A stretch of 47,262 nt of DNA, taken from Candidatus Hodarchaeota archaeon (lineage in GTDB: Archaea; Asgardarchaeota; Heimdallarchaeia; Hodarchaeales; Hodarchaeaceae). Every line of letters starts with the position of its first letter. Position 1 is the stretch's first letter. The stretch is taken from NCBI GenBank assembly GCA_016839815.1, contig JAEOTM010000097.1, positions 1-47,262 of the forward strand. The letters run 5' to 3'. A program made the translations under genes and the position numbers. The notes beneath the pieces were generated by a model that ran no database searches, was not told the DNA's origin, and saw nothing but the letters and a program-made list of their open reading frames with translations. This document shows positions 1-47,262 of the stretch, one piece after another.

Positions 1-757
1 CATACGCAATTCCTACTGCTAATTCGAAAATAGTACAGCTGTGAATCATATCTCCAAAATCAATGATTCCAAAGGAAGGAGGAACTTCGACACCTTGATA
101 GCTTACAACAATATTGAAATCATTAGCATCATTGTGGATAATGCCTGTTCTATACATATCAATGAAGGGAAGAAATTCTGATTCTAATTGACCTAAGTAG
201 AAGTCTATGATCGTTCTCTTTTCCTGAATTTTTATGTACGCGTGATATTCTCTGATAGTTTTAACTGCGTGTTTGAGATCCCAATGAAATTCCCTGTGCG
301 CATGGGGATTCTCAAAAGAGTGTAAAGCAGCACTAATCTGGCCTAAAAAACATCCAAACTGGAATAAAAGTTTATCATTATGAGGTTTGACCTTCGCAAA
401 AACTTTACCAGGTAAATAAGTTAATAATCTGATGAAGTGTGGGAGTTGTCCATCTTTCTGATGAGTAGGAATAGCTTCATTTGCTTTTGAGTAGACAACT
501 CGTGGACAATTTATGTTAGGATTTATGGTAAGTAAATGTTCCATTGTTTGATTCTGAAGGATCAAAAGATTCTTCAATTCATTAGCATTGGCGATTTTAA
601 GTACAAATTGTCGGTTATTGGGAGCTGAAACCAGGAAATTTTGATCCCTCTCACTCGGAAGTTTAGTTAAGGTTCCAGAAATTCCATATAGTTCTTCTAC
701 AATTTGTAAAGCCTCAATGGAGGAATACTTCGGACGATCGAGAATCTTACTTGTCAA
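1..757 (-). CDS. Aminoglycoside phosphotransferase / hydroxylysine-kinase-like (APH superfamily) protein, 3' end runs off the window
   Basis: Not in the ORF track. My translation from TTG at 757 (GGAGAAG upstream) gives MTSKILDRPKYSSIEALQIVEELYGISGTLTKLPSERDQNFLV, later IIHNDANDFNI (catalytic HxDxxxxN) and GIIDFGD (Mg-binding). Confidence 0.85.
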   Translation of the reverse strand, partial: MTSKILDRPKYSSIEALQIVEELYGISGTLTKLPSERDQNFLVSAPNNRQFVLKIANANELKNLLILQNQTMEHLLTINPNINCPRVVYSKANEAIPTHQKDGQLPHFIRLLTYLPGKVFAKVKPHNDKLLFQFGCFLGQISAALHSFENPHAHREFHWDLKHAVKTIREYHAYIKIQEKRTIIDFYLGQLESEFLPFIDMYRTGIIHNDANDFNIVVSYQGVEVPPSFGIIDFGDMIHSCTIFELAVGIAY

Positions 758-839
758 TTTTTCTTCTCCTATTCTTACAGCTCTGTTAGATTCATATCTT
801 AAAAAGTTCAGCAATGATAATAATTTTTAAGATAAGGAG

Positions 840-1064
840 ATGAATTCAGTTCCTGAAATTCAAAGGTCGAATGAGAACATGTCAGGATCTGAAGATATTC
901 TAAAAAAGATGTATTCAGTCGACTTGGAACAAAAAAACGTTAGTAAAATCTTTCAAAATTCTGACATAAAAGCTATGCAAAGAAAAAATTTCGTAAAGAG
1001 ACGTTTGAGGGATGTGGCTATTGCAATAGTAGTCCTCTTTATCGTATTTATAATTTTAAATTAG
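840..1064 (+). CDS. Small tail-anchored membrane protein, hypothetical
   Basis: 74 aa; AAGGAG just upstream of ATG; basic patch KRRLR followed by a terminal hydrophobic helix VAIAIVVLFIVFIILN. Confidence 0.65.
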   Translation: MNSVPEIQRSNENMSGSEDILKKMYSVDLEQKNVSKIFQNSDIKAMQRKNFVKRRLRDVAIAIVVLFIVFIILN

Positions 1065-1075
1065 ACCTTTTGATA

Positions 1076-1675
1076 TTAATTCTTTTCTTTCTCTTTAAGA
1101 AGCTTATCAATCATATCCAGCAATTTCTGATTATGATTCTGAATAGTAAGGAGATGACGCTTAAATTCCTTTAGGTGGGTAACATCAGATTGTTCTAAGA
1201 TCTCTAAGAGTTCAGCTTTTGGAAGACGGAACATTGGAGGTGGAGGATGAGGGGCCTCTCCTGTTCGAGAAATAAAGCGCTGAGTCATGTTTTTTCGATG
1301 ATCTTCAATTTTCCTTGCAACAATGATCCCGAAAGGCGTTAAGCAGTATTGCTTAGGATTTCTGGAACTATCGTCTGAAGAAGTTTCAGAATCTGGGATA
1401 TGCTCAATAACTCCATCTTTTACAAGTTCTTTCAAAATGGGGTAAATCGAAGCAGTTTTTGGACTCCAATCTCCATGTGTCTCTCTATGAATTGCTTTAG
1501 CTAATTTGTATCCATGAAATGATTTATTATCACTATGTTGGTACAGTAGAAGATGTAAAATGAAGAATCTAAGGCTTCCTCGTCTATATCTATGAAACCA
1601 AGTATGAACTATCTGCTCTGCGCGATCTTCTAGCTTTTTATCAGTAGACAAGAGAAATACCTGCAATATTGACAT
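1076..1675 (-). CDS. PadR-family transcriptional regulator
   Basis: RGSLRFFILHLL...HGYKLAKAI...SIYPILKELVKDGVI...KQYCLTPFG matches the PadR winged helix; divergent from the ABC exporter pair. Confidence 0.9.
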   Translation of the reverse strand: MSILQVFLLSTDKKLEDRAEQIVHTWFHRYRRGSLRFFILHLLLYQHSDNKSFHGYKLAKAIHRETHGDWSPKTASIYPILKELVKDGVIEHIPDSETSSDDSSRNPKQYCLTPFGIIVARKIEDHRKNMTQRFISRTGEAPHPPPPMFRLPKAELLEILEQSDVTHLKEFKRHLLTIQNHNQKLLDMIDKLLKEKEKN

Positions 1676-1742
1676 ATGAAGGAAACCATTATATAGCTTT
1701 CCTTGTTATCCTGACTTAACAACGAAAACATATCTATGAGTT

Positions 1743-3554
1743 TTGTTTGTCATGCATGCCGCACAACCATCAACAATAGAATATCAAAGACCGGAAGAAG
1801 CACAACTTCCAACGAACAAGTATCGTTCAGCCACTCACTGGTATTTAAGCTTTCTCTGGCGAAGTCCCGGACTAGTTCTCCTCAGTTTTGCTGTTTCTTT
1901 GATTAGTACTCTACTTACGCTTGCCCCTAGTCTTCTACTTGGAATGGCGTTCGATGTTTTAAAAGATGAGGGATTTACCAGCACTTTCATCCTTATCTGT
2001 CTATCTATCATTGGAACTGCAATCCTGAACTTTGTTTTTACTTTTGTAACTAACTATTCATGGACTCTAGCGGCATTTCGCTTTGAACGTGATGCACGTC
2101 AGGAATTCTTTGATACAATTCAGAATCATAGTATGGGATTCCATGATTCCTTAGATAGTAGTAGCTTACTTTCTATGGCGATGAATGAAATTTCGCAGAT
2201 GAGAATGGGTGTGAATCCTTCTATGCGAATGATTTCAGCTTCTCTATTAAGTCTGATTTTCACTATGATTTTCTTCCTTAGCTTCAACTTCTCTTACTTC
2301 CTGATTTTGGCTATTGGGTTTCCTATCTATCTTTTCATGGTTGTGAGATATGCCTCCGTAATTGGACCCATAAGAGAGGAGCTAGCTCAACGTTTAGCTG
2401 TTGTTACTCGCGACTCTCAGGAAATCTTTCGGGGAATTGAGGTTGTTCGAAGTTTCAACCAAGAAAAACGCGAGAATGCACGTTTTATTAATGGTAGTAA
2501 TAGTTATGCTGACATTGTGACTAGAGAGGGACGTTTATCAGCATTCTTCTGGCCAGCACTTGTTCTCGTAGCTATAACTGCAATAATATTCGGTCTAGGA
2601 TTAACCAATCTTGCTAATGACCCTGATACTCTGGATCAGTTTATTTCATCCGTTTCTATTTTACTCTCACTACAATTCATGAATTTTATGCTTCCTATGT
2701 CAATTTTAAATGTCAGAGCAGGAAAAGCAAATGCTGATAGAATATGGGAAAAGATGACATGGGAAGATCCAGTACCTGACCTTGCCCAAGAAGGTGTACT
2801 TCCCAACTGGAATGGGGACATTGTTTTTGATCATGTTGATTTTCAATACGGACAGAATGCGAAATATGCTCTGAAGGACATTTCTATTACGATTCCCAAA
2901 GGTTCTCGTGTGGCAGTGATAGGTGGACCTGGTTCAGGAAAATCTACATTTCTTAAACTGCTATTAAGGTTATATGATCCATCATCTGGTACCATAACTA
3001 TTGGTGGAGTACCTATGATGGATATTCCAGCTAATGAAGTGAGAGAAGGAGTAACCATGGTAGAACAAGAAGTTTTTCTGTTTTCCGCTTCTGTTAAGGA
3101 AAATATTGCCTTTGCGAAAGCGAATGCAACCGAGGAGGAGATTCTTGAAGCTGCTAAGAATGCCCAGGCAGATGTATTTATCAATAAGTTACCTGAAAAA
3201 TTTGACACAACAATTGGTGAACGAGGATCTAAGCTTTCAGGCGGTCAAAGACAACGGATAGCTATTGCTAGAGCAATTTTAGCAGATCCCAAGGTCCTTT
3301 TATTGGATGATTCAGTTTCTGCGATTGATTCAAAAACTGAACTCTTACTACGTAGAGCCCTGGATAAGCTCATGGAAAATAGGACTTCTATTGTTGTCAC
3401 TCAGCGATTAAGAACCCTTCTAGAATCAGATTTCATTATTTTATTTGATAAGGGGGAAATTTCCGCAACAGGTACTCATAAACAGCTATTAGAAATTTCT
3501 GAACAGTACAAAACGATCTTTAAGGCTCTGCCAGAGATCGTAGGAGGCAAATAA
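1743..3554 (+). CDS. ABC exporter TMD-NBD half, degenerate-site subunit of a heterodimer (likely start ATG 1752)
   Basis: N-terminal TM domain, Walker A GGPGSGKS, signature LSGGQ, Walker B LLLDD (catalytic E to D), H-switch replaced by Q (VTQRL). Confidence 0.93.
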   Translation: MFVMHAAQPSTIEYQRPEEAQLPTNKYRSATHWYLSFLWRSPGLVLLSFAVSLISTLLTLAPSLLLGMAFDVLKDEGFTSTFILICLSIIGTAILNFVFTFVTNYSWTLAAFRFERDARQEFFDTIQNHSMGFHDSLDSSSLLSMAMNEISQMRMGVNPSMRMISASLLSLIFTMIFFLSFNFSYFLILAIGFPIYLFMVVRYASVIGPIREELAQRLAVVTRDSQEIFRGIEVVRSFNQEKRENARFINGSNSYADIVTREGRLSAFFWPALVLVAITAIIFGLGLTNLANDPDTLDQFISSVSILLSLQFMNFMLPMSILNVRAGKANADRIWEKMTWEDPVPDLAQEGVLPNWNGDIVFDHVDFQYGQNAKYALKDISITIPKGSRVAVIGGPGSGKSTFLKLLLRLYDPSSGTITIGGVPMMDIPANEVREGVTMVEQEVFLFSASVKENIAFAKANATEEEILEAAKNAQADVFINKLPEKFDTTIGERGSKLSGGQRQRIAIARAILADPKVLLLDDSVSAIDSKTELLLRRALDKLMENRTSIVVTQRLRTLLESDFIILFDKGEISATGTHKQLLEISEQYKTIFKALPEIVGGK

Positions 3555-3555
3555 A

Positions 3556-5544
3556 ATGGGCCATGGACGTGGACCTGGACGATTCTTGATGGAGTCTGGG
3601 AAAAAGACTCGGCCAACCAAACAATTATTAGGGAGACTTTGGGGGTATCTAAGAAAATTTAATTTTTGGATACTTGCTTCAGGCCTTTTGATTTTAGTTT
3701 CAACAGTTGGTGCAATGATATCTCCATTGTTAATTAGTTCGGGACTTGATGCTGCAGTAAAAAATATTTCTCCTAACCTTGAATTTTTAACCATGATCTT
3801 TTATGTATTTCTTATTTTATCATTAATCGTATGGTTCTCAAACGCTACAAATACTTACATATTGGCGAAAGTTAAAGCAAATATGTTACATGATGTTAGA
3901 AAGGATGTTTTCGATCATTTAGTTAAAGCTGATATGTCCTATCATAAAAAGGAACAATCTGGAAATGTTACCAGTCGAGTTACGAGTGATACAGATGAAT
4001 TAGCAACAGGATTAACGGTATTCTCTCAAGCTAGTTCAGAATTACTACTCACTCTTGGAACTTTTACTCTACTTCTATTGACTAGTTGGATTATTGCTGG
4101 AATCGCACTTCTTGCTATACCATTTGCATTCTTTCTTGCAATGTTCCTTGGTGGTTATGGAAGAAGAATTATGTATCGGACCAGGAAGAGCTATGGAGAG
4201 GTTTCTGGACAGATGGCTGAAAGCTTAGCTGGAGTTTCAATTGCGAAATCCTTCAATCGCGAGCAATGGTCTTCTTCAGTGCTCTATGATTTGAATATGA
4301 AAACATACGGTTATTTTAAACAGTTAGGTGCACTTTTCAACTTTCTATTCCCAGCAGTATCTGTTGTAAGTATGGTCCTTGTATCACTAGCGTTAATTGT
4401 AGGTGGTTGGCTGCCTGCCAGTGCGATTAGCGTTGGCCAAATCTACCTTGGAACAATATTAGTTCAACGTTTTTTGAGTCCTATTCTACACTTGTCTATG
4501 TATTATCCTCAATTACAATCTAGTTTAGCAGCAATGGACAGAGTGAGTGATGTACTTGAACAAAAACCGAAAGTAACTACTCCTCATGATGCAGTAGATG
4601 TTTCCTTGGATAATACCAGTATGAAGTTCGATAAGGTCACCTATGAATATGTAAAAGATACACCTGTCTTACAAGATGTTTCTTTCACCGTAAATCAAGG
4701 AGAAAAAATTGCGATTGTAGGACATACGGGAGCAGGAAAGACCACTCTTGCAGCTCTTATCACTAGGTTTTATGATCCAACCAGCGGGGAGATATTCATT
4801 GGTAATCAATCTCTTAGAGAGATTACACTAGAGAGTTTACAACGTGCGATAGGACTTATTCCTCAAGAACCATATCTTTTCGCTGATACTGTGTTAGAAA
4901 ATATCCGATACGGGAATCCAGAGATTTCTGATGGAGAAATCTTCGAATTATGTAAATTAATAGGCGCAGATGATTTTATTGATGCTCTCCCTGATGGGTA
5001 TGACACAATGCTTCAAGAAAGTGGTAAGGGGTTAAGCAGTGGACAAAGGCAAATGATAACTATTGCTAGAACGATGTTAGCTGATCCTAAGATTCTCGTG
5101 CTTGATGAAGCCACTTCTCGACTTGATGCTTATTCGGAGAGCCTTGTTCAATTAGCACAGCATGCCCTGTTTAAAGGACGAACTACATTTGTTATTGCAC
5201 ACCGTTTAACTACAATTCGTGACGTTGACCGTATTGCTGTTTTCGAAAAAGGGGTACTAGTTGAATTAGGTACGCATGAGGAATTATTAGCAAAAGAGGG
5301 CGTCTATTCAGAGTTATATTACACCTACTATAGTCATCAAGGGGTTGAAGACTTAAAGGATGTCCGAAAAGCTCCAGAGTTGAGCGTTTCTTCTACGACG
5401 TTTGCAGAAATAGCGAGTACTGAACCTTTAATGACGTCTATGCATGGTAATGTGAGTCCTGAACAACGTGAGCATGTGAGAAAACAATTTGAGAATATGA
5501 GCCCAGAGGAAAAGAAGAAACTCAGAGAAAAATTTCATCACTGA
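3556..5544 (+). CDS. ABC exporter TMD-NBD half, consensus-site subunit
   Basis: Walker A GHTGAGKT, LSSGQ, LVLDEATS, IAHRL; 1 bp after the partner gene, as in TM287/288- and TmrAB-type exporters. Confidence 0.93.
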   Translation: MGHGRGPGRFLMESGKKTRPTKQLLGRLWGYLRKFNFWILASGLLILVSTVGAMISPLLISSGLDAAVKNISPNLEFLTMIFYVFLILSLIVWFSNATNTYILAKVKANMLHDVRKDVFDHLVKADMSYHKKEQSGNVTSRVTSDTDELATGLTVFSQASSELLLTLGTFTLLLLTSWIIAGIALLAIPFAFFLAMFLGGYGRRIMYRTRKSYGEVSGQMAESLAGVSIAKSFNREQWSSSVLYDLNMKTYGYFKQLGALFNFLFPAVSVVSMVLVSLALIVGGWLPASAISVGQIYLGTILVQRFLSPILHLSMYYPQLQSSLAAMDRVSDVLEQKPKVTTPHDAVDVSLDNTSMKFDKVTYEYVKDTPVLQDVSFTVNQGEKIAIVGHTGAGKTTLAALITRFYDPTSGEIFIGNQSLREITLESLQRAIGLIPQEPYLFADTVLENIRYGNPEISDGEIFELCKLIGADDFIDALPDGYDTMLQESGKGLSSGQRQMITIARTMLADPKILVLDEATSRLDAYSESLVQLAQHALFKGRTTFVIAHRLTTIRDVDRIAVFEKGVLVELGTHEELLAKEGVYSELYYTYYSHQGVEDLKDVRKAPELSVSSTTFAEIASTEPLMTSMHGNVSPEQREHVRKQFENMSPEEKKKLREKFHH

Positions 5545-5697
5545 ACATCACTATATTATACTCTTATCTATCAATCAGGTCCTTTATTGAATATTACAGG
5601 TAGTTTCTTAAATCTCTAGCTAAATATTTATTAATTCGTCCTTTCTCAGCTTCGTTATTCAATTTTCTTTTGAAAATTGTAAAAATCATTTGAGGTT

Positions 5698-6081
5698 ATG
5701 TTAATGAGTGCAGAAGAACAATTACAAAAATATTCAAGTCGAATTACTCGGATGAGTACGGTTTTATTGATGATAGCTGTCGTAGCATATTTCCTTACTC
5801 TCTTATTTGGGGTAGAACCAGTGTATGAACTAGGTGTCCTTACTGGGGCAGATGCCTATATTCTAGGAATGGGTAATATAGGGGCAGAAAATCTGATTTA
5901 TCTTAAGGACATGGGCCCAGTCTTTGCTGTTTTTAATGCTGTTTTATGGGCAATCGTTCGACTTTGTGCAGGATTATCTTTCGCAGCAGTCTGTTTTGAT
6001 GAGTCCAAGAATATTTGGTTCCGAGTTATTTCGGTTGCTGCATTGATGTTGATCATCTTTGGCGGATTAAGATTAATGTAA
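5698..6081 (+). CDS. Small membrane protein (about 3 TM), hypothetical
   Basis: 127 aa with three hydrophobic segments; GAGGT upstream; U-rich tract downstream. Confidence 0.75.
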   Translation: MLMSAEEQLQKYSSRITRMSTVLLMIAVVAYFLTLLFGVEPVYELGVLTGADAYILGMGNIGAENLIYLKDMGPVFAVFNAVLWAIVRLCAGLSFAAVCFDESKNIWFRVISVAALMLIIFGGLRLM

Positions 6082-6099
6082 GCTTCCAAGAAGCTTACA

Positions 6100-6116
6100 T
6101 CTCTTCTTTTTTTTCT
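6100..6116 (+). terminator. Putative oligo-T terminator between convergent genes
   Basis: Pyrimidine/T run (tctcttctttttttttc-like) just after the 5698..6081 stop. Confidence 0.35.
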
Positions 6117-6117
6117 C

Positions 6118-8565
6118 TCAACTTCCTTGTAGTTTAAAACCTTTGAATTGATACCTGATTTGGGTCCTAGGATTAAATCTATCCAAGATAATTTTTGTAA
6201 AGAAATCTTCCAGTGGTTGTTCTAATCTTTGATATTGGATAAATACTCCTTGACCGTTTTTGTTTACTGGGAATCCGTTTTTCCAATCATAAGCATAAGA
6301 GAGCTTTTTAATTCTCGGTAAAATTACATTTTCAACTTGATTAGATTTTTCGATTAGAATAAACTTATTTTTGGTGTGTTTCTTTTGGTTTATTGCCAAT
6401 ACGGCGTGAGCGGTTGTTCCTGATCCTGCAAAAAAGTCCATAATCATATGATTGTCAGCGGTTGCCAGTCGAACTATCCGTTCAATATAATCAACTGATT
6501 TCGGATAATCGTGAATATGAACCCCAAACAAGTCTCGTAATTGTTCTCTCCCTCGTTCGTTGCTTAATGAGCCTTCTATCCAAATTGATTTTTCATTGGT
6601 TGTCGCTGCCTTTCCTCCTTCATCTAAATAATTTCTCCTAAAGACCCGCCAAGCTCCCGTTGAAACTTTTTTTGATTCTAGTATTTCAAGATGTTCTGAA
6701 GTCTTTTCTTTACTCCATGTCCAACAATCATCAGTATTTCGACTGGTTTTTGGTAATATTTCAACAGGGTATTCTTCTGAAAAAGTCAAAGAAACTCGAT
6801 TAGATTTTGGATTTGTGTAAAAAGGATAGAAGAGATTAGGTCTATTACTTCGATTAAATCTTGGGTTTCGATTTCTAAGCTCAATTAAGCGGTATACTCG
6901 ACCTTTTTCATCAATTTTGTTAAATTTAGCTAGTTGTTCCTCATTTTTGGCGATTTTAAAGAGTGTATTTACATGCTCTTTATTGATAGCATAGATTAAG
7001 AGGTATTCATGCGTTTTTGCTAAATGTTTATCTAATGTACGTCCACGGGGGTTAGTTTGAACAATTATTGGTCCAATTGAGTTCTCCTCAAATATTTGAT
7101 CCAATAATAGTTTCAGATTGGCCATTTCATTGTCATCAATGCTTATGATAATCACTCCTTCTTCTGAAAGGAAAGTTTTTGCTACTTCTAGTCGGTTTCG
7201 AAGCATTACCATCCATTCATGACGAGAAAAGTTATCTTTATACATAAAATCTTCATTTCCAGTGTTATATGGGGGATCGATATAGATACATTTGATCTTG
7301 TTATGCCATAATGCTTGAAGGGAATTTAATGCGTACCAATTATCACTCTTGTATACATATCCGTCAAGAAGCTCCTCTAATGGAAGATTTGGCAAAGAAT
7401 CTAGTAGATCCTTTTTAAATTCTGAATTAAAAAACCGAGTATCTAGTGGAAATAATGGATGTCCGTTAGGGTTGTTTACTTGAGTTTCTATACTTTTAAA
7501 ATCGATCTTATACAGATTCATCCATTCATTCATCTGTTTTGCGTTAGAAAGTATTAATTGTAAGTTATTCGCAAGAAAGTCTCTACCTAGCCATTTTATT
7601 ATCTTGTCTAGGGATATTATATAGTCTGTTTGAGTAATTCTGCTTTTTTTTTCCCAGATTGAAATCAGGAGATTTTCGAAACCAACGAGTAGGTGACTCA
7701 TTTTCTTGAGGAAAGAGGTTTCAATAGACTTTATCTGATCTAAAGTTTCATGATCTACTTTTTTATTTATACCGAGGTGGTTTTTTCTTTGTACAAGTGT
7801 TTCTGTGACAGTAGAATGTGATTTCATCAGATATTTGTTATGATACTCACATAAATTCTTATATAAGATGACTGGCTCTTTTTTTTGGGTAAATAAATTG
7901 AGATGAAAAGATAATATACTCAAAGAAGAATTTGAGTGAGGATTTGGTTTGTAAGACTTTCCTTTTAGCAAATCGTTCAGTTTGTTTAAGATTTCAGCGT
8001 TTATTTGTTCTTGTTTCGGAAATTTACCAAATTTTGAGTCTTCAACTTTGTTAGGCGATCGGAACTGGAAAAATATTGTGATTAATGATTTGGATTGCTG
8101 GATGGGCTTCTTTGATAAGAAATAATACTTCTTTTTTCTTGAGTTTTTGATATTTTCATATGGATTTGACTCTTTCAATACAAAGAAGAAAGTTTCTTCC
8201 TGAACGATAAAGGCATGGGAGCAAGCTGGAATTTGATTACTCAGAAAAATTTCGTCTGGAGAAGGCCACCAAGCTACAGAATGATTCTTATACCTAAATT
8301 GCCTTTTTCGTGCCTGTTTGAGTTCTTCTATGATTTTTATGATGTTTTCATAGAAAATCGCTTTAATTTTAGTTACTTGTGATTGATTCTGGTGAGGAAG
8401 TGCTTGAAAAATTTCATGGAATTCATGGTCAAAGGTTTCCAGTATTTTCTGAATTTCTGAAAAGATATGTGTGTTAACTTGTTCATTTAACGCTCGTGGG
8501 TGAATGGGGAACAACGTCAAAATAAGTGAGTTAATTGATGCCTGAGGATTTTCTTGAGACATCAC
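6118..8565 (-). CDS. Amino (N6A/N4C) DNA methyltransferase, beta class, large type III Mod-like
   Basis: Motif IV IYIDPPYNTG precedes motif I DFFAGSGTT (beta order); YPKSV motif; N-terminal TDYIISLDKI and LDTRFF segments resemble large Mod subunits. Confidence 0.88.
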   Translation of the reverse strand: MMSQENPQASINSLILTLFPIHPRALNEQVNTHIFSEIQKILETFDHEFHEIFQALPHQNQSQVTKIKAIFYENIIKIIEELKQARKRQFRYKNHSVAWWPSPDEIFLSNQIPACSHAFIVQEETFFFVLKESNPYENIKNSRKKKYYFLSKKPIQQSKSLITIFFQFRSPNKVEDSKFGKFPKQEQINAEILNKLNDLLKGKSYKPNPHSNSSLSILSFHLNLFTQKKEPVILYKNLCEYHNKYLMKSHSTVTETLVQRKNHLGINKKVDHETLDQIKSIETSFLKKMSHLLVGFENLLISIWEKKSRITQTDYIISLDKIIKWLGRDFLANNLQLILSNAKQMNEWMNLYKIDFKSIETQVNNPNGHPLFPLDTRFFNSEFKKDLLDSLPNLPLEELLDGYVYKSDNWYALNSLQALWHNKIKCIYIDPPYNTGNEDFMYKDNFSRHEWMVMLRNRLEVAKTFLSEEGVIIISIDDNEMANLKLLLDQIFEENSIGPIIVQTNPRGRTLDKHLAKTHEYLLIYAINKEHVNTLFKIAKNEEQLAKFNKIDEKGRVYRLIELRNRNPRFNRSNRPNLFYPFYTNPKSNRVSLTFSEEYPVEILPKTSRNTDDCWTWSKEKTSEHLEILESKKVSTGAWRVFRRNYLDEGGKAATTNEKSIWIEGSLSNERGREQLRDLFGVHIHDYPKSVDYIERIVRLATADNHMIMDFFAGSGTTAHAVLAINQKKHTKNKFILIEKSNQVENVILPRIKKLSYAYDWKNGFPVNKNGQGVFIQYQRLEQPLEDFFTKIILDRFNPRTQIRYQFKGFKLQGS

Positions 8566-8577
8566 AAACCCTAGTTC

Positions 8578-8832
8578 TCAATCGTTTACGAGATGTTTTA
8601 AGAATAGCGTTTCTAGTTGGGTTGGGGGAAGATAACGACCTGTAACAAGGATTTTACCATCTAATATTAAAGCGGGAGTAGTAAATACCCCTCTGTCAAC
8701 GATTTCATCCATATCAGTGATATGGACAATTGTTGCTTGCCAACCGAGTTTCTCAACTACTGTTTCAGCGCTTTTCGTCAAGGCCTCGCATTTTGAGCAA
8801 CCTCCACCTAAAATTTCGATTGTTCTTGTCAT
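8578..8832 (-). CDS. Small thioredoxin-like redox disulfide protein (MTH895 / Thioredoxin_3 type)
   Basis: From ATG 8832: MTRTIEILGGGCSKC...GVFTTPALILDGK, i.e. CxxC plus the cis-Pro TP motif. Confidence 0.88.
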   Translation of the reverse strand: MTRTIEILGGGCSKCEALTKSAETVVEKLGWQATIVHITDMDEIVDRGVFTTPALILDGKILVTGRYLPPTQLETLFLKHLVND

Positions 8833-8911
8833 TATTCTTCCTTCAGCGGGTGAATATGGAGTGATGTAGGTATTAAGGATTTTTACGATCAATCCTGTTT
8901 AGGATTACTTG

Positions 8912-8991
8912 TTGCTCGCTTGGGAATGATTCCATCATTAAGATCTAAAAATTAATGGATCTTTTTGGAGTCTACTATAACAAGCGAGCAA
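8912..8991. repeat. Long intergenic fold-back (nested inverted repeats)
   Basis: TTGCTCGCTTG (8912-8922) / CAAGCGAGCAA (8981-8991), perfect 11 bp, enclosing GATTCCA/TGGAGTC and AAGATCT/GGATCTT stems. Confidence 0.7.
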
Positions 8992-9077
8992 ATAGTCTAT
9001 TCAGTCAATGGATTAAAAAAGTTCTCAAGCGATGCAGAGAACATAATTTCTAATATTATTCAAAGGAGAATTAATTC

Positions 9078-10298
9078 TTGCCAAAAGTAATTTGCTTGGG
9101 TGGGTGTGGGGTTGTTGGTAGTGTTGCAACAATAACACTAGCTGCTTTTCCTGACTTTTCTGAAATTGTGCTAGGAGATATCAATTCCGAAAAGGCCGAA
9201 GAGTTAATTAAAACCAATCCTGAGAAAATTTCCTTTCAGAAAATTGATGTGAATAATTTTAGTGAACTGGTTGAGACCCTGAAGGAGTTTGATGTTGTAG
9301 TAAACACCATTGGTCCATTTTATAAATATGGGCCTTTAGTACTAAAAGCTGCAATTCAAGCAGGAAAAAAATATATCGATGTAAGTGATGATGTCGATGC
9401 TACACACGCCGCTCTTGAGATGAACTCTGAAGCTGCAGCTGCAGATGTATCTGCAATAATTGGTTTAGGAAGTTCTCCTGGTGTAACTAATATTCTTGCA
9501 AGATTTGCAGCACAGAACTTACTTGATTCAGTGGACTCTATTGATTTGTATCATGCTCATGGAGGAGAGCCTGTTGAGGGTCCCGGTGTGATATTTCATA
9601 GAATTCATGCTATGACTACAGAAATTCCTGTTTACCTTGATGGAACCTTTAAATCAGTTACATTCTTTAGTGAGGAAGGAAGATCATTAGAGGAGGATAT
9701 TGAATTTGATAAAATCGGAGTTTATCACGTTCATCCATACCCTCATCCCGAGACGATTACATTACCAAGATACTTCCCCGAGGTAAATCGTGTAACCAAT
9801 AAGGGAACCGTGTTGCCCCCAGAGTATTTTTATCTAATAGTTGATTTAGTAAAGAACGGTTTGCATGAGGAGACTCCTATCAACGTAAAAGGTACACAAG
9901 ATCAAATAAAACCAATCGATTTTGCTATTTCCTACATAATTCATTCTCGAAATCGTATACTGAAGGAAATCAATTTTGGTACGCAACGCGGTTGTGTAAA
10001 AATCGTTGTGAAAGGAATTAAAGAAGAGAAACCGCACACAATAGAGTTTTCACTTGCCTCCGAGAATCAAGCTCTAGGAGAAGGAACTGGAATGCCAGTG
10101 GCGTTCGGAGCAATTATGTTACAGCGGGGACTCATAAGTGAGAAAGGAGTGTTACCTCCTGAAGCCTGTGTTGATCCCATGGAGTTCTTGGGAATTTTAC
10201 AGGAACACTTGAATCTGGAAAGTGCTAGTGGTGGCCCCTCTCCATTAACAATCAGGTCGATCGACGTTGATGGAAATATTGAAACTATTACTCTTTAG
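9078..10298 (+). CDS. Saccharopine dehydrogenase-like NAD(P)-dependent oxidoreductase
   Basis: Rossmann LGGCGVVG, VVVNTIGPFY, YIDVSDD, GLGSSPGVTN, HPETITLP, GVLPPE motifs. Confidence 0.88.
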   Translation: MPKVICLGGCGVVGSVATITLAAFPDFSEIVLGDINSEKAEELIKTNPEKISFQKIDVNNFSELVETLKEFDVVVNTIGPFYKYGPLVLKAAIQAGKKYIDVSDDVDATHAALEMNSEAAAADVSAIIGLGSSPGVTNILARFAAQNLLDSVDSIDLYHAHGGEPVEGPGVIFHRIHAMTTEIPVYLDGTFKSVTFFSEEGRSLEEDIEFDKIGVYHVHPYPHPETITLPRYFPEVNRVTNKGTVLPPEYFYLIVDLVKNGLHEETPINVKGTQDQIKPIDFAISYIIHSRNRILKEINFGTQRGCVKIVVKGIKEEKPHTIEFSLASENQALGEGTGMPVAFGAIMLQRGLISEKGVLPPEACVDPMEFLGILQEHLNLESASGGPSPLTIRSIDVDGNIETITL

Positions 10299-10317
10299 GA
10301 GACGACGGTGACAATAA

Positions 10318-11898
10318 ATGGTGAATACAACCCCGAAGAAATATATTTTAGCTATTGATCACGGTACAACAGGTATTAAGACTGCTCTAGTATCGGTGCA
10401 TGGAGAAGTCTTGGACTTTGTGTATGAACACACACCAGTTTATTTCAAAGATCAAGGAGGAGCAGAGCAAAATCCTAATGAATGGTGGCAAGCTATTGTT
10501 AAAACCTCAAGAGAATTACTAGCTAAGAATCTAGTTCCCGTGGAGGATATTGTTGCTCTTTCTGCTTCTTCTCAATGGTCAGGTACTATTGCTGTTGATG
10601 AAAAGGGGGATCCACTAATGAATGCTATCATCTGGATGGATTCCAGAGGAGCTAAGTATCTTAAGGAAAAAATCTTCCGAGGCTTGATTAAAATTTCCGG
10701 TTATCCGCTTAAAGACGTCGTTCGATTTCTTTATAAAACAGGAGGGGCACCTACACATTCTGGGAAAGATCCTATATCCCATATCCTGTTCATCAAATTT
10801 AAGTATCCTGAAATTTATGAGAAGACCTTTAAATTTCTTGAATGCATTGATTACCTTAATTTAAAGTTTACGGGAAAATTTGCTGCTTCTACTACTTCTA
10901 TCATCCTTCATTGGGTAACAAATAACAGAGACATCACTAATGTCCATTATGATAAGGGTTTAATCAAGCGCTTAAAAATCGATAAACAAAAATTACCTGA
11001 TCTCCATTCTCCTACCTCTATCCTAGGAGAAATTAGACCAGAAGTTGCTGATGAATTAGGCCTACATCGGAATGTGCAGGTTTCTATTGGAGCTCCAGAT
11101 TTACAGTCTGCAGTTATCGGATCAGGGGCGATAAATGATTATCAGGGGCATATCTATATTGGTACGAGCTCCTGGTTAATTTGTCATGTCCCTTACAAGA
11201 AAACTGATATTACGCATAATATTGCATCTATCCCTTCTTCAGTTCCAGGAAAATATTTCGTGGTTAACGAACAAGAGACCGCAGGAGCTAGTTTAACCTT
11301 TCTACGGGATAATCTCTTCTATCCTGAGGATGAAAAACTATTTGGAAATTCAGAGGTATATCAAGCCTTTGACGAAAAAGTAAAACAAGTTCCCGCGGGA
11401 AGTAATGGAATAATATTCACTCCTTGGTTATATGGTGAGCGTACACCAGTAGAAGACCATAAATTACGAGGAAACATTTTTAATTTGTCCCTAACGACTA
11501 ATAGAGAAGAAATTATTAGAGCAGCATTTGAGGGTGTGGCCTATAATACCCGCTGGGTTTTGAAGTATGTTGAAAAATTCACCAAACGTAGATTGGATCC
11601 CCTTAACATCATTGGTGGAGGTGCCAAGTCCGATATTTGGTGTCAAATATATGCTGATGTCCTTAACCGCACTATTCGTCAGGTAAAGGATCCCATCCAA
11701 GCGAATGCGCGTGGTGCAGCTTTTCTTGCCTCGGTTGCTTTAGGATATATAAAATTTGAAGATATTCCCCACCTGACCCAGATTTCGAAAACCTATGTAC
11801 CAAATCCTCAGAATGTGAAACTTTATGATAGAATTTTTAAAGAATTCTTATTACTTTATAAGAATAACAAAAAAGCTTTTCACCGCATGAACTCATAA
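10318..11898 (+). CDS. FGGY-family carbohydrate kinase (xylulokinase-like)
   Basis: LAIDHGTTGIK, EQNPNEWW, IIWMDSR, IGTSSW, PWLYGERTP, RAAFEGVA, GGGAKS, ARGAA. Confidence 0.92.
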   Translation: MVNTTPKKYILAIDHGTTGIKTALVSVHGEVLDFVYEHTPVYFKDQGGAEQNPNEWWQAIVKTSRELLAKNLVPVEDIVALSASSQWSGTIAVDEKGDPLMNAIIWMDSRGAKYLKEKIFRGLIKISGYPLKDVVRFLYKTGGAPTHSGKDPISHILFIKFKYPEIYEKTFKFLECIDYLNLKFTGKFAASTTSIILHWVTNNRDITNVHYDKGLIKRLKIDKQKLPDLHSPTSILGEIRPEVADELGLHRNVQVSIGAPDLQSAVIGSGAINDYQGHIYIGTSSWLICHVPYKKTDITHNIASIPSSVPGKYFVVNEQETAGASLTFLRDNLFYPEDEKLFGNSEVYQAFDEKVKQVPAGSNGIIFTPWLYGERTPVEDHKLRGNIFNLSLTTNREEIIRAAFEGVAYNTRWVLKYVEKFTKRRLDPLNIIGGGAKSDIWCQIYADVLNRTIRQVKDPIQANARGAAFLASVALGYIKFEDIPHLTQISKTYVPNPQNVKLYDRIFKEFLLLYKNNKKAFHRMNS

Positions 11899-11924
11899 GA
11901 ACTTAATCTTTATAGAACTTTTAC

Positions 11925-13247
11925 TTAGCAAGATTTAGCGTTACTTTCTCCTGACTTATCAATTGCCCATTTGATTGCCATAGGACCGAATATTTGAAAT
12001 ATTATAGTGCTAGCAGTAATTGTATTCAGTATAAAAACCCCTAACAACCCTGCTTCAGCTCCAAATTGGGCATAATGTTCTGAGATGATGACTGCTAGTC
12101 CAAGAGCTACACCAGCCTGAGATAAAAGACAGAATCCTATGTATTTTTGAACAACTGGGGAAGCTTGGGCTATAACTCCTCCAAAATATGCTCCTCCACT
12201 TTTTGCTAAGGTCCGTACAACCATGTAGACTATTCCTACTAATCCAATTTCCATTAACGAAGTTAGATCGAGGCTTACGCCAATAAGGATAAAGAATAGA
12301 GCAATAACGGGAGTAGAAAGACGGAAAACTTCATGAAATATTTGGTGAGGTTCAGTCTTCAGCTCACCATTTTTCTTTCTATCATAAATTATTTCCATTA
12401 TCTTGGGTGAGGATAGCCCTAGCACTTCTTGTAGGGCTTTCTTTGTTGGATAATCAATATCGGGTTTTTTACATAGACTAGCTACAGTTATTCCAAATAT
12501 CATTGTGGGTAAAATATATGAAATATGTAAAATGCTTGCAGCACCAATGCAGATGAAGATAGAACCCACAACAAGACTTATAAATTTACCATGATCCTCT
12601 ACTCGGTTTAAAGCATACACAATTAATATTCCTGACATAAATCCTAACAAGAACGAGGCTGATAAATCAAAAACTATAGGTAAGAATAATTCTGGAAGAT
12701 TGACTTTATGACCACTATACACAATTGAAGTATAATCCATTGCTAGATCGGTTAGAATTATTGCCACGATGTCATCTAAAGCAAGAATAAACATTGTCGC
12801 GGTTGTTAGTGGGCCTATACAATGATTCTCCCAAAATATTGCAGCAGTTCCTGCAGGTGCTGTTGCTGATGCCAGTGCACCGAATACCAATGCCACATGA
12901 AAAGGAAAATCCAAAGCATAAACTACTATTGTTACCGCTATAAATGTCAAAAGTGATTCAAATAACAAAATAACGACAATTTTTGTAGACAAGTTCTTGA
13001 TCGTATTCCAATCGATTTCTGAACCCAGATTGAATCCAATAAATCCTAAGGTGACAGCTACTACTATATCTAAGAGATCTGCAAAATTAACTTTATTCTC
13101 AGTTACTAAAAAGAACAGATTAAGCAATACTCCTACTAAAAGGAATCCAAGTATTTCTGGGAAATTTAATTTCTTTAAGAAATTTGATCCTATTACACCA
13201 ATAGTTAAGATTAACCCTATTTGAAGTAGAAATTCATATTCAGCCAT
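11925..13247 (-). CDS. Cation:proton antiporter (Na+/H+ exchanger family)
   Basis: Many TM helices; ASATAPA, LALDD and SQAGVALGLA motifs. Confidence 0.88.
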   Translation of the reverse strand: MAEYEFLLQIGLILTIGVIGSNFLKKLNFPEILGFLLVGVLLNLFFLVTENKVNFADLLDIVVAVTLGFIGFNLGSEIDWNTIKNLSTKIVVILLFESLLTFIAVTIVVYALDFPFHVALVFGALASATAPAGTAAIFWENHCIGPLTTATMFILALDDIVAIILTDLAMDYTSIVYSGHKVNLPELFLPIVFDLSASFLLGFMSGILIVYALNRVEDHGKFISLVVGSIFICIGAASILHISYILPTMIFGITVASLCKKPDIDYPTKKALQEVLGLSSPKIMEIIYDRKKNGELKTEPHQIFHEVFRLSTPVIALFFILIGVSLDLTSLMEIGLVGIVYMVVRTLAKSGGAYFGGVIAQASPVVQKYIGFCLLSQAGVALGLAVIISEHYAQFGAEAGLLGVFILNTITASTIIFQIFGPMAIKWAIDKSGESNAKSC

Positions 13248-13362
13248 CTGACATCATAATGGCGAGATTTTGCTTCTTCTAAAAACATCTAGATTTCAAC
13301 TTTGCCTATTGAAAATCACGAATAATCATACCTACTCCGTCCAAATTCTGTTTATTGTTCGA

Positions 13363-14328
13363 TCACTCATTTTGATTCCGATTTACTAAGTAAATTCCTC
13401 TAGATATTAATAAAAAAGCTGAAATATGAATAAGTGGATCAAACAATTCTTTAAGAAATATAACTGAGAGTATAACCCCCCAAACTGGAACTAAATTTAT
13501 AAATATGGCTGCTCTACTGGCATTTAGTCGCTTTACTGCTTCTAAATAAAGCCAATAAGCACCAACCGTTGATAAAAAAGAAAGATAGGCTGTTCCAATC
13601 CATACTCGATTAGGAATTGTGAAATATTGAAGAGGATTTAAATATTCAGGATTTAGGATTAATGCGATAGGAGTTGTGAGGAGAAAACCAAGGAAAGATA
13701 CCCAAGTAATCACAAAAAGTGAAGAGGGTCTATCAGAGGGATCATCAAAGCCATTCATGTAATAGCGATATATGATTGTGTAGATTGCATAACCTAATGC
13801 CGCAAAAAGGATGAATAGATCCCCTAATAACGGATTTGGAGCATCTTCATTGGGTGAGAATGCAGCAACAAGGGCAACTCCAAGGAATGATAGGAATATT
13901 CCTCTTGCCTTTTTCCGACTAAAGCCTTCCCCAAGAATCAGTCCCGATAAGATAAAGACCCAGATAGGATTAGTTGCGACAATCAAACTTGCATCGCTTG
14001 CAGCAGTAAAATATTCTCCATATAAGTAACCAATCTGGTAAACAGTTACAGAGGTGAATCCCATTAATGCTATTGGTTGCCAGTGATCGATAAGGATTGA
14101 AGAATGTAGTGTTCCTTCTCGCCAGTATAATAAAACAAAGAAAACAAGGATTACTATAAAGTATCTAACAATTGCAATCATCAAAGGAGGAATTGTATCT
14201 CCCCCTACATCTTCAGATACTAACCATCTACCAATAGGCCAACTTCCTCCCCAAAATACAGTGGCTAGAAGTAGAAATAGGTATGGTTTGATTTCATTCT
14301 GGTTTTCTTTATTTTGGGTCGTTTCCAA
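13363..14328 (-). CDS. DMT/EamA-family transporter
   Basis: About 10 TM in two EamA repeats; FWGGSW, ASLIVATNPI, AAIFINLVPV. Confidence 0.9.
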   Translation of the reverse strand: METTQNKENQNEIKPYLFLLLATVFWGGSWPIGRWLVSEDVGGDTIPPLMIAIVRYFIVILVFFVLLYWREGTLHSSILIDHWQPIALMGFTSVTVYQIGYLYGEYFTAASDASLIVATNPIWVFILSGLILGEGFSRKKARGIFLSFLGVALVAAFSPNEDAPNPLLGDLFILFAALGYAIYTIIYRYYMNGFDDPSDRPSSLFVITWVSFLGFLLTTPIALILNPEYLNPLQYFTIPNRVWIGTAYLSFLSTVGAYWLYLEAVKRLNASRAAIFINLVPVWGVILSVIFLKELFDPLIHISAFLLISRGIYLVNRNQNE

Positions 14329-14464
14329 TCAGGTTCAACTGATTTACACCAATTTCCTAGCGATATTTGAGGTTAGTCACTCTGATAAACCATCAAGACT
14401 GGATATTTCTTGAATGATGTTAATATCAAGATAAAAATCCGGATTTAATAGGCTCACTGCTTGT

Positions 14465-17400
14465 TTATCCCTCCAATTTTTCCGTAAATTTCAATTCACT
14501 AACGATTTTTATAAAAAGCTCAATTTGGTCAGCATTCGGAATTTTAATCTCTGTTAAGTGATTTGTGGATAAGGGAACATACTCTTTCGGAAATTTTAAG
14601 GAGTAATTCATTGCTACTGGAACACTACTACTCTCTTCCTGAAAGAATAAGAGTTTATGACCGTCTATTACCTCACTAAACACATGAATCCCATCATGGT
14701 TTATTGAAATTCCTCGGACATGATTATGAAGAATGTTCTTTGCTAGGTTTTGACTTCTGATAATCATCTCTATGGGTATTGTTTTAACTTCACGGGGTTC
14801 AGAATGAAATCCTCTCATGGTTGCTTCATTCACAGTCTTACTGAAGTATACTATTGGATAGATTATCAGTAAAAGGTAAATTCCCACCTCATATATTGAA
14901 TAAATTAAAAATTCTGTGGGTTCGAGGGGAACAGAAGCAGAATAATCCCTGTAGATCCAATCAGAAATAGGAAATGGTCCAAAGATCGAATATAAGACTG
15001 TTTGGAATAGAATATGACCTAGGATGAGAAGAATGAAACCAAAAGCACCCCCTGATCCATATGATTTCAAAAGGTAAAAATGTTCCTGGAAGGACAGTTC
15101 CGATTCAATTCCTCTAATAATCATGAAATACCAAAATTTTTGGAAAAGATACAGAATAAAAACTCCCACTAAAAGAAATGAGATAAACATAAAGAGATTG
15201 AGGGGGAAATCTGCACCTGGATACCAAAAATCTTGATTTCTTTCATGAACGGGGATAAATAAGACGATTAGTGTGAGAACCGCTGTTAATAAAGAAAATG
15301 CAAGTGTACATATTCCTACACAAGCCCAAAACAGACTAGAAAGGATAGAGTAGATGAAAGATTCGGGAGCTTCTTTATGGGTGAGATAATAAACTATAGG
15401 AGTTATCAACGCCATACCGACAATTGCTAGTAATGGATTAAAAATCATAAAGGAAGAAGGTTGTTGAGGGCCCAAAATTTCCGAAAATTGAATAAATCCT
15501 CTAACTGCAGTATCAAAGGTATTCAACCCCCGAATAACTATTGACACATCCATTATGTAATTAAATGTGATGATAGCCATTAATAATAGAAAAACCGTTT
15601 GGAGAGGGAGTGTATTATTCCTAATAAATCGAAAAATCCCACTTTTAGATATACCCTCAAGCAATTTTCTCTGTTCATATGATGTGGTAGTTCTTCCTGT
15701 GAGGAATGGACTAATAAAATGAGAATTTTGATTTATTGGATTAGAGGAGCTGCTTAATCCAGGTTTTTGTGAATATACCGCTCTATAATCTGTACTCGAT
15801 CGATATGGATCTTTTTCTTTATATCCTTTAACCATTGGACGTCCAGAAATGGTTGCTACAATATTCTTTCGACTAGATCGGAAAGATGGTAGAATCGTAC
15901 TAAATATGGTAATTAGAAACGAAAAACTCATCCAAATAATGATATCAGTTACGGGAAAAGAAACATTGATAGGGATGGATTCAGAGATATAATCAGCTAA
16001 GAGAATTGCACCAATAACTCCATCTAATAATCCAACAATCAATGCGGAAGCTCCGAGAGCAATGGACTCCGTCATAAAAATTCCAAAAACCCCTCTGCGG
16101 TTCAATCCTAAGCTACGCATGATACCGATTTCACGTTCCATTCGTAAAGTCGAAACTAAAATGCAGACAAATTGTGCTATCGCAGCTAGGATAAATGATT
16201 CAATAAAAAGGACTTGAAAAATTGCAGATTGAAAAATCAAGCTTTTTTTCATCATTTCAGAGAAAAATGTTATTGGTATAATCCCATCCTCTTTAAATTC
16301 AGGGTACATAAGTTCAAGACTTCTCTTCACACTTGAAAATCTCTCATCATTCACATCACAGAGGAACCATTTGGCCATAGTCGTGTTGAAGAATTCACGG
16401 AAGTGTGCAGTAGGGATGTACAAATATTCTCCGTTTCCTAGAAATACATTTGCTTTGATTACGGCAGCTAAAGTTATATTAACGGTTGAATTGTCTGCAA
16501 TTTTTAATGTAATATTAGATCCCAAAGGTTCATGGAGTCTTTGATAGAGTAAATGAGAAATAACACCAAATGTTTGATTTACATTCGACTGATTGAGCAT
16601 AATATATGGATCCATTGTAGAAATACTATCTATTGTGGGTTCACTAAAATAAGCGTATTTGGCTGGATCGACTCCAAATGCATAACTAGATACATCCCCT
16701 ATTTCCGTCCTTACCTCCTGTATAAAAGAACTTTTATTTACATGTAGAATGTTATCAATACGATCTGTAGCATTAGTAGGAAGAGGTTCTGCATCTCTAG
16801 TTTCAGCTACTAAGTCTATTGCACCCCATTGATTTTCATAATAGGCTGGTACACCAGAAACAACAGCAGCACTAATTAACCCTACAACGATAATGAAAGC
16901 TAATGCTAATGCAGAAGTCATTATTGTAAATAGAGACTTCTGAAACTCACGGGCTATATTACGGGTTGAAATCGTGCGTGTTATGAAACTGAATCCAATT
17001 AGAGCTTTCATTGCAATTTTGGGTAGGAATACCAGAATTCCTATCTCCAACAATACGGTTCCTATAAATATCAACATAACAGCAAGAAAATGGATCGATA
17101 AAATCTCAAAATCTAGGAAACGTGAAGGGCCTACATAATATTGTAAGATGAATCCAACAAGAGCAAGAAGAGCACCTGTTACAATATTATATTTCCAAGA
17201 AATCGTTAATCCTCCGAAAGAGGATCCACTTCGCATTCTAGAATGAATATTTTGTACTATAGGCATAGAAATAGCCAGAAAAATTGGATAAAGACCTGAA
17301 ATTAATGCTACTAGTACTCCTGATAGATAAGTTACAATAATCGAGGTAGTGTGAATAGAGACTTGCTGAAACTCAACGCCCACATAATAATCATCCATAA

Positions 17401-18631
17401 TCCCCACAAGAACGTTGGAAAATGCGATTCCAACCATTACTCCTATAGTACATCCGATCGCGGAATAGATTAGTATTTCCAAAGCCACTGATTCAATTAG
17501 TTGGTAGGCTTTTCCTCCCACGGCACGCAAAATACCGAATTCTTTTGATCGATCTCTAATTGAAATTGCTAAAACGTTTGTAATAAACAAAAATTCCACA
17601 ACAAATGATGCCATGATTACTAAATTCATTGCAGTCTGATAAGCTCGGATCCCTGACGCCTCAATTTCTGAAATGTCTTTTTCTGAGAATACATAATAAT
17701 CTATGCCCACGACATCTTTGATGTTCTCACTAATCTTTTTAATATTCACTAGATTATTGATTTGTATATCTATTTCACTTGATAATATAGAAAAAAGCTG
17801 ATTTTCGTCCACTATGTCATAAAGAAGGTCTAAATCTAAAAGAATAAAGGCAAAACCAATCTTATTTCCGAAAAAGGGTTCATCACTCATTACACCTCCA
17901 AGAGTAACTTCTTGCGATTTGAACTCTGGTCTTAAATCATTGAGATTAATACTATCTCCAATAACCAGACCACCCTGATTAAATAATGATTCTGAAATAA
18001 TTATTCGATTATCTTTTAAACTAAGTTTACCCTGAGTAATATTGATTTGACGGAAATCTGGATGTGTTCTTGAATCAATACCATAAATTAATATGTTACT
18101 TCTTCTTACAGTACCTCCAAATAAGCTACTCACTCGTGCATAAAATACAGGACTTGCTTTTACAACACCCGAGACTCTAGCGATTTTTTCTGTCATTCGT
18201 GTCATAGTTGTGAGATTTTGCCATCGTACAGGGTGGACTGTAATGTCTGTGAAGTTTTGATTTCGATGGTCAAATACAAAATCGTCGTAAAGAGTGTCAA
18301 CCGAAATCACAATCCCTGTTTCAAGAGCTACAGTTAACAAAATGCCTAAAACTAGGAGAAAGGTTCTATATTTTGATCTGGTAACATTTCGTCGAGCTAA
18401 TCCCCAAGAAAGTTTGATTCCAGCTCCTCTTTGCTTAATCTTCTTTTTCCATGAAAATTGATTGAGTTTTCGAGTCTGTACTTGAATTGATCTGTGTGTG
18501 TGAGATTTAATATCTTTTAATTCAGACTGTAACTTGCGTAATTTAGTCGCTGTAACTAACCGTTTCCCTTGTTGTATACTTTTCTTTAGATAATCATTTT
18601 CTGAATTGTTATCTTCCGAAAAGTCTCTCAT
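14465..18631 (-). CDS. Large FtsX/MacB-type ABC permease (two FtsX repeats) with extra C-terminal TM and soluble regions
   Basis: RDRSKEFGILRAVG and MEREIGIMRSLG FtsX motifs, two extracellular MacB-like loops, 1388 aa. Confidence 0.88.
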   Translation of the reverse strand: MRDFSEDNNSENDYLKKSIQQGKRLVTATKLRKLQSELKDIKSHTHRSIQVQTRKLNQFSWKKKIKQRGAGIKLSWGLARRNVTRSKYRTFLLVLGILLTVALETGIVISVDTLYDDFVFDHRNQNFTDITVHPVRWQNLTTMTRMTEKIARVSGVVKASPVFYARVSSLFGGTVRRSNILIYGIDSRTHPDFRQINITQGKLSLKDNRIIISESLFNQGGLVIGDSINLNDLRPEFKSQEVTLGGVMSDEPFFGNKIGFAFILLDLDLLYDIVDENQLFSILSSEIDIQINNLVNIKKISENIKDVVGIDYYVFSEKDISEIEASGIRAYQTAMNLVIMASFVVEFLFITNVLAISIRDRSKEFGILRAVGGKAYQLIESVALEILIYSAIGCTIGVMVGIAFSNVLVGIMDDYYVGVEFQQVSIHTTSIIVTYLSGVLVALISGLYPIFLAISMPIVQNIHSRMRSGSSFGGLTISWKYNIVTGALLALVGFILQYYVGPSRFLDFEILSIHFLAVMLIFIGTVLLEIGILVFLPKIAMKALIGFSFITRTISTRNIAREFQKSLFTIMTSALALAFIIVVGLISAAVVSGVPAYYENQWGAIDLVAETRDAEPLPTNATDRIDNILHVNKSSFIQEVRTEIGDVSSYAFGVDPAKYAYFSEPTIDSISTMDPYIMLNQSNVNQTFGVISHLLYQRLHEPLGSNITLKIADNSTVNITLAAVIKANVFLGNGEYLYIPTAHFREFFNTTMAKWFLCDVNDERFSSVKRSLELMYPEFKEDGIIPITFFSEMMKKSLIFQSAIFQVLFIESFILAAIAQFVCILVSTLRMEREIGIMRSLGLNRRGVFGIFMTESIALGASALIVGLLDGVIGAILLADYISESIPINVSFPVTDIIIWMSFSFLITIFSTILPSFRSSRKNIVATISGRPMVKGYKEKDPYRSSTDYRAVYSQKPGLSSSSNPINQNSHFISPFLTGRTTTSYEQRKLLEGISKSGIFRFIRNNTLPLQTVFLLLMAIITFNYIMDVSIVIRGLNTFDTAVRGFIQFSEILGPQQPSSFMIFNPLLAIVGMALITPIVYYLTHKEAPESFIYSILSSLFWACVGICTLAFSLLTAVLTLIVLFIPVHERNQDFWYPGADFPLNLFMFISFLLVGVFILYLFQKFWYFMIIRGIESELSFQEHFYLLKSYGSGGAFGFILLILGHILFQTVLYSIFGPFPISDWIYRDYSASVPLEPTEFLIYSIYEVGIYLLLIIYPIVYFSKTVNEATMRGFHSEPREVKTIPIEMIIRSQNLAKNILHNHVRGISINHDGIHVFSEVIDGHKLLFFQEESSSVPVAMNYSLKFPKEYVPLSTNHLTEIKIPNADQIELFIKIVSELKFTEKLEG

Positions 18632-18905
18632 ATACAGAATACCCTCAATTCTTCTCTCTGCTTTAAGTCGAAATTTTCTTATTAAAAAATGATGAAAACT
18701 GCATTCATTCTTAATCCTTTGTATCTATTATAAGATTGCTCTGTCGGAACTCGGTTCATTCCCTCTCTCAAGCATAATTCTACACCTTTTCTTCTCTTTT
18801 CCGTACAGAATTTACTTAAAGGAAAAATAATAAAAATTTATCTTCAATTTTACCCTTAATTACCCTTATATGAGAAATAATCAGTGATTAACTTGGTGAA
18901 ATCTC

Positions 18906-19439
18906 TTGACTAGTCACTCAACTTCTGGCCCAATAAAATTTGAAAAAATTCAGGTGTCTAAGCAACGCAGTATTAACATAAAGTTGTGGGGACCTGCTGA
19001 ACATCCTCAATGGGGAATGAAACGGTCTACAATTGAAATTCAAGAAGCTAGGAAGAACGAAGAGGGCCAAATCTCTTATGGAAAGGCAATCAGAATTCCT
19101 TGTGATGGCATAGCCGCGTTATTGGCTGCTTATCTGTCAGTATACCTAATAGAAGGACGTAAACTGAATAAACAAATCAAAAGCGATCCAAAATCATTCC
19201 AACCTGAGGGTTCTGGAATCAAATCGGAAGAAATCGAAAAGCTATTACTAGATCAGTTTAATAATCAAAAAATATCTAAAACCAGAATTCTCCAGACACT
19301 AAGCACAAAGGGACTCGATATCAATAGTGATGCACTTCTAGACATATTAGAATCTCTCGTTAAGGATCAACGAATAAAAAAAGAATCAGCAATTCATTCG
19401 GGGTCAGGAAATACTTATACTTTATGGCATTTTAGATAA
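18906..19439 (+). CDS. Putative nucleic-acid-binding protein: PC4-like N-domain plus C-terminal winged helix
   Basis: GGTGA 6 nt before TTG; IEIQEARKNEEGQISYGKAIRIP resembles the PC4 hairpin; the C-terminal helix-helix-helix-wing pattern ends in TYTLWHFR. Confidence 0.6.
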   Translation: MTSHSTSGPIKFEKIQVSKQRSINIKLWGPAEHPQWGMKRSTIEIQEARKNEEGQISYGKAIRIPCDGIAALLAAYLSVYLIEGRKLNKQIKSDPKSFQPEGSGIKSEEIEKLLLDQFNNQKISKTRILQTLSTKGLDINSDALLDILESLVKDQRIKKESAIHSGSGNTYTLWHFR

Positions 19440-19445
19440 AATAGG

Positions 19446-20714
19446 TCAGTTTAATGCTTCCTGAATTTTTTCTGACGAAAAATTACTATCGGGTACTTCT
19501 AGGATGGGTTGAATTGGTTTCAGGTCGAAATTCTCATTTAACCGTTTATGACCCCCTCCAGTTATATTCAATAATATCGTTTCGTTACTATTAATATTTT
19601 TACAGTCAACTGCTTGGATTAAAGATGCGATCGCGATTGCTGCAGGAGGAATGATATCAATTTCTTCTGTATCTGCCATTAATTTCATAGCTGACTGTGC
19701 CTCTACTTCTGAAACACTGTACATGTTTCCATTAGTTTCAGATAAAGCATCATAAACTCCTCCACTAATAGAGTATGGTGGTGTTCTATTTGCCAAAACT
19801 TCTGCAAATAAGGTTACCATGTCCTTAGATGGTAAGCTGAGATCCTCCTCAATAATTTTGTCACGTCGATTAGTCCAGGCTGTAACCATTGGAGCAAATC
19901 TTTTATTTTGGGATAAGTGTAATACAGGTAGATTTTTTCCAAATCTACCATCGGTGATCACCCTTTTAGCTGCTTCCCAAGCGGCAATCCCTCCAGTTCC
20001 ACTACCAATTGCTTGAAAATAATGTCTTGGAATTTCACCGATTACATTAATACCCTCCAAAAAGCAAGTTCCCATTCCATCTCTTCGTGCCACATTCTTA
20101 GCTCCCCCTTCTGTCTCCACTCCTAATTCATCTGATATCTTTGCCCCTAAGTTGATTGCATCCGTATAATCGTTCCCTGATTTCATAGTAATGAGTTTCA
20201 CCGAATTTTCAGATATATCCCCAACGGTCCAAAGACGATTACGAGCTGATTGCGGGGCTACAATGACAATATCAAAATTGTGATTAACTGTTGCCTCTGC
20301 AAATGCTCTACCTGTATTGCCAGCAGTAGCAATTAATATCTCCTTAATTCCCTTTTCCTTTGCTCGAATAATGGTGGGTGGAGCTTCTAATCCCTTAAAA
20401 GTTCCTGTAAAAATTTTTGCTTCCTTTTCAGGCCAATAACCATTAAAGGCAATGTAAAGTTGTTTTAACCCTAATTCTTTACATAGTCCCTTACTTTTAT
20501 AAACGACTGTTTTTCCATCATCTGACTTGGTTGGAGGGTTATTAACGGGTAACCAATTCTTGAATCGCCATAGAGTATTCTCATTTGTCGGATTAAACTT
20601 GGTTTTCGAATAATTTGTCCGTAAAAAACTTGGATTCCTGCACGAACAGGAAAAATTATAATTATCTTCAATGACTCGTCCACAGGACACACATACTAAA
20701 TTATAAGAATTGAT
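19446..20714 (-). CDS. Cysteate synthase (threonine-synthase-like PLP enzyme); start extended to ATC 20714 (track start 20690)
   Basis: AFNGYWPE, TFKGLEA (PLP Lys), EGGAKNVARRDGMGT, HYFQAIGSGTGGIAAWEA, LLNITGGG; N-terminal CVSC...CSC Zn site. Confidence 0.88.
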   Translation of the reverse strand: MNSYNLVCVSCGRVIEDNYNFSCSCRNPSFLRTNYSKTKFNPTNENTLWRFKNWLPVNNPPTKSDDGKTVVYKSKGLCKELGLKQLYIAFNGYWPEKEAKIFTGTFKGLEAPPTIIRAKEKGIKEILIATAGNTGRAFAEATVNHNFDIVIVAPQSARNRLWTVGDISENSVKLITMKSGNDYTDAINLGAKISDELGVETEGGAKNVARRDGMGTCFLEGINVIGEIPRHYFQAIGSGTGGIAAWEAAKRVITDGRFGKNLPVLHLSQNKRFAPMVTAWTNRRDKIIEEDLSLPSKDMVTLFAEVLANRTPPYSISGGVYDALSETNGNMYSVSEVEAQSAMKLMADTEEIDIIPPAAIAIASLIQAVDCKNINSNETILLNITGGGHKRLNENFDLKPIQPILEVPDSNFSSEKIQEALN

Positions 20715-20719
20715 TTAAA

Positions 20720-20725
20720 TCACCT
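20720..20725 (-). promoter_or_regulatory. Shine-Dalgarno site AGGTGA of cysteate synthase
   Basis: Minus strand reads AGGTGA-TTTAA-ATC; similar GGTGA spacing (6-7 nt) precedes the starts at 18906 and 33625. Confidence 0.6.
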
Positions 20726-20876
20726 GCTTTCAAATCTCCCTCTTTGTGACAACTATAGGTGGAATAAATTTGCTATTAATCTTTTATGGAAATTTCACTC
20801 TCTTATTAGGGTAATACAGCAGTAATTTTTTCCTTATTGAACTATCTCAAAGCCTTTCTCTATTTAGCTTTATTAG

Positions 20877-21962
20877 TTATTCAAGCTTGAATTGATCAAT
20901 TGCTCCTAGCATTTTTGTACTTAAATCAGAAAGTTCTTGTAAAGAAGAGGTCAATTGTCCAACAGCACTGGATTGTTCCTCAGTACTCGCAGCTACCTCT
21001 TCACTAGAGGCGCTATACTCCTCAGCTTGAGCAGCTAGCTCTTGAAGGTGAGCCCGAAGATTTGCGGTTGATATTTTTATTTGAGAAGTGATTTCCAAGG
21101 TTATATGAGAGATATCAACAGCATTTATTCTTGTTTCTTCTGATAAACGTCTAACATTGTCAGCTACGACGTCAAAACCTTTCCCAAACTCTCCAGCTCG
21201 TGCTGCTTCGATTGCAGCGTTAATGGCGAGTAAATTTGTTTGATTAGCGATTTCTTCTATTACTTCTAGAGTCTTACTTATATTCACTAATGCTGTATCG
21301 ACGAATTTTGCCATTTCATCCAGATTGTTCAAACCATTTGAAACTAATTCAGTTTGTTTTGACGCTCCTAAAGAAATTGCTTGAATTGTTGCAGCTATTT
21401 CTTCAGTTAGTGCACTAACCTCTTCTGCAGTTGCTGCAATCTCTTCTGTGGATGTTGCGAGATTTGTTGCTGCTCCTTGATTTGTAGCGATGATATTACG
21501 AAGATTATTTATTGCTAATAAGAAGGAAGTCTGGACTCTTCCAATCTCATCTCCACGAGGGTTTTCTAAACTTTTATATTTCTCTAATGAGAGTTCATTG
21601 TTGGCAATTTCAGCAGCAGATTCCGCTAGATCAACAAGTGGGCTAGCTAAAGATCGACTATAGAAGTAAACAACAAGAGCTCCTCCAATTAACCCAATAA
21701 GATAGGTAAAACCTGAGACCCACATCATTCTAACAAATTCGGACTCTACAAACTCTCCTACGGCAATATTTTCACTAAATTCATTTTTTATTGTATCAAT
21801 GACGTTATTTATGGAAAAACTATATACTGTCATTAGTAATGTTAGTGGTACAACAGTGACTACAAACATCACAGCAAGAAGCCGAAATTTTAATCCACGA
21901 GCTTGCCATAAGCTAGAGAAAATAGAGGACAATTTTATACACCTTTTAGAAAGAAAATTCAA
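20877..21962 (-). CDS. Methyl-accepting chemotaxis protein (2 TM, HAMP, shortened signalling domain)
   Basis: HAMP (LASPLVDL...RGDEIGRV), hairpin tip [30 protein letters not shown], methylation helices [12 protein letters not shown] and [12 protein letters not shown]. Confidence 0.92.
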
Positions 21963-22084
21963 ATAGAATTTTATTTACTCTATAAAAAATGAAATTTCAA
22001 TTCAAATACATCAATAATTACGAGGTCAGAATATTTTAATAAGATGTGTATTTACCTTTTCGAAGAGATGTTTGAGGTTTTGTC

Positions 22085-22468
22085 TTGTACGATTCAACTG
22101 AAGGTTTCCGCTCTGTTCTGAATGAAGTTTTCGAACAGAATTCTCAAGTTTTAATGATTTCCTTAACAACTCCTGAAGGATTACCGATTGTACTTCTTTC
22201 GCGGGGAGAATCTGGGATAGAAGAGATCACAGATGGAAGTATTACCAATCGTTATGCTGCACTTGTTGGTGCTAGTACCTCATTGGGTGACCGCACTCTA
22301 TCCACCCTCAGTCAGGAAAAGGTTCGATTAATCCATGTTCAGGGAGAATCACGAGATATTGCTATTTCGATTGCAGAAAAGGTGATAACTCTTGTGATTA
22401 CTGAACCTAGTGGTAGTGCTAATTTATTAGCTGAAAAACTCACAAATAGTCTGAAAGTACAGATGTAA
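22085..22468 (+). CDS. Roadblock/LC7 (MglB-like) protein
   Basis: ISLTTPEGLPI, YAALVGASTSLGDRTLSTL, LIHVQG; alpha-beta2-alpha-beta3-alpha pattern; GAGGT upstream of TTG. Confidence 0.85.
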   Translation: MYDSTEGFRSVLNEVFEQNSQVLMISLTTPEGLPIVLLSRGESGIEEITDGSITNRYAALVGASTSLGDRTLSTLSQEKVRLIHVQGESRDIAISIAEKVITLVITEPSGSANLLAEKLTNSLKVQM

Positions 22469-22469
22469 A

Positions 22470-24428
22470 TTGGTGGATGTAGTGAATAATCCTATTGAAT
22501 GGTTTGATCTCCTCAAAACAGCCATCGACCATACAATGGTTGAGGTTTCGGATTTTCCCTTAGATTCGGCCTTTTTATATTCGATAGAAGATGATAAATC
22601 AAATTTTTTCGTGAATAAAACAAGGATAGATAAGAAATACTTATCGATATTTGATCAAACATGGGCGATTCTTACACAAATTTTGACAAATGAACTTCAG
22701 CTATCGGGATGGAAGACCTTAACACTTTCAGGACGCACTCGTGCAATATCAATCAAATTATTGACACCCTTTCCGAAAGTCTATCTCACATTGATACATG
22801 AAATCAATTTTGATACAAACGAGTTTATGAAAATCTTTATGAAACACATCATAGAGTCTGGGTATAAGATTGAATTTGAAACAGCTGGCTTAGTTGCTTC
22901 CGAAGGTTACCCTATCTGGGTTATGTCTGAAACTCAACAAATTGATGAATATATGTTTGCTATATCAATAACATCTTTATTAACCTTAGTTGAACGTATA
23001 GATATGGAGGTAGCTGCTGGAGGAGTTTCTTCCTGTATTGTTCACGGAAATGAAAATCTGCAACTAAACGTTACCTTTAACCCAAGTCGTGATTTGGCCT
23101 TTGCTACAACTCAGAGAGTATCTGATCAGTCTCCTAATGTTGATGAAAAATTACAAATGATTTATGCCAATATATCGGATCCTGTACTTTTTAGTGCATA
23201 TGTTCCAGAAATAAAAAATCCAGAAAGGGAAAAAATACTATCAGAGTTACGAGAGGAAAATGTAGGGGAGATAACAGAGGAAGAAATGCAGAGTTTAAAT
23301 ATTTTTGATACAGAAACTCTTGATTCCTTGGTAAATGAAATTATGAGTGTTTCCCGTAATTTTGGCGCTAATGAGATCTCAATAGGATATTTACGGAAGC
23401 GTATGAAGTTACCAGCAGAAGTATTACATATGGCACTTGAATATTTGATTAGTAATAGTGCTATCATTGGAAGGATAGGGAGAGAAAAGCATTCTGGTAA
23501 AGAAATTCTTGTCATCCAATCTCAAAAAATACAATCAGAGACTGATATACTCACTATTCAGAATGTTCAACAACAGGTTAATGATTTATTTCTCCCGCTA
23601 GATCCTTTTTTGGCCCAGTTACCTATTGTGCAACAAATTGCAGAGACAGAGGTTATTTCTGAAGCTTTGTCTGAATTCCAAGTCCTACAATCGTTATCTG
23701 ATACAGACTCATTATTTCTACAGTCTGGGGATTTGAGAATATTAGCAAATCAATTAGAAAGGTCAGTAATGACTATAACCATGCTTCAAGATCAGGTGAC
23801 AGAAAATCAAGATAATGTGGATTTCGTACAAGAATTGAAAGAAAGACTTGATCGACAAATTGAGAAATTTATTAATCAACGATCGTCAATTGCCACCTCT
23901 GCGAAAAAATTATATTCAGATTTACTAAATTCTTATCGAATATTATTGAAATTGATACCTTCCCCAAGCAATATCAAATATAATAAAGCTATAGATAAAA
24001 TTTCATTGGTGTTTAAGTGTAATCATGCTTTGTGTAAAAATTTCCTCTATAAATATGATGATGCTATTGGCTGGCGTAGAATTATATATTTTTCACAGGT
24101 TTTAAATCTCATTGAGGGTTTTCCAGAGGGATGGGAGCAATTAGATAAAGAAGAAATGTCAACCATTGATATATTACTTTCTAAATTGAAAGAAATAACT
24201 AGTTCAGACCAATTTGCCTCATTGGAATCTTTTTCTTTTCTCTATGAATTGGATGAATTAATTATATCCAATATAGAGAGTGACAAAATGGTTTCCTCCC
24301 TTCGCCAAGCTCTTGATCAATCAAATAACCAAACAGATTATTATACCACCTATCGGCAGTGTAATAATTGTCAGAAGTGGTATTGTTCTAAGCATATTCG
24401 TGCAAATGATCTGTGTATCTATTGTTAA
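22470..24428 (+). CDS. Multidomain protein: tandem Roadblock domains, winged helix, coiled coil, Cys/His Zn finger
   Basis: aa ~8-128 and ~130-235 Roadblock-like (AGLVASEGYPI...SLLTLVERIDMEV...CIVHG); aa ~280-349 WH/PCI-like (EISIGYLRKRMKLPAEVLHMALEYLISNSAIIGRI); C517-x4-C and C631-x2-C-x4-C-x2-H-x6-C-x2-C. Confidence 0.72.
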   Translation: MVDVVNNPIEWFDLLKTAIDHTMVEVSDFPLDSAFLYSIEDDKSNFFVNKTRIDKKYLSIFDQTWAILTQILTNELQLSGWKTLTLSGRTRAISIKLLTPFPKVYLTLIHEINFDTNEFMKIFMKHIIESGYKIEFETAGLVASEGYPIWVMSETQQIDEYMFAISITSLLTLVERIDMEVAAGGVSSCIVHGNENLQLNVTFNPSRDLAFATTQRVSDQSPNVDEKLQMIYANISDPVLFSAYVPEIKNPEREKILSELREENVGEITEEEMQSLNIFDTETLDSLVNEIMSVSRNFGANEISIGYLRKRMKLPAEVLHMALEYLISNSAIIGRIGREKHSGKEILVIQSQKIQSETDILTIQNVQQQVNDLFLPLDPFLAQLPIVQQIAETEVISEALSEFQVLQSLSDTDSLFLQSGDLRILANQLERSVMTITMLQDQVTENQDNVDFVQELKERLDRQIEKFINQRSSIATSAKKLYSDLLNSYRILLKLIPSPSNIKYNKAIDKISLVFKCNHALCKNFLYKYDDAIGWRRIIYFSQVLNLIEGFPEGWEQLDKEEMSTIDILLSKLKEITSSDQFASLESFSFLYELDELIISNIESDKMVSSLRQALDQSNNQTDYYTTYRQCNNCQKWYCSKHIRANDLCIYC

Positions 24429-24484
24429 TACGATCATTATAATAGAATAGATCGTGTACAATCTCTGAAGATAGGAGAAATCCA

Positions 24485-25270
24485 ATGGTATTAGTGACAG
24501 GTATAGATATTGGTTCTCTAACCGCAAAAATTGTAGTTTTAGAACTAAAGGAAGATACTCTCGATAAAAGGTTCTCTCAAATACAGAAAGTAGGATATTC
24601 ACCAACTAGTATAGCCCAAAATCTAATAAAAAATGCAGAAAATGAAATAGATGGACAGAAATTAGATTATATTATATCGACGGGGTATGGGCGTCAATTA
24701 GTTGAGAGTGCAGATAAAACAATTACTGAAATTACCTGTCATGCTGTAGGAGCATATTATTCAGATCCAACAATTCATACGATAATTGATATTGGCGGAC
24801 AGGACTCCAAAGTGATTCGTGTTAATGATCAAGGGCAAGTTCAGGATTTTGAGATGAATGATAAATGTTCAGCTGGATCAGGGAGATTTTTAGAAGTAAT
24901 GGCTGATGCACTAGAAGTATCAATTGAGGAATTTGGATCACTAGGTTTAAACTCAACAACACCTAGTAAGATTTCAAGTACTTGTACAGTTTTTGCTGAA
25001 TCAGAAGTTATCTCACGAATAAACCAAGGAGCTAATCGCACTGATATTGTTGCTGGAATACATGAGTCTATTGTTAATAAAATTGTTGCCCTTGCTTCTC
25101 GTGTTGGAACTGAGCCTGAAATTTCTCTAACTGGAGGAGTTGCTTTGAATCCTGCAGTGAGAACCTTATTAGAACGGGAATTCGAAACCAAATTACAGAT
25201 TCCCAAAGAGCCCCAAATGAATGGGGCACTTGGAGCAGCAATCCTAGCATCAAAGTATTATACAAAATAG
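24485..25270 (+). CDS. 2-hydroxyacyl-CoA dehydratase activase (HgdC/BadF-type ASKHA ATPase, [4Fe-4S])
   Basis: GIDIGSLTAK, STGYGR, EITCHA, DIGGQDSK, MNDKCSAGSG, STCTVFAESE, GALGAA. Confidence 0.92.
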   Translation: MVLVTGIDIGSLTAKIVVLELKEDTLDKRFSQIQKVGYSPTSIAQNLIKNAENEIDGQKLDYIISTGYGRQLVESADKTITEITCHAVGAYYSDPTIHTIIDIGGQDSKVIRVNDQGQVQDFEMNDKCSAGSGRFLEVMADALEVSIEEFGSLGLNSTTPSKISSTCTVFAESEVISRINQGANRTDIVAGIHESIVNKIVALASRVGTEPEISLTGGVALNPAVRTLLEREFETKLQIPKEPQMNGALGAAILASKYYTK

Positions 25271-25278
25271 GGAGAATA

Positions 25279-26250
25279 ATGGCATCAAAGATCTATACAG
25301 GTTTAACTCTCCAGGAAGCACAAAATACTCTTTCAAGTATTCGACCATATATATTGAAAAGTCCCATTATTCGAAGCCATGCTTTAGAGGCTAAACTCAA
25401 TAAAAAAATATATTGTAAGTTGGAATATCTTCAACCGACTCGCTCCTTCAAAGTAAGAGGAGCATGTTCAAAAATTCTTTCCCTAGAGAATAATCAAGAA
25501 GGTGTAGTTACCGCCAGTGGAGGTAATCATGGTTTAGCTGTCTCGTATATCTGTAATGAGCTTAAACTCCCAGCTATTGTGTATCTTCCTACAAATACAA
25601 CTTCTGAAACGATCGATATGATCAAGTTTTGGGGAGGTACTCCTGTGCTTTATGGCTCATCTTGGGATGAAGCTGATGAGAAAGCACAATTGTATGCGAA
25701 AGAAATGCAGTTGCCTTATGTTCATGCTTTTGATGATACTGCAGTAGTTCGTGGACAGGGAACGATTGCGATTGAGATGCTCAATGAGCAATCAGGTCTC
25801 GATGCAATATTTCTATCAGTTGGGGGAGGAGGCTTAATTAGTGGTGTAGGTGTTATCGCTAAACAAATGAAACCTGAAGTCCATATTAATGGTGTAGAAA
25901 CAGTTGGAGCTGATGCTGTTACCCAAAGTTTCAATTCAGGAAGAATTGAACGATTGCCTGCAATTACTAGTATCGCTAAAACATTAGGTGCTCAACAAAC
26001 AACTGAGGATACTCTAGCTCGAATAAAAGTAAGTGTAAACGATATGCAGACTGTAACTGATCAAGAAGCTTTAGATGCCCTAAAATTCCTTTTGGAGGAG
26101 GAAAAGATCTTAGTAGAACCAGCTACTTCTTGTATTGTGGCAGCTTTACTCGAAAACAAATTTGATCTCTCACAATATAACACAATTGGTATCATACTTT
26201 GTGGTGCTAATGTCTCTCTTCGTGAACTTCAAAAATGGAATGTTGTTTGA
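25279..26250 (+). CDS. PLP-dependent threonine/serine dehydratase (catabolic type, no ACT domain)
   Basis: KLEYLQPTRSFKVRG, ASGGNHG, GQGTIAIE, SVGGGGL, VEPA, CGAN. Confidence 0.9.
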   Translation: MASKIYTGLTLQEAQNTLSSIRPYILKSPIIRSHALEAKLNKKIYCKLEYLQPTRSFKVRGACSKILSLENNQEGVVTASGGNHGLAVSYICNELKLPAIVYLPTNTTSETIDMIKFWGGTPVLYGSSWDEADEKAQLYAKEMQLPYVHAFDDTAVVRGQGTIAIEMLNEQSGLDAIFLSVGGGGLISGVGVIAKQMKPEVHINGVETVGADAVTQSFNSGRIERLPAITSIAKTLGAQQTTEDTLARIKVSVNDMQTVTDQEALDALKFLLEEEKILVEPATSCIVAALLENKFDLSQYNTIGIILCGANVSLRELQKWNVV

Positions 26251-26389
26251 TACCAGAGTCATAGACTACCCGTATTAGAGAACATTATAAATAAAAGGTT
26301 AACATTAGAAGTTTTGAAAGCCTGTTGGGTTATTGCTCTCTCACAGCTTTGATATGTTGTTAAAAAGATAAATACGAGATGGAACTAGA

Positions 26390-26893
26390 ATGGACACACT
26401 AGAATTATTAAAAAGTCGTCGAAGTATTAGAAAATATAAATCGACTCCAGTAGAAGAAGATAAAATCCAGAAATGCCTTGAAGCAGCTCGATGGGCTCCT
26501 TCTGCCTCAAATAAACAACCATGGGAATTTATGATCGTAACCAACAATAAATTTCGTCAGAAAATGGCTGAAGTTCACCCTTACGCAAAGTTTGTTTCCG
26601 AAAGTCCAGTAGTTTTCATTCCACTAACTGATCCGACCATTCATTCTGATTACCATCAATCAGACACTGCTCTTGCCACAATGCAATTCATGATTATGGC
26701 TCATTCACTAGGTTTAGGTACTTGTTGGGCTGGAGTAATTAATAAACCACAAATCGAGAATAAAATTAAAAAAATGCTCAATATACCCAATAAATTGCGG
26801 GTACTTGCGATTGTTGCTTTAGGTTATCCTGATCATACAAGAAAGTCGGAACGCAAGGACATGGAATCTTTACTTCATCGTGAGGAGTACTAA
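26390..26893 (+). CDS. Nitroreductase-family protein
   Basis: RRSIRKY, WAPSASNKQPWEF, AHSLGLGTCW, ALGYP. Confidence 0.93.
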   Translation: MDTLELLKSRRSIRKYKSTPVEEDKIQKCLEAARWAPSASNKQPWEFMIVTNNKFRQKMAEVHPYAKFVSESPVVFIPLTDPTIHSDYHQSDTALATMQFMIMAHSLGLGTCWAGVINKPQIENKIKKMLNIPNKLRVLAIVALGYPDHTRKSERKDMESLLHREEY

Positions 26894-26898
26894 AATTC

Positions 26899-28104
26899 TT
26901 ACTCCCAGACTGGAGTTGTGGCCAAAGAACCACAAAACGCACATGGAATAGGTTTGATATTAGAACCCTTTTTCAAAGTTTCAGAACTAAATACATGAAA
27001 ACACTGACCACATGCCATCTTTATAGCGACCTTTTCCCACCGATATTCGATTTTTTCTGTTAATTCTCCTCCGATGAATATATCTATAGGAGTGGGATAT
27101 TCAAACATGGTTCCTCGTTCAGACAAAAACATTTCAAATTTATATTTCATTATTTTAAACCTAGATAAACCATCTTTTGATATTACAATGGTTATAATTT
27201 TTATGAAATGATAAAGAGCAGAAACAGGAATGGAAATTACAAGCATCCATATAATTAATGTAATCCATGATATCGAAAATTGAAAAGGAATGTAAAATGG
27301 AACCACAAAGAGTGTTGGGAAAAGCATTAGGGGAACTAAAACCATCGATGTATTGAAAAATACGATATTAACTGTTATTTTCCGTTGAGATATTTCTTCT
27401 TCCTTTTTTACTTTTTCTTCAATCCAAGTCATTGTTTCTCCAATAAATGCCAGTAGGAATACATTATAGCCATAAATAAGTGCAGAGAGTATAAGGATAG
27501 GATAATTACTCATGTCAATAAGGAATTCGAATAATCCGTACGGTAATAGGACTAAGCTTCCCTCGAGGGAGAGGAAAGTTATTTGAATGATATCATATGC
27601 TACTTTACTAATAAAACGAGTAATACCAAGGTTTTTACGATATGCTTGAAGACCAATAAATGTATAGAATACACAAACAATGATAAGATTAATCCAAGCG
27701 ATTTCAAAAATATCTTGAGTATTAATGAAGAAATTAAAACCTGAACCAGAAATATATCTTAAAAAAACCATATAATTCAAAAGAGCTATAGTTTCAAAAA
27801 TCGAAATGGCTATCCAAGATTGAATTATTTCAAGTATCAGACGGATAATAGATTGAGAAGGAGAAGTAATCTGACCAATTATTCTCCAAATTAAGACTGT
27901 AGGGATAAAACTCCATCCCAAAACAAGAAAAAGGGTAAAAAATGCCATTCCAATTGTTGAAAATGGTTCAACATGGTCGGGAGCCGGAGAGACGCCAATG
28001 TTTTCCCAGAAGTTGATTGAATGTAAAAACTGTAAAAAAAAGTAACCAAAAGTGAGTATTAAAGAGAAAATAGACAAGTAGACCACTGTTCTCTTTAACC
28101 TCAA
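26899..28104 (-). CDS. Polytopic membrane protein with C-terminal Zn ribbon, hypothetical
   Basis: About 8 hydrophobic segments, then CGQC...CAFC near the C-terminus. Confidence 0.75.
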   Translation of the reverse strand: MRLKRTVVYLSIFSLILTFGYFFLQFLHSINFWENIGVSPAPDHVEPFSTIGMAFFTLFLVLGWSFIPTVLIWRIIGQITSPSQSIIRLILEIIQSWIAISIFETIALLNYMVFLRYISGSGFNFFINTQDIFEIAWINLIIVCVFYTFIGLQAYRKNLGITRFISKVAYDIIQITFLSLEGSLVLLPYGLFEFLIDMSNYPILILSALIYGYNVFLLAFIGETMTWIEEKVKKEEEISQRKITVNIVFFNTSMVLVPLMLFPTLFVVPFYIPFQFSISWITLIIWMLVISIPVSALYHFIKIITIVISKDGLSRFKIMKYKFEMFLSERGTMFEYPTPIDIFIGGELTEKIEYRWEKVAIKMACGQCFHVFSSETLKKGSNIKPIPCAFCGSLATTPVWE

Positions 28105-28216
28105 CTATTCACACAACCAAAAGGTACCAGAGTTTCATCTATTTATCAAAGTAGCTAGTATTATCAATCTCGAATGTTATCAAAAAAAGTTATAATTCAA
28201 TACTCGTAAGTGAATA

Positions 28217-28306
28217 TGAACCTCTTGTGTTCTAAAGGCATATGTCTGAGTATCAGAAACCGAATCTGATCAGCAGGATGAATAATTCGTTCGATGAAGA
28301 GGTTCA
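28217..28306. repeat. Intergenic inverted repeat closing a multi-hairpin element
   Basis: TGAACCTCTT (28217-28226) / AAGAGGTTCA (28297-28306), perfect 10 bp, with internal ATCAGA/TCTGAT and GGATGAA/TTCGTTC hairpins. Confidence 0.6.
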
Positions 28307-28319
28307 CTAATTTTTTCCT

Positions 28320-29657
28320 TTAGAAACCTTTAGCTTCAGATGGAGCTTTGTTTTTAATAACTAATAATAGGAATGTGGCAATCGTATATAGAGTGGCAGT
28401 AAAGAGAAAAACGTAGATGAATCCAAAATCTACTACTACCCATCCTCCGATACTTGCTGACACTGACCAAAACATTCCCCAAGCTAAGGTTTCCAGACTA
28501 TTCCATCTTGCTCTAGCATTTGTGGGTACTATATCCATGATTAAGCTTCTACTTACAGGCCCTGAAGCATTCATTAAGGCATTGCGACTAATATAGAAGA
28601 CAGCCAAAATCAAAATAGAGAATGAGGCACCAATCAGATTATTTTGGTATAAATAAAGATTAACTACAATTCCTAACAAACAGAGTATTGCTAACAGTTG
28701 AACTAAGAACATTGATAAAACTCTGCCAATCATTCGTGATAATCGTTGAGCTCCTAATCCGGCCAATCCAGTAATAACACTTCCTACACCTACGATGGAG
28801 TATGTAAATAAAGGTGTTAAATTATATCCAATCTCTGGATCAGCAAAAAGAACGGGAAAAAAAGCAACCGTTGCTCCTGCCCCAAAACCAATAATCACTC
28901 CCGAAACAACGAGTATAATTGGAACAAAACTATTATATGAACTTTTTGATTGAATTACATTGTTAGCTTCTTGTGAAATTCTTGACTGTCCACGAAGATG
29001 GTTGTTTTCAAGAGAAAACTTATCAGATACAAAGAAAATTACTGAATTAGCAAAGATGGCAAAGAATGCTCCACTTACGATTAAGGTCTGAAGAACATTG
29101 AGTTCCCACGAATCACCCAATACAAGTGTGAGTACTGCTGCTAGAAATGGGCCTAATGCGGCTGCTAATAAGTTAACGAAATGCATATTCGCAAAAGTCT
29201 TACTTCTATGACCTGGTTCAATACTATCAGCTAATAATGCCTGGGACGCTGGACCAGATAGTCCAAAACCCAAACCCCCACATATTTGGCTAATGAAAAG
29301 ATAATTGATTGTATTCGATGCAGGCGCGATGAATAGAGTAGAGTAAATGAGGACAACCTGGCCAAGTACCCCAAAGAGAACAGAGATTCGAATTAAAATG
29401 TCTCTTCGATATCGATCTGCAAAAAAACCACTAGGAAAGACAAAGATGGTTGAAGCGATTCCAGAGACTGTAAATAAATTTCCCAGAATAAACTCACTAT
29501 GTCCAAGTCCTTGAGTAATGAAGATTGAAAAAGCCGTTTGAATTATTCCAAAGCTTACACTTTGTGCAACAGTCTGTATATAAGCTAAGCGAACATTCCG
29601 ATTCATTAGAAATCTCTCTTCTAAAGGACTTGGTACAGGAAAGATAATGTAAACCAT
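28320..29657 (-). CDS. MFS transporter (start may be ATG 29606)
   Basis: About 12 TM; motif A GFFADRYRR; QALLADS; LSRMIGR. Confidence 0.9.
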   Translation of the reverse strand: MVYIIFPVPSPLEERFLMNRNVRLAYIQTVAQSVSFGIIQTAFSIFITQGLGHSEFILGNLFTVSGIASTIFVFPSGFFADRYRRDILIRISVLFGVLGQVVLIYSTLFIAPASNTINYLFISQICGGLGFGLSGPASQALLADSIEPGHRSKTFANMHFVNLLAAALGPFLAAVLTLVLGDSWELNVLQTLIVSGAFFAIFANSVIFFVSDKFSLENNHLRGQSRISQEANNVIQSKSSYNSFVPIILVVSGVIIGFGAGATVAFFPVLFADPEIGYNLTPLFTYSIVGVGSVITGLAGLGAQRLSRMIGRVLSMFLVQLLAILCLLGIVVNLYLYQNNLIGASFSILILAVFYISRNALMNASGPVSRSLIMDIVPTNARARWNSLETLAWGMFWSVSASIGGWVVVDFGFIYVFLFTATLYTIATFLLLVIKNKAPSEAKGF

Positions 29658-29763
29658 CCCCCATACTACCCTTCTTTAATATTGCAGATTAGGCAAGCAC
29701 AAATACTTAATTCGGAGAAAAAAAAAAGAAATTAGAGCTTAATAGATGACATAAGTTGCTAAA

Positions 29764-30243
29764 GTGATTGAAATGACAATAGCTACAATAAAAACGAAAT
29801 ACGGTCCAATAAAAATCGAATTTTTTGATGAAGTGACTAATACAGTAAAGAACTTTGTCTCACTTGCTGAAGATGGGTTTTACAATGGTTTAACGTTCCA
29901 TCGAAATATACCTGGATTTGTATCCCAAGGTGGATGTCCCCAAGGGACAGGTATGGGAGGTCCTGGATATACAATTCCTTGTGAAACTGAAAAAAATCAA
30001 GGAAAACATAAACATGTGCTTGGATCACTCTCCATGGCTCATGCAGGAAAAAATACCGGTGGGTCGCAATTCTTCATTGTTAGAGCTCAACAACCTCATC
30101 TGGATGGCCTTCATACTATCTTTGGTAGAGTTACCGAAGGTGAGAACATCATCGACAAACTTCAGAATGGTGATGTAATGGAGGATGTTGTAATTTCAGA
30201 TAAAAGCTCCTTAGTAGAAAACCATTCTCTAGTAAAGATGTAA
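29764..30243 (+). CDS. Cyclophilin-type peptidyl-prolyl cis-trans isomerase
   Basis: [50 protein letters not shown]. Confidence 0.96.
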
Positions 30244-30312
30244 ATCTCATTATTGATTAGTAGAGAATTTAGAAGGGAAGGGTGACTTTCTTCTTTCTAT
30301 GAAAGCTTTTTT

Positions 30313-30924
30313 TTAGACACTTTTTTCTATCTGTGATAATGATTCGGTTTTAAATTGATTAGTATTAATCATATCGGCAAAAGCTGTGGCCCACTCTCGG
30401 ATAAATTGCCAATTTCTAAAATCATTCAGTTTACCATCGTTGACGACAAATCCACTTGATGAAGAGTCAGCAATTTTCTGAAGGATCTTTTTTTCTAAGA
30501 ATGAATAATTACTAGAGGATGAAAAGTCAAAAACACCCCCAAATGCTTCATATCTAACATTTGACCCAAGTAGTTTAAGTTCATCTAATTTCTGATACAG
30601 ATATTTATGTTTAGCTTTTTCATATGTATCAGGATTTGAGGCTTCACCTGAGCTAACAAACACACCTAACGGCTTATTTTTAAGTACTTCTATATTTCTT
30701 TTAATGAAAATAAGTGTTTCTTCAGCCCAACTGGCCGTTCTTATTCCTGAGCCTATAATGACTCCTGTGTAGGTTGTTACTGACGCTGTTTCTGCTTGTG
30801 ATTTTAAATCTAATAGATCAACTTCTAAATCTTCTTTTCGAATTACATCGGCAATTTCTTGTGCAATCTCACTAGTAGATCCGAAATGTGATGCATAAGC
30901 TAGTAATATTCGATATTTCGTCAT
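30313..30924 (-). CDS. Flavodoxin-domain protein (HemG / Flavodoxin_5-like)
   Basis: LAYASHFGSTSEIA FMN loop, VIIGSGI, FGG, DFRNWQFIREWA. Confidence 0.88.
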   Translation of the reverse strand: MTKYRILLAYASHFGSTSEIAQEIADVIRKEDLEVDLLDLKSQAETASVTTYTGVIIGSGIRTASWAEETLIFIKRNIEVLKNKPLGVFVSSGEASNPDTYEKAKHKYLYQKLDELKLLGSNVRYEAFGGVFDFSSSSNYSFLEKKILQKIADSSSSGFVVNDGKLNDFRNWQFIREWATAFADMINTNQFKTESLSQIEKSV

Positions 30925-31182
30925 CTATTCCATCTTCGTTTACTTTCTCAGTTTGAACGATTTTTTGATTTATTTGGTTCGAGATTCATAAGAAAATTTC
31001 AAAACAAGTAATTGGATTATTCATCACTATAGATACAGTCAAAACACATGTAATAGAGTTTAGGATTAGATATGTTTACACAAACCGGAATTAGTTGTTT
31101 AAAACTTTTTATGTATATATAAACTAATCAATTCCAGGTTGAAGTGGACCATCAGATATGATCGAAGAGGTGAGCAGAGTAT

Positions 31183-31383
31183 ATGCCTCTTCTTGAAATT
31201 TTTTATCGAAATAAGTTAAATATCGGTGTAATAAAACTATTTCCCGTATTTTTGCTATTATCGTTATTGATTCAGGGACTTTCAACGAAGCTGCTTCCTC
31301 ATTTTTATTATGAGGAATTTTTGTTTATAGATCTGGGGAGAGACTTATTCCTGAAAAATGTAGATTTCTACGAGAAAGATTGA
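31183..31383 (+). CDS. Possible small membrane peptide (doubtful)
   Basis: 66 aa with one hydrophobic stretch; GAGGTGA 9 nt upstream; no recognisable family. Confidence 0.3.
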   Translation: MPLLEIFYRNKLNIGVIKLFPVFLLLSLLIQGLSTKLLPHFYYEEFLFIDLGRDLFLKNVDFYEKD

Positions 31384-31458
31384 ACTGGACTATCTGAAAT
31401 ACCCTCTAAGATTAAAAAAAAGGAAGAGATTAGTAGGAAAAAAGTCAGTATAATGGGT

Positions 31459-32097
31459 TTATGCGTTAGAGGGTTTAGTAGACGAGAGATTAGCAGAAAA
31501 TTCAAGTTTGTTTAAAGTTTTATCAATATAGATTTCAGGATCTTTCTTTTTCAATAATAATAGTCCTAATACTTCGAAAGCTTCTTCAACGTTCATACCT
31601 GAGAGTGCACTGGTGTACATGAAAGCTGTTGAATCTGCGTGAAATTCCATCTGCAGTTCGTCTTTGAAATTAGAGATAGCATCCTGATCAATAAGCAATT
31701 TTTGTTGTAAATCACTTTTATTTCCTAAAAGCACAATGGGGATGTCATGATGAGCGTCCCCTAAGTTTTGAAGTACTTCTATCTTCCATTCACTTAAATT
31801 TGCCAACGAGACCGGGTTAGTAACATCGAAAACCATGACAATAGCATGAGATCCGCGATAAAACGTGGATCGGACAAATTCAAAGCGTTGTTGTCCTGCT
31901 AGATCCCAAATTTGAAATTTAACTTTACTACCATCAACATCTACGGTATGTGTGCAAATATTTGTACCAATAGTTAAATTATAAGTGGAAGCAAACCCTT
32001 TCCCTAAAAATCTCTCTACAATCGCTGTTTTTCCAACTCCACCATCACCGACAAGACAGACCTTATACAGATCACTCTTGATTTCGAAGATACTCAT
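31459..32097 (-). CDS. Rab-like small GTPase (Ras superfamily); likely start ATG 32097, ORF open to 32211
   Basis: G1 GDGGVGKT, G2 TIG, G3 IWDLAGQ, RF..VRSTFYRGS, G4 GNKSD, G5 TSAL; no C-terminal prenylation Cys. Confidence 0.93.
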   Translation of the reverse strand: MSIFEIKSDLYKVCLVGDGGVGKTAIVERFLGKGFASTYNLTIGTNICTHTVDVDGSKVKFQIWDLAGQQRFEFVRSTFYRGSHAIVMVFDVTNPVSLANLSEWKIEVLQNLGDAHHDIPIVLLGNKSDLQQKLLIDQDAISNFKDELQMEFHADSTAFMYTSALSGMNVEEAFEVLGLLLLKKKDPEIYIDKTLNKLEFSANLSSTKPSNA

Positions 32098-32314
32098 TGT
32101 TTCCACATTCGAGAGACTAGTTGTATTACCATTAATCATAATTATAATAAGAGTTACCAGAGAATCTATTCGAGTATCCGTTTTTCTCCATATATCTCCA
32201 AGTTCTAACATACTCTCATGGGAATAATATCTTAATAGTTTCTATAGAATGAATATCGTAAAGACTACTTAAATATTTAATTTTAATAGTCAAATATTCC
32301 GATTACTTGCTAAG

Positions 32315-33142
32315 TTAGAAGCTCTTAAGGATCGATTTTATTGATGTGAGTATAGTGAATCCATGAGAGAAGAGTTCTCGATAATAATGAGATTCTAAAA
32401 AATCTGATACGAATAATTTCCATCCTGAAATGTAATAATCTTGATATGACTGAGCTAATAAGGGAAAATCCTGATTGATTAACTCTCTAACAATTTTAGT
32501 TCGACTCCAATTCCAAATTTCATATGGTGAAATCGATAAAATCTGAGTTAATAATCTAACAGGAGCTGGAGATATCCTCCAATTAATTCTACGAAGCATG
32601 GACCAAAAATCAAGACCAGTTCGATCAAAAACTGATTCTGTTACCATTTCTAAATATAATATATCAGATAGAACCTTTTCCTTATCGATTTTCCTTATAG
32701 AATCAGCTGGAACTTCCTCATGAGGGTCGTACCAACCATATAATAATACTATGTCTTCTACACGCGGAAAAATAAAAGAAGGATCATGGACAAGTCGATT
32801 AAGACTAACAATCTGTGTGCGTGGGAGGTGGATTGGATCTGGTCTTCTTCTAGAGAAAAGGGTCTCATACTTCTCCGATAGGCCCAATGCTTTCTCCAAG
32901 GGGAGAGATCTTATAGGATCCTTTGAATTAGTGTTCACAAACTGAACATGTATATCTACATCACTCATTATCGGGACATAATCAATAGCTGATTCCCATG
33001 GTTTTATTGCAGAGCCTTTTGCATATATTACCTCTATTTGGCCCGAAAATACTTCCGTTAGAATTTCTGTCCATATTTTTAAACAGGTTTTGACATCTTT
33101 ACGAGCAGTGTTTAGTTCTGTAGTATACACTGAGAGTTTCAC
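32315..33142 (-). CDS. Pol-beta-superfamily nucleotidyltransferase-like protein
   Basis: hhhhGS (IYAKGS) followed by SDVDIHV (DxD); helical C-terminal half. Confidence 0.65.
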   Translation of the reverse strand: MKLSVYTTELNTARKDVKTCLKIWTEILTEVFSGQIEVIYAKGSAIKPWESAIDYVPIMSDVDIHVQFVNTNSKDPIRSLPLEKALGLSEKYETLFSRRRPDPIHLPRTQIVSLNRLVHDPSFIFPRVEDIVLLYGWYDPHEEVPADSIRKIDKEKVLSDILYLEMVTESVFDRTGLDFWSMLRRINWRISPAPVRLLTQILSISPYEIWNWSRTKIVRELINQDFPLLAQSYQDYYISGWKLFVSDFLESHYYRELFSHGFTILTSIKSILKSF

Positions 33143-33169
33143 TTCTTGATCTTGTAAGAATACTAAGAG

Positions 33170-33625
33170 CTAGATGATATAAGGAATTTCTTTGGGTACA
33201 ATTCCGAGTAACCTGTAGTAAACAAGAAGCTGACCACGATGTTGAATACTGTGTTCTAATAATTCTAATAACACCTCTGCTTTGGTAGCAGAACGATTAC
33301 CTTGGGTATACTCCTCATTTAATGACTCTGGGGAAATAGAGGTAAGATACGATTTTACTCTCATAACCACATCGGCATATAGTCTGATCATGTCGTTTGC
33401 TGTAGGATATTTCTCAAGTGTATAGATCAAAGGTTCCCAAACATCGTTTGCTAGACCCTGAGAGTAATATTCAAGAGAACGAATGATGTGTAGTACAATT
33501 TCTCCTAATGGACGACCAGATTTAACGGGTTCCTTCAGAATTACTTCATCTGTTAATTGTTGAATAATAACATCAGTTTCGTCAAAGTGACGATGAATTG
33601 CTTCCTTTAAAAAGCCGTAAATCAT
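33170..33625 (-). CDS. DinB-family protein
   Basis: RPLGEIVLHI and LEHSIQHRGQL His triad; GGTGA RBS. Confidence 0.9.
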   Translation of the reverse strand: MIYGFLKEAIHRHFDETDVIIQQLTDEVILKEPVKSGRPLGEIVLHIIRSLEYYSQGLANDVWEPLIYTLEKYPTANDMIRLYADVVMRVKSYLTSISPESLNEEYTQGNRSATKAEVLLELLEHSIQHRGQLLVYYRLLGIVPKEIPYII

Positions 33626-33715
33626 TCTATAATCACCGTTTTCATCCTTATATAATCCGAAAGCTAATATAGCTTCCTAATCTCTGTATTATAGATAGAT
33701 TTTATATTTATCTTC

Positions 33716-34879
33716 TTGTTGGTAAGCGAAATCACTAGGAATAATTACTATAAGGCATTTATCATGAAAAACCTGCATCCCAATTGCCAAATTTGTGGGA
33801 AGAAACCCGAAATCTTTTCTGGATTCATAGGGATTTGTCCAGAGTGTCTACACAAAAATCTTGATTATTCTGTAGAACTATCTCAATCCTCGCATGTTAT
33901 TGCACGTGAAGTCTGGAACTTACCTGTAGCTGTTCCTGACAATTCTGAAATACGCTGCAGCATTTGTTCAAATCAATGTAGAATTGATGAAGATAAATTG
34001 GGATATTGCGGGATTAGAAGCAATACTGATGGTTTGGTCAGAAATCGTGCTGGTAAAGGTAGTTTCCTTCATACATATCTAGATCCACTACCGACCAATT
34101 GTTGTAACACGTATTTTTGTCCCGCGGGGAGTAATGAACAACTGACACACTATAAGTATACTGATGGACCGGAAATTGGCTATTATAATCTTGCAGCGTT
34201 TCTGTACGGATGTAATTTTTCTTGTTTAGGATGTCAGAATGATCAACATCGCAATATTGATACTGCAGAACAGTACTCTATTGAAAAATTTCTAAACCAA
34301 GTGTATTCCAACCCCAGAATATCATGTGTCTGTTTTTTTGGAGGTTCTCCCGAACCTCAACTTCCATTTGCTCTTAGAGCTGCTCGAAAAGCATTCAAAA
34401 ACCTTGATAGTTCCAGGCAATTTTTACGGATCTGTTGGGAGTGGAATGGCTCAGGTAATGAGAAATTAGTCCAGAGTGCGGTTAAACTTTCGTTACAATC
34501 AGGGGGGAATGCCAAATTTGATCTTAAATATTCTTCACCAGAATTATCACAAGTCTTTAGCGGAGTGTCAAATCAGCGGTCTTTTCAGAATTTCAAATTG
34601 TGTTATGAGAAGTTCTATGATTCCAGACCAGATTATCCACTCTTAAGCGCAGCTACATTATTGATTCCTGGATATGTAAATGAAAAAGAAGTTGAGAATA
34701 TTGCAAATTTTCTTTCTTCCTTAGATAAGTCGATCCCGTATTCTTTATTGATTTTTCATCCAGATTCTTTCTTATCTGATCTACCAATTACACCCAGAAA
34801 ACAGGTTCTACGTTGTCATGAAATTGCACAAAAGTACTTGGAAAATGTACATATAGGAAATAAACACTTGCTCTACTAG
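33716..34879 (+). CDS. Radical SAM protein, PFL-activase/AmmeMemoRadiSam-like, with N-terminal Cys motifs (likely start ATG 33764)
   Basis: GCNFSCLGCQN (CxxxCxxC), FFGGSPEP, CSICSNQC...GYCG, CQIC...CPEC, VHIGN. Confidence 0.88.
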   Translation: MLVSEITRNNYYKAFIMKNLHPNCQICGKKPEIFSGFIGICPECLHKNLDYSVELSQSSHVIAREVWNLPVAVPDNSEIRCSICSNQCRIDEDKLGYCGIRSNTDGLVRNRAGKGSFLHTYLDPLPTNCCNTYFCPAGSNEQLTHYKYTDGPEIGYYNLAAFLYGCNFSCLGCQNDQHRNIDTAEQYSIEKFLNQVYSNPRISCVCFFGGSPEPQLPFALRAARKAFKNLDSSRQFLRICWEWNGSGNEKLVQSAVKLSLQSGGNAKFDLKYSSPELSQVFSGVSNQRSFQNFKLCYEKFYDSRPDYPLLSAATLLIPGYVNEKEVENIANFLSSLDKSIPYSLLIFHPDSFLSDLPITPRKQVLRCHEIAQKYLENVHIGNKHLLY

Positions 34880-34916
34880 AATTTAAATCTGAATTGTTTC
34901 TGGTTGTGAATGAGAT

Positions 34917-35507
34917 ATGTTTCAGAATATCCCTAGTATAGTTAGAAATCGCATGGATGAATTGGAAAAAGCAGATGCTGAAGATAGACAAAACGATACT
35001 CCAAAGTTAAAGCGTTTACGTCAAATCCCGCCTGAATCAGGAAAAATTCTTACAATTTTAGCAGCATCTGCTCCTGAAGGAGAATTCGTTGAAATTGGGA
35101 CAAGTGCAGGTTATTCTACTTTATGGATAATCCTTGCCTGTCGCTATCTAGGTAAAACTGTTAAAACTTATGAAATCCTTCCCGAAAAAATAAAACTAGC
35201 TAAAGAGACTTTTTCTCTCGCACGAGTTAGTTCATATGTGGAACTAATTTCTGGAGACGCCAGAGATTATCTGAAGGACGAAAAAAATATCTCATTTTGT
35301 TTTTTGGACTCAGAAAAGGAATATTACGCTGAATGTTACGAGCTAGTAATTCCAAATCTAGTTAAAGGAGGATTATTTATCGCTGATAACTGTGTAAGTC
35401 ACGAGAAGGATCTTAAACCGTTCTTGAAGAACACTTTTGCTGATTCTCGGGTTGATTCGCTAATTCTTCCAATAGGAAAAGGATTACTGCTTTCTCGCAA
35501 GTTTTAA
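34917..35507 (+). CDS. Class I SAM-dependent O-methyltransferase
   Basis: VEIGTSAGYSTLW, GDA, FLDSEK, GGLFIADN. Confidence 0.9.
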   Translation: MFQNIPSIVRNRMDELEKADAEDRQNDTPKLKRLRQIPPESGKILTILAASAPEGEFVEIGTSAGYSTLWIILACRYLGKTVKTYEILPEKIKLAKETFSLARVSSYVELISGDARDYLKDEKNISFCFLDSEKEYYAECYELVIPNLVKGGLFIADNCVSHEKDLKPFLKNTFADSRVDSLILPIGKGLLLSRKF

Positions 35508-35683
35508 CCAATTTTTTCTAAGTGAGGGGAACTCTTTAATCTGTTAAAATCCTAATGTTTAGTACTTCCACAAGTTCATGACCTCCACACTTTTTTTCAC
35601 CGAAGGAGGTTTAAAATACCTTAAATCCAGAAATATTTATATTCAAGGAACAAGAGTTTAGAATAATAGGAATGTAGACCCCC

Positions 35684-36565
35684 ATGGTCGCCCCACAGTC
35701 ACCGTTTGACTCTAAAGAAAAACTCAGAGAGTTTTTGTCCCAAGCTCAAGTGGAAATTAGTAATCTGATAAATACCCTAGGCCATCCGAAACGATTGGAA
35801 ATCTTGACAAAAATGGTCGGAGGTGCATCAGTCACATTTAGGGAACTAATGGCTTGGACAGAACTCCAAAAAAGTGCCTTAGCTAATCATTTAAGTGTTT
35901 TAAGTGATAAATCGCTAATTGAAAAGCAGGAAAAAGGTTTATATCAAATAACAATGCTTGGTGATGATCTACTTGAGAAAATCGCCCTTACCTACCTTGA
36001 GTCGAAACTTAGAGAGCAACAACGACTGGAGCAACTTTTAAAACTGATAGGAAAAACTGGATCCTATGTTAATCAAGAGGTAATGACAATGGGTAAAGAA
36101 AAAGAAATTTTGAAGATAGTAAAGCTCCCTGAATTGAGGGTTATTTCCTTTCACGTAAAGGATAGTGAATCACCAGAACAAGAAGCATGGAACATGTTAG
36201 AAAACTGGGCAAAACCTAAGGGGATATTCAACCAGCCTGATATCCATCAAATCTACGGTTTTAATAATCCAGATCCAACAAAAGAACAACCGTTATATGG
36301 ATATGAGTTTTGGATAACAATTAACGATGATTTTGAAGTTGATGACGAATTGCAAGTGAAAAATTTCGACGGAGGACTTTATGCCGTTATGAGCTGTAGT
36401 GGTGTAGAAAACATAACTCCTACTTGGATTAAATTAGTTGATCGTGTGTCAGATTCAAAATACAAACTTGTTAAATCTCATCAATGGCTAGAGCATCATG
36501 TTGATCCTCATAATACTGATCTCAAAACATTCGTTTTGGACCTTTATGCCCCCATCACTGAATAA
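35684..36565 (+). CDS. ArsR-like winged-HTH fused to a GyrI-like effector-binding domain
   Basis: LGHPKRLEIL...SALANHLSVL...YQIT HTH; SPEQEAW, YGFNNPDP, YGYEFWIT, GGLYAV, QWLEHH, LDLYAPI GyrI motifs. Confidence 0.9.
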   Translation: MVAPQSPFDSKEKLREFLSQAQVEISNLINTLGHPKRLEILTKMVGGASVTFRELMAWTELQKSALANHLSVLSDKSLIEKQEKGLYQITMLGDDLLEKIALTYLESKLREQQRLEQLLKLIGKTGSYVNQEVMTMGKEKEILKIVKLPELRVISFHVKDSESPEQEAWNMLENWAKPKGIFNQPDIHQIYGFNNPDPTKEQPLYGYEFWITINDDFEVDDELQVKNFDGGLYAVMSCSGVENITPTWIKLVDRVSDSKYKLVKSHQWLEHHVDPHNTDLKTFVLDLYAPITE

Positions 36566-36605
36566 AAACCACCCAGAAAACGTTGAATCGCAAATTTGCG
36601 ATTCT

Positions 36606-37262
36606 TCATTTATTTTTTCTTTTTAACGCCAGTGGAAAAAGAGCTATCACATTTAATAAAAGTAAAATCAAGGTGAATCCATCTAATCTAGCTTCTGTAT
36701 TAATATCAGTTGTAGAAGGAGAAATTAGGTTGTTAAAGTGATTACTTTCATTTGTTCCTTCGATTGAAGAATCTTCTGAGTTTAGAGGGGGAAAAGAATC
36801 ATATACAGTATTTAAGAATTCAAAGGTACCACTTGCTTCTTTAGTTGCATCTAATAATTCGAAATAGAAGTTAATGGGTGACGCTTCACAGGAACATACG
36901 ACAGAACGGTAGATATACTCATGGAGGTACATTACACTACGATTCTGACCAGGTTCTATGGTAAATTCACTGATTCCAGAAATAGTTGATATTTGAGAGT
37001 TATGAAATAGAGTAAATTTGACCGCTGAGGAGGAATTAGAATCAATTCTGACAGTTAAACTCCAGTTGATATCCTTCACATCGGCTTGATAGTAATTTTT
37101 GAGTAAGAGATCCTGGTCTTCATTATCAGAGATAAAAAATGCCCCAAATTCACCAACAGGATCAACTGATTCATCTTCATTAGAAGCGATTGATAAACTC
37201 TCAGTATGAAGAGTAAAGAATATCAAGACAGTAATTAACGCAAATTTTTTGGTACTGTTCAT
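36606..37262 (-). CDS. Secreted/surface protein with signal peptide and C-terminal xGF-TM-basic anchor
   Basis: MNSTKKFALITVLIFF signal, N-x-S/T sequons, S/T-rich linker, C-terminus DGFTLILLLLNVIALFPLALKRKNK. Confidence 0.75.
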   Translation of the reverse strand: MNSTKKFALITVLIFFTLHTESLSIASNEDESVDPVGEFGAFFISDNEDQDLLLKNYYQADVKDINWSLTVRIDSNSSSAVKFTLFHNSQISTISGISEFTIEPGQNRSVMYLHEYIYRSVVCSCEASPINFYFELLDATKEASGTFEFLNTVYDSFPPLNSEDSSIEGTNESNHFNNLISPSTTDINTEARLDGFTLILLLLNVIALFPLALKRKNK

Positions 37263-37481
37263 CTCATTTACTTCTACTCTTTTTTGTTATTAAAGTGAAT
37301 CTCTTTGACTTTCGCAGCAATTCTTAATAAACCTGTAAATTTAAGAAGATTTCATCGGTTGACAAGCTTTATTTTCTATTAAGTTTTCATAATGTGTTAG
37401 TGAGTGATCAAATAAGATAATTATTCAAGTACTATTTTTCGTTTTAGATAAGTGTTTTTCCATAAATGATAAATAAGATGA

Positions 37482-38234
37482 ATGCATCAAATGAAATATC
37501 TTCGGAAAGGAGTAAGAATTCAAATGACAATATCACAAAAAACATTACCTAATTCAGAGATAAGTCAAAATAATAAAATTATGGATATTCTGCCCTATAA
37601 AGTAGATAGAGCAAAACAAGTTATATCGAACGCCCTTGAGGAATATGGTGAAAAAATATCGGTTGCTTGCAGTTTTGGGAAAGATAGTATGGTTGTTGTA
37701 CATTTAGCACAGCAAGTAGATCCCAATGTAAGAATTTTCGCTGTTATGACTCCCTTTAAGCCGAAAGAGACTTTTGAGTATATGGATGCAATGATTAAGA
37801 GATATAGTCTCAATATCCAAGTGTATATGTCGGATGTGAAGGTGGATGAGGACCTTCCTAAGGAAAATCCAGATGTATGCTGTGATATTTTGAAAGTGGA
37901 ACCTACTAAGGAGGCAGTAAAAGATCTTGATGCTTGGGTTTGCGGATTACGTAACACTGAAGGTCGCACCCGTAAAAATTATGTTGAAAAAGAGGAAAAA
38001 GAGGGTTTGATAAAGATCAATCCAATTTTAGAATGGACTGAGCTAGATATTTGGCGTTATATGGCTATTAACGAAATTCCTGTTCACCCCTATTATGCCC
38101 GAGGGTATAGAAGCCTTGGTTGTGAACCCTGTACCTCCTTGATTAGTGATACAGGTTTAGAACGAGAAGGACGATGGATAGGCACAAGTAAATGCGGTGG
38201 GGAATGTGGGATTCACACTAAACCTTTGAAATGA
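37482..38234 (+). CDS. cysH: APS/PAPS reductase, [4Fe-4S]-type (start may be ATG 37524)
   Basis: SFGKDS, CCDILKVEP, GYRSLGCEPCT, REGRW, C-terminal ECGIH. Confidence 0.88.
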   Translation: MHQMKYLRKGVRIQMTISQKTLPNSEISQNNKIMDILPYKVDRAKQVISNALEEYGEKISVACSFGKDSMVVVHLAQQVDPNVRIFAVMTPFKPKETFEYMDAMIKRYSLNIQVYMSDVKVDEDLPKENPDVCCDILKVEPTKEAVKDLDAWVCGLRNTEGRTRKNYVEKEEKEGLIKINPILEWTELDIWRYMAINEIPVHPYYARGYRSLGCEPCTSLISDTGLEREGRWIGTSKCGGECGIHTKPLK

Positions 38235-38245
38235 GTTTCTTATCC

Positions 38246-39568
38246 TCATTTTTTCTTAACCATTTTGGAAACAAAAAATCCTATAGTATTATGGTCTGCA
38301 GGGGAAAATCTTCCACTCCCACTTATGGAAGAATCATTAATGGGATAACTCTCTGGCAACCACTGGGGTGGTTCTGGAAAATCTAGAGGAAGATTTTCAA
38401 TTTTCTTGATTTGATATTCACCCTCTTCAGGATAAAGGCTACATGTTGAATATACAAGAATTCCTCCAACCTTTAATAAACTTAGAGCACTTTTTAGAAG
38501 ACTTTCCTGGAGAAATATATGTCGTTTTAGAAATTGTTGATTTTGTCTCCATTTTAGAACAGGATTTGAAGTAAAAGTTCCACTCCCTGTACAAGGGGCA
38601 TCCAAGAGAATTCTGTCGAATGAATTTTTAGGCAATGGAGGGTGTATTCCATCATACTGAATAGTACGTGTATTTGTAACACTAAATGAATTAAGTAGCG
38701 ATGTCATTTCAATAGTTCGATTCTGATGAAAATCTCCTGCTACAATATACGCAGAATTTTCTGTTTGATGAGCAATTAAGCTCGTTTTTATACCAGGTGC
38801 TGCGCACAAATCACAAATGATGTCGTCAGGTTGCGGATCAAGTAGTTGGACGGCCGAATATGAAGCCTTATCCTGTATAATCATTTCATTTTCTCGAAAG
38901 ATTGTACTACTAAGGATTATCGACTTATGTTTGACATTAGCTTTCAGTATAGTTGGAAAATCCTCGTCGGGAGTAGTTTCCACCCCAATTCTTCTAAATT
39001 CTTCTCCAATTACCTTGGTTTGGTCATGTAATCGGGATTTTGGGATACTTCTACTATTTACACGGAAATAAAAAATCCCCTTTCTAGCTCTTTCATCCAT
39101 TGCCTTAATATTTCTGGCTATGTTTGTATACCCCATAATGGGTAACAAAGTGTCTACTATGAACGATGGAATAGCATATTTAATACTCGTTTTTTCCTTC
39201 TCTGACTTATTTCGAAGGGCAATTTCCCAATTAAAAGTAGTTAATTTTTCAAAGAATTTGGGTAAGGGTTCATGATCCCTTTTCTTATCTTTTTTTTGAA
39301 TCTCTTTGATTATAGCGAAAAATTTTGCTCCTTCCCAAAAGTACCTGTAAACTATGTAAATATATTCTTCAATCCTGATGTTAGGACTTATGATATCCTT
39401 TGGTAGAGACCTAAGAGTTTTCTGAGTAATGAAATTTAGTTGATTCCAGTATCGAATTATTTCCAGAAGATAATGATATTGAGTAGGATCATATTTCGTA
39501 GATATACGGTTCAGATCAAGATCTTCAGGTGCTGATACCCATTGAGCAATTAAATCCATTAAGGTCAT
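38246..39568 (-). CDS. RsmB/NOP2-family RNA m5C methyltransferase
   Basis: IQDKAS, DLCAAPGIKT, ILLDAPCTGSG, VYSTCS. Confidence 0.93.
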   Translation of the reverse strand: MTLMDLIAQWVSAPEDLDLNRISTKYDPTQYHYLLEIIRYWNQLNFITQKTLRSLPKDIISPNIRIEEYIYIVYRYFWEGAKFFAIIKEIQKKDKKRDHEPLPKFFEKLTTFNWEIALRNKSEKEKTSIKYAIPSFIVDTLLPIMGYTNIARNIKAMDERARKGIFYFRVNSRSIPKSRLHDQTKVIGEEFRRIGVETTPDEDFPTILKANVKHKSIILSSTIFRENEMIIQDKASYSAVQLLDPQPDDIICDLCAAPGIKTSLIAHQTENSAYIVAGDFHQNRTIEMTSLLNSFSVTNTRTIQYDGIHPPLPKNSFDRILLDAPCTGSGTFTSNPVLKWRQNQQFLKRHIFLQESLLKSALSLLKVGGILVYSTCSLYPEEGEYQIKKIENLPLDFPEPPQWLPESYPINDSSISGSGRFSPADHNTIGFFVSKMVKKK

Positions 39569-39632
39569 CTAAATCTCAAAGATATATCAATCTGTTTTGA
39601 ATATATATGTTTACATCTGATTATAATACGTA

Positions 39633-39661
39633 AATGGTTACTATGACTTAGAGTAACCATT
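39633..39661. promoter_or_regulatory. Perfect 10-bp inverted repeat (operator or hairpin) upstream of the m5C methyltransferase
   Basis: AATGGTTACT-(9 nt)-AGTAACCATT. Confidence 0.5.
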
Positions 39662-39702
39662 AAGGGAAGAAGTGGATATCATTTCCCAGACTTTAAAGAG
39701 TT

Positions 39703-41520
39703 TCAGCTCATAGATTTGATAAATCGTACAATATATCTTTCGACAAGAACGGCTATTAAAATGAAAGATAAAATGAGAAAAATCCAGGAAGAAAACGAGG
39801 GGAGAGCTGGTTGGGGGATTAAAAATGAATAAGAAGCACTGAATCCTAATAAGAAGCCCGAAAATATCCCTTGGAGACTAACAAATATATTAATCCAGAT
39901 TATTATTCTCCTCATTACTTTAGCTCTTCCACCTAGCACTCGCATAACATAAAGGTCTTTTTCTAGAACAAGGATGTATAGACTTGAGAAGGCGACCAAT
40001 GATAGGCCAATAGATAGAATAACAGGGAGGAAGATGATATTTGAGATCAACCAAAAATCATTGCTGAAAGAACGGTAAATTTTCTCATAAGAGCTTAGAG
40101 AAAAATAATTAAGGTCAAATTCATGAATTAAATTTAAAATAACTTCATTTGGATCCTTGATAAACACAATATTACGTTGAGAATTATTGATATACCAACT
40201 TAAACTGGATAAGGCATTGATATGTAGATAAGAACAATAACCCTTAGCGAATGGATCCATCAGAACCTTCTCAACTCGGAATCTCTGGAGATCAATTTCT
40301 TCACCGTTCACTGTTTTCGGAATTACCTGCATCACTCCTTCTCTAATTACAAATTGATGGTACCCATCCGCCATAAACATAGTTTCCGCCTTGGGATAAG
40401 AGGATGTGCTTCCAACTGAATAATAATTGAAGATATTGGAGAATGATGAGTCAATTCCCCATATATAACAATTAAACGTACTATTTACTGAGGTAAGTAC
40501 ATCATTAACTTCTCGAAGAGCTTCCAACAAACGAATAGTACCAATAGTAAGTAGTCTGGACTCGAAAATTGTACCAGATGGTAAATCTTCAATAAAAGTA
40601 TTCGGGATAAATTCATTAGAAAAAGATTGAGGTGCATTAAAGGTTAACTTCTCATAGGGATCATAACATTTCTTTATTAGCCCGGAAAAGTCAGGAGAAG
40701 GTGTAACAACGATAATATCCTTTCCCCCATATCCCCTTTCCACATACGAATCCGCAGTATTCTGAATTATTGATCCACCTAAGATCCCGAAAGATGAGAT
40801 AAGAGTAAGGACCAGAATACCTAGAATCATGATACGGGAAACAAGTCTAGCTCTAGTCTGTAAAAGATGCCCTAATCGAAAAGCAGTTCTCTTTTTAGCA
40901 GAAAACCCCCAAACCTTATTTGGATTCGTGGGAGTGACTACATATTGACTATCTAAGATTTCACGAAATTTTCTCCTTATCAAGACATTTATTACAAATC
41001 CTCCAGCAAAATAAGTTCCCACTGCGGAACAAACTAAGAAACCCAAAGAAAACAAAAAAAGATCCATTCCTGAAATCTGTAAAATTGGGAAACCTAAGGT
41101 TGATAGGAGAAAAAAACCTAAAATGCACCCCTCTATGATACCCAAAATTCCTCCAATCGTCGTAATTATGAATATTTCTGCAATGGGTATTCGTTGTATT
41201 TGCTTAAATGTACCCCCTAGGGATTGGAAAACAGCTAAATCTTTCATCCTGGAGACAGCAAGTAAAGATGCTAAGACACTTGCAGATATAATAGAGGAGA
41301 GTAGTGCGAATAAAAGTAAAAAACTCAGATATAGATCCATAATGCTAATAATGGATCCATTGAACATTTGTGTGGCTTCAGCCACTTGTAGCTGAAGAAC
41401 AGACGATATAAGAAATACATTGATGCCTGTAGCTGTAAGTAAAGAATGAGTAAAGATATAGAGAAAGGACCTTTCTTTTTTCCTAGTAACGTCCTTCCAC
41501 GCGATATTAAGAGAGCCCAT
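39703..41520 (-). CDS. FtsX-like ABC permease (start likely ATG 41520; ORF open to 41583)
   Basis: IAWKDVTRKK, SRMKDLAVFQSLGG and KDLYVMRVLGG FtsX motifs; overlaps the stop of the upstream ATPase. Confidence 0.85.
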   Translation of the reverse strand: MGSLNIAWKDVTRKKERSFLYIFTHSLLTATGINVFLISSVLQLQVAEATQMFNGSIISIMDLYLSFLLLFALLSSIISASVLASLLAVSRMKDLAVFQSLGGTFKQIQRIPIAEIFIITTIGGILGIIEGCILGFFLLSTLGFPILQISGMDLFLFSLGFLVCSAVGTYFAGGFVINVLIRRKFREILDSQYVVTPTNPNKVWGFSAKKRTAFRLGHLLQTRARLVSRIMILGILVLTLISSFGILGGSIIQNTADSYVERGYGGKDIIVVTPSPDFSGLIKKCYDPYEKLTFNAPQSFSNEFIPNTFIEDLPSGTIFESRLLTIGTIRLLEALREVNDVLTSVNSTFNCYIWGIDSSFSNIFNYYSVGSTSSYPKAETMFMADGYHQFVIREGVMQVIPKTVNGEEIDLQRFRVEKVLMDPFAKGYCSYLHINALSSLSWYINNSQRNIVFIKDPNEVILNLIHEFDLNYFSLSSYEKIYRSFSNDFWLISNIIFLPVILSIGLSLVAFSSLYILVLEKDLYVMRVLGGRAKVMRRIIIWINIFVSLQGIFSGFLLGFSASYSFLIPQPALPSFSSWIFLILSFILIAVLVERYIVRFIKSMS

Positions 41521-42205
41521 GTTCTTCACGTAATTTCCATTCGTCTGGAATATAGATTCTATCAGCTTGGGGAAAAATACCACGAGAATGCGTAACCACT
41601 ATGACAGTCTTGTGCCCTTTCAGGCTTGCTAGCTTGTTGAAGATAGCTTGTTTTGTCCTTTCATCCTGATTTGCTGTAGGTTCATCGACAAGTAATATTT
41701 CTGGATCAAGGATTAATGCTCGAATAAATGCTGCACGCTGATATTCTCCTCCACTAATCATACGTGGTAAAGAATGTGCTCGATGGGACATGTAGAATTC
41801 TTCCAATAATTCCCATGCACGTTTTTCATAATTTAAATCATCTCTTTGGGCTAGTTCGACTGGGAGTAGAATGTTTTCAAGAACTGTTAATGTTTCAATT
41901 AAGTGACCTAGCTGAAAAACAAGGCCAATTCCAGAAGAACGGAATAGAGCTAGAGATTCTTCATTAAATTCACTTAAATCATGATCAAAGACACGAACTG
42001 TTCCCTCATCAACTCGTGTTAATCCTGCAATCATTTGAAGGATGGTTGTCTTACCACATCCGCTTGGACCTGTGAACACGATAAAATCTTTCTCATTACA
42101 TTTGAAATCTAGGTTTTCAAATAGCGTAATTCTCTCTTTTCCTATTTTGAATTGTTTTTTAACTCCTGTGAGTTCAATTATTGGTCCAGAAGGGGATTGT
42201 GTCAA
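41507..42205 (-). CDS. ABC transporter ATP-binding protein (LolD/MacB-like)
   Basis: GPSGCGKT, ISGGEYQR, LLVDEPT, VVTH. Confidence 0.93.
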   Translation of the reverse strand: MTQSPSGPIIELTGVKKQFKIGKERITLFENLDFKCNEKDFIVFTGPSGCGKTTILQMIAGLTRVDEGTVRVFDHDLSEFNEESLALFRSSGIGLVFQLGHLIETLTVLENILLPVELAQRDDLNYEKRAWELLEEFYMSHRAHSLPRMISGGEYQRAAFIRALILDPEILLVDEPTANQDERTKQAIFNKLASLKGHKTVIVVTHSRGIFPQADRIYIPDEWKLREEHGLS

Positions 42206-42377
42206 TTCGATCAGCGCTTTTTGTAAGATAGTAAATTTAATTTTTTATAAATCCTTTGTGGTACAATCTCTATCCTCTAGTCTGTTATGGTTATTGGGTT
42301 CAGAAATCCTAGTACAATTTTTGAACCAATGATTGCCCTTGGAGAAATAAATAAAAGGAGCAAATTCATGTAAGGAA

Positions 42378-43202
42378 TTGTTGGTGAAATCGATTTCTCG
42401 AAGAAAAGTTTGGCAATCTCTTTCGCTTTTCGTATTAATATTTATGATAAGCTACTCTTGTGTCACTATTTTTCATACATCATCGATTAGCAATTCTACC
42501 TCGAACTCAAACCAAGATTGTCTGTCGTTTTCTCTAAAACTTGGCTTCTCTTACGGTACACAACCTCTAGTTAATATCGGATTTCTTTTTCAATCTGGTA
42601 GTAGTAATCAGGAGACAATTACTTCGATTTCGAGCTTAGATCAGTCAACATTAATTTTTGATTTCATTCTCAATTCTTTTGATATTTTTGAAGAGCTAAA
42701 TTGTCTTTTTGTTGGTATATTAACATCTCAGATTAAGAAATTAGATCATTTCTCGAAAGATAAAAAAGATTGGGGAAATAATAGATCTCTAGTAAAATTT
42801 ACTATCACTCAGAACCCAGGAATTTCATTAAGAGGAATATCACGAGCATCTGGATTAGCTATGGGATCGACTCAGTACTGGTTGCGTATCCTTCTCCAAG
42901 AAAATGAAATTGAAGTATTCTCCTATGGAAAATCGAATCACTATTTCGAACGTGATCAAGAGTATTCTACTAATGAAAGAATCTTGTACGCTCTTCTGCA
43001 AAATAAACGTATTTATGCAATATTAGATGTACTAAATAGTTCTCCTAGTGTTAAAACTCAAAAAGATCTTTGTATTGAACTTGGATATAATAAATCCTTG
43101 CTCTCATATTATATGAAAATCTTGAAAAATCACCAGATTGTTGAATCAGGGATACAGGATCTTGAAATTAATGAAGAATTCAAGATCTATCTTGAGAATT
43201 AG
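42378..43202 (+). CDS. Membrane-anchored tandem winged-HTH regulator
   Basis: N-terminal TM/signal; ITQNPGISLRGISRASGLAMGSTQYWL and KTQKDLCIELGYNKSLLSYYM HTHs; divergent from the ABC pair. Confidence 0.8.
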   Translation: MLVKSISRRKVWQSLSLFVLIFMISYSCVTIFHTSSISNSTSNSNQDCLSFSLKLGFSYGTQPLVNIGFLFQSGSSNQETITSISSLDQSTLIFDFILNSFDIFEELNCLFVGILTSQIKKLDHFSKDKKDWGNNRSLVKFTITQNPGISLRGISRASGLAMGSTQYWLRILLQENEIEVFSYGKSNHYFERDQEYSTNERILYALLQNKRIYAILDVLNSSPSVKTQKDLCIELGYNKSLLSYYMKILKNHQIVESGIQDLEINEEFKIYLEN

Positions 43203-43937
43203 TTAATCTCGTCTTGAAAATACATGAGCATTTCGTTTTTTTCCTACACGTTCAAGAAGCCCTAGTTGACACAATGAATACGTAATTTTCCCTGGTAATC
43301 TAGAATTTCGTCGGGATTTACGTTTAAAAGTAAAAGAATTGAATAAATCTTGATTTGTAAAGTGTGTAGGTAGATCGATCGGTAAAAAAGTGTAAAAGTC
43401 TTCTTTGCAACGTATTTTTTTTACATGGTCAATACTAACTAAATCACGATCAGAGGTATAAAAACGACGTCTTCCGGTTCTTTGATAATAACCAGAAAAT
43501 TGTTTAAATAAATGCTCATATACAAGTAAAATATCAAACTGTAGTCGTTCTTGATAACTAACTTTGAAATGGACCAAATGTTCAAAAAAATGATAAACAT
43601 GAGTATAAAAGTTCCTATAAGAAGTGGAGATTTTATTGTCACCATCTAGTCGAGTAACTTTTTGTTTATGGACAATAGGATGGATAATTCTAATTTGGTA
43701 GTTGGTCGAATCAAGCAATGTTTGAATTTTTTGAGAAAATCTTCCCCCAAGACTGCTTCGTTGAATCTCATAAATCATTGATTTTTCATCATCAAATACA
43801 TCAAAACGAAAATTCTTTGTATTAATCTTTTGATAGACTTCTGATTTCACATTTTCGTTAGTAACATATAAAGCTTTAATTTTGTTATGTAGAAGCGTTT
43901 CAGCCCTTTTCTGTGAAGATATCTGATTTTTTATCAT
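43203..43937 (-). CDS. Conserved hypothetical protein, PD-(D/E)xK nuclease-like fold with C-terminal winged helix
   Basis: ETLLHNKIKALY...FRFDVF...IYEIQ (E..D..ExQ core); FTNQDL...KITYSLCQLGLLERVGKKRNA. Confidence 0.6.
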   Translation of the reverse strand: MIKNQISSQKRAETLLHNKIKALYVTNENVKSEVYQKINTKNFRFDVFDDEKSMIYEIQRSSLGGRFSQKIQTLLDSTNYQIRIIHPIVHKQKVTRLDGDNKISTSYRNFYTHVYHFFEHLVHFKVSYQERLQFDILLVYEHLFKQFSGYYQRTGRRRFYTSDRDLVSIDHVKKIRCKEDFYTFLPIDLPTHFTNQDLFNSFTFKRKSRRNSRLPGKITYSLCQLGLLERVGKKRNAHVFSRRD

Positions 43938-44024
43938 TTTTACTAAAATCCAATAAGAAAAAGTTCAACAGGGGAAGATATATACTTTTTTATAGCTAAT
44001 AATATCCTTCTGAAGAGTTCCACC

Positions 44025-44927
44025 ATGTTGAAATTAAAACCTTTAGGAAATCCCAAGTCAGTACCGTTTGAAACAATGCCAGAAAAATTGGAATTCAAAA
44101 GCCTGGACGGTCGATATTCTATTGTCTTTCATTCGGTTAAAGAGATCCGTATGTCTCATTATGTTTGGAAAATCTCCTTATTTGAAGGAGAAGTTGATAT
44201 CACCCACTCTCATTTGTTGGAAGACCAGAAATTCTTTCTTCCTATCTATTATTCCTCGCTTCTTCGGTCTTATTATGCTCCCTGGGGGTATCAAAGTGAT
44301 ATTCTTTGTTTATATTATGTAACCACTGACCTTGAAATCATTACGAAATTCTATTCAATTTCAAAGAAGACATTCGTAATTCCCCCTCTACAAAATACTA
44401 CAACACTTTTATGTTCTCCTCATAGTTCAGATGTTTTAACTCTTAGTTATGAATCTCAAATCTCTAATTGGAGCCCTTACGTTGTAGATCTAGATGGAAC
44501 GGTTAAAAAAAGAATACCATTTTCCGGTACTCCTTTAGATATCTTTACAAGTTGGATAACTCCGTTCCCATGGTTTATTGTCGTAGTTCATGAACCAGAG
44601 GGAAAAAAAACTAATCTATATTTTTATGATGAGATTACGGAAGTTTTTCAAGACAAAATTCAATTGGAACCCTCTGAATTCGTACCATTTAATAAAAATC
44701 GAAAATTTACTGGCGAATTTAATCGGAGAGCTCCCTCTGCATTAAAATCTCTGGCATACGGTGATTTCCTCAATAAATGGGATGAAATTGGAATTGATTG
44801 GCCCTCTAATACACTTATTCTAAGGTATGTTAGACCCAGTAGTGGTGCATTCACCGAAGATGGTCTAGAATACGTTAACATCAAGAAATATGAAATTAAA
44901 TTTAAAATTATTATTTCAGAGGAGTAA
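44025..44927 (+). CDS. Hypothetical beta-rich (propeller-like) protein
   Basis: 300-aa ORF; SLDGRY, SPHSS, DLDG turn motifs between aromatic-rich strands. Confidence 0.7.
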   Translation: MLKLKPLGNPKSVPFETMPEKLEFKSLDGRYSIVFHSVKEIRMSHYVWKISLFEGEVDITHSHLLEDQKFFLPIYYSSLLRSYYAPWGYQSDILCLYYVTTDLEIITKFYSISKKTFVIPPLQNTTTLLCSPHSSDVLTLSYESQISNWSPYVVDLDGTVKKRIPFSGTPLDIFTSWITPFPWFIVVVHEPEGKKTNLYFYDEITEVFQDKIQLEPSEFVPFNKNRKFTGEFNRRAPSALKSLAYGDFLNKWDEIGIDWPSNTLILRYVRPSSGAFTEDGLEYVNIKKYEIKFKIIISEE

Positions 44928-44933
44928 AAGTTT

Positions 44934-45332
44934 ATGACAAAGACAACTATTACAGAACTTTCGGATTTAGTTGCCAAGTTTATTGGTGAACGAGATTGGA
45001 CAGAATATCATACACCGAAAAACCTAGCTATGTCGATCGCTATCGAAGCAGCGGAAATTATGGAGTTATTCCAATGGGTAACAAATAAAGAAGCATTAGA
45101 TAATTTAGCTAGAGACATAACGTTAAAAACCGCATTGGAAGATGAGCTTGCTGATGTAATGATTTATTGCCTGAGTATGGCAAGTAACTGTAAAATCGAT
45201 ATAGCTCAAGCGATACGAAACAAACTGAAGGTAAACCAACAACGTTTTCCAATTGAAGTGGTTACAGGAAAATTAGGGCCTTACAAAATTGATAAAACAG
45301 GTGATTTAATAGAATTTGATAAAAAAAAGTAA
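44934..45332 (+). CDS. MazG-like nucleotide pyrophosphohydrolase (DCTPP1/RS21-C6 type)
   Basis: ERDWTEYHTPKNLAMSIAIEAAEIMELFQW...EDELADV; GGAG RBS. Confidence 0.92.
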   Translation: MTKTTITELSDLVAKFIGERDWTEYHTPKNLAMSIAIEAAEIMELFQWVTNKEALDNLARDITLKTALEDELADVMIYCLSMASNCKIDIAQAIRNKLKVNQQRFPIEVVTGKLGPYKIDKTGDLIEFDKKK

Positions 45333-45629
45333 TTTTTATTAGTAAAGATTTTTATTACAACGTCGAAATTTTATCTCATCCCATTACCTATATCTATTAT
45401 ATTTTTTACGGTACTAGACCTCAATAATGCGGAAATTAAGAGAATATTATTTTGACCAATTTCTCATTAGTTCTAATCAGGTTATTTATGGATCTAAAGA
45501 GATAATTTTTTTATTATTTGATCATAGAGATAGTCTTTACTGATGATATATCCATATTTTTCCTCAAATCAATTTCTTTCAATACCTACAGAAATAGAGA
45601 AAAGCTATCACCTTAATGAGATCTTCATT

Positions 45630-46676
45630 CTATCTTGCTCGTAAATCGTATACGTGAAGAGATAGGTTCTTCTCAGTGATCCATTCACTAAGTTTGGTGA
45701 GAGCATTCTGAAGAGAGTCAGCTCGACCACCTGCTGCTCGTGGATGTCCTCCTCCTGAGAATTCCGAAGCTAATGTATCAACCCGATAATTATCAAGAAT
45801 TGAGTCTGAGATGGTTGAGTTTACACGGAAAGAAAGACCCGTAAACCGTTTTCCAGGATAAAGAACACAAGAAATCTTCACATTCTTTAAAAAAAGTCTG
45901 TAGACTAACGAAGAGGTCAAAACTTTATTTTTCCCTTGAATAATAACTACTGCATCTGCTTCGGGGATACTATCAGCAATCTTAAAGCTCTCTTTTCGGA
46001 GAGAATACAACTTGTATAATCGTTCCTGATACTCAGGTTGGTCACAAATATGGAGTTGTCGGGAAGAAAGATCCTGAACCAAAGTCAAGATCTCCTCTGG
46101 GGTTTCAACCGTCCTACATAAATCATCTAAAAGCCATGCAAGATCCTCCTCTGATGCTTGATCTATATCCTGAGGAATTTGGGTAGGAGGAGGAGTCGTG
46201 TATGCAGCAGTATCCGTAATAACTGTGAGTTGTGCTAATATTTGAATTTTTACGGGTAAAAGGGCATAATAATGTTGAGCAAGTAAAAAAGATGCACTTG
46301 GGGCCCCTGCTTGAAAAAGTACTAAATCAGCGTTTTTTGGTAAATCCTTGGAAGTTTGATGATGGTCACAATAGAGAGAAATTCTTTTTGAGTGGAAAGG
46401 AGCAAGGTCTGCAATAGCTTCCCATTCGACACTTGACAAAAATGCTCCAAACTCGGGATGTCGCAATTCCTGATATCCTAACGGGATAAACACAAATTTT
46501 CTATAGGGAGCTAGGTTCTTGAGGATTACGGCTGATACAATTCCATCTGCATCTGAAGCATGAAACCCTACTTTTGGTTTCGGTAATAATGAAAGGGCAT
46601 AAACATAGCGAACTGTTTGCTTCATTTGATCAGAAAAGTCGCCAAGTATTGTATCAAGATTGAAAAGTAAAGACAT
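45630..46676 (-). CDS. DHH/DHHA1-family phosphoesterase
   Basis: HASDADG, ADL, CDHH, TDT, GGGHPRAAGG. Confidence 0.88.
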   Translation of the reverse strand: MSLLFNLDTILGDFSDQMKQTVRYVYALSLLPKPKVGFHASDADGIVSAVILKNLAPYRKFVFIPLGYQELRHPEFGAFLSSVEWEAIADLAPFHSKRISLYCDHHQTSKDLPKNADLVLFQAGAPSASFLLAQHYYALLPVKIQILAQLTVITDTAAYTTPPPTQIPQDIDQASEEDLAWLLDDLCRTVETPEEILTLVQDLSSRQLHICDQPEYQERLYKLYSLRKESFKIADSIPEADAVVIIQGKNKVLTSSLVYRLFLKNVKISCVLYPGKRFTGLSFRVNSTISDSILDNYRVDTLASEFSGGGHPRAAGGRADSLQNALTKLSEWITEKNLSLHVYDLRAR

Positions 46677-46738
46677 TCACTTCATCTACGCTTAAAATAA
46701 GTAATTTACCCATTTAATCAGGAGATAAGAATAAAACT

Positions 46739-47262
46739 TTATAATTCAATGACTCGGTCTATCGGAATATTCCTATTCTTTAGGAAGTTGAGTGCTGCTT
46801 GTGTATTTCCAAGTTGATGTAAGGAATGAGCATCCGAACCAATGGAAAAAAGGTAGCCTTCATCTAAATAATTGAACCACGGGTCCAAAAAATTTTGGTA
46901 ACCGGTGTTTAATTCAACAATAATGCTGTTTTCTCGTATCCAAGTCATAATCTCTTCAAATTTCACGTGTGTTAAGCGTGAAAATCGAGTGTGAGCAAAC
47001 CCGACATTATAAGTAGAGTAATCAAGTGAGAACTGCCTAATTTTAGAGACTATTTTTTCCCACTCTGGTTGATTGAACACATACTCGAAAAGGATTAAAT
47101 CCCAAGGGAAATCACCAAGAGAATCAAAATCTATAATCGAACTTGTGTCGACTTCAATTCCAACAAACACCTGTATTTTACCTGAATATTTTTTCTTCAA
47201 CCCAAGAATTGTTTCGAAATAATCATCAAACATTTCATTTGTGATTGCAGGCTTGAAAGTGG
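46739..47262 (-). CDS. PHP-family phosphoesterase, 5' end beyond the window
   Basis: GIEVD, AHT, VELNT, GSDAH; the frame is open from 47233 to the window end. Confidence 0.85.
   Translation of the reverse strand, partial: TFKPAITNEMFDDYFETILGLKKKYSGKIQVFVGIEVDTSSIIDFDSLGDFPWDLILFEYVFNQPEWEKIVSKIRQFSLDYSTYNVGFAHTRFSRLTHVKFEEIMTWIRENSIIVELNTGYQNFLDPWFNYLDEGYLFSIGSDAHSLHQLGNTQAALNFLKNRNIPIDRVIEL

Follow-up and report, generated by a model that had tools for sequence, protein, structure and literature searches.

In the window analysed here, a 47,262-nucleotide stretch of DNA from a Hodarchaeota archaeon, two adjacent genes encode a single Roadblock protein of 127 amino acids and a multidomain protein of 652 amino acids. 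The large gene starts either with TTG at position 22470 or with GTG at position 22473, which is 1-4 nt past the TAA stop codon of the small gene. Two residue numberings are used for the large protein; the number in the 652-aa form is the number in the 651-aa form plus one, and all ranges taken from the AF2 models refer to the 651-aa form. The genes and the domains of the large protein are located as follows.

22085..22468, plus strand: gene of the 127-aa single Roadblock protein, the upstream partner (family profile, adjacency and co-occurrence)
22470..24428, plus strand: gene of the 652-aa multidomain protein, stop codon included
22491..22811, plus strand: Roadblock domain 1 (RD1), aa 8-114 (AF2 topology and VIA; mean column conservation 0.51, weak)
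22815..22862, plus strand: junction helix, aa 116-131, last helix of RD1 and first helix of RD2
22863..23177, plus strand: Roadblock domain 2 (RD2), aa 132-236 (VIA and profile; conservation 0.73, strong)
23187..23303, plus strand: acidic linker, aa 240-278 (pLDDT below 50 for 239-277; conservation 0.72; net charge -6)
23310..23516, plus strand: winged-helix domain, aa 281-349 (AF2 order H-E-H-H-E-E; conservation 0.76, the highest of the segments)
23538..23954, plus strand: helical region with helices at aa 357-409 and an antiparallel hairpin at aa 413-495 (AF2 and VIA)
23955..24062, plus strand: N-terminal half of the zinc module, aa 496-531, with an IPxP motif and a beta-hairpin carrying C517-x4-C522
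24063..24344, plus strand: helical insertion, aa 532-625, by which ligands 2 and 3 are about 108 aa apart (AF2 helices)
24345..24425, plus strand: C-terminal half of the zinc module, aa 626-652 (invariant ligands, pLDDT 96-97)

The full-length AF2 model (pLDDT 74.9) predicts a Roadblock fold for both RD1 and RD2. RD1 is composed of H7-24, E30-37, E42-48, H55-74, E82-86, E90-99, E102-110 and H115-130 and thus follows the Roadblock order alpha-beta-beta-alpha-beta-beta-beta-alpha. This order is repeated in RD2 through E137-215 and H225-232, with helix 115-130 common to both domains. The VIA alignments spanned residues 5..130 for RD1 and 111/115..239 for RD2. Residues 111-239 superposed on MglB (6hjm_A) with a Z of 12.6 and an rmsd of 2.8 over 125 aligned residues, and on the Asgard Roadblock proteins 9jue, 7f8m and 7yh1 with Z values of 11.9-12.5. 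For residues 5-130 the VIA comparison gave a Z of 9.0 with the LD3 domain of CCZ1 and of 8.9 with LD3 of Mon1. Foldseek searches with the full-length model retrieved MglB, Asgard Roadblocks, Ragulator, dynein LC7 and Mon1-Ccz1. The tandem Roadblocks with a shared junction helix that the initial annotation had proposed are thus recovered, and both folds were found by the AlphaFold and Foldseek check suggested there.

At the sequence level, no kinship to MglB or LAMTOR was detected beyond weak Roadblock profile matches. The 652-aa protein gave no match to the Pfam family PF03259 (gathering threshold 23 bits), and one RD2 segment out of 16 matched this family with an E of 0.0019. The best PDB match of the RD2 profile was the Thorarchaeota Roadblock 7f8m (E 0.012). 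Matches to the RD2 region were also obtained in 172 Asgard genomes outside Hodarchaeales, in many cases to stand-alone Roadblock ORFs with a length of mostly 120-145 aa. RD2 carries an ERIDMEV helix and a cysteine, C189, which is invariant in 37/37 homologues. The 127-aa protein remained below the threshold of Pfam Robl_LC7 (E 0.019, 15.1 bits), and its family profile matched the Odinarchaeota Roadblock 7f8f (E 7.8e-4) and dynein LC7 (E 0.007-0.009). Comparison of RD1 and RD2 with the small Roadblock protein by hhalign yielded probabilities of only 2-4%, the alignments being in register and not significant; hhalign of RD1 against RD2 recovered only the overlap built into the two profiles.

The linker behind RD2 contains the motif GE-x-TEEE-x-Q-x-LN-x-FD, in which G265, T268, E270, E271, L275 and F278 are invariant (651-aa numbering). 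It leads to the winged helix, in agreement with the acidic linker and winged-helix or PCI-like unit claimed before. Residues 276-352 resembled TREX-2, the proteasome lid, UFL1/DDRGK1 and SarS with Z values of 9.2-9.5 (VIA), the fold likeness to PCI subunits amounting to 9.3-9.5. Pfam matches of this segment to PCI, MarR_2 and DnaB_2 were all sub-threshold, and a PDB profile search with the winged helix retrieved nothing. A score over threshold for the PCI domain (PF01399) was not reached; five of the 16 members showed a sub-threshold match, the best with an E of 0.021. Of the PCI architecture the protein has the winged helix alone, which follows the low-confidence linker and not a helical-repeat bundle. 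The helical region follows with H356-380, H395-408, H412-444 and H449-494. Here a coiled coil had been expected at about aa 420-495; the helical character was confirmed, but the predicted form is the antiparallel hairpin 412-444/449-494. VIA matches to this region were helical hairpins and, over residues ~409..599, four-helix bundles with Z values of 9-10, which are not significant for helical folds. The four-helix-bundle matches suggest that the hairpin of the model may pack with the later helices.

The C-terminal part of the protein contains a split zinc module. Its C-terminal half has the pattern Q-C631-x2-C634-x2-W-x-C639-x2-H642-x6-C649-x2-C652. The eight putative ligands C517, C522, C631, C634, C639, H642, C649 and C652 are invariant in 37/37 homologues with 38-82% identity. 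The 652-aa protein contains exactly eight cysteines, namely C189 and the seven that are putative ligands beside H642, and family members have 8-10 cysteines in total. P497 and W535, the latter just beyond the N-terminal half, are invariant as well. In distant members the last C-x2-C is replaced by C-x2-H, and one member lacks both halves together. The insertion comprises the helices 531-543, 559-577, 588-596 and 600-610 with the conserved motif (L/F)L(I/T)(T/S)N-x-(Q/E)RD.

When the C-terminal 158 residues were modelled alone, a pLDDT of 90 and a pTM of 0.81 were obtained, and the N-terminal half of the module reached a pLDDT of 92-95. The domain as a whole has no known fold, since the best Foldseek match had an E of 0.57 and the best VIA match a Z of 2.9. 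Parts of it superposed on the fingers of FYVE proteins (2yw8, 3t7l), RIM (2cjs) and Rubicon RH (6wcw) over 41-49 residues with 1.9-2.4 A, across model residues 1/20..158. The eight-ligand core pattern of FYVE is present, and FYVE domains superposed with 2.4 A over 45-46 residues (Z 2.5-2.7); the Z values of the FYVE-type matches, only 2.2-2.7, are level with those of unrelated structures. From the compact and confident model, the FYVE-type fingers spanning both halves and the joint loss of ligands in relatives we infer that C517 and C522 would be close to the C-terminal cysteine cluster. The module would then bind two zinc ions in a cross-brace, Zn1 by C517, C522, C639 and H642 and Zn2 by C631, C634, C649 and C652, an assignment based on pattern, model and comparison. 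The split finger with eight ligands noticed initially is retained, and this split two-zinc finger is previously undescribed. A likeness to influenza HA2 (E 0.005 with the module profile) was rejected as a chance match between helical segments, because the E changed to 0.26-0.38 with a broader profile.

As a new finding, the same zinc module also stands at the end of other Asgard proteins. They comprise helical-repeat proteins, which form a family of about 545-600 aa, a TPR/beta-sandwich family of 621/627 aa and a membrane protein of 2463 aa that has the module in its tail. Two of the genomes contain a helical-repeat paralogue together with the large Roadblock protein. These carriers have in common a helix, the IPxP motif, the cysteine beta-hairpin, the invariant tryptophan, a helix with (F/L)LT(S/N)xE(Q/R)D and the terminal W-x-C-x2-(C/H). 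Their insertion is shorter, and their N-terminal parts are unrelated and contain neither Roadblock nor winged helix. Fourteen members of the helical-repeat family retain exactly ligands 1, 2, 5 and 6 and lack 3, 4, 7 and 8. The pattern of loss is as a cross-brace predicts. No conserved neighbour of the helical-repeat family was found. The zinc module is a separate evolutionary unit which is reused at the end of unrelated Asgard proteins, and the fact that at least four Asgard architectures carry it C-terminally points to a shared, putative docking function.

The architecture of the 652-aa protein as a whole is limited to Hodarchaeales (28 matches among 1.84 billion representatives). Full-length homologues (n=63) share 40-82% identity, and every one is labelled Hodarchaeales or Heimdallarchaeota. 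Searches of Pfam, NCBIfam and PDB sequences with the whole protein yielded nothing over threshold, in line with the earlier remark that no named family was recognised in its architecture. Sequence searches found no eukaryotic relative, and a literature search no paper on an architecture of Roadblock, winged helix and split zinc finger. The gene of the 127-aa protein lies directly upstream of the large gene in every locus with enough flanking sequence, and this pairing holds also for a 23%-identical homologue in another family. Genomes with the large gene contain an orthologue of the small one (E 1e-44 to 1e-62); in the three genomes without the large gene that were checked, matches to the small Roadblock were at paralog level only (E 1e-6 to 7e-4). 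The two genes are a conserved, single-copy, lineage-specific pair, which substantiates the partnership assigned to the upstream Roadblock in the initial annotation.

Among the neighbouring genes only the Roadblock pairing persists across families. In six out of six Hodarchaeaceae loci a gene for a BcrAD/BadFG-type ATPase is located -4 to +57 nt downstream of the pair, followed by genes for a PLP enzyme and a nitroreductase. At the divergent locus G069 the pair is followed by a HIT hydrolase gene and the ATPase gene is not adjacent. No GTPase gene linked to the pair was detected in about 8 kb searched at the compared loci; the window has a single GTPase gene, at 31459..32211 on the minus strand, which lies 7 kb from the pair and is not syntenic. 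The source genome contains possible partners, with 61 matches to the Ras superfamily, 13 to Roadblock and about 10 strong ones of the Rag/Gtr1-like type. A chemoreceptor-Roadblock module was also considered and was rejected because the MCP gene at 20877..21962 and the cysteate synthase gene have no counterparts in the other compared loci. The sequencing runs listed for the stretch are of marine-sediment and estuary DNA, with no RNA run among them.

In its probable role, the 652-aa protein serves small GTPases as a docking platform. RD2 and the small Roadblock protein would form a platform of the usual Roadblock dimer type, in which the chains pair through helix alpha2 and strand beta3, and this platform would bind and regulate, or anchor, one of the many small GTPases of the genome in the manner of MglB, Ragulator and the Rag C-terminal domains. 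The winged helix and the linker motif may recruit further proteins, and the helical bundle with the zinc module may dock or oligomerise the complex at a shared cellular site or partner. For this explanation as a whole, a Hodarchaeales-specific Roadblock pair serving as small-GTPase platform with a zinc docking module, we see an even chance. Counted against it were the missing linkage to a GTPase gene, the weak sequence kinship to Roadblock proteins, the basis of the zinc assignment in pattern, model and comparison, the low Z of the FYVE-type matches and the synteny with the downstream genes.

The protein might instead be a transcription regulator with GAF-like, ligand-sensing Roadblocks, a DNA-binding winged helix and a helical region and zinc module for dimerisation. 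The presence of a winged helix fits this, as do the sub-threshold Pfam MarR_2 matches in three of the 16 members and the appearance of CodY (GAF and winged HTH) in the Foldseek results, the latter with poor superposition (TM 0.22-0.27, rmsd 17-19). However, the whole protein has a net charge of -33 and the winged helix one of +1. The acidic and hydrophobic character of AEVLHMALEYLISN, the third helix of the domain, is atypical for a recognition helix. The best matches of this domain are moreover of the protein-interaction type (TREX-2, PCI subunits of the proteasome lid, UFL1/DDRGK1), and no DNA-binding family reached threshold. A role as regulator is therefore considered unlikely.

The downstream synteny with the BcrAD/BadFG ATPase and the PLP enzyme could point to a different, metabolic role. 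In such a case the protein would serve the neighbouring Fe-S ATPase, or Fe-S metabolism, as an accessory or assembly factor, and the eight cysteine and histidine ligands would bind an iron-sulfur cluster instead of zinc. The conserved order of ATPase, PLP enzyme and nitroreductase genes in the Hodarchaeaceae speaks for this, together with ORFs upstream of the pair at G069 which by eye, without a Pfam scan, resemble SufS and IscU/SufU. Against it, synteny inside one genus-level clade is weak evidence, and at G069 the HIT hydrolase takes the place of the ATPase. In addition, the C-x2-C-x4-C-x2-H spacing with a histidine ligand is typical of zinc cross-brace fingers, as the AN1 and FYVE matches illustrate, and the four-ligand single-site variant in the other families fits structural zinc. 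We regard the Fe-S role as very unlikely.

A RING/PHD-like role of the terminal finger in the ubiquitin pathway, or a FYVE-like one in lipid binding, by which the protein would be E3-like or a PI3P-binding adaptor, is highly improbable: the ligands suit an eight-ligand cross-brace, FYVE fingers are among the structural matches and Asgard archaea encode ubiquitin-like systems, but no RING, PHD or FYVE match was found in Pfam even at E 1, the x4 between ligands 4 and 5 does not suit RING or PHD, ligand 3 is preceded by Y/F-x-Q-C and not by R(R/K)HHCR, WxxD and RVC are missing, and the module surface is not markedly basic (net charge +3 per zinc half and -10 for the insertion). Of the FYVE/PHD/B-box-like finger assumed initially, the cross-brace ligand pattern remains.

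In eukaryotes, Roadblock and longin platforms form the core of machines controlling Rab, Rag and Arf GTPases. The gene pair is a concrete, expressible candidate for how Roadblock platforms became multidomain scaffolds before eukaryotes arose. The large protein fuses Roadblock domains to a winged helix and an undescribed zinc module. This module is compact, is modelled with confidence and as a whole is matched by no solved structure. It might be an Asgard-specific junction or docking domain, comparable to the RING/Zn junctions at the C-termini of coat-like proteins of HOPS/CORVET and GATOR2/SEA in eukaryotes, which links the Roadblock GTPase platform, the alpha-solenoid and TPR/beta-sandwich proteins and the giant membrane receptor in one membrane-associated assembly. 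This extension is speculative and, in our judgement, improbable; if true, it would make the Hodarchaeal protein a prokaryotic precursor of complexes for tethering or nutrient signalling under GTPase control.

MglB and the stand-alone Asgard Roadblocks (6hjm, 9jue, 7f8m, 7yh1) share the fold alpha-beta-beta-alpha-beta-beta-beta(-alpha) with RD2 and the 127-aa protein. They are single-domain dimers, often encoded beside their GTPase, whereas here a shared helix joins two Roadblocks, about 420 further residues are fused to them, and no GTPase gene is adjacent. The likeness to Ragulator (LAMTOR2/3, LAMTOR4/5) lies in a GTPase platform that several Roadblocks, contributed by at least two chains, would build together. 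VIA comparison gave Z values of 10.8-10.9 for MP1-p14 and of 9.0-9.2 for Rag C-terminal domains. However, three Roadblock domains are present here as against four plus two in Ragulator, which lacks the winged-helix, helical and zinc domains, and no sequence homology was detected. The Rag/Gtr1-like GTPases are encoded elsewhere in the genome and not linked to the pair, and no LAMTOR1-like gene was seen near the pair in the compared loci, p18 being too short and divergent for the search. Thus, the Ragulator-like oligomer proposed initially is supported in its Roadblock folds and partner gene and otherwise stands as an analogy: the pair has no linked GTPase or p18 gene in the compared loci, the zinc module lacks the FYVE lipid motifs, and sequence searches brought up no relative in eukaryotes.

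The tri-longin-domain RabGEFs (Mon1-Ccz1, Fuzzy-Inturned) resemble the 652-aa protein in having consecutive longin/Roadblock-type domains in one chain. They were among the top Foldseek matches (E 2.7e-4), with poor global superposition (TM 0.13-0.19, rmsd >25). The Hodarchaeal protein differs from them in lacking an LD1-type longin, in its partner and in its unrelated C-terminal half. With the cross-brace fingers of FYVE, RIM/Rabphilin, Rubicon RH and AN1 proteins the zinc module shares the C-x2-C-x4-C-x2-(C/H) core and, putatively, two interleaved sites. A sub-threshold zf-AN1 match was present in 10 of 18 members (best E 0.0024); the 652-aa protein itself scored 16.6 bits over profile positions 14-29 of 40, with 27.9 bits needed for PF01428. 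From the AN1 pattern, C-x2-C-x9-12-C-x1-2-C-x4-C-x2-H-x5-H-x-C, the module differs in its first and last ligand pairs, the end being C-x2-C and not H-x-C. FYVE domains are contiguous over about 60-70 aa and contain the lipid motifs that are absent here. In contrast to all these fingers, the Hodarchaeal module has ligands 1 and 2 as a C-x4-C on a beta-hairpin, and about 108 residues with an inserted helical domain separate them from ligand 3 and the following ones.

An open reading frame was found where the initial annotation had placed the large gene. Its start codon is TTG 22470 or GTG 22473, 1-4 nt past the TAA stop codon of a 127-aa open reading frame, itself preceded by a Shine-Dalgarno sequence (GAGGT) and an AT-rich, TATA-like stretch.

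22085..22468 (+): 127-aa predicted Roadblock protein, the small partner
22470..24428 (+): 652-aa large protein

The large protein gave no match above threshold in Pfam, NCBIfam or the PDB sequence search; zf-AN1 at residues 629-644 (E 0.055) was the sole suggestive row in the family and sequence searches. With the Pfam thresholds for Robl_LC7, AN1 and PCI unreached, the protein stands outside every curated family, in line with the earlier remark that its architecture was not recognised as a named one. The small protein matched Robl_LC7 below the Pfam threshold, and its family profile matched the Odinarchaeota Roadblock protein 7f8f (E 7.8e-4) and dynein LC7 (E 0.007-0.009). Judged by sequence, the 127-aa gene encodes a Roadblock protein.

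A word-indexed search retrieved 63 full-length homologues of the large protein (40-82% identity). The named ones were all "hypothetical" and came from Hodarchaeales or Heimdallarchaeota; two JGI entries were labelled Roadblock/LC7/MglB regulators. At E <= 0.001, a profile run exhaustively against 1.84 billion cluster representatives yielded no more than 28 proteins, of which about 13 are full length. Four of the ten most distant matches carried an organism label (three Hodarchaeales, one Thorarchaeota). The class was surveyed in 83 genomes: the single-copy large gene was present in the window's own genome, a marine-sediment metagenome-assembled genome, in 19 of the 21 others of its family and in one of two from the sister family; the remaining five families (59 genomes) lacked it. 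The 127-aa gene lay directly upstream in every locus with sufficient flank. The same arrangement holds for the sister family's 23%-identical large homologue, which is otherwise flanked by different genes. Where the large gene occurs, the 127-aa gene has an orthologue scoring E 1e-44 to 1e-62; three genomes without the large gene (80-93% complete) contained only paralog-level matches. These data show a conserved two-gene Roadblock module confined to Hodarchaeales.

The following genes surround the pair in the window:

18906-19439 (+): 177-aa protein with a weak winged-helix-like C-terminus (Mnd1 HTH, E 0.05)
24485-26893: BcrAD/BadFG-type ATPase (261 aa, Pfam E 3.8e-59), then 323-aa and 167-aa ORFs, by eye a PLP-dependent enzyme and a nitroreductase
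26899-28104 (-): 401-aa polytopic membrane protein ending C-x2-C...C-x2-C (CGQC...CAFCG)
31459-32211 (-): 250-aa Ras-superfamily small GTPase (PF00071, E 1.1e-41), 7 kb downstream of the pair

The ATPase, PLP enzyme and nitroreductase genes are syntenic within the window's family and not beyond, with gaps of -4 to +57 nt in this gene run after the large gene in all six Hodarchaeaceae loci compared. Two Cys-containing motifs of the ATPase, KCSAGSG and STCTVFAE, are reminiscent of the sites that bridge the Fe-S cluster in dehydratase activators; no gene for a dehydratase partner was observed in the vicinity. A link of the large protein to Fe-S/ATPase function is possible, although its basis is synteny within one clade. 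The 177-aa gene is kept upstream of the pair in four other loci, and in the window non-conserved genes lie in between. The upstream MCP and cysteate synthase genes were not syntenic in the other loci compared, nor was the gene of the 401-aa protein, whose tail resembles a cytoplasmic zinc ribbon. No GTPase gene was linked to the pair in the loci compared, and the GTPase gene of the window was not syntenic with it in other genomes. Across the genome, 61 matches to the Ras model, about ten strong ones of Rag/Gtr1-like type and 13 to Roadblock were counted.

The full-length AlphaFold2 (AF2) model of the large protein (pLDDT 74.9, pTM 0.44; 651 residues, numbered one lower) can be trusted for the individual domain folds and not for their relative placement. 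It bears out the proposed tandem Roadblock domains: alpha-beta-beta-alpha-beta-beta-beta-alpha occurs twice (7-130 and 115-232), helix 115-130 being common to both. In VIA, a fold search giving Z, the second domain (residues 111-239) matched MglB (Z 12.6, rmsd 2.8, 125 aligned), four Asgard Roadblock structures (Z 10.6-12.5) and MP1-p14 (Z 10.8-10.9), and the first (residues 5-130) matched the third domains of CCZ1 (Z 9.0) and Mon1 (Z 8.9). Foldseek was concordant. The top PDB match of the second-domain profile was a Thorarchaeota Roadblock protein (E 0.012). Via this region a divergent family profile also matched stand-alone Roadblock ORFs, mostly of 120-145 aa, in many of the 172 non-Hodarchaeales Asgard genomes that gave matches (E per genome mostly between 1e-5 and 1e-9).

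The acidic linker 239-277 has low AF2 confidence, yet it is among the best-conserved segments (0.72 vs 0.51 for the first Roadblock domain), which suggests a possible short linear motif for binding. The linker (window 23187-23303) equals the folded domains in conservation and carries GE-x-TEEE-x-Q-x-LN-x-FD. The winged helix 280-348 is the most conserved segment (0.76). Its nearest structures are of the protein-interaction type (TREX-2, proteasome lid, UFL1/DDRGK1; VIA Z 9.2-9.5); Pfam PCI, MarR_2 and DnaB_2 all remained below threshold. DNA binding is disfavoured by the protein's net charge of -33 and by the acidic helix 3 of its winged-helix domain. The region initially described as a coiled coil is indeed helical, but AF2 models it as an antiparallel hairpin (412-444/449-494). 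Four-helix-bundle matches over residues ~409-599 (VIA), uninformative on function, suggest that this hairpin packs with later helices.

The large protein contains exactly eight Cys, family members 8-10. All eight Cys/His ligands proposed earlier (ligands 1-8: C517, C522, C631, C634, C639, H642, C649, C652) were invariant in 37 of 37 sequences, as was C189. The latter (window 23034-23036) lies in strand beta3 of the second Roadblock domain; of the eight Cys, it alone falls outside the Zn module. Residues 495-652, modelled alone with an 18-sequence alignment, form one compact predicted domain (pLDDT 90, pTM 0.81) without a whole-domain match among solved structures (Foldseek best E 0.57; VIA best Z 2.9). 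Four FYVE-type fingers appeared among tied low-Z VIA rows (RUFY FYVE 2yw8, endofin FYVE 3t7l, RIM zinc finger 2cjs_C, Rubicon RH domain 6wcw), each aligning 41-49 residues at 1.9-2.4 A. Their alignments cover model range 1/20..158 and thus draw on the hairpin at the N-terminus as well as the tail at the C-terminus, which is indirect, model-based evidence for one small finger that holds both C517/C522 and the terminal cluster. A function as FYVE-type lipid binder or RING/PHD-type E3 is argued against by missing FYVE signature motifs and a ligand spacing unsuitable for RING/PHD, respectively.

Comparative evidence for a cross-brace does not depend on the structural model. No PDB relative of the Zn module was detected by sequence. 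Phylum-wide searches showed that the module also terminates other Asgard proteins (35 of 400 Asgard genomes with the module), at the following loci among others:

L032 6177-8039 (-): 621-aa copy of a 621/627-aa protein with TPR (confirmed) and a probable beta-sandwich
L033 856-8244 (+): 2463-aa membrane protein, module in the presumed cytoplasmic tail
L034 6156-7823 (-), also L036-L047 and L049: helical-repeat family, ~545-600 aa

The module hallmarks are a helix, IPxP, a Cys hairpin, an invariant Trp, an (F/L)LT(S/N)xE(Q/R)D helix and a terminal W-x-C-x2-C/H. Within the Asgard archaea, the eight-ligand split Cys/His module constitutes a mobile domain. In both the TPR and the 2463-aa protein the module sits at the extreme C-terminus after an apparently common probable beta-sandwich; the long N-terminal part of the latter shows by eye FG-GAP/VCBS and Ig-like repeats, then one TM helix. 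The helical-repeat family, without Pfam match or conserved neighbours, carries a one-site version of the module. Its members come from at least four families, two Hodarchaeaceae genomes among them; several families of Heimdallarchaeia and one further Asgard family are represented. All 14 fetched members keep ligands 1 and 2 (C-x6/7-C) and 5 and 6 (W-x-C-x2-C) and lack ligands 3, 4, 7 and 8, the pattern expected of a cross-brace. From these sequences we infer that ligands 1, 2, 5 and 6 form site 1 and ligands 3, 4, 7 and 8 site 2, so that C517/C522 would pair with C639/H642. In distant members of the large-protein family the last C-x2-C becomes C-x2-H; one has an adjacent His in place of C522, and in one other both module halves are gone together. 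A weak influenza haemagglutinin HA2 match of module profile A4 (window 23952-24425, E 0.005) dropped to E 0.26-0.38 when the profile was broadened and was rejected as most likely a chance likeness of helical segments.

The fusion of tandem Roadblock domains, winged helix, bundle and Zn module is new, as is the Zn module itself, modelled as a cross-brace finger with ligands 2 and 3 parted by a helical domain of up to ~108 residues; the literature searched contained no description of either. In the proposed working, the cross-brace would hold two structural Zn ions, the helical bundle and Zn module may dock or oligomerise, and the winged helix and linker motif would recruit proteins. The large protein and its small partner would form a Roadblock platform that, by analogy with MglB, Ragulator and the Rag C-terminal domains, may bind or regulate a small GTPase. 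The large protein probably works like known Roadblock platforms.
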